This document shows, one piece after another, positions 1-64,000 of a stretch of DNA of 64,000 bases. The DNA is taken from positions 64,001-128,000 of the forward strand of contig CAVRCJ010000015.1 in assembly GCA_963719515.1 (NCBI GenBank), given 5' to 3'. Numbering within the stretch: position 1 is the stretch's first letter; each line of letters starts with the position of its first letter. The position numbers and the translations under genes are program-made. The notes under the pieces were generated by a model. The model had not been told where the DNA came from, did no database searches, and saw only the letters and a program-made list of their open reading frames with translations. Source of the stretch: an uncultured cyanobacterium (GTDB lineage Bacteria; Cyanobacteriota; Cyanobacteriia; CAKZMO01).

Positions 1-578
1 AACTTAATTTGACCGCTAGCGTTCAGCGTCGCATCGCTCGCTAACATCTGCAGCCCGTTGGGAACCGTCTGGATTTGGTCGTAGTTGAAGTCAGGGCCGC
101 TAAAGGTCTTGTAGTAAATCCAGGCGGACTCTGGCACAACCAGCTCGCCCTCGCCGTTAAATAGGGCCGGCATCCAGTAGGAAGACCGAGAATGGATGCC
201 CCCTTCGCAGCTTGAGCCGCCGCTCTCTCGCAGGGAGTTTGAGGTGCTAAAGGGACTGATGTCCGTGTTGCCAATAAACAGGTGGAGGTGCGACTTGTTC
301 GGCTGATTGGGAAAGATTACCGGGTCGAAGTATCCCCAGCCCGCAACAGGGCAGTAAATGCGAACGCCGTGGCCGCTGCGGGAGGTGACCTCGCCCAAAG
401 GAAGTTCAGAGGCGGCTGTGGTCCCCTGAGTAAATTGAATCAGCCCGCTATCGGCGGCGCAAAGCGGCAGCGTATTGCAGAGCTGCGCCGCTTGATTGGT
501 GGCGTTGGGAATTACCCAGGCGCTGAGCACCGCGATTAACAGGGCCAACGCTGCGTGAAGAAGAGGTTTACGGGTCAT
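1..578 (-). CDS. Secreted DUF1996-like protein; runs off the window's left edge and is absent from the ORF track
   Basis: ATG at 578 opens a frame that stays open to position 1. It begins MTRKPLLHAALALLIAVLSAW (signal-peptide-like) and contains FDPVIFPNQPNKSHLHLFIGN and SSCEGGIHSRSSYWMPAL, which match DUF1996 motifs as recalled. Confidence 0.7.
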   Translation of the reverse strand, partial: MTRKPLLHAALALLIAVLSAWVIPNATNQAAQLCNTLPLCAADSGLIQFTQGTTAASELPLGEVTSRSGHGVRIYCPVAGWGYFDPVIFPNQPNKSHLHLFIGNTDISPFSTSNSLRESGGSSCEGGIHSRSSYWMPALFNGEGELVVPESAWIYYKTFSGPDFNYDQIQTVPNGLQMLASDATLNASGQIK

Positions 579-665
579 GTTGGGGGGTGCGATGAAGGGC
601 CGAGTGGGATGCACCTCACAGCCGCTGGCGATCGCCGTCCTCTCCGTTGTAGCTCACGTCAGCGG

Positions 666-1736
666 CTACAGGCTACCCCGCTTCATTTGCTCACGCTCCA
701 TAGCCTCAAATAGCGCCTGAAAGTTCCCTTCGCCAAACCCCTCGGCCCGCTGCAGGGCTCCCTGGAGATCGTAGGTTTGGCGCTGAATTAGCTCGAAGAA
801 AAACGTCGGCTCATGGAAAATAGGCTGAGTAAAGGTCTGCAGCAGCAGCGTCTGGGGGCGATCGCGCTGCCAATCCACCAAAACTTCCTGCTGGGCGATC
901 GCGTCCCGCTGGGCGGGGGACAGGGAGAATCCAGCCCGCTCGGGGAGCGTCTCGTAGTACGCATTGGGCACCGCCAAAAACTTCAGCCCCTGCTGGCGCA
1001 GCTGGCGAACCAGGGTCACAATATTGGAGGTCTGCAGCGCGATATGCTGAATGCCTGTCCCCCGATTCACCTCCAGAAACTCTTGAATTTGAGAGGTGGG
1101 CGAAGTGGGTTCGTTGATGGGAAGCTGCAGGTTGCCTGCCGGGTGCTTTAGCACCTGACTATAGAGCGCCGAACGCTCGGTTTGAATCGCAAAGCTTTGA
1201 TGGCGGCGGAAGCCAAACGCCGCTTCGTACCACGCGACCGCCGAGGCCATTTCTCCTTGAGGCACGTTGAGCACCGCATGGTCAATGGCGGCAATCTGAG
1301 CCGGCGGGGCCGCAGCAGGCGGCAGCAGGTGCTTTGCCTCAATTAAAGTATGTCGCAGCGGCCCCCACCCTGAAACGCGGGTCCACCGGCACAGCCCTTG
1401 ATCGGTAATAGCGGCCTTGATTGGGCTGAATACTTTCGCGCCCTGAGCCGTAGCCGCAGACAGCACTACCTCTAAGCGGTCTACGAGGAACGCTAAATCG
1501 GCAACGCCGGAGGGATGCTGGCGGAGATAATTTGCGGCTGGACTCTCACTGCCCAGTGGAGACGAGAGCACGATGCACATCGCGCCAGAGCGCACTGCCC
1601 TAGTAAGGGTTTGGGGCTGACCGATGAAGGGAATGAACTGACTCTCGGGGGCCGCCTCAAAACTCAAATAGTGAATAAACCAGCGCTGCCATACGGCGGC
1701 ATCGTCAACGTAGAAATGAACGTGACTGAAGTTCAT
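666..1736 (-). CDS. hppD: 4-hydroxyphenylpyruvate dioxygenase
   Basis: IDHAVLNV, SQIQEFL..G.GIQHIAL, LLQTFTQP, FFELIQR and GFGEGNFQALFEAMEREQ motifs. Confidence 0.95.
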   Translation of the reverse strand: MNFSHVHFYVDDAAVWQRWFIHYLSFEAAPESQFIPFIGQPQTLTRAVRSGAMCIVLSSPLGSESPAANYLRQHPSGVADLAFLVDRLEVVLSAATAQGAKVFSPIKAAITDQGLCRWTRVSGWGPLRHTLIEAKHLLPPAAAPPAQIAAIDHAVLNVPQGEMASAVAWYEAAFGFRRHQSFAIQTERSALYSQVLKHPAGNLQLPINEPTSPTSQIQEFLEVNRGTGIQHIALQTSNIVTLVRQLRQQGLKFLAVPNAYYETLPERAGFSLSPAQRDAIAQQEVLVDWQRDRPQTLLLQTFTQPIFHEPTFFFELIQRQTYDLQGALQRAEGFGEGNFQALFEAMEREQMKRGSL

Positions 1737-1765
1737 GCGACATCGATAGTGGGGCCGTTCAGATC

Positions 1766-2299
1766 TTAGCGCCCAGACCCCAATTCGCCAGGGCTGCCCG
1801 GCTCCGGCTGAACAAACTGAACCGGGCGCTGTCCCGGCACGGCCTGGTTGCCCAGCTCCCGCTGGTTAATGAGCGATCGCTGTGGATCGAAATAGGTGTT
1901 GAAGTTTTGCCGTAGATCGCCGACGCGCTGGTCCAAGGCATCAACTTCAGACTGCAGCACCTGGAGCTTTGCGCGCTGGGCAATGTGGTGGGGAACCAGC
2001 TTGACAATGGCGGCGGTGGCGGCAGCGACGATCACAAGATTGACGCTCAGCAGGATGCCCATTTCTAGCGCGATGCCCCGCTGCCTAATCTGCACCCTCG
2101 ATGAGTGCTGTCGCCCCCTGGGCTGAGGCTTGAGGGGACGCCGGGCAGGCTGATGCGTCTTGGATTGACGTGTATTGGATTGGGGCGCGTTATACTGGGG
2201 CGCGTTATACTGGGGCGCATTGGATTGACGTGCCGCAGGCTGATGCGGCGTGGCGCGTTGGGGGGAGGAAGATCGCTTTCGCCGAGGAGCCGCAGACAT
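1766..2299 (-). CDS. Conserved cyanobacterial single-TM coiled-coil protein (FtsL-like, putative cell division)
   Basis: Basic disordered N-terminus with QYNAP repeats, one TM helix, then a coiled coil ending ..NFNTYFDPQ; sits directly upstream of hppD. Confidence 0.6.
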   Translation of the reverse strand: MSAAPRRKRSSSPQRATPHQPAARQSNAPQYNAPQYNAPQSNTRQSKTHQPARRPLKPQPRGRQHSSRVQIRQRGIALEMGILLSVNLVIVAAATAAIVKLVPHHIAQRAKLQVLQSEVDALDQRVGDLRQNFNTYFDPQRSLINQRELGNQAVPGQRPVQFVQPEPGSPGELGSGR

Positions 2300-2892
2300 A
2301 AGCGTTTGACCAGTTTGACTGACGGTACGGTACAGAGGGCTGAATGAGCTTAGGCTTACAGGATAGGCTTACAGGGTATACCAAAACTAGCCTAAAAATC
2401 GGAGAGGGAGCGCCCTGCTAGACAGGGCACTCCTTCAAACAGACTGTGCTGCCTTAGCGGCTTACTTGTAAAGTTCGGTAGACAGACGGAAGGCAAGGAT
2501 GCCGGGGATAAGGGCGACAGCAAGCGCAGCAAGAATTTGGGTATCGGATAGAGACATAGCTTAAACACTCCAAAGTTATCTAATAGTATTAGTATCACTA
2601 ATCGGCATCTTGCTCGCCACCTCAAACCTGCTGCGAGGAACAAAGCACCAATTCTCCCTAATTTCATCTAATCTGCGATCGCACGGACCGTTTTGTTACA
2701 GTCCTTAATAGAAGTCGAGCCGTCACGGGCCGCATAAGCCAACGGCGCGACGACAATCTATTGCTCTTGAAGGAGTTTATATTTGGCTATTTGAGGCTTA
2801 GAGCCGATTTATGAGTCACCTGAAAGGGGGATGTGAGGTAGGTTACACCGCTAGTCAGCGCGGTAATGCTTCAATAGAAAAACAATTTTTGA

Positions 2893-3627
2893 GTGAAGAC
2901 GACGCTTCCGCATAGTCAGAACAGTCAAAATCAGACCTCAGCGAGTACAACGATAACCAGCGTGATTGTTCCATCAAACGAGTCAAAACCTACTCGGTTA
3001 GAGTTTGACCGCCAGGTCCGTCGAATACAGCGTGACGTCTTGCGTATGGGGGCCCTAGTCGAAAGTTCGTTTTGGCTGGCCTGTCAGGCCCTATTTGAGC
3101 GCAATTTAGCGGCGGTAGATCAGATCAAAGTTCAAGAAAAGCATATTGACGAGTTCTACCGGCAAATTGAGGTGGACTGCATCAATTTGATGGGGCTTCA
3201 GGCTCCGGTCAGCCGAGATTTACGGCTGCTTAGCGCCATCATGCAGCTGGTGCGAGATTTAGAGCGAATCGGTGACTATGCCGATGACTTGGGCGAAATT
3301 TCGCTCAAACTCCTTCCCTATCCCCCCCATGCGGTCTTGTCTAAGATTCAGGTCATGGCCAATCGGTGTCGCGCCATGCTGGCGATGAGTTTAGCGGCTC
3401 TCTCTGACCTCGACGCCGAGTCGGGGCTAGATTTAAAGGTGGAGGACGATAGAGTTGATGACGACTACGATACCCTCTACGATGAACTTGCCAACCAGCG
3501 CGATATTAAGGGCACTATTGAACCTATTATTTTGATGGTGCTGGTCATCCGGCATTTAGAGAGAATGGCAGACCACGCAACCAACATCGGTAGGCGGGTC
3601 GCCTATGTGGTCACAGGCCAGCGCTAA
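2893..3627 (+). CDS. phoU: Phosphate signalling protein PhoU
   Basis: QAPVSRDLR, DLERIGDYA and RHLERMADHATNI repeat motifs. Confidence 0.95.
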   Translation: MKTTLPHSQNSQNQTSASTTITSVIVPSNESKPTRLEFDRQVRRIQRDVLRMGALVESSFWLACQALFERNLAAVDQIKVQEKHIDEFYRQIEVDCINLMGLQAPVSRDLRLLSAIMQLVRDLERIGDYADDLGEISLKLLPYPPHAVLSKIQVMANRCRAMLAMSLAALSDLDAESGLDLKVEDDRVDDDYDTLYDELANQRDIKGTIEPIILMVLVIRHLERMADHATNIGRRVAYVVTGQR

Positions 3628-3955
3628 ACGGCTTCAGCTGGCTCAATTCTGGAGGCGATCGCCTTCCAAATGGCCAAGATTTCTATCCATACCTCATGGT
3701 TTGGTGGGCAAAACTTGTGCGCTCGTCGCAGAACATGGCTAAAATAGAGTGCTTGTCTTCATGGTGACGTCGAGAACGATGGCGTTGAGATTGCAGGCGT
3801 AGCTTGAGTAACGATACCGATCAGCGAGATGACGTGTTTCACGAATAGGGTGGACGATACCGCAGTCTTTTGCATCTACCCCATTCACGTTGCGCTGAAT
3901 TGAGAGAACTGATCCACAGACAATTTTCAAGGATTATCTAAGGAACGAGCGCCAC

Positions 3956-6415
3956 ATGAACTTTTCGATTGCAACGCTGTTAGCCAACTTTACAGATGAC
4001 AAGCTAGTTGCCCCCAAGGCGTTAGAGAAAAAGCTCAACTGTGAAGGAGATGAGAGCGCCCGTAAGCTACAGATTGCACTAGATGCCCTAGAAAAGATTG
4101 AAATTTTGAGCAAGGAGCGGGGGCGCTACCGGCGCAACGTTCAAGAAGACCTGATTGAAGGTAAGCTGCGCTGCTCAAGCAAAGGCTTTTGCTTCGCCAT
4201 TCAAAGCGATGAGACCTCAGAAGACATCTACATTCGCGAAAGTCAGCTGAACACGGCCTGGAACGGCGACTATGTTTTGGTGAAGGTCACCAAAGACGGC
4301 ACCCGTCGCCGCAGCCCTGAAGGAGAGGTGAAGCTGATTTTGGAGCGGGCCAATCAGTCCGTTTTGGGACGCGTCAAGCAGGTCGAAGAGAGCTTCCAGG
4401 CGGTGCCATTAGACGATCGCCTCCTGTTTGAGCTAGACCTAAAGCCCAACGGTACGGCGCTAGAGGAATCGGTTGACAAGCTGGTGCACGTCGAGATTTT
4501 GCGCTATCCGCTGGGTCAGAATCCTCCCTTGGGTCGAGTAGCGCAGGTCTTGGGCATTGACGCCGAAACCGCCTCGGATATCGATATCGTACGCTGCAAG
4601 CATGACCTGCCGCGCGGGTTCTCGGAGGAGGCTGACCGCGAGGCGAAGAAGCTGCCCACGAAGCTGCGCAAGAGTGACCAGACCGGACGGTTGGACCTGA
4701 GGGAGCTGCCCACCGTGCGCATCTCCGGCCCCCACGTCACCGATAACCCCGCCCTAGACGATGCCCTGTCCGTACAGGTTTTAGACGATGAGCGCTGGCA
4801 GGTGGGGGTGCATATTGCCGATATCTCTCACTACATCGAGCCTGACTCGGCGCTAGACCAAGAGGCGCGATCGCGGGGCACTTCGATCCATCTAGGCGAG
4901 ACGGTGCTGCCGCTGTTGCCCGAGCTAGTGTATCGCCGCTGCTCGCTGACCCCCGAGAGCGATCGCCTCACCATATCCGTACTGATTACCCTCGACAGCG
5001 AGGGGAACGTAGTTGAGTTTGAAATTCAGCCCACTATTATCAACGTCAACTACGAGATCGATTACCTGCAGGCCCAGGCCATTATTGAGCGGGATGCACC
5101 GTCCCCCCAAGGCACCGCGCAGGACGGCACCGATGGGCAAGATAGCGCCGGCGATGACGGAGAGGCTGCGCCCAGGCCTTACCAGCTGCCTACCCTAGAA
5201 GACATCAAGCCCTTCGAGCCCGTCTTTTCCGTGCTCGACCAGCTGATGGCTCTCAGCAAGGCTGTTGCAGAGCAGCGTCACCAGCGGGGAGCCTTTGAGC
5301 TAAACCTGCCGGAGAAGCTCTTGCCGGAGACCTCAGATACTGGTCTCGGGAAGTACTTTTCCACCAAGTTTGAGTACGACGACGAAGGGGCGCTGGGGGC
5401 CATGGTGGTCTCCTCCCTGCTGCCCGCTCGCTCGATTGTCATTGAGCTGATGATTTTGGCCAACCAGCTGGTAGCCTCTCACCTCCAGGCGCTTGAGGTG
5501 CCTACGATCTACCGGGTGCACCGGGCTCCTGACCCCGCCAACGTCCAAGAGCTGCTCAAGCTAGTGGGCAATATGGACATTGACCCCACTCTAGAGCAGG
5601 AAGATCGGGTGCAGCCCCGGGACTACCGGCGCTTGACCCAGCAGTTTGCCCAGTCTCAGGCCGAAAAGGTGCTGACCTACCTGCTGCTCGACACCCTAAA
5701 GCCCGCCAACTACAGCGTTAAGCCTGGCCCCCACTTCGGCCTTGCCCTCGACGACGGCTACACTCACTTCACCTCTCCTCTACGGCGCTACCCCGACCTA
5801 TTGGTCCACCGGGTGCTGCACGCGATCTTTTCCCAAGGCCGCGATCGCCGCTCTGCCCGCTCTAAAGAGCGAGTGAATCTGCGCCACTCATCTTGCCACG
5901 GTAAGGTGAGCTGGAACGTGCTGCCCACCAAGCGACAGGGCGAGCTTGAAGAGATGTTTGTCGCCGTAGTCGGCCATCTCACCGACCAAGAGCGCAAAGC
6001 GCAGGACGCCGAGGCGGACCTAGAGGGCCTCAAAAAGGCCGAGTTCATGCAGCAGCACACCGGCTCTTCCTTCCACGGTTTGATCACTGGGGTGCAGTCC
6101 TACGGCTTCTTCGTGGAAATCGAAGAGCTGCTGGTAGAAGGCTTAGTACATGTCAGCTCCCTCAAAGATGACTGGTACGAATACCGCTCTCGCCAGCAAA
6201 AGCTGGTGGGCCGCAAAAATCGCAAGCAGTACCGCCTGGGCGATCGCGTTGAGGTGCAGGTGAAGAGCGTTGACTACTATCGCCAGCAGATTGACCTGGT
6301 GGCCGTGGGCGGCGGCAGCGAGGCAGCGGAAGGCGACCTAGAGGACGATGAGTTCGATGAGGATGGCAACGGCCAGAATGACGGTGACGACGGCGACAAC
6401 GGCTACGAGGATTAG
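3956..6415 (+). CDS. rnr: Ribonuclease R family (RNB domain plus C-terminal S1; cyanobacterial Zam-like)
   Basis: LDDALS, VHIADISHY, YTHFTSPLRRYPDL and S1-domain GLVHVSSL motifs. Confidence 0.9.
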   Translation: MNFSIATLLANFTDDKLVAPKALEKKLNCEGDESARKLQIALDALEKIEILSKERGRYRRNVQEDLIEGKLRCSSKGFCFAIQSDETSEDIYIRESQLNTAWNGDYVLVKVTKDGTRRRSPEGEVKLILERANQSVLGRVKQVEESFQAVPLDDRLLFELDLKPNGTALEESVDKLVHVEILRYPLGQNPPLGRVAQVLGIDAETASDIDIVRCKHDLPRGFSEEADREAKKLPTKLRKSDQTGRLDLRELPTVRISGPHVTDNPALDDALSVQVLDDERWQVGVHIADISHYIEPDSALDQEARSRGTSIHLGETVLPLLPELVYRRCSLTPESDRLTISVLITLDSEGNVVEFEIQPTIINVNYEIDYLQAQAIIERDAPSPQGTAQDGTDGQDSAGDDGEAAPRPYQLPTLEDIKPFEPVFSVLDQLMALSKAVAEQRHQRGAFELNLPEKLLPETSDTGLGKYFSTKFEYDDEGALGAMVVSSLLPARSIVIELMILANQLVASHLQALEVPTIYRVHRAPDPANVQELLKLVGNMDIDPTLEQEDRVQPRDYRRLTQQFAQSQAEKVLTYLLLDTLKPANYSVKPGPHFGLALDDGYTHFTSPLRRYPDLLVHRVLHAIFSQGRDRRSARSKERVNLRHSSCHGKVSWNVLPTKRQGELEEMFVAVVGHLTDQERKAQDAEADLEGLKKAEFMQQHTGSSFHGLITGVQSYGFFVEIEELLVEGLVHVSSLKDDWYEYRSRQQKLVGRKNRKQYRLGDRVEVQVKSVDYYRQQIDLVAVGGGSEAAEGDLEDDEFDEDGNGQNDGDDGDNGYED

Positions 6416-6457
6416 AACCCTGTCTATTTCGTAGGCTCCGTCGAAAACCCACATTTT

Positions 6458-6486
6458 GTACGGACATGGCAGTGCCATGTCTCTGC
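6458..6486. repeat. Degenerate REP-like palindrome
   Basis: GTACGGACATGGCA-G-TGCCATGTCTCTGC, with a perfect core GACATGGCA/TGCCATGTC, between rnr and ubiX. Confidence 0.5.
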
Positions 6487-6511
6487 GCCTGTTTAACCTA
6501 CGGACGATGCT

Positions 6512-7150
6512 GTGTCTACAACTAATCCTCTCATTCTGGGCGTTACCGGGGCCTCTGGCCTGATTTACGCCGTCCGCGCCGTCAAGTTTCTGCTGCAGGC
6601 CGACTATGCCGTTGAGCTAGTGGCCTCAAAGTCTGCCTACATGGTGTGGCAAGCCGAAGATGGGGTTCGGATGCCCGTCGAGGCTGAGCAGCAAGAGCAG
6701 TTTTGGCGGGAGCAGGCTGGGGGGGAGACCGCAGGTAAGCTCCACTGTCATCCCTGGGGAGACGTGGGGGCCTCCATCGCCAGCGGCTCTTTTCCAACGC
6801 AGGGAATGCTAATCATGCCCTGCAGCATGAGTACCGTGGCCAAGATCGCCAACGGACTCAGCTCCGATTTGCTGGAGCGAGCGGCAGATGTGCAGCTTAA
6901 GGAAGAAGGGAGACGGCTGGTTGTTGTGCCTCGGGAAACGCCTTTTAGCCTGATTCACCTGCGGAATTTGACGAGGCTGGCTGAGGCGGGCGTGCGCATT
7001 GTTCCGGCAATTCCCGCGTGGTACCACCATCCCCAAACCATAGATGACTTAGTTGACTTCGTGGTGGCGAGAGCGTTAGATCAGTTCGACATCAACTGTG
7101 TCCCTCTCAATCGATGGCAGGGTCATTTAGAGGCTGACACTCAGCGATAA
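6512..7150 (+). CDS. ubiX: Flavin prenyltransferase UbiX
   Basis: GVTGASG, IASGS, PCSMSTVAKIA, ERAADVQLKE and PRETP motifs. Confidence 0.95.
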   Translation: MSTTNPLILGVTGASGLIYAVRAVKFLLQADYAVELVASKSAYMVWQAEDGVRMPVEAEQQEQFWREQAGGETAGKLHCHPWGDVGASIASGSFPTQGMLIMPCSMSTVAKIANGLSSDLLERAADVQLKEEGRRLVVVPRETPFSLIHLRNLTRLAEAGVRIVPAIPAWYHHPQTIDDLVDFVVARALDQFDINCVPLNRWQGHLEADTQR

Positions 7151-7238
7151 GATTCACCGATGGGCCAATATAGTAGTTGAGGGGACGTCAGGAACTGGGG
7201 AAGAGCGTCGCCAATCAGTCGCAATTTGGAAAACAGCC

Positions 7239-8800
7239 ATGGCGCTACTCGTTGGTCTACTGATTCTAATTGCTCTGGCAGCCTTTGCAGTGGAGAATTG
7301 GTCTCCGGCAGTGCCGCTAGTCATTTTGGGGACGCAGACGACGGCGCTGCCTATGGCCCTTTGGGTGATTGGCGCGCTGCTGGCTGGAGCGCTTACGGTG
7401 CTAGCGATCGCCGCCCTGCTGCAGCTGATCAGCTCTCCCAATGGACCGCGCCCTCCCCGAGGTGATCGCTACGGCGACGAGGACCGGCAGCGTTATGTGG
7501 TGGACCCGCCTCCAGACGATCGCGGGCCGTCGCGCTGGGCCAATCGGGCCAACCCCTATGTGGATGAAGTCCGGGCGGTCGATGTTCAAGACGATTACGG
7601 AGAGGAGTCCTTGGGCCAGGACGAGGTATATCGCTCTTTTGCTGATAGAGGAAAATCAACGGACTCGATGCCCCAAAGTGACAGCTGGGATAGTTTTGTT
7701 CAACCCCGGCAGGACTGGGGCGACTGGGAAACAGAGCCTCGCCGCTCGCAGTTCTCCCAAGGCGATCGCAGTCAGCGGCCCCGTGAGCAGGGCTACCGCA
7801 GCGAGCAATATCGCGACGAAGGATACCGTAACAGCCAAGTGCTAGAGGTCACCCCCATTGACGTGAGGCCCGTCACTGAGAACGATCGCGATCGCCAAGA
7901 TGGCGGCGACGAGGCAGGCTGGAACGACTGGAATGGCTACGAAGAGCCCGCGCCTCCCTCAACTCCAACTATCAATAGGCCTCGAGGCTACGATCCTTCC
8001 CCCCTGTCCGTGAGCCCCGCGAAACTTACCGGGCTGCTTCTGTTCAATATGAGGAGCCCCGGTACGAGGAGCCCCGGTACGAAGAGCCGCGGTACGAGGA
8101 GCCGCAGTACGAGGAGCCGCAGTACGAGGAGCCGCAGTACGAGACAGAGGACGAGGAAGGGTTCAGCTCAGGCTATGGCGCTGAATCCGCCTATGAGCCG
8201 CCCTACGAACCCGCTAGCTCTCGCTACGCGGATAGTCGTACTGGCGGCGATCGCGCCCGCAATGATAGTCCTACTGACGATCCCGTCAGCAAAGCTGACA
8301 CCGATTACGAAGACTACATCGTCGACCTGGGCAGCGAGGAGGAAATCGACCAGTTCACCCTGAAAACTCCGCGCCAGAGGGCCGGAGCCAACTTCAACCA
8401 GGATGAGAGTAGCGCAGCTGCCGGCAGCGCTGACGAAGAGGACTGGGACGATTGGGAGGACGACTCGCCGAGCGATTCCACCCCTGCAGATGCTCCGCCT
8501 CTACGAGATATTGTTGAGATACCGGCAAAGCCCAAAGCCGTCTCCCGCTCAGGTTCAATTTATTCCTATCGCTACCGCAACGATGAGCCGCAAGAGCCGA
8601 TCATAGAGACAAGCGTCGACCCCTTAGAAGAGCTTGACTCAGCCCGCGCCCTAGACGACTCTGACACAAGCTTTGGCGACACTGACGATAGCGCTGAGGT
8701 CCCTTCTGATCCCGATTCGGGGAGTCCCCGCCGCATCTTCACGCCCCCCTATCGCCCAGACCCACCTAGCTCCAACATTTCAAGCCCTGACCCGACATGA
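7239..8800 (+). CDS. LapA/DUF1049-like membrane protein with a long acidic disordered tail; single-base frameshift near 7999-8004
   Basis: Two N-terminal TM helices. After the C6 run the -1 frame is open to TGA at 8798-8800 (YEEPR/YEEPQ repeats, WDDWED, RSGSIYSYRYR), and this stop overlaps the next ATG as ATGA. Confidence 0.7.
8048..8137 (+). repeat. 15-bp tandem repeat, six copies, encoding YEEP(R/Q)
   Basis: TAYGARGAGCCSCRG repeated six times. Confidence 0.95.
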
Positions 8801-9639
8801 CGAGCGTGCTGATTGTCAGTTTCTACAAATTTATCTCCTTGTCCGACTACGCTGAGCAGCAGGAAAAGCTGCTCGACGTCTGTGAGATTCATGGCGTTAA
8901 AGGAACCATCTTGCTGGCGGAAGAAGGCATCAACGGCACAATCGCTGGGGCTCCTCTTGATGTGAGGGCTGTACTAGCTCATCTACGGGCAGACCCTCGA
9001 TTCAAAGATCTAGAGCACAAGGAGGCTGACGCTTCAGCGCCGCCGTTTGAGCGGCTGAAAGTGCGGCTGAAGACTGAATTAGTTCCTTTAGGAATTGAAA
9101 CTGACCCAGAGGAGGCAGGCATCTACGTATCGCCAGAGCGCTGGAATCAGCTGATCCAAGATCCGGAGGTGGTGCTGATTGACACGCGCAACGAATATGA
9201 GGTAGCGATCGGCAGCTTTAAGGGAGCTCTCAATCCCGACATTGCTTCGTTTCGTGAGTTCCCTCAGTATGCTGAGCAACACCTTGACCCGGCCCAGCAT
9301 CGCAAGGTCGCTATGTTTTGCACCGGGGGAATTCGCTGCGAGAAGGCGACAGCTTTTCTGCGACGGCGAGGGTTTGATGAGGTGTATCACCTAAAGGGCG
9401 GCATCTTGGCGTATCTGAATCAGGTGCCGGAGGGGGAAAGTCTGTGGGATGGGGAATGCTTTGTGTTTGACCAGCGGGTGGCGGTAGCTCATAGGCTACA
9501 GCCAGGGACGCATGTGCTGTGCTACGCCTGCGGTAATCCGGTATCGCTAGAGGAGCAATCTTCCCCGAAGTATGAACCGGCGGTGAGCTGTCCGCGCTGT
9601 TATCACCACGAAAGGCGATCGCAGTCCCTAGAACCGTGA
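8797..9639 (+). CDS. trhO: Rhodanese-domain tRNA uridine(34) hydroxylase TrhO (UPF0176/YceA family)
   Basis: GTILLAEEGINGTI, DTRNEYE, MFCTGGIRCEKAT, LKGGILAY and CFVFDQRV motifs. Confidence 0.9.
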   Translation: MTSVLIVSFYKFISLSDYAEQQEKLLDVCEIHGVKGTILLAEEGINGTIAGAPLDVRAVLAHLRADPRFKDLEHKEADASAPPFERLKVRLKTELVPLGIETDPEEAGIYVSPERWNQLIQDPEVVLIDTRNEYEVAIGSFKGALNPDIASFREFPQYAEQHLDPAQHRKVAMFCTGGIRCEKATAFLRRRGFDEVYHLKGGILAYLNQVPEGESLWDGECFVFDQRVAVAHRLQPGTHVLCYACGNPVSLEEQSSPKYEPAVSCPRCYHHERRSQSLEP

Positions 9640-9732
9640 GAATTCATTCCACCGGTATGGTTCGACAATAGACAAAGCGGTGGCATAAGCGCGTTCGGTA
9701 AGCTGCGGAGATGGGAGCGATCGCCTGCTAGC

Positions 9733-10692
9733 CTATTTTTTGACTCGCCGCTTAAAAGATTTAGCAGAAACGACGATTTTCTCGGCGATGGCAAAACCAA
9801 AAACTCTCTCTAGAACCTTATACGAAATTGTTCTATTAGAGCCCTTTGGTCTGAACTCCGGCGAGAGTTCGAGAGCGGCTTCCAGATAAGTCTTGTACTT
9901 TGACCTATCTAAATCAAGGTAACTTCGTGCGGTTTGAAAAAGAAATTGTGCTGTTGCCTCCTTATATACAGGGGTGAGTCTCCCTTGAGAAATTAGCTCG
10001 TGCTTATGCTTCTCGAGAATTCTGATACGGTTTTCTAGATGCCTCTCCTTGGAAGAAGTTGAAACTGTACAATCACCGTAGCGTCTGTAGACTGAATAAC
10101 AACCAGGTTGATATTCGACTTTGGCACCACTCACTGCTGCCGCCAAGAAGAAGTCTTTGTCCTGTCCCGAGGTCAAGCTTTCGTCCCATCCTCCTATGGC
10201 CTCGACAGTAGAGCGGTCAAACAAGATACATGCAGGCGAAACCCACCAACCTGATAGAAGCGCAGCTAAAATATCTTGATGATACCCAGAGACTTCAACC
10301 TTACCTAGTTCAACTTTACCGTTGGGATAGTGGTGCTGGTGCTGCCAGTCTCCATAAACAACGTCTGCACTAGTCCTCTGCAGATATTCAACTTGATGCT
10401 GAATTTTTTCAGGGTGCAGATAATCATCAGCGTCTAGATATTGAATGTACTTTCCAGCGGAAAGAGAAAATCCAAGATTGCGTGCATGGTTGCCTCCTCT
10501 ATTAGCTCCCGTTCTCCAAGTAATCCTATCGCCGTACTTTTTGATAATATCCAGTGAGGTATCTGTTGAGCCATCGTCAATCACGATAACTTCGAGTGGA
10601 TTATATTTCTGTCCAAGAGCGCTTTCAATAGCTTCTTGAATCCACTTCTCTGCGTTGTAGCAAGGAATTATAATGGAAATTAGGGGTTGCAT
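9733..10692 (-). CDS. Glycosyltransferase family 2
   Basis: SIIIPCYN, IDDGSTD, ARNLG and LDADD motifs; visibly AT-richer than its neighbours. Confidence 0.92.
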   Translation of the reverse strand: MQPLISIIIPCYNAEKWIQEAIESALGQKYNPLEVIVIDDGSTDTSLDIIKKYGDRITWRTGANRGGNHARNLGFSLSAGKYIQYLDADDYLHPEKIQHQVEYLQRTSADVVYGDWQHQHHYPNGKVELGKVEVSGYHQDILAALLSGWWVSPACILFDRSTVEAIGGWDESLTSGQDKDFFLAAAVSGAKVEYQPGCYSVYRRYGDCTVSTSSKERHLENRIRILEKHKHELISQGRLTPVYKEATAQFLFQTARSYLDLDRSKYKTYLEAALELSPEFRPKGSNRTISYKVLERVFGFAIAEKIVVSAKSFKRRVKK

Positions 10693-11204
10693 TCGTATTG
10701 TATATTCGAGTCTAGATGTTAGCGATAAAGCGGCTTATATAGTGTATAGGTAGTGCAAAAAAGCGAGAGATACTTCTCAGCAAGATGCACATAATGCTCC
10801 GACTAATGTTTGACCGGATAAAGGTCGCAGCAGAGTCACCCTAAATACGGCATGCTCGGACTGTGAACAGCAGGTAGAAGTATTCATGAAGACCGCATTT
10901 AATGAGAGATTGCATGCCGACTTGCGTTTAATTACCCAAAATCATAGTAAGCGCTCAGTGCAGTGTTCGACTAGCGGTGCTGGAGGATGGTCGAGAGACA
11001 CCAACAGTAAGTCTTTTACACTGAAGACTTGAGCAAAAGCCCAATTGCATAATCGACATCGGGCTTCCAGACCTCTGCTGCTTGAGTGACCCGCAGTCTA
11101 CATGCTTCCACCACGAATATAGCTGGCTTTGCCCTTTATGTCACGAAGGCAACAGGACTAAACAAAGGTTTCACCATTCAGCGCAGTGAGCGCTTCGGTT
11201 AACT

Positions 11205-11708
11205 GGTAGTCCTGAAGATGTAAAGATGCATTGTAGTGACGGATAAAGTGCCAGATAGCACCGATGTGGTACTCCAGCTTCTTCGAGAATGACAGCGTCT
11301 TGCGCACCGGCCGTGAAACCCGCTGACGCTAGGTGCAGTTGAAGCGCTCTATGCGGTTGGTCTTGCCGCTCTCCTTGCCGACCGCCTGGCGGCTGCTGGG
11401 ATATTTCGTAGGCCTCCCAGAAATCAGTGTCCACAGCGCACTGTCGGTAGAGCATAGGCAACGAGCGTCACAGTGCCCTTAATCCGGCTCGGCTGCGGTC
11501 CCCGATGTGGACACCGACAATCTCACGGCTCTCCTCATCGACGGCAAGCCAAATCCACTGCCTGTTGCCTTTGTCGCCTACGAACGACCACGCTTCGTCG
11601 CACTGTAGCGTCAGCCGCCCTTTTTGGTCTGGCGCTGAGCTGCCGGGGAACAGTTGCTCTCCAATCACCAAGCCTCTCAAGCTCCATCCTTATCAGTTAT
11701 GGACTACC
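11205..11708 (-). mobile_element. Internally deleted IS1-family remnant (degraded insB only)
   Basis: Inverted ends GGTAGTCC at 11205 and GGACTACC ending at 11708. Broken DDE fragments read QCDEAWSFVGDK..QWIWLA, TDFWEAY, GKTNRIERFNCT and SFSKKLEYHIGAIWHFIRHYN, interrupted by stops and frameshifts. Confidence 0.88.
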
Positions 11709-11944
11709 GTTGCTAGCTACTCAAATCTGGCTGATTGGCATTTCGGTACAAAAGCTAGGGCATTCTTCCAGCTGAAACGGAAAAGCCCTACTCAAAGCGA
11801 CAGTAACTGCCTTAAGTAGGGCCTGTATAAAAGCTCGTAGGGTTTAATCTTCTTCTGAGAATAAAATTGCTATGCTTCGGGATACGCTGCCAAAAGTCGT
11901 TCTGCGTTTCAGCGCAACGGGTAGCCTTTCCTTTTTACTTGACT

Positions 11945-13105
11945 CTATCTAACGACTTCTTCCAGCTTTGTAGTTTCGTCGCCATCCTCATCTGCCTTTA
12001 AGCGATTGAATACCGACTCCCGCTCCAAAATGCCTACGACCTCATCTCGATCGCTCATCACTACAATAGTATGCACGGCTTCATCCGATAGCTTCGGCAG
12101 CACGTCGATCAGTAGCTCGCCCGCAGGGACCTGGGGTAGCGCAACCGGATGCATCAGCTCTCGTACCGGCACATCCCACCAGTTCATTGTCGGCACCGTC
12201 TTAATATCGTCTACCGCAATCTCTCCCAGCAGGTGGCGATCGCCATCTACTACCAGATACTTTTTCCAGGGAGTCGCGCTACCGATCAAATGCTGATTGG
12301 CAAACTCCCGCAGCGATAGATCTGCGGCGACGACAGGGCTAGGCTCATAAATAGCATCCGCCGCCGTTAGGCCGCTGAGCTGCTCCTGCACGGCAGCCGA
12401 CTGAGCCGAACGCCCGGCGTTCTGCAGCAGAAACCAGCCAATTAGCAGGGTCCAGGGGCTACCGATGAGAGAGACGCCAAACTGCTCGGTGATGCCGAAA
12501 ATAGCGTTCGCACCCAGGGCAATCCCTAGCCAGCCAAAGACCTGACCCACGCGGCTGGCAAAGGCAATTCCTTTGTAAGGTTTGCCGGTAATTTTCCAGA
12601 CGATGGACTTGAGCACATTACCGCCATCAAGGGGCAGCCCAGGAATGAGGTTAAAGATGCCCAGCACAAGGTTGATGTAGGCCAGCAGGCTGATAATCGC
12701 CGCTAGCGGACCTGAAATAGAGGTGAGTAGACCGACGCCGGCAAATAGGCCAAAGAGCACAAAGCTCACCAAAGGGCCTGAGATGGCTACCCAGAAGGCC
12801 CCCCCCGGCGTTTTAGACTCTTCGCCCAGGCTGGCGATCCCGCCAAAAATAAATAGCGTAATCGACTTGACTTCGATGCCCTGACGCATCGCGGCGGCGC
12901 TGTGCCCTAGCTCATGGAGCAGCACCGAGCCAAACATCAGCAGCGCCGTCACCATTCCTAACAGTAAAGGCACAGCGCCGCCGAGCTGATACATCGCTGA
13001 TAGGTCGCTGCTGTAAAACAGCGTCACCAGTCCAAACACAATAAACCAGGACGGATTAATGAAAAACGGAATTCCAAACAGATTTCCGACTCGAATGCTG
13101 CTCAT
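11945..13105 (-). CDS. Site-2 protease (M50) with CBS domains
   Basis: LLHELGH and FNLIPGLPLDGG motifs, TM helices and a C-terminal CBS pair. Confidence 0.93.
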   Translation of the reverse strand: MSSIRVGNLFGIPFFINPSWFIVFGLVTLFYSSDLSAMYQLGGAVPLLLGMVTALLMFGSVLLHELGHSAAAMRQGIEVKSITLFIFGGIASLGEESKTPGGAFWVAISGPLVSFVLFGLFAGVGLLTSISGPLAAIISLLAYINLVLGIFNLIPGLPLDGGNVLKSIVWKITGKPYKGIAFASRVGQVFGWLGIALGANAIFGITEQFGVSLIGSPWTLLIGWFLLQNAGRSAQSAAVQEQLSGLTAADAIYEPSPVVAADLSLREFANQHLIGSATPWKKYLVVDGDRHLLGEIAVDDIKTVPTMNWWDVPVRELMHPVALPQVPAGELLIDVLPKLSDEAVHTIVVMSDRDEVVGILERESVFNRLKADEDGDETTKLEEVVR

Positions 13106-13348
13106 TGCTTACCTCGCGGCCTCAACATAGATCGGATCAGGCTGCAGCTGGGAATGTTTCAGTATCTCTGCTCTATCCCACCGCATCTAGACCTTATTTC
13201 TAGGTTAATGGAATTTCTGGCGGCAGGGATCGTAAAATCACGCCCTGCAGCTGCCGGAAAACCGCCGCAGACGCAGCGGCACTTTCGCCTTAGCAGCGGC
13301 GACGGGGCCTCCAAAGAGCCACGGGAGCGGGGCAGACTCAATTTAGCG

Positions 13349-13651
13349 TTATTGAGGGCGACGCTTAGAGCGGCGGCGTTTAGAGCGGCGGCTTCCAAAA
13401 CGAGGCCTGGGCTGATGACGGAGCTGGGCTACCGCAAACCCCGCCATGATGATCAAAATTAGGTCAACTGCAAGAATCTGTAGGATGTAGGTTTGCGTGG
13501 TTGCTGGGTCGGGGCAGGCGATCGAGGCCTCCAAACTACAAAAGAAAGCGTTGAGAACGACCCAGGGCAAGGTTCCCAAAATCCACAGTAGAACAGCAGC
13601 TAAAAACGAAACTAGGGCTAGGGACATGGGCAGCATCTTTGCGGGCAGCAT
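13349..13651 (-). CDS. Small hypothetical membrane protein
   Basis: Two hydrophobic segments and a basic tail; co-oriented just downstream of proB. Confidence 0.45.
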   Translation of the reverse strand: MLPAKMLPMSLALVSFLAAVLLWILGTLPWVVLNAFFCSLEASIACPDPATTQTYILQILAVDLILIIMAGFAVAQLRHQPRPRFGSRRSKRRRSKRRPQ

Positions 13652-13691
13652 CTCAACAAACTACCACAACCCAACTACCACACCACATTGA

Positions 13692-14798
13692 TCATCCCGC
13701 AGTCAACATCAGATTGTCCCGGTGTACCACCGTATCTTCCCCTTGATACCCCAAAATCTGGGAGATGTCCTGCGATCGCCGCCCTATAATTTGCTGCAGG
13801 TCGCCGCTGCTGTAGTTGACGATGCCCCGGCCCACCTCTTGTCCGGCTGGGTCGCACAGCTGCACCGCATCCTCTTTCTGAAATTCCCCCTCAATTTCCG
13901 TAATGCCCGCCGCTAGCAGCGACTTACCTCGCTCCCGCACCGCCGTAATTGCCCCAGCATCGAGGTAGAGCTTCCCTGCCGCCACGAGGCCATGGGCAAT
14001 CCAACGCTTGCGAGCGGTGGCGGGGCGAGGGCGGGGAGCAAACTGGGTGCCTAGGGTCTCACCGGCTAAAATCCGGGGCAGGTTTTGAGGCGATCGCCCC
14101 TCGGTGATCACTACCCGCACCCCGGCCTCAGTGGCGATGCGGGCCGCAGAAATTTTGGTGGCCATGCCCCCGGTGCCCCAGTCAGAGACGCGATCGCCGA
14201 TGCTGACCTGGCTGGTGAGATCGTCGATGGTATCTACTAGGTGGATAGGCTTGGCGTCGGGGTGATAGCGGGGGTCGGCGGAGTAGAGGCGATCGACGTC
14301 TGTCAAAATAAACAGCCAGTCGGCCTCGATCAAGCTGGCCACCAAGGCTGAGAGGGTGTCGTTGTCGCCAAACTTAATTTCATCTACGGCCACCGTGTCG
14401 TTTTCGTTGACGATGGGCACTATTCCCAATTTCAGCAGCTGGCTAAAGGTACGGTAGGCGTTGACGTAGCGGCTGCGCTGCACCAAATCGCTGCGGGTGA
14501 GCAGCACCTGGGCGATGGGCTGGTTGAGGGTGGTAAACCAGTCGTCGTACACGCGCATGAGGCGGCCCTGTCCCACGGCGGCTACGGCCTGCTTCATGGC
14601 CATGGTTTTGGGCCGCTCCGTTAGCCCCAGCCGGCTGCACCCCACCCCCACCGCCCCAGAAGACACCAGCACCACCCGATGCCCTTCCTGCCGCAGCTGG
14701 GTCAAAGTTTCCACTAAGGTGGCGATCGCCGACAGCGCCAGATTTCCATTGGGGCGCGTCAGGCTTGAGGTGCCAATTTTGATAACTAGGGTGGCCAT
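13692..14798 (-). CDS. proB: Glutamate 5-kinase
   Basis: [25 protein letters not shown] and GTGGMATK motifs; C-terminal PUA domain. Confidence 0.97.
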
Positions 14799-14801
14799 AG
14801 C

Positions 14802-15314
14802 TCAGAGGGAGACGCCTAAGCGCTTAGAAATCCAGACTTCCGCAGCGTGGATGGGGCGCAAGGTGGCCTCCTGAGCCGGATCGACCATCGGGTCTACCAA
14901 AATGGTGAATAGCCCCAGACGGTTGCCCGCCAGCACGTCGGTAAATAGGCGATCGCCTACCATGGCGACATGCTTCTTCGGCAGGCCCATGTCAGCGGCG
15001 GCCCGCTTTAGCTTACGGCGAGAGGGCTTACGAGCTGCAGAGATGTAGGGCAGATCGAGAGCTTCGGCAATTCGCTTAATGCGAACGGTGCTGGTGTTGT
15101 TGCTCACCAGCCATAACGAGACCAAAGGTCGCACCTCCTCTGCCCAAGCCTCTAGCTCTGGGGAAACGTCGGCGGCGCTAAAGGGCACCAAAGTCTCATC
15201 GACGTCAAGAATCATGCCCAGAAGGCCGTGCTGCTCGATTACCTCAGGGGTGAGGCCTAAAATGGAGCGCTTGAGCACCAGGTCGGGTTGAAGCAGAGAG
15301 CCGAGGTTCAACAT
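14802..15314 (-). CDS. yqeG: YqeG family HAD IIIA phosphatase
   Basis: LDVDETLV, VSNN, KP and VGDRLFTDVLAGNRLG motifs; start moved to ATG 15314 to avoid overlap with mltG. Confidence 0.9.
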   Translation of the reverse strand: MLNLGSLLQPDLVLKRSILGLTPEVIEQHGLLGMILDVDETLVPFSAADVSPELEAWAEEVRPLVSLWLVSNNTSTVRIKRIAEALDLPYISAARKPSRRKLKRAAADMGLPKKHVAMVGDRLFTDVLAGNRLGLFTILVDPMVDPAQEATLRPIHAAEVWISKRLGVSL

Positions 15315-15357
15315 GGAAAACAGCCTGGCAGTAAGCAGGGCAAAACAATAGATAGGT

Positions 15358-16575
15358 CTAGTCAGCAGCGCTACCGGAGTCTTCTGAAGCAGCGCTATTG
15401 GGGTTTGATGAGCGAGTCTCCGTGCCTGGCGCTTCAGTCGCTGGGGCAACCGGCTGTCGGCCCTGATCAACGCGATCGCGAATTTGCCCTTGGGCGCGCT
15501 GGTGCTCGGCCAGGGTGCGGCTAAAGACGTGGGTGCCGTCGTATCGGGCTACGAAGTACAGAAACTCGGTATCGGGGGGATCAAGAGAAGACTCCAGGCT
15601 GGCGATGCCGGGATTGGAAATAGGGCCGGGGGGTAGCCCGGCATTGACGTAGGTGTTGTAGGGGGAGTCGGTTTCCACTTCCGCGTAGGTGAGGGGCCGC
15701 TCAGGGGTCTGGCGAATGCCCAGGGCATATTCCACGGTGGGGTCGGCCCCCAAAGGAATGCCTTCCTCTAAGCGGCGGGCAAACACGGCGGCAATGACGT
15801 CCCGCTCGTCGTCTACCACCGACTCCCGCTCCACGATGCTCGCCAGGGTCACCCACTCCAGCAGAGAGTAGGCGCTGTTGGACTGCTGATAGGCCGGCAG
15901 CGCCAGCTCCTCAAACCGCTGCAGCATCTGGCGAATGACCTGCTCGGGGGTGACGCCCTCGGCGGTCACGTAGGTGTCGGGGTAAAGGAACCCCTCAAAC
16001 TGCTGCTCGGGCTGGCTATAGCTCTCTTTAGGGAGCCAGGGAAACTCTGCGGGGTCCACCTGCCGTAGAGCTTCACGCACCTCGGCTTCGCTCCCCAAAT
16101 CCTGTTCTACGAAGTAGGCCACGATGTCCGCCACCGACCACCCCTCCGGAATGGTGAGGCTACCCACCACCACCTCGCCCCGCCAAATCTGCTCGGCGAT
16201 CGCCTCCATAGGCTGATTGGAAGCAATCTGGTAAGTGCCCGCTAAAAAACCCCCGTCTCGGCCCTGCAAAGACTGCATCCGGGTCCACAGGTTCCAGGCG
16301 GCAGGAGAGCGAATGATGCCGAGCCGAGTGAGATCTAGGCCGATTTGCTGGGCTGAGGTTCCCGGCTCAATTTCGACCCGGACCAAAGCCTCTCCGCCCA
16401 GGTTTGAACCTTCGTCCGGATCTAGGCCTGGATCGGCGTCCAAATCTTCGCTGGGGCGCTCGGCCTGGGCATTTGTGGCCCAGCTCCACCAGCTCCAGCC
16501 CTGCCACCCGCTCAACCCCAAGGCCACAGGCAGGATAATCAAATAAAACAGTCCTTTGACGATACCGGATAGCAT
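15358..16575 (-). CDS. mltG: Endolytic transglycosylase MltG
   Basis: TIPEG, EGFLYPDTY, LASIVERE, SPYNTY..GLPPGPISNPG and LYFVA motifs; likely start ATG 16575. Confidence 0.93.
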   Translation of the reverse strand: MLSGIVKGLFYLIILPVALGLSGWQGWSWWSWATNAQAERPSEDLDADPGLDPDEGSNLGGEALVRVEIEPGTSAQQIGLDLTRLGIIRSPAAWNLWTRMQSLQGRDGGFLAGTYQIASNQPMEAIAEQIWRGEVVVGSLTIPEGWSVADIVAYFVEQDLGSEAEVREALRQVDPAEFPWLPKESYSQPEQQFEGFLYPDTYVTAEGVTPEQVIRQMLQRFEELALPAYQQSNSAYSLLEWVTLASIVERESVVDDERDVIAAVFARRLEEGIPLGADPTVEYALGIRQTPERPLTYAEVETDSPYNTYVNAGLPPGPISNPGIASLESSLDPPDTEFLYFVARYDGTHVFSRTLAEHQRAQGQIRDRVDQGRQPVAPATEAPGTETRSSNPNSAASEDSGSAAD

Positions 16576-16674
16576 AGCGGCTCGGAGTAGCGGGGGGTAG
16601 AGAACAGACTGGAGGAGAATGACAGGCTGTGCCCGTACAGAATTCACCCAGCACAACAGCGACAAGGGCTGAGC

Positions 16675-17256
16675 TTACAGATCGTCAAACAGCTTGTCTT
16701 CGAGCTGGGGACGCATGGTCTGAAACTCTTCTGGGCTGAGCAGCTCCGGCTCGCCGTTCTCCTTCACGCGGGCAAAAATTAGCAGCGGGTCAGTGGGCGT
16801 ACAAATCGAGTACTTTTGCTCTTTGTAGTAAAAGTCCGACAGCAGCTGTAGCTGCTCAGGAGCCATGTCGTCCTCATCGTCCTCACCCAAATCCAGAGTG
16901 ATTAAGCTCTCGTCATCGGGCTGAGGCAGCTCCCCGGTAGCGGTCAGGGTTAAGGCCGTGCGCTCTAGGGTCATGTCCTGCTCGGCCAAAACGGCGCGGG
17001 CGGTGGGAAAGACCTCGTCGAGCTCTTCGTCTGGGATGTCCAGCAGCGTCTCGTCCTCGTCGTCGCCCTCATCCCAGGCAAAAATTTCGATAGGGATATT
17101 GACGGGCATCAACAGGACGTATTCCTGGTCGTCAATATCGATGGAATGCTCCACGTAGCAGGGAAGCGATCGCCCTGATTCATCTGCCAGCACCACAACC
17201 TCCGGGTTGGGGTTGAGGAGATTATCGCTGTTCTCGTTAACACTGTCCTTGGCCAT
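16675..17256 (-). CDS. DUF3727 domain protein
   Basis: L.DE.GRSL.CYVE, A.AVLAEQ..L.RTA.TLT..GELP and P.DPLL.FAR motifs; usual position between ruvX and mltG. Confidence 0.8.
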   Translation of the reverse strand: MAKDSVNENSDNLLNPNPEVVVLADESGRSLPCYVEHSIDIDDQEYVLLMPVNIPIEIFAWDEGDDEDETLLDIPDEELDEVFPTARAVLAEQDMTLERTALTLTATGELPQPDDESLITLDLGEDDEDDMAPEQLQLLSDFYYKEQKYSICTPTDPLLIFARVKENGEPELLSPEEFQTMRPQLEDKLFDDL

Positions 17257-17391
17257 AGCGCCTTCCCTTCTAAACTGATGCGGGCTGTACGGCCCCACGT
17301 TAACCTCATCTAGATTGGGAAACAGCGTCTCCGGCCAGACTTTGGTTTATGTGGATCTTATCAGTTTGTGACCGCCTCTTATTTTCTGGTT

Positions 17392-17808
17392 TTACCGGGA
17401 TCGCCCGTCGAGCCACTGCTGCAAAATTAGGGCGGCGGCCTTGCGGTCGACAGCGGCCTTATTTTGAGAGGGAGACTGGCGGGCCGCTATCATCATCTCC
17501 TCGGCCTCAACCGAGGTCAGCCGCTCATCGACGTACTCTATGGGCAAGTTGAGGGCGGTGCTCAGGCGCTTGGCCAACCGCTGCACCTGCTTTGCCTGCG
17601 AGCCGATTTCCCCATCTAGGGTGTAGGGCAGCCCTACCACCAACACCTCCACCTGACGCTCTGCGGTCAGCTGTTTGAGTAGAGCCACATCTTGGTCAAA
17701 CGAGCGTCTCTCCAAAGTCATTAAGCCGGTCGCCAATAACCCCAGGCGATCGCAGCCCGCGATCCCGATGCGCTTACGGCCAATGTCAAGTCCTAATGCG
17801 GAGACCAC
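17392..17808 (-). CDS. ruvX: YqgF/RuvX nuclease
   Basis: LGLDIGRKRIGIA, VVGLP, DERLTS and D..AAALILQ motifs. Confidence 0.95.
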   Translation of the reverse strand: MVSALGLDIGRKRIGIAGCDRLGLLATGLMTLERRSFDQDVALLKQLTAERQVEVLVVGLPYTLDGEIGSQAKQVQRLAKRLSTALNLPIEYVDERLTSVEAEEMMIAARQSPSQNKAAVDRKAAALILQQWLDGRSR

Positions 17809-19133
17809 GCCCCGCCCTGCTCACCGCGACCGGTGCCGTAGTCACAGTCCCGTATCACACCCGAAGGATATCTAGAACCGGAATCTTGAGCCTGCTCGCG
17901 CCCGTCAGGAGAAGACGGCTCTGAAGATGGCGCAATGCCGTCCTCTTCGGGAGAAAGCTCTTCAAATAGCGATAGTCGCCCCGGAACGGGTTTGCGGCTG
18001 GGCTGAAGCCCCTGCAAAACTTCGACGAGCTGCAGGTTCTCTAGAGATACCGACTTAGTCTCCCGCATCTTATGCCACACGGAGCGGAACATCATCACCG
18101 TCTGCTGCTCTGGGGTTGCCCCAGTCTGCTTGAGGTAGGTTTCCCGCTCGGGCTGATAGTCAGAAGAGTCAAGCTCCAGCGACTGCTCCGGGTAGCTCTG
18201 CAGCAGCTGCGCCATTTGGGAGAGCAGCTCGGGATAGAGGTAAGTATAGGCGGGGTGAACCGTCAGCTGGGCGCTGTGGGGCTGACTGCCGTCTTTAGAA
18301 ATGCAGAGGTTGAAGTAACCGATGGCGGCTTTGCGCTGGGGCTCAAACACGTAGCCCTTCACGGTTTCTTGCTGAGCCATCAGCCGCTTAATGCTCGACA
18401 CTGCGCCTTGAGCGACACCAATGCTGAAGTCAGCAACATGACGGTCAAAAGCCTGCCGCACCAAAGGCGGCATGGATACGGTGTCGAGCTGATAGAGCAG
18501 TCGGGCGTCGGCGTTGCTCACCGGCCGGAGATTGGGAAGGTTGACGGGACGCTCTGATAAGGTGGCCAGAATCTGTGCGGAAAGGGACCAGTAGGTTTTT
18601 TGGGCTAGGGGCTGAAAGCCGTTGGTGCGATACAGGCCAATGCCGAGCTTATCGTTGACGTCCACCTCAACGAGCCAAATGCGGGCGCGCCAGATGATTT
18701 CCAGGCAGTGGCGCAGCAGCAGGGAGGCTGTATCTGTTGACAGACGCTTGCCCGGCAGCGCTTCAGCGCTAGACGAGCCGCTGTCGCGTTTAGCAAGGGA
18801 AGATCGCAGAGAATTGGTGGCCATGATGCGCTCGACGCGCCAGGTGGTGCTGGTTTTATTGAAGGGGGCAACTTGAACAAACCCTTCTAGCCCCTGCTGC
18901 CCTGCCGCAACGTAGGCGGAAAAGGCGTATTGAAACGGATTTGGAAACAGACTCAGGCACTTTAGAGGGCCATACCATTGGCGCACTAGTTCGAGCTGTT
19001 GCCCAATGCTGGCAGAGCGGCTGTAGCTCTCTGTTTCAAAGCCGCTCTCAGCTCGGATTAACCCATCAATCGCCTCTATATCGCGATAGTGAAGCGACCG
19101 AATCGTGAGGGGCGATTGAGGAGTTGGGGTCAT
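17793..19133 (-). CDS. Conserved cyanobacterial GNAT-fold N-acetyltransferase
   Basis: LYR.NGFQPLAQ.TYW and LPNL.PVSNADA.LLYQLDT motifs; overlaps the ruvX start. Confidence 0.75.
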   Translation of the reverse strand: MTPTPQSPLTIRSLHYRDIEAIDGLIRAESGFETESYSRSASIGQQLELVRQWYGPLKCLSLFPNPFQYAFSAYVAAGQQGLEGFVQVAPFNKTSTTWRVERIMATNSLRSSLAKRDSGSSSAEALPGKRLSTDTASLLLRHCLEIIWRARIWLVEVDVNDKLGIGLYRTNGFQPLAQKTYWSLSAQILATLSERPVNLPNLRPVSNADARLLYQLDTVSMPPLVRQAFDRHVADFSIGVAQGAVSSIKRLMAQQETVKGYVFEPQRKAAIGYFNLCISKDGSQPHSAQLTVHPAYTYLYPELLSQMAQLLQSYPEQSLELDSSDYQPERETYLKQTGATPEQQTVMMFRSVWHKMRETKSVSLENLQLVEVLQGLQPSRKPVPGRLSLFEELSPEEDGIAPSSEPSSPDGREQAQDSGSRYPSGVIRDCDYGTGRGEQGGAWSPH

Positions 19134-19157
19134 TAGATCACAGTTGAGTCAAGCTGG

Positions 19158-19549
19158 GTGACATCCTCCCGACGCTGACAGCAAGCTGTACAGCGCGGGC
19201 TTCCTCAGTGACTCCCAGCTATTGCCGGGACATATCCTGAGATAGGTTTATACTCCGCCTGATGCCCCACGGCAGAGTTTTGAATTTTCATCTCCGCGAG
19301 GGAGGATACGCACTATGTGTCGCAGATACATTTGCAAACTGAGGAACGGGTGACTTGCAGCTTTCGCCTACGGGCCCGTCACACTCTTTGCGGGGTGTAT
19401 CACCTTGCTATCTCTATCATACCAACTGCTAGCCTCAGCGCTGAGCGCACTATCCGCTGTGCATCATTTTGCGGGCGCACTTCGGCTAGCGCGACTCTCA
19501 TCCCGACGCTCACCCTAGCGGGTAGAGCGCGGGGCTTCCCGTCTAGTCG
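19158..19549 (-). mobile_element. 392-bp non-autonomous IS200/IS605 derivative, copy 1
   Basis: Left end nearly identical to the left end of the tnpB element at 46438, and about 120 nt of right end homologous to 47810-47920. Preceded by TTAG (CTAA at 19550-19553 on +), ends in TCAC, and differs from 61832-62223 at about 4 positions. Confidence 0.93.
19416..19424 (-). promoter_or_regulatory. Candidate extended -10 promoter inside the mini-element, pointing toward the right end
   Basis: TGGTATGAT (TGn plus TATGAT); identical in copy 2 at 62090-62098. Confidence 0.55.
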
Positions 19550-19641
19550 CTAAACCTTAGCCAAACCACATACTTAGAAGCTAGCACATTTGGCCTTTAC
19601 AGTCTTCTACGCCCTGGCCTTCACCGTCTACGTCCTAAGGC

Positions 19642-20817
19642 TTATTGAGCCGGTCGGATCAAGACCACGGGCGTTTGCTCATCGGCATTGCCCGCCGGGT
19701 TGCTGAGTAGGGCCTCTCGCAACACCGTTTCTGAGAGGTCGGAGGAAGCAGCCAGCACTTTAACAGCCCGCAAATCGTTGACGTCCACGATCGCCGCCGA
19801 CAGGCCGGTTTCCTGCTTAATTTGATCAACAACCCGTTCAGGAGCCTGGGGCCCTAGCACAATGAACTGGTCATAAGGGGGCAGCGTTCCCGTGACGTCG
19901 TCGATTAGACGGGCCTGCTCCCCGGCAAACCGGTAGAATCCGCCGGGGCTCCCGAACACCTTTAGCGCTGACCCGCCGATGAAAGCCGCCATCACCCGCC
20001 AGGCCCCCACAATGTCTACTAGGGCCTGCAGACCGCAGGCGGTCGCCAAGCTTGACGTCGGCATAAAGTAATAGCACAGCCGCTTGGCCACCCACCCCGG
20101 CTTGATCTCGCTAGGATGACGCAAACGCCCCTGCATAATGGCCAGGGGCGTTTCGCCAATAGTGACAATATCGTGGGGCTGGGCGTGGGGGACAACGTAG
20201 CGCTTGACTACTTCTACAGGGTCATCCAGCGGGGAGAGCAGATGAGTGGGAACGGGAAACACCTCTCCAGCCGGGGTTGGCCGTGGGGCTAAAAGGCTGT
20301 CGTGATCGGGGAACGACAGGGGCACGATCACATGCCGCGTCTTGGGGATACGGCCCTCTGGGCCATAGGTGGTGTAGTGGACCTTCACCCAGGCCGATTT
20401 GAGCGATCGCAGATCGCTGCCCTTAATGTCAACGGTGACGGTGAGACCTGTGGTCTTGGCTACTTTAACGATGTAGGCAAACCAATAGCCATCAGGGCGG
20501 GCGTCGGCGTCCGGGTGGTGGGGCTGCACCGTCACCTCATGGGTGACGCCGCTCAGGTCAGTGGCGGCGAGCAGCGTCGCTTCAGCGGTGAGCTGAGGCA
20601 CCATAATTTCCAGGGTGCGGGTTTGGTTTTGCAGCTCCAGGGTCCCCACCAGTTTGTAGTGATCGGGCTCATGGACGGGCAGCTCCCAAGTTCCCAGGGT
20701 CATGGCCAGCTCGTTTCCCGGGCGGCGGCGATACTGCAGCTCAAACGCTATTACGCTTGCGAGCACTACGCCTAGTCCGATAAGAATTGCTCCGATTCCC
20801 GCACCAGCTTGGACCAT
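19642..20817 (-). CDS. F420-0:gamma-glutamyl ligase-like conserved cyanobacterial protein
   Basis: IGETPLAIMQGR, TSSLATACG, IDDVTGTLPPYD, IVDVNDL and NPAGNADEQTP motifs; start ATG 20817 is uncertain. Confidence 0.8.
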   Translation of the reverse strand: MVQAGAGIGAILIGLGVVLASVIAFELQYRRRPGNELAMTLGTWELPVHEPDHYKLVGTLELQNQTRTLEIMVPQLTAEATLLAATDLSGVTHEVTVQPHHPDADARPDGYWFAYIVKVAKTTGLTVTVDIKGSDLRSLKSAWVKVHYTTYGPEGRIPKTRHVIVPLSFPDHDSLLAPRPTPAGEVFPVPTHLLSPLDDPVEVVKRYVVPHAQPHDIVTIGETPLAIMQGRLRHPSEIKPGWVAKRLCYYFMPTSSLATACGLQALVDIVGAWRVMAAFIGGSALKVFGSPGGFYRFAGEQARLIDDVTGTLPPYDQFIVLGPQAPERVVDQIKQETGLSAAIVDVNDLRAVKVLAASSDLSETVLREALLSNPAGNADEQTPVVLIRPAQ

Positions 20818-21280
20818 CTCTACTCCCCAAATCCCAGACTCTTTACTCAGCTGCCTATAGACCGCCGACAGTCGCCCCAACAGCGATCGCCACAGCAGGC
20901 TGCGCCATGGCGTACTGTACCATGCCTCGACCTGCTGCTGACCCCACATCAATAGCCGATACATAGCGCTCAATCGTGGGTTTGTAGCGCAAGGTGACGA
21001 AGCATGCAGTACAATCGCTTAATATTGCTTAATAATTAAGAGCAAATTATTTAGCATCCAGGCCAGCTGCTCTAGCCCTACTCTTGATGGCAGTAGCTAT
21101 AGCAAAACAGCGCCCGCTGCGGCAGGCCGGGGCCATCAGCTCACTCAGTACCGCAGGGTATGCCGCAGAGTTAACAGCCTGTTTTTGAGTTTTGCTTTAC
21201 TTTGTAGAGTAGTTTCGTCTAAACCGCTTGAGATTATCACTTACTACATCTTCGCCCGTCGAGGTTTCTAAGGAATCGTA

Positions 21281-22234
21281 ATGAAGCAGCTAATTATCGC
21301 TGAACGTGCCTGTTTAGTAGGTCACCTGATATCCATGGCCTTTGGCTTGGCGGGTCTTCTATTAGTCATGCCTCACCCCGAATTTCTCCAGCAGCTTCCA
21401 GCAGGAGAAGCCATGTTTCGCTGGAGCATGGCCGGGGGAGGAGTTGTATACATTGTGCTGGGAGCAATAGCGGTGGGGCTCTACGCCTACCGTACCCTGG
21501 GCCTACAGAACCTGCTGGTTTTTCTAGTGCCCGCGATCGCCATTTCTCTAGGTAGCGAGCTGTTGGGTACCGGCACCGGCTTTCCCTTTGGGGAGTATAG
21601 CTACCTGAGCGGCTTGGGCTACAAGATTGCCGGTCGCGTGCCGTTTACGATTCCCCTGTCTTGGTTTTACCTGGGGCTATCGTCTTATCTGCTGGCCCGC
21701 AGCGGTCTTGCGCCCCGTCCCAGTGAGATAGGCTCAAAAGCCGCCAATTCCAGTGAAACCGGTGGAGTTTGGCTACGCCAGCTGGGGGCAATCTTCCTGG
21801 GCTCGCTGCTGCTCACCTCTTGGGATTTTGTTCTTGACCCAGCCATGAGCCAAACGGCAATGCCCTTCTGGTATTGGCACCAGCCCGGTCCTTTCTTCGG
21901 GATGCCCTATCAAAATTTTGCGGGCTGGCTAGGCACCGGGATCGTCTTCATCGGCATTGCGGCGCTGCTGTGGCGAGGCCGTGTTGCCATACAGCATCAA
22001 GACCAGCTCACTCTACCTTTAGTGATCTACTTAGGTAACTTTGGTTTTGCCATGGTGATGAGCATGGCGGCAGGCTTCTGGGTCCCCATCCTCTTAGGCC
22101 TTTTGCTGGGGGTGGTGCCCGCAGTGCTCTGTTGGCAGCAGTCTAAATTCAATCTCGCTGGAGGCGTTGGGGTTGAGGCTAAGACGGCCACATCGTCCCT
22201 TCCAGAGCCCGTTGGCCTGAGCGGCAGGCAGTGA
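21281..22234 (+). CDS. cruF: Carotenoid 1'-hydroxylase CruF
   Basis: SELLGT.TGFPFG.Y.Y, VPFTIPLSWFY, WDFVLDPAM and GMPYQNFAGW motifs; adjacent to a cruG-like gene. Confidence 0.88.
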   Translation: MKQLIIAERACLVGHLISMAFGLAGLLLVMPHPEFLQQLPAGEAMFRWSMAGGGVVYIVLGAIAVGLYAYRTLGLQNLLVFLVPAIAISLGSELLGTGTGFPFGEYSYLSGLGYKIAGRVPFTIPLSWFYLGLSSYLLARSGLAPRPSEIGSKAANSSETGGVWLRQLGAIFLGSLLLTSWDFVLDPAMSQTAMPFWYWHQPGPFFGMPYQNFAGWLGTGIVFIGIAALLWRGRVAIQHQDQLTLPLVIYLGNFGFAMVMSMAAGFWVPILLGLLLGVVPAVLCWQQSKFNLAGGVGVEAKTATSSLPEPVGLSGRQ

Positions 22235-22255
22235 TCGCCTTAGCGCCGCTAGTCC

Positions 22256-23452
22256 TTGGAAGCGGAACGCTCCTGGCTGAGTACTCTGGCGATGTTGCTG
22301 CTAGCGGCGCAGATTCCCATGGCGGCGGTCTTACTGTCGCGACTGCTGGAAGGGCCCAGCCGGCTGCCTCCTTTAGCGCCTCGCCCTACCCGCGCAGCGA
22401 TCGCCAATCAAGTTAGCGTTGTTGTCCCGACCCTCAACGAGGCTGAGCGCTTGTCTCCTTGTCTGGCAGGACTCTCTCAGCAGGGGGCTGAGCTGCGGGA
22501 GATTATTGTGGTAGATAGCCGGTCCACCGACGGCACGGTGGCGCTGGTCCAGGCGGCCCAGGCCGCGGAGCCCCGACTGCGGTTAATCACGGACCCCCCC
22601 CTACCTGCGGGCTGGGTAGGGCGTCCTTGGGCGCTGCACAACGGATTTCTTGAAAGCTCCGGGAAAAGCGACTGGGTGTTGGGCGTGGACGCCGACACCG
22701 CCCCGCAGCCCCAGCTGGTGGGTAGCCTCGTGCAGGCGGCGGAGCAGCGGGGCTACGACATGGTATCCCTCTCCCCCCAATTTATTCTCAGCGGACCGGG
22801 AGAGTTTTGGCTACAGCCCGCTCTACTGATGACGCTGATCTACCGGTTTGGCCCCTCAGGAAGCCGCACCGATGACCCAGCGCGGGTGATGGCCAACGGC
22901 CAATGCTTTTTGACGCGGCGATCGCTTTTGGAGCAGCTCGGCGGCTACGAAAGCGCCCGCCGCTCTTTTTGCGATGACGTTACCCTGGCGCGGCAGGCGG
23001 CGAGCGGTGGGGCCAAGGTGGGCTTTTGGGACGGCTCACGGCTTTTGAAGGTGCGGATGTACGACGGGGTTGCTGAGCTGTGGCGGGAGTGGGGGCGATC
23101 GCTCGACCTAAAGGACGCAGCCACCCCGCAGCAAACCTGGGGTGACGTGGGCTTTTTGGCGGCGGTGCAGGGCCTTCCCCTACCGACCTGCCTACTCTTT
23201 GGAGCTGCCTGGCTAGTGGGGGCGCGATCGCCCGTCTGCGGGGCGGTATTAGGCCTCAACGCAGGGCTGCTCCTAAGCCGTGTAGCGCTGCTGTGGGCAA
23301 TCGCGCCTTCCTACGACAAAGCGAACGCTAAGGGGCGCTGGGCATTCTGGCTCTCGCCGCTAGCGGATCCGCTGGCGGTGGTGCGCATCGCCCTGTCAGC
23401 GGCCCGTAGACCCAAGCAATGGCGATCGCGTCAGTACGACGAGTTTGGATGA
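22256..23452 (+). CDS. cruG: Carotenoid (myxol) glycosyltransferase CruG, GT2; start uncertain
   Basis: VVVPTLNEA, LP.GWVGRPWAL, DADT, ANGQCF, SFCDDVTLAR and EWGRSLDLKD motifs. Confidence 0.85.
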   Translation: MEAERSWLSTLAMLLLAAQIPMAAVLLSRLLEGPSRLPPLAPRPTRAAIANQVSVVVPTLNEAERLSPCLAGLSQQGAELREIIVVDSRSTDGTVALVQAAQAAEPRLRLITDPPLPAGWVGRPWALHNGFLESSGKSDWVLGVDADTAPQPQLVGSLVQAAEQRGYDMVSLSPQFILSGPGEFWLQPALLMTLIYRFGPSGSRTDDPARVMANGQCFLTRRSLLEQLGGYESARRSFCDDVTLARQAASGGAKVGFWDGSRLLKVRMYDGVAELWREWGRSLDLKDAATPQQTWGDVGFLAAVQGLPLPTCLLFGAAWLVGARSPVCGAVLGLNAGLLLSRVALLWAIAPSYDKANAKGRWAFWLSPLADPLAVVRIALSAARRPKQWRSRQYDEFG

Positions 23453-23520
23453 TACACGGGCCGCGCGGACAGAGCTGCACTCTGCTCCGTAAAACTGGAA
23501 CGTTTCAGGTCAGCAAAGCC

Positions 23521-23549
23521 AAAAAAAAAGAGGGAGATTCCTCTCCCTC
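23521..23549 (-). terminator. Intrinsic terminator
   Basis: Stem GAGGGAGA/TCTCCCTC with a 4-nt loop, followed by T9 on the minus strand, downstream of 23635-24030. Confidence 0.8.
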
Positions 23550-23634
23550 CATCGCATTCATTCACCTGTTAACCCCATCGTAATAATTGGGGCGATGGGG
23601 TGAGCTAGGGCCTGTGCCAGTCTTTCAACAGCCC

Positions 23635-24030
23635 CTAGCCCTTGCGAATGTCTTTAGCCATGTCGCGGAACATATCCATCCCTTTGTCGGGCTTGCGTCG
23701 CTCTGAAGCCGTGAAGCTGTTGGATCCTGTGGACGAATTGCTAGGGGCGCTGAATTTGGGCGTTGACGGAGTGGAAGACTGAGATGGCGCTGCGGTGGAG
23801 TCGCTGCTGCCGTTGCCCCATTTCTCGGAAGAAACCTCGCTGATGCGGGGACCGCCCTTAGGAAACGTACGCTTTATCGCCTTAGTCGTCCGCATGTAGT
23901 CAATGTCGCCATAGGTCTTAGCGGAATCGGCGTCTAGGAAATAGGCTCCGCTGTCGCCGGGAGTTGCGGTACTGCCTGCGTCGGTTTCGGCCTTTCTGGA
24001 ACCAAACAGACCTCGAATAAATCCTGTCAT
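23635..24030 (-). CDS. Conserved cyanobacterial hypothetical protein
   Basis: AYFLDADSAKTYGDIDYMR and MDMFRDMAKDIR motifs; has its own terminator. Confidence 0.75.
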   Translation of the reverse strand: MTGFIRGLFGSRKAETDAGSTATPGDSGAYFLDADSAKTYGDIDYMRTTKAIKRTFPKGGPRISEVSSEKWGNGSSDSTAAPSQSSTPSTPKFSAPSNSSTGSNSFTASERRKPDKGMDMFRDMAKDIRKG

Positions 24031-24260
24031 TGTTTTGTGAGATTGCTGAGTATGAAACGTCTGGAAAGTGCATTCGTGGGAAATGCATCAATTATTAATA
24101 AGTATTACAAATGTTAAGACTCCTGACAACGCTGTCTCAGGAAAAAACCTCAAGTTGCTCTCCGCCCGACACCACCCCAACCCGGTAGCGTCTTCAGCTG
24201 TTCGAGCGCGCGCTAGACAGAACCCCACCATCTCCCTTAAGCTTTAATGCACTCATTTAG

Positions 24261-25680
24261 CTAGTTCGTGAAAGCCCCGCGCTGTACTCGGAGAGTCAGC
24301 GTCGGGATGTAAGCGAGCGAGTCACAGACGAGCATTTCTAGGGAGTAGCACTGCCCTTCCTAGAAATGCTACAATTGAGGTATGTTGACCTTGAACTACT
24401 CCTACCGAATTTATCCGTCTCTTGAGCAGGAAGCCCGCATGGTCTGTTGGCTTGAGATTTGTCGCGGCATCTATAACTATGCGCTGCGTGAACGCAAGGA
24501 CTGGATAAAGTCGAGAAGCTGCGTAGCTAATACCTGCTCGCTTCAATCGGAGTACATCATTGCGGCAAACGCGCCATATCCCGGTTACTACGACCAAAAG
24601 CGATCGCTGACGGCTGCTAAGAGAGTGCTTCCCCACCTGAAAGAAGTGCAGTCGCAGGTTCTTCAAGACGTTATAGGGCGGGTAGAAGCAGCGTTTGCGG
24701 CTAGGAAGGAGAGAGGTCACGGTTTCCCGCGCTTCAAGAAGTTTGGACAGTACCGCTCGTTCCTCTTTCCGCAGTTCAAGGAAAACCCGGTGACGGGCAG
24801 CCAAATCAAGCTGCCTAAGCTGGGCACGATGCGCATCGTTCTGCACCGCCCTATCCCTGATGGATTCAAAGTGAAAGACGGTGCGCGTCATCAAAAAGCA
24901 TTCGGGGTGGTACGCTACCCTATGCATTCAAGCCGATGTCAATGTGCCTGATGCTGTTCCCTATGGGGAGAGTATCGGCATTGACGTAGGGCTTGAATAC
25001 TTTCTGTCCACTTCCAACGGCTTGCAGGTAGAGCGCCCGCGCTTTTTCGGTAAGCTGCACCGCAAGCTTAAATTGCTGCAACGCAGACTGAAGAATAAGC
25101 AGCGGGGCTCGAATAACCGCGCCAAGCTGATTGGAAGGATTGGACGGGTACATGAGCAGATAGCAGCATGTCGCCTTGACTGGCAATTCAAGCTGGCCCA
25201 CAAGCTGTGTGACCAAGCCCAGATCATCTTCGTAGAAGACCTTGACTTTCGCATCATGGCGAAAGGGATGCTGGGTAAACACACTCTTGATGCTGGCTTG
25301 GGGCAGTTCATAAACCAGGTCTTGCCGTGGGTGTGCTTCAAGCGCGGCGTCTATTACGGCAAGGTTGACGCTTATGGTACTTCTCAGGAGTGCCCAGACT
25401 GCGGCGCTGTGGTCAAAAAATCGTGGGGCGATCGCGTTCATCGGTGTCATGAATGTGGGTCGCTCAAGCCGAGGGATATTGCCGCTGCTCAAGTCATCAA
25501 CGCCCGTGGAATTTCGGGTATTCAAATTGCCTGTGGAGCCGAGGTAGCGGGGATGTGGGAAGCCATATCTAGCCAACTGGCCCAGAAGCAGGAAACTCAT
25601 CGGGTGACCGATGAAGCCCGCGCTCTATCCGTAGGATGTTCGCAAAGCGCTTCCGCAGGAAGAACGTCGGGAGTATTCAC
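24261..25680 (+). mobile_element. IS200/IS605 element carrying tnpB only (IS1341-like)
   Basis: TTAG at 24257-24260; left-end hairpin CCCGCGCTGTACTC-GGA-GAGTCAGCGTCGGG; right-end hairpin ending GTCGGGAGTATTCAC at 25680. Confidence 0.9.
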
Positions 25681-25693
25681 TCCGCTTATCTAA
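24382..25693 (+). pseudogene. tnpB: TnpB RNA-guided endonuclease split by a +1 frameshift near 24874-24876
   Basis: N-half has YSYRIYP and GFPRFK; C-half has IGIDVG, FVEDL, a CPDCG..CHECG zinc finger and RDIAAA. Removing one A restores FKVKTVRVIKK. Confidence 0.88.
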
Positions 25694-25775
25694 TCTGCTT
25701 TGCCGATCTGACAGCTTTGTTGCTAGATCCCCTGGGCAGCGCCTCGGCCCGCCTACCGAAACTTCTGCTACGGCT

Positions 25776-28463
25776 ATGACTGATGCGTCGACAGACAACC
25801 AACAGCTGATTGAAGGCCTGCCCGAGCGCCTGATCAAGCACACCGTGCGCTATGCCGACTACCGCCAGGTAGAGCGCGATTGCCTTACCCCCATGTTTCA
25901 GCAGTATGTCGACGTTAAGGAGCAGCATCCTAACGCCCTGCTGCTCTACCGCATCGGCGACTTCTTTGAGACCTTCTTTCAAGATGCGATTTTGGTGGCC
26001 CGTGAGCTAGAGCTAGTCTTAACCAGCAAAGAAGCCGGTAAGGCGGTAGGCCGGGTGCCCCTAGCGGGCATTCCCCACCACGCGGTGGAGCGCTATTGTG
26101 CCCAGCTCCTGGAAAAAGGCTACGCGGTCGCGATTTGCGATCAGGTGGAGACGGCTAGCGAGGCCCAAGGTAAGCTGATGCGGCGGGAGGTGACCCGGGT
26201 GGTGACCCCCGGCACGATTCTGGAAGAGGGCATGCTGGACGCCCGCCGCAACAATTTTTTGGTGGCCGTGGTGATTGCGGGGCAGCATTGGGGCTTAGCC
26301 CATGCCGATGTCTCTACCGGAGAGTTCCTCACCACCCAGTCCACGGGATTAGATCAGCTCCACCAGGAGCTGATGCGCCTGTGGCCCTCGGAGGTGCTAG
26401 TGCCCACCAACGCCCCTGACCTGGGCGGCTTCCTAAGGCCGGGTGACACCTCGGAGCAGCTGCCCGACTGCCTGCCGCCCCGATTTTGCTACACCTTTCG
26501 CCCCCAAACGCCCTTTGTCCACAGCGAGGCCCGGCAGCGGCTGCTAGAGCGCTTTCGGCTGCGATCGCTGGAGGGTTTGGGCTGTGAGCGGCTGCCCCTA
26601 GCGGTGCGGGCAGCGGGCGGGCTCCTGCAGTACTTAGAGGACACCCAAAAGCGGGTGCCGGTGCTGCTGCAGCCGGTCTTTACCTATGCCCTTACGGAAT
26701 ATTTGGTGCTCGACCACCAAACCCGCCGCAACTTGGAAATTACCCAGACGACGCGGGATGGAACCTTCCACGGCTCCCTGCTCTGGGCGATAGATCGTAC
26801 GGTGACCGCTATGGGGGGGCGATCGCTGCGGCGCTGGCTGCTGCAGCCCCTGCTAGACCTCGGCGGTATCCACGCCCGCCAAGAGACCATCCAAGAGCTG
26901 ATCGACAATGGCCCTTTGCGGCAGGCCCTGCGGCAGATGCTCAAGCAGATTTACGATTTGGAGCGGCTGACGGGGCGAGCGGGGGCGGGCACCGCCAACG
27001 CGCGGGAAATCATTGCCCTAGCCGACTCGCTCACTAGGCTCCCTGACTTGGCCGCCCTAGTGCGAGAAGCCAAGTCCCCCTACCTGGCGGCCCTACAGCT
27101 AGTGCCCCCAGATCTAGAGCATTTGGGCCACCGACTGCTGGCCCACGTCGTGGAAAGTCCGCCCATCTATCTCACCGAGGGCAACCTAATTCGCGACGGG
27201 GTCCATGACGAGCTAGACCACATGCGCCAGCAGATCGCCGACGACCAGAACTGGATCGCCACTTTAGAGGCCGTGGAGCGCGATCGCACCGGCATCAGCA
27301 CTCTCAAGGTGGGCTTTAGCAAGACCTTTGGCTACTACATCAGCGTTTCCAGGAGTAAGCTGGACCAGGTCCCTGAGAACTATGACCGCAAACAAACGCT
27401 CACCAACGAAGAGCGCTACGTTACCGCTGAGCTCAAAGAGCGGGAAGACCGGGTGATGAAGGCCCGGACCCACATCAATGCCCTAGAATACGAAATTTTC
27501 GCCCAGCTGCGGGCTGAGGTGAGCACCTACGCCGACGACATTCGCACCGTGGCCCAAAGCATCGCGGCGGTAGACGTGCTGGCAGGGCTGTCAGAGGTGG
27601 CGCTCTATCAGGGGTACTGCCGCCCGCAAATGCTCCCAAGCCGCGAGATTGGCATTGATCAAGGCCGCCATCCGGTGGTAGAGCAGTCGCTGCCCGCAGG
27701 GTTCTTCGTGCCCAACGCCACGGCAATCGGCTCTGGTACGGCAGATACGCCCAGCGATCGCGGCGTCCCCGACCTGATTATCCTGACCGGCCCCAACGCC
27801 AGCGGCAAAAGCTGCTATCTCCGGCAGGTGGGGCTGATTCAGCTTATGGCCCAAACGGGAAGCTTTGTGCCCGCGACGGCGGCCGCCTTAGGAGTATGCG
27901 ATCGCATTTTCACCCGGGTGGGCGCTGTGGACGACCTCGCCACCGGTCAGTCTACTTTCATGGTGGAGATGAACGAAACTGCGAACATCCTCAACCACGC
28001 GACGGCCAAGTCCTTGGTCTTGCTGGATGAAATTGGTCGGGGCACGGCGACTTTTGACGGCCTGTCCATCGCCTGGGCTGTGGCCGAGCACCTGGCCAGC
28101 GACATCCGCGCCCGCACCATCTTCGCCACTCACTACCACGAGCTTAACGAGCTGGCCTCTTTGGTCTCTAACGTGGCCAACTACCAAGTCACCGTCAAGG
28201 AGATGCCCGACGAGATTATCTTTTTGCATCAGGTGCGTCCCGGCGGGGCAGATCGCTCCTATGGAATTGAGGCAGGGCGGCTTGCGGGGTTACCCACCTC
28301 TGTGATTCGGCGGGCGCGGGACGTGATGCGCCAAATTGAGAAGCACTCCCACATCGCGGTGGGGCTGCGGGGCCAGTCAACCCGCAGCCGCAAGCCCCCT
28401 CAGTCGGACGATACGGAGCAGCTGGGCTTTTTTGAAGGAGGCTCTGGCGACCAAAGCGATTGA
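25776..28463 (+). CDS. mutS: DNA mismatch repair protein MutS
   Basis: [38 protein letters not shown] and SYGIEAG motifs. Confidence 0.98.
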
Positions 28464-29779
28464 TCTGGGGCCTGCTTTGAGACTTGTGGGGTCTGCGCCC
28501 GAGGCGATGGCCCGCTCGCATCCCCAGCGGCTTGCCCGGCCAACCAGCCTGTGGTCCAAGCGCTTTGGAAGTTGAAGCCCCCGGTAATGCCGTCAATGTC
28601 CAGTATTTCCCCTGCAAGGTAGAGGCCCGGACAGCGGCGGCTCTCCATCGTTTTGAAGTTCACCTCTGAGAGGCGCACGCCGCCGCAGGTCACAAATTCG
28701 TCCTTAAAGGTTCCTTTGCCCGCCACGGCAAACTCACCCCGTAAAAGCTGCTGTATGAGCTGGCGTAGAGCCGCCTTAGAAAACTGCGCCCACTGAGTTT
28801 TAGGGTCAGCGCCGATGCGATCGAGCAGGTAGCTCCACAGTCGTCGCGGCAGACGCTGCGCTAAAGCGGCAGGCGGCGATGCGATGGTCCGTCTTGGGGT
28901 CTGGGCTTTAGCCTCTGCAAACAGCTGCTGCACCCGCTCCTCGCTGTGGTCTGGTAGCCAGCTGACCTGCAGCTTGGTCTGATAGGCGCTGTCGTGCAGA
29001 TGACGCGCCCCCCAGGCGGAGAGCTTCAGAATTGCGGGGCCGCTGACGCCCCAGTGGGTAATGAGCAGCGGGCCCGTTTGCTTGAGGGATTTACCTTTGG
29101 GCAACCGCAGCTGCACGCAAACCGGATCGACGGCAACGCCAGCTAGGGCGTTCAGGGCCCTCTCGCGGATGTTGAGGGTGAAGAGGGACGGCACCGGTGG
29201 CTCGACGTGGTGGCCGAGCGCGCGGGCTAGAGCTTGCCCCTTGGCGCTGCTGCCGGTGGCTAAAATCACTCGGTCGGCTGTGAGCTCCGCGCTAGGTTCG
29301 GCCTTAGAACCGGCTTTAGAACCGGTTCTAAAGCCTAGGTGAAAGCGATCGCCTTGCTGAGTCAGACTGGCCACTGCCGCCCCGGTGCGCACCTCTACCC
29401 CGGCTCGCTGAGCCGATCGCTGCAGGCAGTCCACAATAGTGGCAGAATCATCGGTGACCGGAAACATCCGCCCATCTGCTTCGGTCTTGAGGCGTACGCC
29501 GCGATCGCCGAACCAATCGACAGTGTCCTGGGGCTGAAATCGACTGAAGGCTCCCCGCAGCGCCTTCCCCCCGCGAGGATAATAGGTGATGAGGCGCGCT
29601 GGGTCGAAGCAGGCGTGGGTCACATTGCAGCGTCCTCCCCCGGAGATGGCCACCTTAGCCAGGCAGCGGCGACCCGCCTCTAGCAGAACGACCCGAGCGA
29701 GGGGATGGGCTTCAGCGCAGGCGATCGCAGCAAAGAACCCCGCGGCCCCACCTCCCACTACGACAACGTTTAGCGCCAT
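28400..29779 (-). CDS. HI0933/YhiN (BaiN-like) flavoprotein
   Basis: [31 protein letters not shown] and [12 protein letters not shown] motifs. Confidence 0.92.
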
Positions 29780-29988
29780 GTGTCCTCTAGCTTCCTCAGT
29801 AAACGTTTACATCGTACCGAGAATCTTTAAAGATTAGGACGACGCGGTACAGCATGACCCTTGCGGGGCATACTGGTACCCTATTGAGCCGCAGAACCAA
29901 TAAGACTGCCTTACTGCCAGCAGCCTAGACCGTTTGGGCTCTAAAGGCGCTCAGTGCTAGAGCCATCTGTTGTACCATAATTTGTAAT

Positions 29989-30036
29989 GTTTTATGAAGT
30001 GCAGGTTTTATGGAATGCAGGTTTTATGGGGTGCAC
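29989..30036 (+). repeat. 16-bp imperfect tandem repeat, three copies, upstream of ebsA
   Basis: GTTTTATGAAGTGCAG / GTTTTATGGAATGCAG / GTTTTATGGGGTGCAC. Confidence 0.85.
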
Positions 30037-30085
30037 TGTAGCGCCTGTTTTAAGAATTATTGGGTACCCGTAAGAGGAGATAAGT

Positions 30086-30460
30086 ATGTCTCTTAAGGAC
30101 TTAAAGCCAGCTGCTGAACGAGACGTAAACGTCTACAGTCCCTACTACCAGGGCAGAAAGCGTAGCGCGCTGCCCTACGCCATTAGCCTCTATCAGCGCG
30201 GCAATCTCGAAGGCGATCGCCAAATTGAGGGAGGAAACAGCATTCCCTTCTTGGCGACCTGGAACGTTTCGACGCTGCCCGCTGATCTAACGCGCTGTCG
30301 GATCCGATTTGATGACAATGAGGAGCTGAGCTACGAGCTCACTCTGGCAAACTTCGAGTTTGTCGATCACCTGATCGACGTGCTGTTCAGCGTGAAATCA
30401 GCGCAGATCACAGACTTCTCTCGGTCTTTCTATCGTAAGCTGCTGCGCTACGACGATTGA
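30086..30460 (+). CDS. ebsA: Type IV pilus/biofilm-suppression protein EbsA
   Basis: VY.PYYQ..KR..LPYAISLYQ.G.LEG.R.IEGG..IPF.ATW motif; AGGAG RBS. Confidence 0.85.
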   Translation: MSLKDLKPAAERDVNVYSPYYQGRKRSALPYAISLYQRGNLEGDRQIEGGNSIPFLATWNVSTLPADLTRCRIRFDDNEELSYELTLANFEFVDHLIDVLFSVKSAQITDFSRSFYRKLLRYDD

Positions 30461-30921
30461 GGGGTCAAACTTCAGTTTAGAGACTGGAGTTTTTTGAAGA
30501 AGCTTCAGTTTCTGCCCCAAGACGAGATCTATAGAAAAAACGCCATAAACCCCATCGGCTTGAGCTGTCGTGTGTAAGGCGGTGAGCGCAGGAAACATAA
30601 GCGCATCTTACTTTAACGCCCTCAGAAACGACCAGGATGCACAGACGATAAGACGTTACGAGGTTAAGATTGAGATAGCGTTTAGAGGGATGATCTAGGT
30701 GATTTCTGCCGCCGAGCAGTAGCTTTTCGACATCAAGCTGGGTATCAATGGTCAACGGTAGGCCTCCGGACGAGGTATTTTGATCGGCGAATACCTTTAC
30801 TGCGCTCTGATCGCGTTTATGCCCCACTTCGGTGAACTTGTCAGCTGACCAGAGAACGCAGAGTATGCGCTAAGCCATCAGTTGACTTCGTTAGGTCGAC
30901 GGGCGCAAGCGCGATCGCGCC

Positions 30922-32772
30922 TTGAAGTACAACCCGTCTAGAGCAGTTATTGTGACTCCGTCTCAACCCGACCCTGGTACTCCCGTTTCCCCATCATCCC
31001 CAAGACCGCGTCACACTTCAGAAATGGAGACGCTTCAATTCGTCAGCCTGAGGGTTAAGCTGCTCGTCGGGTTTAGCTTAATTTTCAGCATTGTTTTTGC
31101 AGGCGCGTTTTTCTGGTTCTACACATTTACAACGGACAAAACCATTTCTCGCCTGCGGGCTGACCTGCGCTCAACCCTGGAAGGGGCCGTAGAGGGCGTC
31201 GATGTTGACGAATTGATGGCTCTGTATGAAGACGGTGTCCCCAACAGCGACGGGTTTTCCGATGACCCCCGCTACCAAAATCAGCTTGAATGGTTTGAAA
31301 CCGTCAAGAGCATTGAGCCGCGGGCGTGGCTTTACTCCTTCGTCGTTGGCCCTGTAAGCGAAAATCGCCGCCGGGGAGAAGCAGCTGTTGCAGACGATCA
31401 GCTTGAGACCATCTTCTTAGTCGATCTATGGGTCGACTATGACCCCTCGAAGGCCGTCGGCTTTTTAGAGACGGACGAAGCCAGCTCTCGCCCTAGGGTA
31501 GTTATCGAAACGGGCGAACTGACGGAAGAGCCCGGCATCTACCCCGATGATTGGGGCACTTGGATGTCCGCCTTTGCCCCACTCAAAAACGACGAGGGTG
31601 AAGTGGTCGCGGTTCTGGGGCTCGATATCGAAGCTGACTACGTCTTCCAGCTTCAGGACCAAATTCGCAACCGCGTTTTGATGTCGTTTATTGTCACCTA
31701 CGGCATTCTGTTCGTGCTGATCTACGTGCTCTCAGGCTTCCTAACGCGGCATATTACTGAGCTGACGCGCTCCGCTGAGCAGATTGCGGCGGGAGACTAC
31801 ACGGAGGCGCTGTTCCTATCTCAACAAACGCGACTGTCTCAGCGGCGGGTGTCCCGATTCTCTTTTTGGAAAAAGGGCCAGCTGGAAAACGGGCTTCGGG
31901 ACGAAATGAGCGTTCTGGCCCAGGCCTTCACGGTGATGATCGAGAGCATCCGGCTGCGTGAGCAAATGATCCGCCGAGGTAAGAAGGTCGAAGACGAGAT
32001 GCGGCTGGCCCTGCAGGCGGAGCGAGAGCTCAACGAGCTTAAGTCTCGCTTTGTATCTATGGTGTCCCACGAGTTTCGGACTCCGCTAACCGTGATGCGG
32101 ACGTCGACGGAGCTGCTGGAGCACTACGGACACTTGGCCAGTGAAGAGAAGAAGCAGGCTTATTTTCAGCGGATTCGAGCGGCGATCGCCAACATGACGC
32201 GGCTGTTAGAAGATGTTCTGGTCTCTGGGAAAGCCGAAGCGGGCAAGCTGGAGTTCAACCCCAGCGTTGCGGATCTCGAAGCGTTTTGTCGCGATATTAT
32301 CAGCGAGATGCAGCACAGCGTTGGGCTCAGCCATATGATCACGCTTTCGGTTGAAGATGGCGTCAGTCACGTCTGGTTTGACGCCGATCTAATGCGTCCC
32401 GTGATGTCGAACCTGCTCTCAAATGCAATCAAATATTCCCAAGCGGGCAGCGCCATCACGGTTTCGATATCTCAGGACGACAGCGCCATGACTATTGCGG
32501 TGAGCGATCAGGGCATCGGTATTCCCAAGGAAGACCAGCCCCACCTCTTTCAGCTGTTTCACCGCGCCCGCAACGTCGACGCCGTTCGCGGCACCGGGCT
32601 AGGTCTCGCCATTGTGCAGCAGTGCATCGTCCAACATCAAGGACAGGTCAGCTTCGTCAGTGAGGAGAATTCTGGAACCACTTTCTACGTCCGGTTCCCT
32701 CGCGCCAACAGCCCCGCCTTATCGCCTCCCAATCCATCCAAGATTCCGGCAGGTCCAGTTAGCAACCTCTAG
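30922..32772 (+). CDS. Membrane sensor histidine kinase (extracytoplasmic sensor, HAMP, HisKA, HATPase); true start probably downstream
   Basis: Two TM helices; SHEFRTPL, NLLSNAIKYS, DQGIGI and GTGLGL motifs. Confidence 0.92.
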   Translation: MKYNPSRAVIVTPSQPDPGTPVSPSSPRPRHTSEMETLQFVSLRVKLLVGFSLIFSIVFAGAFFWFYTFTTDKTISRLRADLRSTLEGAVEGVDVDELMALYEDGVPNSDGFSDDPRYQNQLEWFETVKSIEPRAWLYSFVVGPVSENRRRGEAAVADDQLETIFLVDLWVDYDPSKAVGFLETDEASSRPRVVIETGELTEEPGIYPDDWGTWMSAFAPLKNDEGEVVAVLGLDIEADYVFQLQDQIRNRVLMSFIVTYGILFVLIYVLSGFLTRHITELTRSAEQIAAGDYTEALFLSQQTRLSQRRVSRFSFWKKGQLENGLRDEMSVLAQAFTVMIESIRLREQMIRRGKKVEDEMRLALQAERELNELKSRFVSMVSHEFRTPLTVMRTSTELLEHYGHLASEEKKQAYFQRIRAAIANMTRLLEDVLVSGKAEAGKLEFNPSVADLEAFCRDIISEMQHSVGLSHMITLSVEDGVSHVWFDADLMRPVMSNLLSNAIKYSQAGSAITVSISQDDSAMTIAVSDQGIGIPKEDQPHLFQLFHRARNVDAVRGTGLGLAIVQQCIVQHQGQVSFVSEENSGTTFYVRFPRANSPALSPPNPSKIPAGPVSNL

Positions 32773-32844
32773 AGTCCTTTTGCGCCGCGAGAAACCTCCA
32801 CAATCAAAGAGCACCCTCTAGAGTCCTTTTGCGCCGCGAGAAAC
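32766..32844 (+). repeat. 30-bp perfect direct repeat, two copies (49-bp period), upstream of trpB
   Basis: CCTCTAGAGTCCTTTTGCGCCGCGAGAAAC at 32766-32795 and 32815-32844. Confidence 0.95.
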
Positions 32845-32926
32845 TTCTTTATAATAAAGGGCCAGTAGCAGCCCACAAGCTGCCTTCTCCTAGCCGTTTC
32901 CCTTAGCGCAGGCGCGTTAACTCGCA

Positions 32927-34207
32927 GTGACACAAACTCCCGTCTCCAAACCAACTTCCGCGTCTTCCCGACCCTCACCTGCAGCGTCGTCCCCATCGTC
33001 TCGCCCTGATGCCCTAGGCCGCTTTGGACAGTTTGGCGGCAAATACGTGCCCGAGACGCTGATGCCGGCTCTCACTGAGCTTGAGACGGCTTACCGCCGC
33101 GTCTGCAGCGACGAAGCTTTCCAGTCGGAGCTGCGTCAGCTGCTGCATGACTATGTGGGACGGCCTAGCCCCCTCTATTTTGCGGAGCGGCTCACCGCGC
33201 ACTACGCTCGGGCCGACGGCAGCGGCGCTCAGATCTACCTCAAGCGCGAAGACCTCAACCACACCGGAGCCCATAAAATTAACAACGCCCTTGGCCAGGT
33301 GCTGCTCGCCAAGCGCATGGGCAAGCGCCGCATCATTGCCGAAACGGGCGCGGGGCAGCATGGGGTGGCCACGGCAACGGTTTGCGCTCGCTTCGGGCTA
33401 GAATGCGTCATCTACATGGGCGTTCATGATATGGAGCGTCAGTCTTTGAACGTCTTCCGCATGCGGCTGATGGGGGCTGAAGTCCGGCCCGTGGCGGCGG
33501 GGACTGGCACCCTCAAGGACGCCACCTCCGAGGCGATTCGCGACTGGGTCACCAACGTAGAAACCACCCACTATATTTTGGGGTCGGTGGCCGGTCCCCA
33601 CCCTTACCCAATGATGGTGCGTGACTTTCACGCCGTCATTGGCCAGGAGACGCGATCGCAGTGCGGCGCAAAATGGGGCGGTCTGCCGGACATCCTGCTG
33701 GCCTGCGTGGGCGGCGGCTCCAACGCCATGGGGCTATTCCATGAGTTTGTCGAGGACACATCGGTACGCCTAATTGGCGTGGAGGCGGCTGGTCGGGGCG
33801 TTGACACCGCCGAGCATGCCGCTACCCTCACCTATGGCCGGGTCGGCGTGCTCCACGGAGCGATGAGCTATCTGCTGCAGGACGATGACGGACAGGTAAT
33901 TGAGGCCCACTCCATCAGCGCCGGGCTAGACTATCCGGGCGTGGGGCCAGAGCACAGCTACCTCCTGGACACAGAGCGGGCAGAATACTACAGCGTCACC
34001 GATCAGCAGGCGATCGACGCTTTCCAGCGGGTGTCGCAGCTAGAGGGCATCATCCCGGCTCTAGAGACGGCCCACGCTTTTGCCTATCTAGAGACCCTCT
34101 GCCCCACTCTAGAGGGGAGTCCCCGCGTCGTTATTAATTCTTCGGGCCGAGGGGATAAGGACGTACAGACCGTTGCCAAATATTTGGACGGTTTCGATAA
34201 CGCGTAA
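32927..34207 (+). CDS. trpB: Tryptophan synthase beta chain
   Basis: [24 protein letters not shown] and [13 protein letters not shown] motifs. Confidence 0.98.
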
Positions 34208-34246
34208 TGGCTACCCCACGATGGCTAACCCCTAATGGCCGTCGCT

Positions 34247-34272
34247 AGCGGTAGGGCGATCGCCCTACCGCT
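34247..34272. repeat. Perfect 26-bp palindrome centred on HIP1, between convergent genes
   Basis: AGCGGTAGGGCGATCGCCCTACCGCT is its own reverse complement. Confidence 0.9.
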
Positions 34273-34288
34273 CAGTTCACCCCGCCGC

Positions 34289-35494
34289 TCAGTTCGCCTT
34301 ACTATCTGTTAGCCCTCGCGCAATGTCCGCTAGCTGTAAGCCGGGGGGGTAGGCGTTCCCTTCCTTAATTTGTTGAATGCTCTTCTCTGGAATAGGCAGT
34401 TTCAGCTGCTTCGCCACCGTTCGTACGATATCCCCCCGATCCACTACGCCAGAGACGCTGCCGGCAGGGGAAAGAACCGTGATATAGGACATTTCGCTTG
34501 CCTCTAGGTCGAGGATGAGCTGCGGGAAGGGCGTCATTTCCTGTACTGAGCCAATCTCGTCTAGCGGTTTAGCAATATCCTGGAGGGTCTGCCTTTCCCA
34601 CTGACTGCGTTCGCGCTGCCGCAGCTCGTCCATCGACACTAGCCCCCGGTACCGCCCATCCGATGAGGCAAAATAGGCGGTCGGATGGCTATCTTCCATC
34701 ACGTACTGGTCCGCAAACTGCCGCAGGGTGTCGCGGGCGTCTACAACCCGAAAATCCCGCGTCATCGCGTCAGCCGCTACCAGGCGCATCAGCTTCTCCT
34801 GCAGGTTGGCCACCTGACCATAAGTCCGGGCGCTACGGACGCCAAACCAGCCCAAAAGGGCAATCCACAAAAAGGCGAAGTTGGCCTGCTCTAAGTAAAG
34901 CAAGACCCCAAAGGCGATCGCCGAACCCCCCAGCAAAAAGCCGGAGCGAGCGGCCCAACGTACGCCCTGAATGCGGCTCCCGGTAAACTTCCACACCGCC
35001 GCCTTGAGCACCTGCCCGCCGTCTAAAGGCAGCCCTGGAATTAGATTAAACAGCGCCAAAACTAGGTTCACCCAGGCTAAGCGCTCTAGAACGACCCGCG
35101 CGGGCTCAACCGGCAGCACCTGACAGAGCGAAATTAGCAGCACAAAGAGGCATAGGCTGACGCTCGGCCCTGCGATCGCCACCTGAAACGCCTGACCGGG
35201 CGTCTTAGACTCCTCGGCAATTGAGGCGACCCCGCCAAACAAAAATAGCGTAATCGAGTTGACCGAAATGCCCTGAGAGCGGGCCACCAAGCTGTGACCT
35301 AGCTCGTGCAAGAGCACAGAACTAAACAGCAGCAGCGCCATGACGAAGCCCGCCAGCCATTCAAAGCCCTGCCAGTTGAGGCCCTGCCAGTCGAGGCTGT
35401 AGGACACGGTCACCAGTATCAAAATAAAGAACCAGGACGGGTCAATGAATAGGGGGATGCCAAACACTGACCCAATGCGCCAGCCTTGTCGCAT
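34289..35494 (-). CDS. Site-2 protease (M50) with CBS domains, paralog of 11945-13105
   Basis: LLHELGHS and FNLIPGLPLDGG motifs. Confidence 0.93.
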   Translation of the reverse strand: MRQGWRIGSVFGIPLFIDPSWFFILILVTVSYSLDWQGLNWQGFEWLAGFVMALLLFSSVLLHELGHSLVARSQGISVNSITLFLFGGVASIAEESKTPGQAFQVAIAGPSVSLCLFVLLISLCQVLPVEPARVVLERLAWVNLVLALFNLIPGLPLDGGQVLKAAVWKFTGSRIQGVRWAARSGFLLGGSAIAFGVLLYLEQANFAFLWIALLGWFGVRSARTYGQVANLQEKLMRLVAADAMTRDFRVVDARDTLRQFADQYVMEDSHPTAYFASSDGRYRGLVSMDELRQRERSQWERQTLQDIAKPLDEIGSVQEMTPFPQLILDLEASEMSYITVLSPAGSVSGVVDRGDIVRTVAKQLKLPIPEKSIQQIKEGNAYPPGLQLADIARGLTDSKAN

Positions 35495-35705
35495 AACTCA
35501 CGAATCCTTGAATAACGGGGGAGACGGCACCATTGAACAGAAGCAGAGCGCCCTCTGAACAGGAAGCTCTAATTGCCGGTGCCTATCTCTATTCTAAGAA
35601 CTCTCTCAGGAGTCTGCTTTAGGAAGGCACTTAAGCTGTTGTCCCGAGCGGCCCCTCACCAGCAGTGAGCCGCAGATGAGCGACCCGCTGGGAGGGAAAA
35701 AAAGT

Positions 35706-35975
35706 CTAGAGTAGACCCGCGTTGGCGAGTCCGAGAATGACGCCCGCGCCCAAAATATGCCCTAGGCTCATCGTGGCCAGCAGCTCCGGAACGCCGAAGC
35801 CTGTGAAAATGGCGGGTAGCTCTACGGGCAGCGCCGGCCCCTGCCCCCGGTTTTGAATGGCGTAGTAGCCAACAGCGATCGCAAACAGGTTGCAGGCAAC
35901 CATAATCAGGCCCACGCCTAAGGACCAGTCAAAAGTCTTCGGCGCGGTAGGCGCAATTGCTATCAAGAGTTCCAT
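35706..35975 (-). CDS. psaK: Photosystem I subunit PsaK
   Basis: GPALP..F..PELLATMSLGHILGAGVILGL motif. Confidence 0.95.
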   Translation of the reverse strand: MELLIAIAPTAPKTFDWSLGVGLIMVACNLFAIAVGYYAIQNRGQGPALPVELPAIFTGFGVPELLATMSLGHILGAGVILGLANAGLL

Positions 35976-36248
35976 AGCGTTCTCTCCTTAACATTTATTA
36001 ATTGACGACTACAGCATTTCTTAGGCGAGAGGGCTGCACCGGGGGGGATGGCCAGTTGCGCCATCCCCCCTTAGATCCGTGCCCCACAAATTTGGGAGTC
36101 GCTGTAGCGCGCTCGAACGGCGCGCGAGCCGTTACGAGTCGCAATAAACGAATTATAAAGACGAGGTTGCAAAGCACTACGGCTTAGTTGCTAGAGTTAA
36201 CATTTGCCATTCTGCAAAATTTGTTCTTAACATCATTTAAAGCGCCAT

Positions 36249-36953
36249 ATGCGGGTCAAAATTTGCGGCATTACTGAGGCCGATCAGGCGATCGCGATCG
36301 CCAGACTAGGGGCAACCGCTTTGGGCTTTATCTGCGTACCGGCGTCCCCCCGCTACGTGACGCCGGAGAAAATTCAGACCATTACTCGAGCCCTGCAGAC
36401 TTCGCCAGAAACTCCATCTGTTCAGCGTATCGGCGTTTTTGTAGACGCCCCTTTAGACCAGATGTGCCGTATCGCTGGCGAAGCAAATTTGACGGGCCTG
36501 CAGCTCCACGGCAGCGAACCGCCCGAGGACTGTAGTCACCTGCGGCGCTTGTGCCCCGAGGTAGAAGTGATCAAAGCCTTGCGGCTGCGAGGCTCAAATC
36601 ACAACCTTACGGGTCCAGCGCCCGACGCCCTGCAGGCCGTGGAACCCTACCAAGACCACATCGATACGCTGCTGCTAGACGCCTTCCATCCCCAAGCCTA
36701 CGGCGGCACCGGTCAAACCTTAGACTGGACGATGCTGCAGGGGTTTCGCCCCCGACAGCCTTGGTTCCTTGCGGGAGGACTAGCGCCCCACAATGTTGCA
36801 GCGGCGTTGGCCCAGCTGCAGCCCGACGGGATTGACCTCTCTAGCGGGGTCGAACAGTCTCCCGGTCAAAAAGACCTCTCTAAGGTGGCACAGCTTTTTC
36901 GCGCGCTGGCCTCGCGCCCCGGAGACTTCACTCAAAGTACTCGCTCAATGTGA
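36249..36953 (+). CDS. trpF: Phosphoribosylanthranilate isomerase
   Basis: VKICGIT, QLHGSE, GGTG, LAGGL and DLSSGVE motifs. Confidence 0.96.
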   Translation: MRVKICGITEADQAIAIARLGATALGFICVPASPRYVTPEKIQTITRALQTSPETPSVQRIGVFVDAPLDQMCRIAGEANLTGLQLHGSEPPEDCSHLRRLCPEVEVIKALRLRGSNHNLTGPAPDALQAVEPYQDHIDTLLLDAFHPQAYGGTGQTLDWTMLQGFRPRQPWFLAGGLAPHNVAAALAQLQPDGIDLSSGVEQSPGQKDLSKVAQLFRALASRPGDFTQSTRSM

Positions 36954-37112
36954 AGAATTTTTGATGATGGATAGCTAACATTCGGGAAAAACGGTAAAAT
37001 TGGATACAGAAACGAAATTGATTAGCTTTCAGAAGCGATTCAAGCCCCGCCTAGTGAATTGAACCAACCGTTCTTCAAGGCAGCAATATCACTAATTCAT
37101 TGGGAGATCCAG

Positions 37113-37523
37113 ATGAAACTTTCCTTCCGCGGCATTCCTTACCCCTACGAGCCTCAGACTGTTGAGCAGACCGAATCCGACGTTAGCGGCTCCTATCGAG
37201 GCTGTCGGATGCTGTTCAACTATCCTCGCCACATTCCAGCATCCCACCCCGTTGCCACGCTGACCTATCGCGGCGTTCCTTACCAGACGAGCGCAACGGG
37301 CGCCATTCAACCCGTCCACCCAGCCCAGCCGCGCCCGCTCCGCGATCTGACAGCGCTCCGCGATCGCCAGCCTCAGATGCAGCGTACGACCATGCAGGAT
37401 TTGGCGGCTGTCCACAACCAGAATGTATACGCGATGCTGGAGCGCCGCATTCAGGCGGCCCGCACCAAGGGAGACCAAAGCCTGCTTGAGCAGCTTGAGC
37501 AAGAGCGCCGTCAGCTGGTTTAA
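37113..37523 (+). CDS. DUF4278 domain protein
   Basis: MKLSFRGIPY, G.YRG and LTYRGVPY repeats, then H..N....LERR..AAR.KGD..LL.QLE.E; GGAG RBS before ATG 37113. Confidence 0.85.
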   Translation: MKLSFRGIPYPYEPQTVEQTESDVSGSYRGCRMLFNYPRHIPASHPVATLTYRGVPYQTSATGAIQPVHPAQPRPLRDLTALRDRQPQMQRTTMQDLAAVHNQNVYAMLERRIQAARTKGDQSLLEQLEQERRQLV

Positions 37524-37567
37524 AGGCTGTACCACGGCATACCGCAGGGGCTTGGACCCACCAAGCC

Positions 37568-38731
37568 CTAGAAATCAACCCCCCGCTTGAGGTTGATGCC
37601 CTTCTCGGCGTAGTGCTTGTGGCAAAACACCTCTGAGTGGATACTGGCTAAATCAAAATATGCGGGCTGGTGCTTGCACCGGCCCGTAATAATCACGTTG
37701 GTGTCTTTGGGCTTGCGCAACAGCGTTTGCACAATCGACTCGGCAGGCAGCAGCTCTAGGTCTACTGTCGGGTTAAGCTCGTCTAGAATTAAAGTCTTGT
37801 AGAGCCCCGACGCGATCGCCGCCCGAGTGATTTCCCAGCCGCGCTCGGCTTCCACGTAGTCCAGCTCCTGCTGCTGCCCTCGCCAAACGATCGCATCCCG
37901 GCCGCACCGCTGATGGTCGACCAATGCCGGGTAGCTTTGGCGCAGGGCGGCAATGGCGGCATCCTCCGTATAGCCCCGCCCTCCTTTGAGCCACTGCATA
38001 ATCAGCACCCGGTGGGACTGGTCTTGGCTGATGCCGCGCCCGATGGCCTGCAGGGCTTTCCCCAAGGCGCTGGTGGATTTTCCCTTACCATCACCGGTAT
38101 AGATTTCGATTCCCTTGATGTCGTAAAGATCGCTGGAATGCTCATACATCCGCATCTCGGAATGGAGATCCGCCACCTCAAGCAGCGCTGAAGGCGCACC
38201 GCGTCCGGTGGCAATAATTTCCAGGTGCTCGGGCTTGCCTGACAGCGTCTGGGCCACTTCTTCTGCAGACAGCAGCCCCAGGTCGAGCACTGGATTCAGC
38301 TCATCCAAGACCACCACAGAGTACAGCCCAGAGGCGATCGCGCCTTTAGCCACATCCCATCCTCTTTGAGCCTCCTGACGATCAAAGCGGGTGACCCCGT
38401 CGGCGTCAAAAAACTCCCCCCGCCCCGTCCGCACCTGATCGATGAGGTGCGGAAAGCCCTGCTGCAGCGCCTCAATGGCGGCGTCTTCATCGTAGGGTCG
38501 CCCCGGCCCCTTAAGAAACCGCAGCAGCAGTACCCGCGACTGCACCCCGGTCTGAATTCCCAGCCCAATAGAGCGTAGCACCACCCCGAGCGCGGCCTGA
38601 GATTTTCCTTTGCCGTCGCCATCGTAGACGTGAATTTGCCCCACTAAGCGACCGAACTGTGCCTGAGCCGTCTTGATGCCAATTCCCCGCCCTGTGGAAC
38701 TGGCCTTTGTTCTGTTCATGGCTTTGGTCAT
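37568..38731 (-). CDS. cobO: Cob(I)yrinic acid a,c-diamide adenosyltransferase, tandem-duplicated cyanobacterial form
   Basis: Two G.GKGKS P-loops and two LDELNP..TGR motifs. Confidence 0.9.
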   Translation of the reverse strand: MTKAMNRTKASSTGRGIGIKTAQAQFGRLVGQIHVYDGDGKGKSQAALGVVLRSIGLGIQTGVQSRVLLLRFLKGPGRPYDEDAAIEALQQGFPHLIDQVRTGRGEFFDADGVTRFDRQEAQRGWDVAKGAIASGLYSVVVLDELNPVLDLGLLSAEEVAQTLSGKPEHLEIIATGRGAPSALLEVADLHSEMRMYEHSSDLYDIKGIEIYTGDGKGKSTSALGKALQAIGRGISQDQSHRVLIMQWLKGGRGYTEDAAIAALRQSYPALVDHQRCGRDAIVWRGQQQELDYVEAERGWEITRAAIASGLYKTLILDELNPTVDLELLPAESIVQTLLRKPKDTNVIITGRCKHQPAYFDLASIHSEVFCHKHYAEKGINLKRGVDF

Positions 38732-39038
38732 AAGTTCACCTTAATTCCCCTCGGTTGCGATCGCTGCGGGCCATAGCTGCGGGCCATAACTGTTGTAGCC
38801 AGAGAAGTTTAAGCTCCTTGGGCACCCGTCGCTGGCGCTACATGGCGCGCATACGACCATATTACAACGCCATATCTAGACTTTAGCCTCTTCGCCAGTC
38901 TGGAAAACAGGCTCGGCTTGTCGTCGACTGGGCATTCTCGAAAGGCACGACAAGACGTGACAAAATAGTGAGAGCTGAAAGCGCGAGCCAAAACCATTTT
39001 GGAAAGCAGACCACCAAAAGACCCTGAGGAAGCGGCTG

Positions 39039-39629
39039 ATGAACGTCTATTTACTTCCGTTCAAGGTGATATCGACCCAGGCGCTGCTGCTGCTGTTCAT
39101 CATTGCGATTGAGTCAGTCGTGCTGCGGCGGCGACTTAAGTTTTCGCCTCGAAAGAGCGTAGAGTACTCGATGTCGCTAAATTTGCTGTCTCTGGTGGTG
39201 GGATGGCTCGTTTTCTTCTCGGGGCTGGCGCTGCTGGGCAACAGCCCGTCAGCCAACGAGGTGGAGACGGACTTGATCAACCTACTATTTTTGAACGGGC
39301 AGCTCCCCAATACGTTTCTTTGGATTGTGATTACCGGCTTTATCACCTTTTTTGTGACCGTGTTTATCGAGATATCGGGATTTGTTCAGCTCGAGCAGCT
39401 TCGCGGCGAGCACAAGCAGATTGAGATGCGCTACGGTCAGCGCAAGCCCCGGTTTCCAATGGGCTATCGGAGAGAGGCAATGTCGGGTCAGCCGGAGACA
39501 AAGCCCGCCTATGCGATTTTGATCGCCAACGCCACAAGCTATAGCCTCATGCTGATTGTTTTGATTACCCTACAGCTGATCAATCCACTTGGGGAGGGTC
39601 CCCTGCGCCTGATTGCCCCAAACTGGTAA
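39039..39629 (+). CDS. fraC: Filament integrity protein FraC-like
   Basis: AIE...L.RRL.F..RKS.EY....NLLS...GW..FF and AIL.ANA.SY motifs; first gene of a three-gene membrane operon. Confidence 0.75.
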   Translation: MNVYLLPFKVISTQALLLLFIIAIESVVLRRRLKFSPRKSVEYSMSLNLLSLVVGWLVFFSGLALLGNSPSANEVETDLINLLFLNGQLPNTFLWIVITGFITFFVTVFIEISGFVQLEQLRGEHKQIEMRYGQRKPRFPMGYRREAMSGQPETKPAYAILIANATSYSLMLIVLITLQLINPLGEGPLRLIAPNW

Positions 39630-39654
39630 CCTTACGCCTAGCTCAAGCACCGCT

Positions 39655-40743
39655 ATGCCCAAGATTCCGACGTCTGCCGATTTAATGAAACACGCGGCTA
39701 CCGCTGTCACCGCATCCAGGCAGCACCTGTGGACCACCATTAGGCCCGACCAGGCGTTCTCCTGGCAAACCCTTTTGTTCTTGTCCCTCTTCTCTTGGCT
39801 GATGGCGCTGTTTGCATCGGACGCGCCGCTGCTGTCCGACGCGCCGTCCGAAGGAATCGGTCAGCTGTCTCTACAGGGCTCCCCCACCAAATATGCCTTG
39901 TTTACCATGGGGTGGATTTTCCTGACTCTAGCGATCGCCTGGCTGTTGAGCGGCTCGCGCCTAAAGATTCCTCTGTTCGATCTAGTTCTCCGGCCGGCCG
40001 CTTGGGTAGCAGCAGCAATTCCCTGCATCTTTGGGTTTCAGGTGTGGTACGACAACAACTTTGAGCCCGCGCTGACGGCTTGGCCCATATTGGCGGCCAT
40101 CTTTTACCTTTTGCCCCGCTGCGCTAGCTCAAAAGGCGGCTACAAAATTCCCAAGGTGTCCGAGCGGCAGCATCTGCTGATTATCGTGCTTGTCAGCCTG
40201 CTGCTGAGCTGCTGGATTCGCTTTTACTTCCTGGTGCAGGACTGGGTTGACGGCAACAGCAGCGCCTTCAAGCCCATGCTGCCTGGGCTAGAGGTCGCCA
40301 CCGATGACCTGCCCGACACCCTGGAGACGATCGCGGAGCCAGCGCCGGCAGCAGAGCCGCAGACCGCTAGCCCCACCAACGCTAGCCCCACCAACGCTAG
40401 GCCCGCCGATATTGCTGAGTCTGTGATTGCTAGCCAGCTAGAAGCCCTCCCCCTTCCCGAGATTCGGCAGCGCTTGCGCACGGATCTGACCCTCGTTGAG
40501 ACCCTCAATGCCCAGTTCGACAACGCCCTAGCAGCTGCTCAGCAAAACCCTGGCTGGACGCTGCAGATTTCGCAGGTGGTGCCGTCGCCGCTGTCGTTTC
40601 AGCTTCAGGTTGTGCCCCCCCCTGCTCCCAGCGAGGCGGCTGGCAATACCCCCATTACCCGAACCTGCCGGGTTTCGCCCGTCGACAATCCTGGCGGTGC
40701 CCAGCTCAGTCGGCTAGAGTGTCTTGGCGCACCGTCCCAATAG
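39655..40743 (+). CDS. fraD: Septal junction protein FraD-like (DUF5357)
   Basis: P.QAFSWQTL..LSLFSW and SCWI.FYF.VQDW motifs; five TM helices, then a periplasmic tail with two Cys. Confidence 0.7.
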   Translation: MPKIPTSADLMKHAATAVTASRQHLWTTIRPDQAFSWQTLLFLSLFSWLMALFASDAPLLSDAPSEGIGQLSLQGSPTKYALFTMGWIFLTLAIAWLLSGSRLKIPLFDLVLRPAAWVAAAIPCIFGFQVWYDNNFEPALTAWPILAAIFYLLPRCASSKGGYKIPKVSERQHLLIIVLVSLLLSCWIRFYFLVQDWVDGNSSAFKPMLPGLEVATDDLPDTLETIAEPAPAAEPQTASPTNASPTNARPADIAESVIASQLEALPLPEIRQRLRTDLTLVETLNAQFDNALAAAQQNPGWTLQISQVVPSPLSFQLQVVPPPAPSEAAGNTPITRTCRVSPVDNPGGAQLSRLECLGAPSQ

Positions 40744-40762
40744 GCTGCGGAGGACAAAGCTC

Positions 40763-41536
40763 ATGTCTTTTCGCAGGCTGTTCGCGATCGCCACCAACGT
40801 CTTCCGAGAGGTGATTCGCGATCGCATCCTTTACCTGATTGCTCTGTATGCCGTCGCTCTGTTCGCCGTCGCCGCGCTGCTGCCCCAGGTGGCCGCCAAC
40901 ACTCAAGACAAAATTTTGCTGGATGTAGGCCTAGCGGCGATCGCCTTTATCGGCTTGGCTACGGCCGCCTTTGTTGGGACAGGGCTAGTGCACAAAGAGA
41001 TTGCCAAGCGTACCCTCTACGCGCTGATGGCTAAGCCAGTGAGTGCCGCAGAGCTAGTAGTCGGCAAACACCTGGGGCTGACGGCGGTGCTCGGGGTTCT
41101 GGTGGGGGCGATGACCTTGGTCTACCTGCTGACCCTCAGCCTGGGCGGCGTCTCTTATCCACTGTGGGGGCTGCTGCTAGCGGTGGGCTATACCCTGCTA
41201 GAGCTCTCGCTAATCGCGGCGGTGGCTTTGCTATTTGGCATTGTTACGGGCCCTCTGCTAGCCACGCTGCTCACCCTGGCGGTTTATCTCACCGGTCAGC
41301 TCAGCCCCGATTTAATTAAGCTGAGCGCGATCGCGCTCAGCCCCGCCATCACCCGAATCACAGACGCGCTTTACCTGGTGCTGCCCGATTTGTCTCGCCT
41401 CAACTGGCGCAATCAAGCCGTCTACGGAAATCTGCCCGACCCCACGGCCCTGGCGGGACACGCCCTCTACGGGGTGCTCTACACCGCCTTAATTCTAGCG
41501 ATCGCCGTGGCGCTGTTTAGCCGCCGCGAGTTTTAG
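40763..41536 (+). CDS. fraE: ABC-2 type permease FraE-like
   Basis: IA.NVFREVIRDRILY, KEIAKRT, GKHLGL and F.RREF motifs; GGAGG RBS. Confidence 0.75.
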   Translation: MSFRRLFAIATNVFREVIRDRILYLIALYAVALFAVAALLPQVAANTQDKILLDVGLAAIAFIGLATAAFVGTGLVHKEIAKRTLYALMAKPVSAAELVVGKHLGLTAVLGVLVGAMTLVYLLTLSLGGVSYPLWGLLLAVGYTLLELSLIAAVALLFGIVTGPLLATLLTLAVYLTGQLSPDLIKLSAIALSPAITRITDALYLVLPDLSRLNWRNQAVYGNLPDPTALAGHALYGVLYTALILAIAVALFSRREF

Positions 41537-41634
41537 CTGCTCTTGAGGTCTGCTCAATTCTCGCCTCGCGAATTGTGGCGGCTGAAGGTAATCCTCTCAG
41601 CTGCGCTTTCCTCAGCGAGGCGCTGTGCCAGCAT

Positions 41635-43200
41635 CTAACTTTTTTCTGGAGGTAGGCGAAGATTACTTTGCTCAGAGGCAGGCCAAGTAAACCGAAAGAT
41701 GGCGCCGCTCCCGAGCTCGGACTCAACGGAGATTTCCCCGCCCTCCATCTCAACAATTCGCTTCACGATCGACAGCCCAATGCCCGTGCTTTCGGCAGTT
41801 TTACAAGCCTCAAGCGTCTGAAAGATGTCGAAGATGCGCTCGTGATGTTCGGGGTCAATTCCAGGGCCGTTATCGGCGACTGAGAACTCATAGCCTTTTT
41901 CCTGTACGCGAGCTGTGATGGTAATGCAGCCGTCGGGCAAATGATTGTACTTGATCGCATTGCTAATCAGGTTTGCGAAAACCTGATGTAGGGAGAGACG
42001 CCGCGCCAAAAGGACCGGCAGATGAGGCTGAATGTGAACCGTAAAGCTTTCTGGCGGAGCCAACAGATCAATAATTTCAGCCAATAATTCATTCAAATCC
42101 ACGCGCCCCGGCAGTGTATTGGTCTGGCCAACTCGAGCGAATTTCAGTAAATCGTCAATCAACGCCTCCATGCGACCAACCCGCTGGCGCAGCAGGCTGA
42201 TATGGTGCTTCGAGTCTGGCGAAAGCTGATCCGCACAGTCTTCTACAATCCAGGCCGATAGGTTATCGATTCCCCGTAGGGGAGCTTTGAGGTCGTGAGA
42301 GATTGCGTAAGCAAACTGCTTGAGGTCCCGGTTGCGATGCTCTAAATTCAGCTTTGCCTCTAGTAAAAGGTTATTTGCTGACGTCAGGGCGCGGGCCTGC
42401 TGTGCTAGCTCTGCTTCACTCCGCCGCCGCTCTGCTTCGACCCGCTTACGCTCGGTGATGTCTATAACGGTCATTACAACGCCATAAATCTGGCTGTCGT
42501 TGTACAGAGGAGATAGGGACAAGCTGACATTAACCGAGAGGCTCGCCTGCGTTAGGTGAACTTGCTCTTGGTTCAACACCTTTTCATTGTTTAAGGCCTG
42601 TTTAACAAGCCCATCAAAGCTGGCCTGCTGAGGCTCAGGAATCACCGGTAGGGGTTGGGCATAGACTGCCTTTTTTGACCAACCGTAGAGCTGCTCCGCC
42701 GCTGGATTCCAGGTCATGACCTTACCCGCTAGGTTAAAGGTGATGATGCTCGTTGGCGACGCATTGATAATCGTCTGCAATAAATTATCTGTCTTATGCA
42801 GCGCCTTTGTAATTTTCTGCCGTTCCTGCCGCTCTTGGCTTTCCCGCAGTGCCCGGTTTACTGCTGGGACAAGACGCTGCAGTCGCTGCTTCAGCACATA
42901 GTCGCCTGCACCCTGCTGTAAAGCCTCAACGGCCTGCTCCTCCCCCAGCACCCCAGACACCAAAATAAACGGCACGTCGGGGCAAATAGACTGCGCTAGC
43001 GCTAGGGCTTCGAGACCATCAAACTTAGGCAAAACATAGTCTGCCAAGATCAAATCGAGCGGCTGGGTCCTCAGAATTTCCACAAACGTTTGGCGATCGC
43101 TTATCTGAGTGATGATGCTCTCAATGCCACCATTGATGAGCGTTGCCTCAATTAGCTCACGATCTATTGGATCATCTTCCAGCAGCAGAAAATGAAGCAT
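41635..43200 (-). CDS. Hybrid sensor kinase (REC-PAS-HisKA-HATPase)
   Basis: LLEDD, ADYVLP, SHDLKAPL, NLISNAIKY and TGIGLS motifs. Confidence 0.92.
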   Translation of the reverse strand: MLHFLLLEDDPIDRELIEATLINGGIESIITQISDRQTFVEILRTQPLDLILADYVLPKFDGLEALALAQSICPDVPFILVSGVLGEEQAVEALQQGAGDYVLKQRLQRLVPAVNRALRESQERQERQKITKALHKTDNLLQTIINASPTSIITFNLAGKVMTWNPAAEQLYGWSKKAVYAQPLPVIPEPQQASFDGLVKQALNNEKVLNQEQVHLTQASLSVNVSLSLSPLYNDSQIYGVVMTVIDITERKRVEAERRRSEAELAQQARALTSANNLLLEAKLNLEHRNRDLKQFAYAISHDLKAPLRGIDNLSAWIVEDCADQLSPDSKHHISLLRQRVGRMEALIDDLLKFARVGQTNTLPGRVDLNELLAEIIDLLAPPESFTVHIQPHLPVLLARRLSLHQVFANLISNAIKYNHLPDGCITITARVQEKGYEFSVADNGPGIDPEHHERIFDIFQTLEACKTAESTGIGLSIVKRIVEMEGGEISVESELGSGAIFRFTWPASEQSNLRLPPEKS

Positions 43201-43208
43201 CGACGGTC

Positions 43209-44714
43209 CTACAATTCTGTTTGCGTAGAGGGAATCGTGAAGCAGAAGGTCGCTCCCTCATCAATGGTGCCATTTGCCCAGTAGCGCCCATTGTGGCGAG
43301 AGATGATCTTTCGGACATTCGCAAGGCCAATGCCCGTCCCCTCAATTGCCTCGGCGTTGGAGAGGCGCTGAAAGACGCCAAATAGCTTTTCATCGGCTTC
43401 CTTCATGTCAAAGCCAATGCCGTTGTCGCCAACCGAAAAAACAGTCTCATCTTTCTTTGAGCTACCGCTCACGGTAATTTCTGCTTTTTCCCGGCCGCTC
43501 GTATACTTAACGGCGTTCTCAATCAGGTTCTGCCACACCTGGCGCAGCAAGTTGCGATCGCCTGTCACCTGAGGTAGGGGGTCAATCTGCCAGTCAATGC
43601 TTCGTCCCCCCAGACCAAATTCAACCTGTCGTTTTACCTCCTGCACCAGCCGGTTCATGTTGACGGGGCTGAGCTGCATTTTGGCCCGACCTGTGCGAGA
43701 AAATTCCAGCAGATCGTCGATCATGTTTCCAGAGCGGGTGGCTAGCTCACCAACGGACTGAAGATAGTGCAGGGCCGTTGTATCTAGCGAGGTTAGCTCT
43801 ATTTGCTCTTTGAGCAACATAGTAAACCCGTCGATTTGACGAATAGGCGCTCTCAGTTCGTGGGAGACTGAAAAGGCAAACGCCTCTAGCTCCTGATTGA
43901 GGCTCTCTAACCGCGTCGTTCGTTCGCGAACGCGCTCTTCTAAGGTGCGATTGAGCGACTGCAGCGCAACTTCAGCTTCTTTTTTCGCCGTCACATCGCT
44001 GACCAACCCATCAACAACGAGCTTGCCATCAAGCTCTACAACCGTTTCGCTAACCTGTAGCCAAAGCGGACTGTCTTGGTTCGCTGCAGCTAGCTTAATT
44101 TCCCTTTGCCACCGCTTTTGCTCATGCCGACTGTGACTATTCCAGGCCAGCTCTTCTTGAAAGAAAGGCTGAGCTTCAGAAAGGGAAGAGAATCCCAGCA
44201 CCTGTAGTAAGCCGTCGCTAGCCTCTAAAAGCTGCCCCTCCAGGGTTGAGCGAAACACCCCAACCTCGAGCTCATTGAGCAAAAACTGCAGCCGAACCTC
44301 CAGCTCTTTAGCTTTGCGGCGAACTTGAGCGTTGTTCCAGACGGAGCGGACAGCCTCGCTAAGCCGAATGAGATGCTTGGGTGACTTGAGGACGTAGTCG
44401 TCCAAACCCGCTTTCATTGCCTCTACCGCAACCTCCTGGCTGCCAGAGTCAGTAAACATAATCACGGGGCGCTCGGGATCGTGCTCTTTGAGCGCATGCA
44501 GGACGTCGAGCCCCGTCGCCCAATTGAGCTCATAGTCCGTAATCATCAGGTCAAAGTTGTCAACGGCAAACGCTTGGTAAATTTCAGTCCAGTCTAGAGC
44601 CTCCTGAATGTGAACATCAGGAAAGGCTCGCTTGATCTCTCGAATCGCCAACAGCCGGTCATCAGGATTGTCGTCAATCAGCAAGATTCGCTGTAGCGAT
44701 CGCTTCATCTCCAT
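43209..44714 (-). CDS. Hybrid sensor kinase (REC, PAS-like, HisKA, HATPase)
   Basis: LIDDNPDD, SHELRAPI, NLIENAVKY and GTGIGLA motifs. Confidence 0.92.
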   Translation of the reverse strand: MEMKRSLQRILLIDDNPDDRLLAIREIKRAFPDVHIQEALDWTEIYQAFAVDNFDLMITDYELNWATGLDVLHALKEHDPERPVIMFTDSGSQEVAVEAMKAGLDDYVLKSPKHLIRLSEAVRSVWNNAQVRRKAKELEVRLQFLLNELEVGVFRSTLEGQLLEASDGLLQVLGFSSLSEAQPFFQEELAWNSHSRHEQKRWQREIKLAAANQDSPLWLQVSETVVELDGKLVVDGLVSDVTAKKEAEVALQSLNRTLEERVRERTTRLESLNQELEAFAFSVSHELRAPIRQIDGFTMLLKEQIELTSLDTTALHYLQSVGELATRSGNMIDDLLEFSRTGRAKMQLSPVNMNRLVQEVKRQVEFGLGGRSIDWQIDPLPQVTGDRNLLRQVWQNLIENAVKYTSGREKAEITVSGSSKKDETVFSVGDNGIGFDMKEADEKLFGVFQRLSNAEAIEGTGIGLANVRKIISRHNGRYWANGTIDEGATFCFTIPSTQTEL

Positions 44715-44765
44715 AGGTCTAAAGGCTAGTACAAGGCTGTCAAGCTGCGCTTTCCGGTTTAACAA

Positions 44766-45221
44766 TTACGTTGCGGCCAAAATTGGATATTCATTGAGCT
44801 GCAGCCAGTAGGCATCCAATGCCACAATCATGTTGGACAATGCCTCAAAGCTAACCGGCTTGACGAGGTAAGAACTGATGCCCAAGTCATAGGTGCGGTT
44901 GATGTCCACATTTTCTTTTGAAGAAGTTAATATCACCACCGGAATTCGCCTGATCACGGGCTGTTCCTTCATCCATGACAAAACCTCGATCCCAGATCGG
45001 CGCGGCAGCTTTAAGTCTAGCAAAATCAGCGCGGGGAGCGGATGGCTGTCGCGATCGGCGTATTCTCCTTGACCTGACAAATAGTCTACGGCCTCGTCTC
45101 CGTCTTTAACGATCTGAATTGGGCTAAATGCATTGACCTGTCGAAACGCTCTCTGAATAAAGAGAACATCGTTCGAATCATCTTCGACGAGGAGAACACT
45201 GTATCCGTTAAAGGCCATCAT
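44766..45221 (-). CDS. Single-domain response regulator (Rcp1-like)
   Basis: LLVEDD, LLDLKLPR, IPVVILTSS and YLVKP motifs. Confidence 0.93.
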   Translation of the reverse strand: MMAFNGYSVLLVEDDSNDVLFIQRAFRQVNAFSPIQIVKDGDEAVDYLSGQGEYADRDSHPLPALILLDLKLPRRSGIEVLSWMKEQPVIRRIPVVILTSSKENVDINRTYDLGISSYLVKPVSFEALSNMIVALDAYWLQLNEYPILAAT

Positions 45222-45463
45222 CTAGTACCTGAAATTTTCCCGAACCCATAGCATTGGTCAGCTGATAAGTCGCGTGGTGTAATTTAGCGCAGCGAACCCT
45301 CCTCCCCACTATTTATCTAAGATCACTTAAGATTTCGGCAGGCTGCATCTGGCTGCTTTAGCCAGCATCGATATCGCTAAACTTAACATTGATACCGTAA
45401 CAACTTGGCAGTTTTAATATCTTTTTCACATTCGAATGGTTGCACAGGCTGTAGCGATATTGC

Positions 45464-45477
45464 GTACGCTATCGTAC
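45464..45477. promoter_or_regulatory. Palindrome, candidate Crp-family operator
   Basis: GTACG-CTAT-CGTAC between the crp-family gene and the response regulator. Confidence 0.4.
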
Positions 45478-45524
45478 ATAAAGTTTCCCGAACGCGATTT
45501 TAGCGTGCTGGAGCTGTAGTTTTG

Positions 45525-46229
45525 TCAAGGAGCAAGTAAGCGATCGTACTCTGCTTTAACAACGCCATAGCATTTGCAGCAGGCCTGCTTAAGTGCTTCC
45601 CGCTCCAAAATTTCAACCTGCCCTCGACTATAGCGAATTAGGCCAGCTTCCTGCAGGGCGCTAGCGGCGACGGTGACGCTGGCACGCCGGGTGCCCAACA
45701 TGCTGGCCAAAAAGGCCTGGGTAATCTTTAGCGAGGAAGACTGAGCGCAATCTTGAGACTGCAAAAGCCAGCGTGCCAGCCGCTCCTCTGTGGGATGGAA
45801 CCGATTGCAGACGGCGGTTTGACTCACTTGAGCAATAAAGGCTTGGGTGTAAAGCAGCAGCAGCTTTTGGAGCGCTTTACCTTCGTTAAAGGCCTTGCTC
45901 AACACAACGGCATCGAGGGCGATCGCCTCTCCGGGGATCTGCACAACGGCCCGGCTCGCGTCATACCGGCCGCCCAGATAGACGGAATACCCCAGCATGC
46001 CATCGCTTCCTACAATACCGGCTTCGATGGTCGTGCCGTCTTCCATGATCTGAACCAATGAGATCATGGCGCAAGTAGGGAAGTAAACCGTCGATATCGT
46101 CTCTGCTGCCTCATAGATGATTTGCCCTGATCGAAGCGTTACGTCTCTAAGATATGGGGCTATTTGCAGGTACTCTGCTTCCGGCAGCAGCGCCAGTAGA
46201 CGGTTCTGGCTCGCCCGTTTTAAGTTCAA
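45525..46229 (-). CDS. Crp/Fnr family transcriptional regulator
   Basis: NRLLALLP, ERLARWLL and an HTH reading TQAFLASMLGTRRASVT. Confidence 0.92.
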   Translation of the reverse strand: MNLKRASQNRLLALLPEAEYLQIAPYLRDVTLRSGQIIYEAAETISTVYFPTCAMISLVQIMEDGTTIEAGIVGSDGMLGYSVYLGGRYDASRAVVQIPGEAIALDAVVLSKAFNEGKALQKLLLLYTQAFIAQVSQTAVCNRFHPTEERLARWLLQSQDCAQSSSLKITQAFLASMLGTRRASVTVAASALQEAGLIRYSRGQVEILEREALKQACCKCYGVVKAEYDRLLAP

Positions 46230-46461
46230 GGTATTTCTCTTATGTTGCGTTCCGTAATCGGTAATGTGGAGAACCGTTTTACGGGTAGGCTGACGACATC
46301 ACGATGACCAGCCAAGGGTTGCGCTAACTGCCGTCAAACGCAGCTTTTTCCTATGGCGTGAGCATAGCACCTGCGAGCAATGCGGTTTGATACGATTTGA
46401 GCAATGTTGTCTAAACCTTGTCTAAGCTGCAGCTTAGCTACTAGACAGGAAGCCCCGCGCT

Positions 46462-46644
46462 CTACCCGTCAGGGTGAGCGTCGGGATGAGAGTCGCGGTC
46501 GTCGATGGGGCTCAATGCCCCGGAGACGGCCAAACTTCGGATGTACTCCCTAAGGACATCGTTGATAGTTCTTTCGGTCATCTCACAATACTTGTCAAGA
46601 TGCTGCTTTTCTCTGTCAGCGGCTCTAATAGTTATTTGCTGCAT
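46462..46644 (-). CDS. Ribbon-helix-helix (CopG-like) small protein inside the IS
   Basis: MQQITIRAADREKQHLDKYCEMTERTINDVLREYIRSL fits the beta-helix-helix pattern. Confidence 0.7.
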   Translation of the reverse strand: MQQITIRAADREKQHLDKYCEMTERTINDVLREYIRSLAVSGALSPIDDRDSHPDAHPDG

Positions 46645-46677
46645 GTCGTTCTGATGTCAATATGCTATCATTATTGC

Positions 46678-47874
46678 ATGAAAGTCACTTATCAGTACAA
46701 GTTGCGTCCAGCGGCTGAGCAAACGGTTACCATGACCCGATGGCTAGATAGGCTTCGGGCACAGTACAACTGGTTGCTGGCTGAGCGATTCGACTGGTGG
46801 GAGATGAACCGCTGTTCGGTCAACGCCTGCCCACTCACCTGTAGCCTTGCGCCACTCAAAGATAATCCTAATTACTGCAGCCAGAAGGCTAGCCTAGTAC
46901 CTCTCAAGCGAGAGCGACCCTGGTACAAAGATTTGCATTCGCAGGTACTCCAGGAGGTGACGAAGCAGGTAAAGCAGACGTTCGAGCGTTTCATCAAAGG
47001 TGATAGGAATGGTAAGCGTAGCGGCAAGCCTCGGTTCAAAGGCGCGGGGCGCTACAGGACGTTCACGTTCCCGCAGATGAAACCTGACTGCATCGATGGA
47101 AGTCGTATTACCCTGCCTAAGATTGGCCAGGTGAAGCTAATCCTTCATCGCCCGATACCTGATGGGTTTACTGTCAAAACGGCCAAGGTGACTCGCAAAG
47201 CAGATGGTTGGTATGTGAGCCTGTTACTGGAAAACAATGCCGTTCCGATGCTTACTCCGGATGTCGATAGGGCTAAGTCTGTCGGTGTTGACGTTGGGCT
47301 GAAGGATTTCTTGGTTACCAGTGACGGTGAGAGCGTTCCTATCCCTCAGTTCTTTCGACGCTCAGAGCGGCAGCTATCCAAGCTGCAGCGGCAGCTATCG
47401 AGACAGAAGAAGAGCTCTAACCGCTGGCGTAAGCAGGTGAATCGCATCGCCAAACTGCATCTGAAAATATCGCGTCAGCGTCGTGATTTCTTTTCTAAGG
47501 TGTGGGATTGGCTGTTTTCAAAGTACGATGTTGTCGCTCATGAAAAGCTCAACATCAAAGGACTTGCTCGAACCAGACTGGCAAAGTCAATCGCTGATGC
47601 CGCATGGGGTACATTCTTGGAGATAGGCTCTTTCAAAGCCGCGAAAGCTGGAAAGATGACCATCGCTGAGAACCCACGCGGAACCAGCATTGATTGCTCG
47701 GGTTGTGGTGAGCGGGTACCAAAGACGCTGGCCGATCGGGTCCATAGTTGCCCGTCATGCGGCTTAACGATCTGTCGCGACCACAACGCGGCTATCAACC
47801 TATTGAATAGGGCTGTGGGACATCAAGCCCTTAATCTCTCAGGAAATGTCTCAGCAGTAGCTGGGAGTCACTGA
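46678..47874 (+). CDS. tnpB: TnpB RNA-guided endonuclease with intact RuvC D-E-D
   Basis: TYQYKLRP, GKPRFK, GVDVG, HEKLN, CSGCG..CPSCG and RDHNAAIN motifs; start set at ATG 46678. Confidence 0.95.
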   Translation: MKVTYQYKLRPAAEQTVTMTRWLDRLRAQYNWLLAERFDWWEMNRCSVNACPLTCSLAPLKDNPNYCSQKASLVPLKRERPWYKDLHSQVLQEVTKQVKQTFERFIKGDRNGKRSGKPRFKGAGRYRTFTFPQMKPDCIDGSRITLPKIGQVKLILHRPIPDGFTVKTAKVTRKADGWYVSLLLENNAVPMLTPDVDRAKSVGVDVGLKDFLVTSDGESVPIPQFFRRSERQLSKLQRQLSRQKKSSNRWRKQVNRIAKLHLKISRQRRDFFSKVWDWLFSKYDVVAHEKLNIKGLARTRLAKSIADAAWGTFLEIGSFKAAKAGKMTIAENPRGTSIDCSGCGERVPKTLADRVHSCPSCGLTICRDHNAAINLLNRAVGHQALNLSGNVSAVAGSH

Positions 47875-47916
47875 GGAAGCCCGCGCTGTATGCGTAGCAT
47901 CAGCGTCGGGAGGATG

Positions 47917-50900
47917 TCACGCCGACCCATCGACGACGCGCTTCAGCGCTATCCAAAATCGGCTCCCTTGCCCCAGCACTGACTCGACGCCTACCCGGCC
48001 GCCCATGCGCTGGACGCCCCGCTTAACGATAGATAGCCCAATCCCGGTGCCGGCATAGACCTCAGCGCTGTGCAGTCGCTCGAAGGGTTTGAAGATGCGC
48101 GCTTGATGTCGGGGGGAAATGCCAATGCCGTTGTCCTCAACCCAGATCCGCACGTACTGTACATCTGTCTCGCAATCCCTCGACGCTGTGGGAACATCAG
48201 CCCAGATTTTAATCTGCGGCAGCGTGCCCGGTTCAACAAACTTCAAAGCGTTGCGAATCAGGTTGTTTAGCACTTGCTCTACGACGCTGCGCTGAACGTA
48301 AACCATGGGAAAGTCTTGGCCAACTTCAACCGTAGCTTGAGCGACCCGTAAAGTGGGCTCTAGAGCAATTAAGACTCTCTTCACGACAATACCTGCATCA
48401 ACACGCTGCAGATGAATCTCAGACCGCCCTAGGCGACTGTAGTTCAGCAGGTCTTGAATCAGCGTATCTAAAGTCTCAGCAGAGGTGGCCATGCGGCGGA
48501 TATACTCGTGGCCTAAATCATCAAGCGCAGAGCCGTAGTCTTCTTCCAACACTCGCGCAAAGCCTTGAATCGCCCGTAATGGCGCCCGCAAGTCATGGGC
48601 AACGGAGTATGAAAAAGATTCTAGCTCCAGATTGGCTTCCTCTAGCTTCTCAGTCCGCTCCTGCACACGCTGCTCTAGAGTGATGTTGAGCTCGTGAAGC
48701 TTCTGCTCACCCCGATTGCGGACAATCGCCGCTGCCAGGCAGTTGGTGACCGCCTGCAAAAAATTAACGTCATCTTGAGTAAAGTCTTGAAGTCGGCGGG
48801 AATGCACGCCTAAGATGCCGAAGGGCCCCTCATTCCCTCCAATAATGGTGCTCATGCCGCTAATGACCTGGTGCTCAATGAGCAGGTCCGGTCCGGTAAA
48901 TCGAGGCTCCCTGCGCAGATCCTTGACCACGACGGGATGTTGAGATGAGAGCGTGTAGCCTGCTTGGGAGTCCCCCTCGCTGCTAACTGTCGCCTTGCCG
49001 ACGAGACCAGGCTGCCAGCCTACGCCAGATCTCAGCAGCAGCGCCTGGCCATCGGGCAATAGCTCGAGCACTTTGCAGTAGTCTACGTCTAGGCTAGCCG
49101 CAAGCATCTGAGTTGCTTGATCAAACAGCGCGTCTAAACTCAGTCCCGATAGCGCGGTCTGACTCAGCTGTGCGACAACCGCCTGCTGCTCTAGGCGACT
49201 GGCAAGCGATGCCTCGGCCTGCTTCTGCGCTGTCACATCGGCAGCCATGGAAATCACGAGCCTGGCGCCACTATCAATTTGGCCTAGAGGCGCTGAGCTA
49301 AACAGCCAGGTCCGCCGCTCGCCGCCCTTAGTTCTCACCTCAAATTCGCCTTCATCAACCCGTCGGTTAAGGTCATAGAGGCGATTGATCCAGTCCAAAA
49401 CGTCGCTTTGCTGTTCACCGTAGGCCCGCTCTGTCCAGTCGCTCAAGGTCTGTAGCTCGCTGGCCTCATATCCCGTAATGTCGGTTACCGTTCGGCTCAA
49501 CCGAAAGATTTCCCCGTCTTCCCCGTGAATGATGATGGGGAAAGGGGCTTCGGTGACCGCCCGCCGAAATCTCGCTTCGCTCTCCCTCAGCTTTGCCTCT
49601 GCCTGCTCGCGCTCCCCAATCTCCTGCTGCGCCTGCTGATAGAGCATGGCCTGCTGAACAACTAGGCTAATCTGCGTTGAAAGCTGCTTTAAAGATTTGA
49701 TTTCAAGCGGCTGCCACTCGCGAGGCGCTCTGCAGTGATGGGCAATGAGCAGTCCCCAGACCTCAGTGCCCTGCAAGATGGGGACAACCAAGTTCGCTTT
49801 GACCTGCAGTGACGCTAGAAAATCGACGTAGCACGGGGTAAGCTCACCGCTGTGAATATCGGGAATGACTTGCAGCTGTCCGGACTTGTATTGCTTAATA
49901 TAGCTGGCCGACAGGCAGGGATCGCAGAACGGCAGGCTTTGGAGAGAATTCCACTGGGCATCCACCGATTCAGACAGGACAACGCCATCGTCGGGCGTCT
50001 GAAGCTGAAAGATGACGACCCGATCGGTCTGCAGGAACGCTCGCACTTTACTCACGGCGCTCTGCAGCAGTTGGCTCAGGTCTAACAGCGGCAGATCGCT
50101 GCCCCCAACGGACCATCTCCGAATCAATTGAGTGATCTCCATCGCTAGCCGCTCAGACTCCAGCATCCGGTAGCGCTCGATATCAGCTTGCTTAGACGGC
50201 GTGATATCAGCGACCGTACCCAGCATCCGCCCCATCGGGCGATCGCCATCGGGGTAAAATCGACCCTTACTGCTGAGCCAGTGGATAGAGCCGTCTGCCC
50301 AAACGGTGCGAAACTCTATATCGCACTGGGTTTGGTTTTGCAGAGACCGCCGGACAGCCTGCTGCAGGGCGGCACGGTCTTCTGCATGCACCCGCTTTAA
50401 AAGTGCGCGGTAGGTAGACAGCACCTCTCCATCAGTTAGCCCCAAGAATGTGCTGGCCTGCCCCGAGTAGAGCAGTCCGCCGCTTGAGCGCCACTCCCAG
50501 GCGCCCATTTGGGACGCGTCCAAGGCAAGCCACAGACGCTCGTTACTTTGCCAAAGCTGCCGTTGCAGGTTTACCTTCTCGACGGCCTGCTCGATGCTGC
50601 GCTGTAGCGATAGCGGCGTAATTTGACCCTTAACTAAATAATCTTCTGCCCCCGCTTTGAGCGTCTGCGCGGCTAGGAATTCGTTTCCCTGACCGGTGAT
50701 CATGATTAGCGCGGGCATTTGGTCTTTCAGCTGTACTTTGAGTTCAGTCAAGAACTCCAGTCCGTCACAGTCGGGTAGACTGTAGTCCAGCAGCACCACA
50801 TCAGGTTGAGCCTGCTGGCACAGCGCCAGCCCTAGCTCGCCCAGATCTGCCTCAATGATCGTACAGTCTAGCTTCGTATTCCGCTTCAGGTAGCGACGAT

Positions 50901-50958
50901 AGGCGTCGCGATCCGCCTCGCTGTCTTCTACAATTAGAATTGTGAGCGGTTTGGTCAT
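47917..50958 (-). CDS. Hybrid kinase REC-PAS-GAF(cyanobacteriochrome)-PAS-GAF-HisKA-HATPase
   Basis: First GAF has DRVVIF, DPCL, PCYVDFL and WGLLIAHHC; kinase motifs AHDLRAPL and GTGIGLS. Confidence 0.92.
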   Translation of the reverse strand: MTKPLTILIVEDSEADRDAYRRYLKRNTKLDCTIIEADLGELGLALCQQAQPDVVLLDYSLPDCDGLEFLTELKVQLKDQMPALIMITGQGNEFLAAQTLKAGAEDYLVKGQITPLSLQRSIEQAVEKVNLQRQLWQSNERLWLALDASQMGAWEWRSSGGLLYSGQASTFLGLTDGEVLSTYRALLKRVHAEDRAALQQAVRRSLQNQTQCDIEFRTVWADGSIHWLSSKGRFYPDGDRPMGRMLGTVADITPSKQADIERYRMLESERLAMEITQLIRRWSVGGSDLPLLDLSQLLQSAVSKVRAFLQTDRVVIFQLQTPDDGVVLSESVDAQWNSLQSLPFCDPCLSASYIKQYKSGQLQVIPDIHSGELTPCYVDFLASLQVKANLVVPILQGTEVWGLLIAHHCRAPREWQPLEIKSLKQLSTQISLVVQQAMLYQQAQQEIGEREQAEAKLRESEARFRRAVTEAPFPIIIHGEDGEIFRLSRTVTDITGYEASELQTLSDWTERAYGEQQSDVLDWINRLYDLNRRVDEGEFEVRTKGGERRTWLFSSAPLGQIDSGARLVISMAADVTAQKQAEASLASRLEQQAVVAQLSQTALSGLSLDALFDQATQMLAASLDVDYCKVLELLPDGQALLLRSGVGWQPGLVGKATVSSEGDSQAGYTLSSQHPVVVKDLRREPRFTGPDLLIEHQVISGMSTIIGGNEGPFGILGVHSRRLQDFTQDDVNFLQAVTNCLAAAIVRNRGEQKLHELNITLEQRVQERTEKLEEANLELESFSYSVAHDLRAPLRAIQGFARVLEEDYGSALDDLGHEYIRRMATSAETLDTLIQDLLNYSRLGRSEIHLQRVDAGIVVKRVLIALEPTLRVAQATVEVGQDFPMVYVQRSVVEQVLNNLIRNALKFVEPGTLPQIKIWADVPTASRDCETDVQYVRIWVEDNGIGISPRHQARIFKPFERLHSAEVYAGTGIGLSIVKRGVQRMGGRVGVESVLGQGSRFWIALKRVVDGSA

Positions 50959-51205
50959 AAGTTCACAGACCTATAGGAAGACCTGCTGTATGGGCAAAGT
51001 CACATTGCGCCTAATACCGTAATCTTAAACGAATCTCTAGATAGGGTTAGGCCTGACCTACGAAACTGGGTACGACACAGCAGAATTATGGCTGAGGCGT
51101 CTTTAGGGCTGTAACGCGGCAGCGCAGCACGCTCTCGCTGGCGGACGGGCTCGGCCCGCAGCGGCTTAAGTCTCGGAATTCTTTTCCTTCAGCGCGGGGA
51201 ATGTG

Positions 51206-53419
51206 TCAATTGGGGCCATCTTCACAAAGCTCTACCCGATTTCGCCCTTTAGCTTTGGCCCGGTACAGCGCCGCATCCGCCCGCCGCAGCGCCTCATTGA
51301 TGGTGTCGCCAGACTGCACGGTCCCCACCCCAACGCTGACCGTCACCTGCCTTTGCTGACCGGGTTTAACCGGCAGCGCTGCCACCAGCTGCCTAAAAGA
51401 CTCCGCCGTAGACAGGGCCTCTGACAGCGGCGTGCGGTAGAGGAGTAGCGCAAATTCCTCGCCCCCCAGCCGCCCCAAAAGCCCCTTGTCCCCCAGGCTC
51501 AACGTGCAAATGTGAGCCACCTGCTGAATGACGCGATCGCCCTTGGCATGGCCAAACCGGTCATTGATGCGCTTGAAATGGTCAATGTCCAGCATTAGGG
51601 TTGCCATTGGCCAATACTGCGATTTTGGGCTGGCGATCGCGATTTCCGCCTGCTCAAAAAAAGCGCGTCGATTGTATACCCCAGTCAGCGGGTCAGTACT
51701 AGCGAGATAGCGTAAAGCGCTTTCGCGCTGAATTTGCGCCGAGATATCGCTAAAAGAAAACAGGACGCAGGGCCGGTGATTGTAGTTAATTTCTAGCCCC
51801 GAAATCAGTGACCAAAACTCCTCATTTCCCTTGCGCAGCGACGCTTCAAATCCCGTCACCCGCCCCAGCTGGTTTATCTGGGTCAAAAATGTGGCGCGAT
51901 CGCCTAGGCTAAACCAAAAATCAGTTTCTCGGTAGCGCCCCGTTTCCTGCAGCGTGAAGCCGAACAGCTCTGCTGCCCGCTCATTGATGAAGTGGATGGT
52001 GCCATCTCTAACATCGCTAATGGCCATCGGAAATACAGGAGCATTTAAGATGTCCTGTAAGCGCCCCCGACTGTCGTTTAATTCAGCCTTGACCTGGCTC
52101 ATCTTTTCCAGCACGCGGTTGTAATAGTCGGCAATAGAAGCTACCTCTGTCCCCGGCTCAACCACAACGGGTTGGGTAAAGTCTCCCCTCAGGGAATGGG
52201 CGTTCATGCTGGCGATCAGGTCCTGTGTGGCGGTACTAGCGTTGTGCTCAGCAATATTGAGGCCGATGCGCTCTTGCGCTGCCGTGACGCGCAGGGGCAA
52301 GACCTGATTGATGCCCCACAGCAGCGCATAGCTCACGCCAAAAGCGTAAATCCCGACGGCAATGACCCCTACAGTCTGAACCCCCAGCATTCGCCAAACG
52401 CTGTCAGTTTCCCGCAGCATCGGGTCTGCGAATAGCGCCACCGCTAAGGTGCCCCAAATGCCGCACACGAGATGAGCGGGGACAACTCCCACGGCGTCAT
52501 CAATTTTGGCATAGCTGAGCCAGCGGGCAGACAGCGTACACAACAGTCCGCCAATCCCGCCTACGCAGGTCGCCCCCAGGGTCAGCATAATATCGCAACC
52601 CGCCGTCACCGACACCAGTCCCCCCACCACCCCATTCATAATCAGCGGCACCTGGGGACGCTTGTGGATTGCCCAGGTTGTCAACAGCGCCGCCAGTCCG
52701 CCTGCGGCTCCGCCCTGAGCGGTATTCACCAGGATCATGGGAACCTGGTCGTCAAACCCAAAGCTGCTGCCGCCGTTAAAGCCAAACCAGCCAAACCACA
52801 GCAAAAACACGCCCAAAACGGCAGTCGGCAAGTTGTGGCCCTCAATGCTGTGAGACTTAGGGCCAAAGCGACCTAGCCTCGGGCCGATGACGAGAATGGC
52901 CGCTAGCGCCGTCCAGCCCCCCACCGAATGGACCACTGTCGACCCGGCGAAATCGTGGAACTGGAGTTTCCCTAGCCAGCCCGGCGAGGAGTCAAACCAC
53001 AGCCCTGCCCAGACCCAATGTCCCGTGATCGGGTAGACGAACAGAGCAATGATAATTGCCGTGATGAAATAGCCCAAAAAGCTCATCCGTTCAGCTACGG
53101 CCCCGGACACAATGGTAGTCGCGGTGCCGCAAAAAACGAGTTCAAACAGGAAAAAGCTGTAGTCTGCGTTTGTCCAAGTCAGCGTAGAGGGAAGCCGATT
53201 ACCCACGAGGCCGAAGACCGTCTCACCAAACATGAGCTGAAAGCTAATCAGCGAGAACACCAGGGACGTAATACAAAAATCGACCAGATTCTTGATAGCA
53301 ACGTTGATGCTGTTCTTAGCCCGCACCAACCCGCTCTCTAAACAGCAGAACCCGGCCTGCATTGTGCTCACGAGTATGGCGCAAAGAATGACCCAAATTA
53401 CATCGAGGCTGGGTGCCAT
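51206..53419 (-). CDS. Ammonium transporter fused to PAS and GGDEF diguanylate cyclase
   Basis: Amt motifs MQAGF..LESG, DFAGSTVVHSVGG, WFGWFGFNGGS and DDAVG...H; cyclase motifs DPLTG..NRR, DIDHFKRIND..GH..GD and GGEEF. Confidence 0.93.
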   Translation of the reverse strand: MAPSLDVIWVILCAILVSTMQAGFCCLESGLVRAKNSINVAIKNLVDFCITSLVFSLISFQLMFGETVFGLVGNRLPSTLTWTNADYSFFLFELVFCGTATTIVSGAVAERMSFLGYFITAIIIALFVYPITGHWVWAGLWFDSSPGWLGKLQFHDFAGSTVVHSVGGWTALAAILVIGPRLGRFGPKSHSIEGHNLPTAVLGVFLLWFGWFGFNGGSSFGFDDQVPMILVNTAQGGAAGGLAALLTTWAIHKRPQVPLIMNGVVGGLVSVTAGCDIMLTLGATCVGGIGGLLCTLSARWLSYAKIDDAVGVVPAHLVCGIWGTLAVALFADPMLRETDSVWRMLGVQTVGVIAVGIYAFGVSYALLWGINQVLPLRVTAAQERIGLNIAEHNASTATQDLIASMNAHSLRGDFTQPVVVEPGTEVASIADYYNRVLEKMSQVKAELNDSRGRLQDILNAPVFPMAISDVRDGTIHFINERAAELFGFTLQETGRYRETDFWFSLGDRATFLTQINQLGRVTGFEASLRKGNEEFWSLISGLEINYNHRPCVLFSFSDISAQIQRESALRYLASTDPLTGVYNRRAFFEQAEIAIASPKSQYWPMATLMLDIDHFKRINDRFGHAKGDRVIQQVAHICTLSLGDKGLLGRLGGEEFALLLYRTPLSEALSTAESFRQLVAALPVKPGQQRQVTVSVGVGTVQSGDTINEALRRADAALYRAKAKGRNRVELCEDGPN

Positions 53420-53548
53420 AAGGCAGTATTAACCGTTAAGCCATGTCGATTGTAGCCGTTCAAAGTCTGTGGAAAACTTAATCAGGCGGGATTACAGGAG
53501 CAGGGCGGTAAAATCGTTGTAATCCTTGCCTTAGTCGCTGTCGTACTC

Positions 53549-54340
53549 ATGACTCTTCAACCCTTACATTTGCTTGGCGTCCCCCCCAACGCCTGGATTG
53601 TCAACGCCGACAACGCCGACATTACGCGATCGCCCATCCCGCCTCAGCCCGCTACCCTCGCTACCCGCACTAAAACCCTCACCATCGACCTAGCCAAAAC
53701 GATTATTTTGGTCATCGATATGCAAAACGACTTTTGTCATCCCGAGGGCTGGCTAGCCCACATCGGCATGGATATTACCCCCGCGCAAGCTCCCGTTGCC
53801 CCCTTAAATCGCCTCCTTCCCGAGCTGCGCCGCGCCAAGGTGCCTGTCCTCTGGCTCAACTGGGGAAACCGCCCTGATTTAGTCAACATCAGCGCCGGAC
53901 AGCGCCACGTCTACAATCCAACGGGGGAGGGGGTAGGGTTGGCGGAGCCGCTGCCGCCGCGCAACGCCCCCGTATTGACTAAAGACAGCTGGGGGGCGGC
54001 TATCGTGGATGAACTGAGGCCCGAGCCGATCGATATTCGCATCGACAAATATCGGATGAGCGGCTTTTGGGACACGCCACTGGACAGCGTACTGCGCAAC
54101 CTTGGAAAGACAACCCTGTTGTTTGCTGGGGTCAATGCGGATCAGTGCGTCATGGCCACCCTACAGGACGCCAGCTTCCACGGCTACGACTGCATTTTGG
54201 TAGAAGACTGCACCGCTACCACCTCGCCAGACTATTGCCTCCAGGCCACCCTCTACAACGTCAGTCAGTGCTTCGGGTTTGTAGCCAGTTCTGATGCGAT
54301 CGCTGCAGCGATCCCCGAGGTGTCTTCAGAGCTAGTCTAA
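53549..54340 (+). CDS. Isochorismatase-family cysteine hydrolase
   Basis: IDMQNDF, K.RMSGF and GVNADQCV give the D-K-C triad. Confidence 0.9.
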   Translation: MTLQPLHLLGVPPNAWIVNADNADITRSPIPPQPATLATRTKTLTIDLAKTIILVIDMQNDFCHPEGWLAHIGMDITPAQAPVAPLNRLLPELRRAKVPVLWLNWGNRPDLVNISAGQRHVYNPTGEGVGLAEPLPPRNAPVLTKDSWGAAIVDELRPEPIDIRIDKYRMSGFWDTPLDSVLRNLGKTTLLFAGVNADQCVMATLQDASFHGYDCILVEDCTATTSPDYCLQATLYNVSQCFGFVASSDAIAAAIPEVSSELV

Positions 54341-54408
54341 ACCTTTGCTAAAGTTCTGCCCCATTTCGGGAGATGTCTGGTGTATTAGAGGTAGCTACTG
54401 GCTGTTAG

Positions 54409-54857
54409 CTAGTTCGTGAAAGCCCCGCGCTGTATGCGCAGCATCAGCGTCGGGATGTAAGCGAGCGAGTCGAGGTGCGCCCTTGACTGGATGCCGAAGG
54501 CGGCAATTAAGGGCAGCGCCGAGGCGAGCAAAGGGTACAATTGAACCAAGCTCAAACTATTTCATGGCGGCGGCCTGCTATCCTGACACAAACGTACAGC
54601 CCTTAGCTGGTGAACAGTGCAGACGGTAGAAAACGTAGCTGGAAATTGAATACTCGTCACTGTCTGGGGTTGGTCATTGCCTGGACATTAAACAAATCGC
54701 CTGTCGATGGGATCTAATCGGGGTTGCACGGCTTGCTGCGTAACTAGACAGGACCAGATGAAGCAGGAAACCTTCTTGCGCGGCATCCATTAAATTGTGG
54801 TGCGTGAGCCAAGAAGCCCACGCTCTATCTAAAAGATGAGCGTCGGGAGTATGTCAC
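54409..54857 (+). mobile_element. 449-bp non-autonomous IS200/IS605 derivative
   Basis: TTAG at 54405-54408; left end CTAGTTCGTGAAAGCCCCGCGCTGTA..CAGCGTCGGGATGTAAGCGAGCGAGTC shared with 24261; right-end hairpin ending GTCAC; no long ORF. Confidence 0.9.
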
Positions 54858-54920
54858 GTCCTACCACACAGCCTCGCCATACCGTCTCGCAGTACACCTT
54901 CGTCATTACCAGGAGTCACC

Positions 54921-55448
54921 ATGGGAATCGCCGGAGCAACATTGCCTAAACCTGAGCCCCAAGCCGAGTCCCAAGCTGAACCCCAGACCGAGTCCCAGAC
55001 GGATAAATGCGTCATCCCGCTGTTCAAGGGGCCGCAGGACTACCAGGCCTTTCGCATTAGTCCCCAAGACAGCAACCGCTTGGCGATCGTGTTTGACCCC
55101 AGCAGCTCGGACGTCTCTTTGACCTACTGCGTTGAAATCTTTGAGGTTGGCGGGGAAACGCCCCCCAACCGACACAACCTTGCCGTTGAGATGTTCTTCA
55201 TCCTCAAAGGGGAAGGAGAGGCAAGCTGCGACGGCAAAACCGTTCGCATTCAGGCGGGGGACAGCATCTTGGTGCCGCCCCAGGGGATCCACGTGATTCG
55301 CAACGTCGGTCAAACGCGGCTTTACGCCTTGTGCATTATGGTGCCCAACGAAGACTTCGCCGAGCTGATTCGCAGCGGCACTCCGGTAGACCTTGATGAC
55401 GACGACCTCAAGGTGCTGCGGCGCACCGACGCCTTAGTCACCCTCTAG
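54921..55448 (+). CDS. Cupin domain protein
   Basis: H...EMFFILKGEG and GD..LVP..G.H.IRN motifs; AGGAG RBS. Confidence 0.88.
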   Translation: MGIAGATLPKPEPQAESQAEPQTESQTDKCVIPLFKGPQDYQAFRISPQDSNRLAIVFDPSSSDVSLTYCVEIFEVGGETPPNRHNLAVEMFFILKGEGEASCDGKTVRIQAGDSILVPPQGIHVIRNVGQTRLYALCIMVPNEDFAELIRSGTPVDLDDDDLKVLRRTDALVTL

Positions 55449-55449
55449 C

Positions 55450-57084
55450 ATGCTACCGGTTAAGAAAGAAACTCAGCCGCTGCTGCTCAGCGACGGCACC
55501 CGCCTTGACGCCGACATCTACACCCCTGACAAGAGCGGCACCTTTCCCGTGCTGCTGATGCGTCAACCCTACGGCAGAGCGATCGCCTCCACGGTGGTCT
55601 ACGCCCATCCCCGCTGGTACGCGGCCCAGGGCTACATTGTGGTCATCCAAGACGTACGGGGGCGGGGCAGTTCGGAGGGCGCGTTTGATCTATTTGCCCA
55701 CGAAATAGAAGACGGCGCAGAAACGGTGGCCTGGGCGGCCCGGCTGCCCCAAAGCACCGGAGAGGTGGGCATGTACGGCTTTTCCTACCAGGGCATGACC
55801 CAGCTGTTTGCCGCCGCCGCCCGCCCGCCCGCGCTCAAGACCCTTTGTCCCGCCATGGTGGCCTACGACCTACGGAATGACTGGGCCTACGAAGGTGACG
55901 CCTTTTGTCTGCAGGCCAGCTATGGCTGGGCCGTGCAGCTCGCCGCCGAAACCGCGCGTCGCCAGGGCCACCGAGATGCCTACCAGGCTCTATACACCGC
56001 TGCCCGGACTCCCCTGTCTTGCGATCCAGTCTGCGCTCGCTCTGCCCTGCTCAACCAGCTGGCGCCCGACTCCTTCTACCACGACTGGCTCGCCCCACCG
56101 GCAGACGACTACTGGCAGCGGCGATCGCCCTATCACTACATCGACGCGATCGCCCAGATGGACCTGCCCATGCTGCACATCGGCGGCTGGTACGACACCT
56201 ATCTGCGCGGCACCCTGCGGCTTTACCGGGAGCTAGCCGCCTGCAGCACCCAGCCCCAGCACCTGTGGGTGGGGCCATGGCCCCATATTCCCTGGGGTCG
56301 CCGGGTGGGGGAGCTGGACTTTGGCCCTGAGGCCGCCAATCCTGTAGACCGGCTGCAGCTGCGCTGGTTTGACCAGTTTCTCAAGGGTAAGGACACCGGA
56401 CTCCTAGGCGAAGCCCCTGTACACCTGTTCGAGATGGGAAGCAACCGGTGGCGATCGCTGCCCCAGCTCCCCGACCCACAGCCCGCAACCTACTGGCTCA
56501 CCTCAGATGGCCTAGCGGGCTTAAACGAACACAGCGGCAGGCTGAAATCCACGCCACCAGAGGCGGAGGGTCTGGCCGATGTTTTGGTCCACGACCCCTG
56601 GCGACCGGTGCAGGCTGTGGGGGGACATGCGGTCTTCCCCGCTGGGCCCTCTGACCGGGCGGCCCTAGACAGCCGCGCCGACGTGCTGACCTACACGCTG
56701 CTTCTGGAGCAGGATCTGCACATGGCAGGAATTGCCACCGCACAGCTCCACTGCTCTGCGGACGCCCCCAGCTTTGACCTCTGCGCAGTGCTGTCAGAGG
56801 TCTACCCCGACGGGCGGGTGTATCCGCTCGCCCAGGGCTACCGTCGCCTGCAGGAGCATAAAGGCGGCGCTGTATCCCTGACTCTCCAGCCTGTCGCCGC
56901 TTGCATAGCGGCGGGGCATGGCCTGCGTCTCAGCGTCAGCGGGGCCTGCTTTCCGGCCTATCCCGTGAACCCAGGGACAGGAGAGCCGATGACGGAAGGC
57001 CGCTTGATGGAGGCGAAGGTAATTACGGTATCGATTTTTGGTGGGGGGCACTCTTGGCTAAAACTGCCGGTTGTGGATGGGTAG
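55450..57084 (+). CDS. CocE/NonD family serine hydrolase
   Basis: QDVRGRG.SEG, G.SY.G, GGWYD and GPW.H motifs. Confidence 0.92.
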   Translation: MLPVKKETQPLLLSDGTRLDADIYTPDKSGTFPVLLMRQPYGRAIASTVVYAHPRWYAAQGYIVVIQDVRGRGSSEGAFDLFAHEIEDGAETVAWAARLPQSTGEVGMYGFSYQGMTQLFAAAARPPALKTLCPAMVAYDLRNDWAYEGDAFCLQASYGWAVQLAAETARRQGHRDAYQALYTAARTPLSCDPVCARSALLNQLAPDSFYHDWLAPPADDYWQRRSPYHYIDAIAQMDLPMLHIGGWYDTYLRGTLRLYRELAACSTQPQHLWVGPWPHIPWGRRVGELDFGPEAANPVDRLQLRWFDQFLKGKDTGLLGEAPVHLFEMGSNRWRSLPQLPDPQPATYWLTSDGLAGLNEHSGRLKSTPPEAEGLADVLVHDPWRPVQAVGGHAVFPAGPSDRAALDSRADVLTYTLLLEQDLHMAGIATAQLHCSADAPSFDLCAVLSEVYPDGRVYPLAQGYRRLQEHKGGAVSLTLQPVAACIAAGHGLRLSVSGACFPAYPVNPGTGEPMTEGRLMEAKVITVSIFGGGHSWLKLPVVDG

Positions 57085-57088
57085 TTCC

Positions 57089-57616
57089 CTAAGGCCGTTC
57101 GACGTACCCCTGCAGGTTTTCCGGCTGAAAGGACTGCAGGGTTAAGGTGGCCCGGTTTACCACAGCCTCGCCGCCTTGGGCGACCACGATATACTTGCCC
57201 TGGTTGAGGCGGTTGCGGTAGGCGATCGCATCGCCGCTGGCAGACGTCCAGCCCACTAGCCGGCCCGTCACGTAGGCTCCCATCCCTGCCGCTGCTGCCC
57301 CAAAGAGGCCGCCAATGACGTGGTTACCAAAGGCCCCAGCCCAGCTAATTAGGCGAATATCGGTGAGCAGGTTGAAGAGGTAACCCGCTCCGAACCCGAA
57401 GGGAATCAGCCAGGTCACCAGGCTGCTGGACTGCTTATCGGCCTCCTCGTCAGGGTCGATGAGGCCAAACTGGTCGGCGCTTTTGTAGCCGTCTCCAAGA
57501 ATATCGATCTGGTCCATTGGCAGCCCCTGCTCCCGTAGAGCTTCGTGGGCCGCTTCCGCCTGCACCCGGTTGGAGAAGACGGCAACGAGGTAATTTGTGG
57601 GACTCTGAGTCTGCAT
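57089..57616 (-). CDS. Conserved two-TM hypothetical protein (general-stress-protein-like)
   Basis: YLVAV..NR.QAE.A, ILG.GYKSAD.FGLIDP and YRNRL..GKY motifs; start ATG 57616. Confidence 0.75.
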   Translation of the reverse strand: MQTQSPTNYLVAVFSNRVQAEAAHEALREQGLPMDQIDILGDGYKSADQFGLIDPDEEADKQSSSLVTWLIPFGFGAGYLFNLLTDIRLISWAGAFGNHVIGGLFGAAAAGMGAYVTGRLVGWTSASGDAIAYRNRLNQGKYIVVAQGGEAVVNRATLTLQSFQPENLQGYVERP

Positions 57617-57854
57617 GGTGATTTGTTGTGAGAAGAATTTAAGGATAGTCACAGGCCGGCGCCGTCTCCAAAGCGCGGCTTCGCTCAGGAGATTTTCAGC
57701 TGCTTTGAGTTTGGCCCTATACTCAACTTGACGATAACAGGCGCAATGCTGTAAAGGCATCTATCGTCTGTAGTGTGTCCGGCCGCTGCGCAGCGGCTCG
57801 CAGCGGCCCCCGATTATTACTCCTAACTCCCTCATTACCCTAGGTGAGAAATCC

Positions 57855-57909
57855 AAAAAAAAATCCCCAGCTATGAAAGCCGGGGATTGGAATCAGGGTG
57901 CATCTACCA
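57855..57909 (-). ncRNA. nsiR1: NsiR1-like small RNA
   Basis: TGGTAGATGCACCCTGATT leader (NsiR1 seed as recalled) followed by hairpin AATCCCCGGCT-TTCAT-AGCTGGGGATT and T9. Confidence 0.75.
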
Positions 57910-57915
57910 TTCCTA

Positions 57916-57943
57916 TCTACGCGGTTATGCTAGTCTGTCAGGA
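57916..57943 (-). promoter_or_regulatory. DIF1-like promoter of the sRNA
   Basis: TCCTGA (one mismatch to TCCGGA), 17 nt, then GTAGA immediately upstream of the predicted 5' end. Confidence 0.5.
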
Positions 57944-57969
57944 CTGCTTTTATAAATTCCGTCAATATC

Positions 57970-59451
57970 GTGAGTCCCCTCATGACCTCACTGCTTCTCA
58001 AACCCAACACCGACTTCGCTTCCAGCCTCGCCCAGGCCCTTACCAAAATTGACCTGCCCGCCGACTGGGTGGGGCTGCGGGGGGTACGGGAGCGCAGCAG
58101 TCACTACACCGTGCGCGACGGTAAGCCCCAAAACAATGGGCGATCGCTGGAGCAGGGGGTGATGGTGGAGGTGATGGTGGACGGCCACATCGGCTACGGG
58201 GCCACCAACTCCTTCGAAGAGGGGCGGCTGCTAGAGGCGGCGGCCCTGGCCTACCAGCAGGCCAAGGCGGCCAGCGAGTGGGCCATTTACCCCGCGACTC
58301 TAGCGGCGCGGCCCCAGGTGATAGGCAACTATAGCTCCCCGGTGCAGCGATCGCTGTCGGCAATGTCTGCGGGCGAGGTCAATCAGCTGCTGGTGGACCT
58401 CTGCAGCCACATGGCGGTGTCCGACCGCATCGTTCAAACCCTGGCCAACGCCGTCACCACCGAGCGCGACACCTGGTTCGTCAGCAGCAACGGCTCCGAC
58501 GTCTATCAGCGCATCGCTCTGATTCAAACCCACTTTGGCGTGGTGGCCCAAGAAGGTCCGGTGGTGCAGCCGCGCTCTCACAACGGCTTTCTTGCCCACT
58601 GCTACCAGGGCGGCTGGGAGCATGTGCCCAGCACCCTAGCGCCCCAGGCCCGGCGCGTGGGGGAGCAGGCGGTGGAGTTGCTCAGCGCTGAGGACTGCCC
58701 CGACATCACCACCACCCTGGTGCTGGCCCCCGACCAGATGATGCTGCAGATTCACGAGAGCGTCGGCCACCCGCTGGAGCTAGACCGCATCTTGGGCGAC
58801 GAGCGCAACTACGCCGGGGGCAGCTTCGTCAAGCCCGCCGACTTCGGCCACCTGGACTACGGCTCGCCCCTGATGAACATCACCTTTGACCCCACCGTCG
58901 CCCACGAGTTTGCCAGCTACCAGTTCGACGACACCGGGGCACCGGCCACCCGGGAGTATCTGATTCAAGAAGGCCGGCTGCTGCGGGGGCTTGGGAGCCT
59001 GGAAAGCCAGACCCGTCTGGGGGTGCCCGGGGTAGCCTGCGCGCGGGCCACCTCTTGGAATCGGCCCGCCATTGACCGGATGGCCAACATCAACCTGGAG
59101 CCCGGGGACGAGTCCTTTGAGGAAATTGTGGGCAACATTGAGCACGGCGTCTACATGGAGGCCAACCGCTCCTGGTCTATCGACGACCAGCGCCACAAGT
59201 TTCAGTTTGGCTGCGAGTACGCCAAGCTAATCGAAAATGGTCAGGTAACCCGCACCCTGCGTAACCCCAACTACCGGGCCACCACCCCTCAGTTTTGGCA
59301 TAGCTTGACCCACGTGGGCGATCGCGCCTCTTGGGAGGTGTACGGTACGCCCTACTGCGGGAAGGGGGAGCCTAACCAGGTAATGCGCGTCGGCCACGGT
59401 TCCCCGATCTGTGCATTTGACGCCATTGAGGTGTTTGGAGGAGAAGCATGA
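57970..59451 (+). CDS. tldD: TldD family metalloprotease
   Basis: IHESVGHPLELDRI, DRMAN and CGKGEPNQ motifs. Confidence 0.92.
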   Translation: MSPLMTSLLLKPNTDFASSLAQALTKIDLPADWVGLRGVRERSSHYTVRDGKPQNNGRSLEQGVMVEVMVDGHIGYGATNSFEEGRLLEAAALAYQQAKAASEWAIYPATLAARPQVIGNYSSPVQRSLSAMSAGEVNQLLVDLCSHMAVSDRIVQTLANAVTTERDTWFVSSNGSDVYQRIALIQTHFGVVAQEGPVVQPRSHNGFLAHCYQGGWEHVPSTLAPQARRVGEQAVELLSAEDCPDITTTLVLAPDQMMLQIHESVGHPLELDRILGDERNYAGGSFVKPADFGHLDYGSPLMNITFDPTVAHEFASYQFDDTGAPATREYLIQEGRLLRGLGSLESQTRLGVPGVACARATSWNRPAIDRMANINLEPGDESFEEIVGNIEHGVYMEANRSWSIDDQRHKFQFGCEYAKLIENGQVTRTLRNPNYRATTPQFWHSLTHVGDRASWEVYGTPYCGKGEPNQVMRVGHGSPICAFDAIEVFGGEA

Positions 59452-60812
59452 TAGCAGCGGCCCCGTCTTCTGTTGAGTTTGCAGCGCGCCTAGAAGAGAG
59501 CTTTCGCCAGCTCTCGTCCGCCCTAATTGACGGACTGAAGGTGGGAGAGCACCTCACGTTGGGCTTTGTGGGAGAGCAAAGCCAGTTCATTCGCTTCAAC
59601 CGAGCCAAGATCCGCCAGGGCGGCATGGTCACCGATGGTACTCTGTCCATTACGCTGATGGCCGGGGAGCGCACCCAAAGCTACTCTATCCCGGTGACGG
59701 GGCATACAGAGACCGATACTGCGCTGGCGCAGCAGGCGATCGCCACCCTACGGGAAGAGCTGCCCACCCTGCCCATCGACCCCTACCAGGTTCTGCCCCA
59801 GGGCAGCGCCACCAGCCACGACGTGCACCGAGGCCAGCTGCTAGACCCCGAGCAGGCCGCTAGCTCCATTCTCTCGGCGGTGCGCGACCTGGACTTTACC
59901 GGCCTCTATGCCGGGGGTGCAGCGGTGCGGGGCTACGCTGACTCGGCGGGTCAGCGCCACTGGTTTGCCACCGATTCCTTCACCCTCGACTACTCGCTAT
60001 TTACGCCAGAGGGCCGAGCCGTCAAAGGCACGGTGGCCGGGGATAGCTGGGACGAGGCCGGATATCGAGATAAGCTGAGCCGCTCGGTGCAGCAGCTTGC
60101 CGGCCTAGCGCAGGCTCCCCGCACCGTCGATCGGGGTGAGTACCGCACCTATCTGGCCCCCGCGGCGGTGGCAGACCTGCTGTCGATGCTGTCTTGGGGC
60201 GGGGTGAGCGAGGCGGCTTTGCAGCGGGGTAGCAGCGCGCTGGCGGCCCTGCAGCGCGGGGATAAAACCCTGTCCGACCAGTTTACCCTGGCGGAAAACT
60301 TTACCCATGGTCTGGTGCCCCGCTTCAACGAGCTGGGGGAGGCCGCGCCGGAGACCCTGCCGCTGATTGAGCGGGGTAGTTTGGTGAATACGCTGATTAG
60401 CTCCCGCACCGCTAAGGAATACGGTAAGCAATCCAACGGCGCGTCTGCCGGGGAAGGGCTGCGATCGCCCGATATGGCAGCGGGGACGCTGCCCCTCGAC
60501 AAGGTGCTGGAGACCCTAGGCACTGGGCTATATTTATCGAACGTGCATTACCTCAACTGGAGCGATCGCCCCTCGGGGCGGGTCACGGGCATGACCCGCT
60601 ACGCCTGCTTTTGGGTGGAGGACGGCGAGCTGGTGGCTCCGATTGAGAATCTGCGGTTTGACGAGAGCCTGTATAAGTTCTGGGGGGATAAGCTGCTGGC
60701 GCTGACGGAGACGCAGGAGTTTATCCCGGAGGTGGGCAGCTATGGTAACCGCGACTTAGGCGGCAGCTGGGTGCCGGGGATGCTGGTAGAAGGCTTTACA
60801 TATACGCTGTAG
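59448..60812 (+). CDS. TldE/PmbA family partner subunit
   Basis: RFN.AK, TGMTRYACFWVEDG and NLRF motifs; lacks HExxxH; ATGA overlap with tldD. Confidence 0.88.
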   Translation: MIAAAPSSVEFAARLEESFRQLSSALIDGLKVGEHLTLGFVGEQSQFIRFNRAKIRQGGMVTDGTLSITLMAGERTQSYSIPVTGHTETDTALAQQAIATLREELPTLPIDPYQVLPQGSATSHDVHRGQLLDPEQAASSILSAVRDLDFTGLYAGGAAVRGYADSAGQRHWFATDSFTLDYSLFTPEGRAVKGTVAGDSWDEAGYRDKLSRSVQQLAGLAQAPRTVDRGEYRTYLAPAAVADLLSMLSWGGVSEAALQRGSSALAALQRGDKTLSDQFTLAENFTHGLVPRFNELGEAAPETLPLIERGSLVNTLISSRTAKEYGKQSNGASAGEGLRSPDMAAGTLPLDKVLETLGTGLYLSNVHYLNWSDRPSGRVTGMTRYACFWVEDGELVAPIENLRFDESLYKFWGDKLLALTETQEFIPEVGSYGNRDLGGSWVPGMLVEGFTYTL

Positions 60813-60839
60813 GCGCGGGGCTTCCCGTCTAACAGCTAA
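60813..60839 (-). mobile_element. Scar of an IS200/IS605 left end (about 23 bp plus the TTAG target)
   Basis: GCGCGGGGCTTCCCGTCTAACAGCTAA versus GCGCGGGGCTTCCCGTCTAGTCGCTAA at the end of mini-element copy 1. Confidence 0.75.
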
Positions 60840-60869
60840 AGGTTAACGGTACTCGCGTTCCCGTGAACT

Positions 60870-61835
60870 ATGACCACATCTATGCCAAACCCTAACCTCA
60901 GCGTCCATCACACCATCCATTCCCACCAGTCTCACTGCGGCTGGGACCATTCCCTGCCGCCGCAGCTGACGATCGCCCCCGGCGAAACGGTGGAGATGGA
61001 GCTTAACGACGCCTCGGGGGGGCAGCTTACCCTAGACTCCACCGTGGCGGATGTCGACGCCTTCGACTTTGGCCGCACTAATCCGGTCACCGGCCCCATC
61101 TATATCGAGGGGGCTGAGCCGGGGGATGTGGTGAAGCTATTTATCCAGAACTTCAGCCCCTCCGGCTGGGGCTGGACCGCCATCTTCCCCGACTTCGGCC
61201 TGCTGGCGGACCAGTTCCCCGACACCGCTCTGCAGCTCTGGCGCTACGACGTAACGGCTAAGGGGGCGATCGCCGAAGGTCTGAGCGCCCGGATCCCCCT
61301 GAAGCCTTTCGCGGGCACCATCGGTCTGGCCCTGGCGGAACCGGGTCACCACAGCGTGGTGCCGCCCCGGCGGGTAGGGGGCAACATGGACATCCGCGAC
61401 CTGTCTTCGGGCAGCACACTGTACCTGCCGGTGGAGGTGGCCGGGGCGCTGCTCTCCATCGGCGACAGCCACGCGGCCCAGGGAGATGGAGAGGTGTGCG
61501 GCACGGCCATCGAGAGCCCGATGACGGCGGTGTTCACTATAGACCTGCTCAAAGACCACCCGATAAAATACCCCCACTTCGAGACCGCCGGTCCCGTCAC
61601 CCGCCACCTAGACGCCAAGGGCTACTACGTCACCACGGGCATCGCCCCCGATTTGATGATCGCTACCCGGGAGGCGGTGATGGCCATGATCGACTGGTTG
61701 GGTAAGGCCCACCAGATGGACGCCGCTGAAGCTTACATGCTGTGCAGCGTCTGCGCCGACCTGAGGGTCAGCGAAATTGTAGACAAGCCCAACTGGGTGA
61801 TGTCCTGCTATTTGCCCAAAATCGTGTTTGAGTGA
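60870..61835 (+). CDS. Acetamidase/formamidase family protein
   Basis: NPVTGPIYIEGAEPGD, GGNMD, GDSHAAQGDGEVCGTAIE and AYMLCSV motifs. Confidence 0.93.
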   Translation: MTTSMPNPNLSVHHTIHSHQSHCGWDHSLPPQLTIAPGETVEMELNDASGGQLTLDSTVADVDAFDFGRTNPVTGPIYIEGAEPGDVVKLFIQNFSPSGWGWTAIFPDFGLLADQFPDTALQLWRYDVTAKGAIAEGLSARIPLKPFAGTIGLALAEPGHHSVVPPRRVGGNMDIRDLSSGSTLYLPVEVAGALLSIGDSHAAQGDGEVCGTAIESPMTAVFTIDLLKDHPIKYPHFETAGPVTRHLDAKGYYVTTGIAPDLMIATREAVMAMIDWLGKAHQMDAAEAYMLCSVCADLRVSEIVDKPNWVMSCYLPKIVFE

Positions 61836-62223
61836 CATCCTCCCGACGCTGACAGCAAGCTGTACAGCGCGGGCTTCCTCAGTGACTCCCAGCTATTGCC
61901 GAGACATATCCTGAGATAGGTTTATACTCCGCCTGATGCCCCACGGCAGAGTTTTGAATTTTCATCTCCGCGAGGGAGGATACGCACTATGTGTCGCAGA
62001 TACATTTGCAAACTGAGGAACGGGTGACTTGCAGCTTTCGCCTACGGGCCCGTCACACTCTTTGCGGGGTGTATCACCTTGCTATCTCTATCATACCAAC
62101 TGCTAGCCTCAGCGCTGAGCGCACTATCCGCTGTGCATCATTTTGCGGGCGCACTTCGGCTAGCGCGACTCTCATCCCGACGCTCACCCTGACGGGTAGA
62201 GCGCGGGGCTTCCTGTCTAGTCG
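61832..62223 (-). mobile_element. 392-bp non-autonomous IS200/IS605 derivative, copy 2
   Basis: Near-identical to 19158-19549; CTAA at 62224-62227; supplies the TGA stop of the acetamidase gene. Confidence 0.93.
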
Positions 62224-62257
62224 CTAACGAGGTCTCCCCGTATCAGCTTGGCAACGG

Positions 62258-62467
62258 TTTCGCGATCGCCTCCCCGCGATGCTGCATCTGATAGCGGGGG
62301 GCATCGTATTCACGCTGATTCGGCCTTAGCGCGGGCATCTGCGTCGCCGTCCGCCAATTCCTATTATTGCGGGAGTGGTGCTGGTGACGGCGATCGGGAT
62401 TGTGCTGGGGAATTTAGTAGCGGATTTGGTGATGCCGCTGGTGAACCCCTAGATTCGGCTGGGCTAG
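62258..62467 (+). pseudogene. Internally deleted DppB/OppB-type ABC permease remnant
   Basis: Fragments RDRLPAMLHL..GIVF, GL.AGICVAVR and IPIIAGVVLVTAIGIVLGNLVADLVMPLVNP*IRLG* lie in different frames. Confidence 0.65.
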
Positions 62468-62641
62468 CGGAGCGTCTAGAAGGGCGATCGCCCAATCGCC
62501 AGCAGTTTATATTCCGAGGCCATGGCGGCAAACGAGACGAAGAACTGCCACAGGCCAGTGGGGTCAAGACAGGAACTCTAGGTGGCACTGCACTCGACCA
62601 GTGTGCCCGCTGAGGGTACCACCCTGCGAGTCATTTTTGCG

Positions 62642-63520
62642 TTACCGGACTTCAGATCTCACTTCAGCTGCAGGTGGGCAGGATTGAGGGGCCGGCATCC
62701 TCTTCACCTTTGTTGCCAAACCGATACGCTCCAGCAGCTGAATGACGTGCCAAGTCAGGTCGATTTCCCACCAGCGCCAGCCCGTCTGAGCCGACCTGGG
62801 GAATTTGTGGTGATTGTTGTGCCAGCCCTCGCCGTAGGTCAAAACAGATACCCACCAAAGGTTACGAGCGTTGTCATCCGCCTCAAAATTGCGATACCCC
62901 CAGCAGTGCGCTGCCGAATTGACAAACCAAGTTGAATGCCACAGCAGCACCGCCCGAACAAAAACGCCGTAAATTACAAACGACGCTCCTCCCAGAGCAT
63001 ATAGGCACACGGCAAGCGCCACTTGCAGCAGTAGAAAGTAGCGGTTGAGCCACCGATAGTAGCCGTCACGGGCCAGGTCGGGCGCGTACTTGCTGTAGTG
63101 ATCAAATTCAAGCGAGGTCGATTCTGGCCTGAGCACCCAGACGATATGGCTCCACCAAAACCCGCGCTTGGCCGAGTAAGGATCCTTCTGCGAGTCTTCA
63201 GTGAACGCGTGATGCTTGCGGTGATTTCCGACCCAGAAGATTGGCCCGCCCTGCACCGCTAAAACTCCGATGGTGGCGATGCCGTATTCTAGCCACCGCG
63301 GAACCTGAAAGCTGCGGTGGCTCAGCAGCCGGTGATAGCCCATGCAGATGCCGATACTGCCGAACAGCCAGTGAAGCACCAGGGCCACCCCCAATGCTGA
63401 CCAGGAAAAGAACCAAGGGGCAAGTAGGGCAACTCCGTGACATGCCGCAAAGAAGATGACGCTGGGCCAGTTGATATCGTTTTTGCGCTGGGGCGCAATT
63501 GAAAGTGATGTTGAGGTCAT
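62642..63520 (-). CDS. Delta-9 type acyl-lipid fatty acid desaturase
   Basis: His boxes HRLLSH, HRKHH and HNNHH; GEGW motif. Confidence 0.93.
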   Translation of the reverse strand: MTSTSLSIAPQRKNDINWPSVIFFAACHGVALLAPWFFSWSALGVALVLHWLFGSIGICMGYHRLLSHRSFQVPRWLEYGIATIGVLAVQGGPIFWVGNHRKHHAFTEDSQKDPYSAKRGFWWSHIVWVLRPESTSLEFDHYSKYAPDLARDGYYRWLNRYFLLLQVALAVCLYALGGASFVIYGVFVRAVLLWHSTWFVNSAAHCWGYRNFEADDNARNLWWVSVLTYGEGWHNNHHKFPRSAQTGWRWWEIDLTWHVIQLLERIGLATKVKRMPAPQSCPPAAEVRSEVR

Positions 63521-63604
63521 ATTGCGTTAGAGACCAAAGTCTAAGACGTCAGAATCAGAAATTCGAAGCGAGAAGCTTGTAAACAAGAAGTTTGCTATGC
63601 TTTG

Positions 63605-63669
63605 GCAAGTGCCACTTGCATAACGTGAGTCTAGCTCAAGTCAAAGAAAAAATGCAAGTGTCACTTGCA
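63605..63669. promoter_or_regulatory. Two palindromic candidate TetR operators
   Basis: GCAAGTG-C-CACTTGC (63605-63619) and TGCAAGTG-T-CACTTGCA (63653-63669). Confidence 0.75.
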
Positions 63670-63693
63670 CCTCGACAGCTCCGACCGGCAATT

Positions 63694-64000
63694 ATGACCG
63701 CCTCTCCCTCCCGCAAAAGACTTATCCAAGCTGCATTTGAGCTTTTTCTTGCCCAAGGTGTGAGCCACACCACAACCCGGCAAATTGCGAACCTGGCCGA
63801 GGTCAACGAGGTCACCCTGTTTCGTAACTTTGGGAATAAGTATGGATTGCTGCAGGCCGTCATTGAAGAAGCGCCGACATTTCAGTCACTCAGCGAAGCG
63901 CTAATTCGGCAGGCGGAGCAGACACCTGATACGCGCCAGGCTCTCAGGCAATATGCAGGCGACGCGCTGCAGATCTTAGAGCAGGCTCCTGCCTTTGTGC
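63694..64000 (+). CDS. TetR/AcrR family regulator; runs off the window's right edge and is absent from the ORF track
   Basis: RKRLIQAAFELFLAQGVSHTTTRQIANLAEVNEVTLFRNFGNKYGLL is a classic TetR HTH. Confidence 0.92.
   Translation, partial: MTASPSRKRLIQAAFELFLAQGVSHTTTRQIANLAEVNEVTLFRNFGNKYGLLQAVIEEAPTFQSLSEALIRQAEQTPDTRQALRQYAGDALQILEQAPAFV

Follow-up and report, generated by a model that had tools for sequence, protein, structure and literature searches.

A 392-bp unit, here called PATE-A, is repeated at 53 sites in this cyanobacterial genome, and we consider it likely to be a PATE, a derivative of IS200/IS605 that is non-autonomous and encodes no protein; it would carry an omega-RNA, rely on TnpA for its movement and use TnpB in trans. 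Two of its copies lie in the window, by which we mean the whole stretch of 64,000 nt that was analysed. All coordinates are positions in this window, and unit positions 1-392 run along its minus strand (Table 1). An earlier note on the same DNA had interpreted the two copies as stand-alone, self-promoted guide-RNA genes that together amount to a dispersed guide array. The first half of that interpretation holds up: the unit is protein-less, shares its ends with resident transposons, keeps the fold and carries a -10 box, and it is probably a self-promoted omega-RNA element served in trans. The guide array, on the other hand, is abandoned here for the reasons given below.

Identity and spread of the 392-bp unit

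The two copies in the window differ by 4 mismatches over 392 nt, their similarity ends exactly at both borders and their flanks are unrelated, as had been noted. When the whole 5.28-Mb assembly was searched by BLASTN, 53 full-length copies of 392 bp were recovered at 97-100% identity, far above the two known before. Fourteen of the 53 equal the consensus exactly, the mean pairwise difference is 3.8 nt, and the 38 variable columns are scattered across the whole unit; because the copies are so alike and so young, they permit no verdict on selection among them. The tetranucleotide TTAG stands directly 5' of every copy (53/53), with a T at -5 in 47/53, and it also precedes 19/19 left ends of tnpB-bearing elements. 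The right end ...GGATGTCAC is common to all 53 copies and the DNA beyond it differs in each. Positions 1-6 of the right flank show no conserved base, so that a target-site duplication is absent. The region orthologous to the surroundings of copy 1 is without the element in the sister genomes G003 and G002, where the intergenic DNA is too diverged for an exact joint of TTAG and flank to be read. Judging from its copies, the unit appears to have spread recently to the 53 sites, which are mostly intergenic.

As for coding capacity, the sense strand of the unit has stops in all three frames. A 78-aa antisense ORF (19317-19553), the sole ORF of at least 60 aa in the unit, has no Pfam match, and its G002 version is broken by two 1-nt insertions, so that it was not taken as a gene. 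The sense strand does hold a decayed TnpB C-terminus together with the original stop codon (tblastn E 1e-6, 18/37 identities), which occupies unit positions ~250-345, the ~95 nt that lead up to the remnant stop. The 392-bp unit therefore derives from a tnpB element, and the remnant that it carries differs from the resident TnpB. Several features by which PATEs are recognised are found here: the unit has no gene, it has subterminal imperfect palindromes and no terminal inverted repeats, it uses a fixed target without duplication, and a matching Y1 transposase is present in the genome.

The resident IS200/IS605 family consists of ~19 tnpB-only elements (1483 bp) and 3 autonomous tnpA+tnpB elements (1.8 kb), the latter with a divergent Y1_Tnp gene (Pfam) in addition to tnpB. 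By tblastn, 17 full-length, intact tnpB ORFs at >=96% identity were found, with RuvC residues judged by eye from a translation, and five more that are broken or ended by contig borders. The tnpB-only element of the window is presumed to supply TnpB in trans. In the genome as a whole, the 53 protein-less copies outnumber the ~22 tnpB copies, and these in turn the 3 tnpA copies.

PATE-A and the resident elements share both ends. BLASTN aligns the first 66 nt at 91-98% identity and the last 85 nt at 86-87%; the left end of the 1.8-kb tnpA+tnpB elements is 98% identical to that of PATE-A over 57 nt, and on direct reading the majority PATE-A left end is identical to the tnpB-only left end over 60 nt. 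Homology to the tnpB 3' end had been put at about 120 nt. BLASTN returns just the 85 nt (besides the first 66), and the longer figure is borne out by tblastn (E 1e-6) and by the covariance model described below, which extend the homology to ~120-145 nt. An imperfect hairpin GCCC(C)GCGCT...AGCGTCGGG with a single unpaired T is present at both unit ends, and the covariance model described below matches both. Hairpins of such type are TnpA recognition structures, as in IS608, and recognition of such hairpins by the TnpA of this transposon family has been described (Meers et al., PMC10055086). The tip of the right-end hairpin, ACAGC-TT-GCTGT, also occurs on the tnpB elements L047, L050 and L059 of other Phormidesmis-like cyanobacteria and is absent from the resident tnpB element.

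Table 1. Coordinates and main attributes of PATE-A, its parts and related features in the 64,000-nt window
Feature	Position	Strand	Remarks
PATE-A copy 1, whole element	19158..19549	-	392 bp; left end 19549, right end ...GGATGTCAC at 19158
TTAG target/TAM of copy 1	19550..19553	-	Abuts the left end 5'; plus strand reads CTAA
Left-end subterminal hairpin	19502..19533	-	Presumed TnpA recognition site; GCCCCGCGCT...AGCGTCGGG, one unpaired T; hairpin-only model match 19.8 bits
Long imperfect hairpin	19428..19490	-	Unit positions 60-122, between left-end hairpin and -10 box
Extended -10-like box	19416..19424	-	TGGTATGAT; unit positions 126-134; predicted start ~19407-19410
Leader	19278..19409	-	~130 nt, unit positions about 141-272; no tnpB counterpart
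Omega-RNA-like core	19158..19277	-	Unit positions 273-392; model R1 match, full model length
P1	19277-19271 with 19259-19253	-	
P2	19242-19237 with 19208-19203	-	Encloses P3
P3	19230-19224 with 19219-19213	-	
P4	19199-19168	-	Right-end hairpin
Pseudoknot	19266-19261 with 19165-19160	-	
Would-be guide of copy 1	19138..19157	-	CCAGCTTGACTCAACTGTGA; part of the 5' leader of ORF 17793-19133 (minus strand)
PATE-A copy 2, whole element	61832..62223	-	TTAG at 62224-62227 (minus-strand reading); would-be guide 61812-61831; covariance model 104.8 bits
tnpB-only IS200/IS605 element	46438..47920	+	1483 bp; TTAG at 46434-46437 (corrected extent); covariance model 179.3 bits
tnpB of the tnpB-only element	46678-47874	+	OrfB_IS605, TNB and HTH_OrfB domains (Pfam)
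Small RHH-like ORF in the tnpB-only element	46474-46650	-	Divergent
Omega-RNA region of the tnpB-only element itself	47761-47920	+	
PATE family B	54409-54857		449 bp; window copy, among 17 in the genome
PATE family C			~413 bp; 4 copies (by pattern)
PATE family D			1 copy

Evidence for an omega-RNA fold

The last 160 nt of 8 tnpB elements, namely the window's own and seven relatives with 69-81% protein identity, served as the training set for a structural model. RNAalifold on these 3' ends gave four helices, P1-P4, with P1 forming a hairpin with a conserved loop, and the covariance model R1 was built solely from them, with no PATE sequence included. R1 matches both window copies over 160/160 positions (copy 1, 105.8 bits, E 4e-22; copy 2, 104.8 bits) and the G002 copy with 95 bits. 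The kinship with tnpB 3' ends that had been proposed for the unit is thus upheld over the full length of the model. The match finishes at the last base of the element, so that the guide would come from flanking DNA. Rfam has no match on 19100-19600 even at E 10, and its sole match over the whole window at gathering score is NsiR1.

Pairing was evaluated in an 11-sequence alignment fitted to the model, in which the three PATE rows represent a single lineage and the relatives are few; 98% of its pair cells are standard, compared with 36-44% once the pairing partners are displaced by 1-3 columns, and two-sided changes are found in 11/36 pairs. The strongest evidence for an RNA, as read from these alignments, is P1, a helix absent from the earlier note. 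It lies outside the TnpA hairpin, and 3/6 of its pairs have changed two-sidedly in the PATE rows (AU>UA, GC>CG, GC>UG) with pairing kept. In tnpB elements, P1 is constrained by codons for R-A-V-G-H/C-Q-A. By eye, P1 pairing with further changes is also seen in the PATEs of G008, G052 and G290. The P1 loop (G-R-Y-R-U-C) forms a predicted pseudoknot with GAUGUC at -8..-3 before the guide, with 95.5% of cells paired and with variation that is all one-sided and compatible. This pairing was preferred over a long-range helix offered by RNAalifold (between the 3' tail and a GAUGUC within the ORF), which was dropped because it is broken in 2/8 tnpB sequences, including the window's own.

Two helix differences between the tnpB element and the repeats had been cited earlier as preserving pairing. 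Both are real, but the one in P3 (CTCAGC/GCTGGG versus CYCGGC/GCTGGG) is one-sided (G-U versus G-C, A-U versus G-U), and the other (ATGC-GTA-GCAT versus ACAGC-TT-GCTGT) sits in the P4 tip and is no argument for an RNA because TnpA reads the right-end hairpin as DNA. The T/C position in P3 at which the two window copies differ is polymorphic in the family as a whole, with 44 T to 9 C. As modelled, the unit keeps a complete omega-RNA-like fold with the structural hallmarks of an omega-RNA. Relative to the scaffold of the resident TnpB, PATE-A has a rewritten P1, 6 additional nt in the linker between P1 and P2 and 86% identity across the final 85 nt; given that the scaffolds differ in these ways, compatibility of the PATE-A RNA with the resident TnpB is an assumption.

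A fold of this kind might also persist in a plain PATE with no RNA function, its 3' part being kept for TnpA, the fold being an undecayed relic and the -10 box a leftover or a product of chance. We regard this as possible but improbable. It accords with copies whose 97-100% identity is uninformative on selection within the genome, with the similar divergence of core and non-core from G002 (4.2% in the core versus 6.3-8.5% elsewhere, the core being slightly better conserved with no clear difference), and with the service of P4 and its tip variant, shared with the three tnpB elements named above, to TnpA as DNA; yet P1, P2, P3 and the pseudoknot are outside the right-end hairpin and have all been kept although the tnpB coding constraint is gone, P1 has not decayed but has acquired three two-sided changes, and P1 of the same type recurs at 11 metagenome loci and, within protein-less elements, in another three genomes.

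Putative promoter, leader and upstream hairpin

The extended -10-like box TGGTATGAT places the predicted transcription start near 19409, in agreement with the position first suggested. The corresponding box of the sister genomes reads TGCTATACT in G002 (a full-length copy with 95% identity) and TGGTATAAT in G004 (86% identity, a copy ended by a contig border). The pattern TGnTAnnnT occurs once, and in the same place, in G000, G002 and G004; the versions differ at 3/9 positions, and TG is kept, as are T1, A2 and T6 of the -10 consensus. By our own estimate, one such match in ~270 nt would arise by chance in ~1 in 4 cases. A single box comparable in form, and in its spacing from the left end, was also seen in PATE families C and D of the same genome, where it is an internal TGnTAGAAT, and in G008 and G052 within their protein-less elements. 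In family B there is just GGGTACAAT or a poorly matching TGCTATCCT; G290 lacks such a box. A strict sigma-70 scan, in which a -35 is required, finds no promoter on the unit's minus strand, and it misses the -10 box because there is no -35. All that the scan returned within the unit, a sigma-70 site and a weak terminator-like hairpin that are both on the plus strand, was given no weight.

The ~130 nt that follow the predicted start had been described as foreign to tnpB, and indeed they have no counterpart in the tnpB elements examined. More broadly, unit positions 69-307 gave no BLASTN match in the genome outside the copies, in the resident elements (word size 7) or in the tnpB elements of relatives. 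All pairs of the predicted leader helices (100%) persist across three genomes, where one change is two-sided and five are one-sided, which is weak evidence. The long imperfect hairpin upstream of the -10 box comprises 19 pairs, 3 of them with two-sided changes among three genomes, and 93% of its cells are paired. A sequence block related to this hairpin can be seen by eye in PATE families B and D.

Insertion sites and neighbouring genes

The genomic context of the insertions was tallied from a crude ORF call (>=150 aa) with the element removed in silico. A same-direction ORF starts within 400 nt of the right end in 23/53 copies, a convergent ORF is faced by 12/53 (2 of them also among the 23), 7/53 are inside an ORF and 15/53 are in none of these settings. 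Between the end of copy 1 and the ATG of the same-strand ORF 17793-19133 there are 24 nt. Copy 2 is inserted at the stop codon of ORF 60870-61835, where CTAA, the complement of TTAG, held the TAA; the element end now supplies TGA, the stop is within the right end of the element, and the last residue alone is changed.

From the positions of the two copies and the orientation tally it follows that outward transcription could affect neighbouring genes as a side effect. It may be asked whether PATE-A is primarily a mobile outward-facing promoter, whose read-through activates downstream genes or makes antisense RNA. The placement of copy 1 ahead of a gene and the 23 same-direction against 12 convergent settings speak for such a role, but the bias is mild, and sites upstream of genes may simply be tolerated. 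Since it also leaves the retention of a complete omega-RNA fold and pseudoknot unexplained, and is compatible with the main reading as a side effect rather than an alternative to it, we hold it to be distinctly unlikely as the principal explanation.

Guides and their targets

The stretches of right flank that would serve as guides for copies 1 and 2 had been read correctly. Among the 24,460 TTAG sites in the genome, none is followed by a 16-mer that resembles one of the 53 guides with 2 or fewer mismatches; there are 4 such sites with 3 mismatches and 49 with 4. When the TAM is not required, near matches to the guides are scattered and none adjoins TTAG. Because no other TTAG site in the genome matches the guides, the sole cognate target of an element is its own vacated site (TTAG plus flank), and the element would therefore act in self-retention and not as a targeting array, which corresponds to the published homing model (Meers et al., PMC10055086) transferred to a setting in trans. 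That the 53 cassettes constitute a guide repertoire by which TnpB is directed against other DNA, for defence or gene regulation, is extremely improbable in view of these counts, as the guides are unselected and each is the chance flank of an insertion.

Proposed mechanism

In the reading that we favour, a protein-less omega-RNA element served in trans, the Y1 transposase TnpA would move PATE-A as single-stranded DNA. The extended -10 promoter would yield an RNA of ~250 nt, made up of the 130-nt leader and the 120-nt core, and this RNA is predicted to extend beyond the right end by 16-20 nt copied from the flank. The resident TnpB would load it in trans and cut TTAG plus flank, a sequence present only once the element has left, and in a polyploid cyanobacterium the cut would be repaired from a chromosome copy that still holds the element. 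PATE-A would thus ensure its own retention as a parasite of both TnpA and TnpB.

Related protein-less elements

At least three further protein-less families (B, C and D) are found in the same genome and add at least 22 copies to the 53 of PATE-A. They resemble it in their protein-less organization, in the type of TnpA hairpin and in the ...ATGTCAC ending. They differ from it in their other, longer RNA bodies (elements of 413-449 bp), and their right ends resemble other TnpB lineages and not the 22-copy resident family.

The PATE-type P1, CTCTGCS-GTGGGKCATCA-SGCGGAG followed by TATAAAC, was seen solely in protein-less elements, a count that is biased towards such elements because the pattern was derived from them. 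It occurs in 4/401 cyanobacterial genomes searched (this one with 53 copies, and G002, G052 and G290 with a single copy apiece) and at 11 metagenome loci, which comprise 8 bounded elements of 400-502 bp and 3 that are ended by contig borders; no TnpB homology was found within up to 1600 nt at any of these 11 loci. In PATE-A, the P1 block (42 nt, 93% identical to that of G052) is joined to P2-P4 and a right end like those of the host's own tnpB family, a composition that suggests modular exchange. It can be speculated that PATE-A belongs to a long-lived guide-RNA-only lineage that evolves independently of nuclease genes, although we consider this rather unlikely. If it were true, such elements would be hyperparasites that re-fit their 3' half to the TnpB/TnpA family of the host and vie for the nuclease with the RNAs that the transposon itself encodes, while a further function would come from the upstream hairpin and the conserved leader, e.g., stability, regulation or insulation.

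Implications and comparison with known systems

PATE-A leaves the current understanding of these transposons unchanged, and its value is of a more practical kind. It offers a well-resolved natural case of the proposed three-tier parasitism within IS200/IS605, with elements that carry the transposase (3), the nuclease only (~19) or the guide RNA only (53 plus at least 22). It may also be a convenient system for the study of TnpB homing in trans for protein-less elements and of the scaffold drift that an omega-RNA tolerates. Polyploid cyanobacteria may favour such elements. For genome annotation, the 392-bp repeats are best treated as mobile elements; many genes have one immediately upstream, and a promoter that reads outward may be part of it. 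A literature search for a cyanobacterial report of such elements returned nothing beyond general papers, an absence that is no proof.

The 2021 experiments of Altae-Tran and co-workers are said to have covered IscB effectors. Stand-alone mobilised omega-RNAs without effector or transposase are reported, in a summary of that work, to be active in trans with effectors that are compatible (PMC10691335, summarising Altae-Tran et al., 2021). As summarised there, these stand-alone OMEGA omega-RNAs share with PATE-A the lack of an effector or transposase and the occurrence in genomes with effector loci; function in trans is reported for them, whereas for PATE-A the case is made from sequence.

The definition of PATEs goes back to Haloquadratum walsbyi (Dyall-Smith et al., 2011, PMC3119063). 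Unlike PATE-A, those described in that report are archaeal, their description predates the discovery of omega-RNAs, and many are far shorter (to 52 bp), too small for a guide-RNA scaffold. A structural counterpart is provided by the omega-RNA of ISDra2, for which a 116-nt scaffold with four stems, a pseudoknot of -5..-3 with -103..-105 and a disordered, dispensable 5' region have been described (Nakagawa et al., 2023, PMC10097598). By that description, the PATE-A core is similar in its length of ~116-120 nt, in its four stems and in the pairing of pre-guide nucleotides ~100 nt upstream; ISDra2 differs in that sequence similarity is not detectable, its TAM is TTGAT instead of TTAG and its RNA is encoded with tnpB.

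The closest parallel is with gene-less PATE-like elements of Geobacillus stearothermophilus, which were described as encoding omega-RNAs, in a study that also presents a homing model in which TnpB cuts the vacated TAM-plus-flank site (Meers et al., 2023, PMC10055086). As depicted in that study, they are like PATE-A in being protein-less, in having ends like those of the resident IS605 elements and in their presumed dependence on TnpA and TnpB in trans. PATE-A differs from them in its cyanobacterial host, its sequence family and its TAM (TTAG), in the excess of protein-less copies (53) over those of tnpB (~22) and tnpA (3), and in having a 130-nt leader and a P1 unlike every tnpB-borne copy seen. 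The idea of a protein-less omega-RNA element has thus already been published, and PATE-A is a clean, fairly ordinary example of it.

Insertion sites of the two PATE-A copies in the window

Both window copies of PATE-A, the 392-bp protein-less IS200/IS605 derivative, lie on the minus strand. The insertion site of copy 2 (61832-62223) is exactly the stop codon of ORF 60870-61835 (window 61830-61836 and 62224-62227). The TAA stop of this frame lay within CTAA, the other-strand reading of the TTAG target, and the frame now ends at a TGA supplied by the end of the element, with the last residue alone altered. Since TAG or TAA is part of TTAG/CTAA, insertions of this kind may often fall at the ends of genes. 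The ATG of ORF 17793-19133 (-) follows 24 nt after the end of copy 1 (19158-19549; window 19133-19157), and the native upstream region of this gene has therefore been moved 392 bp away. The predicted outward transcript of copy 1 would enter the same ORF.

Features of the window and PATE-A relatives in other genomes
Feature	Location	Strand	Remark
PATE-B copy	54409-54857	+	TTAG at 54405-54408
Long imperfect hairpin of PATE-A (copy 1)	19428-19490; unit positions 60-122	-	Between left-end hairpin and -10 box
Small divergent ORF, 59 aa	46474-46650	-	Occupies the place of tnpA in the tnpB-only element
Further IS200/IS605 element	24276-25680	+	Different TnpB lineage; tnpB in two overlapping frames
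NsiR1 (nitrogen stress-induced RNA 1)	57856-57909	-	Rfam match
Protein-less relatives	L069 (G052:C25) 279-465; L100 (G290:C16) 1334-1648; L109-L119		Other cyanobacteria and metagenomes

Other IS200/IS605 content

TnpB homologues of several lineages are very numerous in the whole genome: tblastn at E 1e-5 or better gave about 100 segments, which range in identity from 27% to 100%. The genome also has 14 Y1_Tnp matches. The tnpB of the further element is probably frameshifted, as judged from its split into frames 24382-24951 and 24881-25693; the end hairpins of this element match the covariance model weakly. The 59-aa ORF appears ribbon-helix-helix-like by eye, with a weak match to DUF6290 (E 0.0035). 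NsiR1 is the sole Rfam match within the window (63.5 bits; gathering score 39).

Upstream hairpin and related protein-less families

The upstream hairpin of PATE-A carries three two-sided changes among the three genomes compared. By eye, its block …GTGCGCCC… ATGATGC/CTGGATGCC …GGGCAGCGC… also occurs in the protein-less families B and D; tnpB-bearing elements lack the hairpin. The hairpin could act as an operator, insulate against read-in transcription, or form a fold in single-stranded DNA.

PATE-B, a 449-bp family with 17 genomic copies and the terminus ...AGTATGTCAC, has end hairpins of the same type as those of PATE-A, whereas its RNA body is different and longer. A 42-nt block around P1, the first helix of the omega-RNA-like core, is common to PATE-A and the protein-less relatives in other cyanobacteria and metagenomes, with 93% identity to G052; these relatives measure 315-502 bp. 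Because this block is common to them and PATE-A while helices P2-P4 and the right end differ, the comparison suggests that guide-RNA-only elements swap modules with one another.
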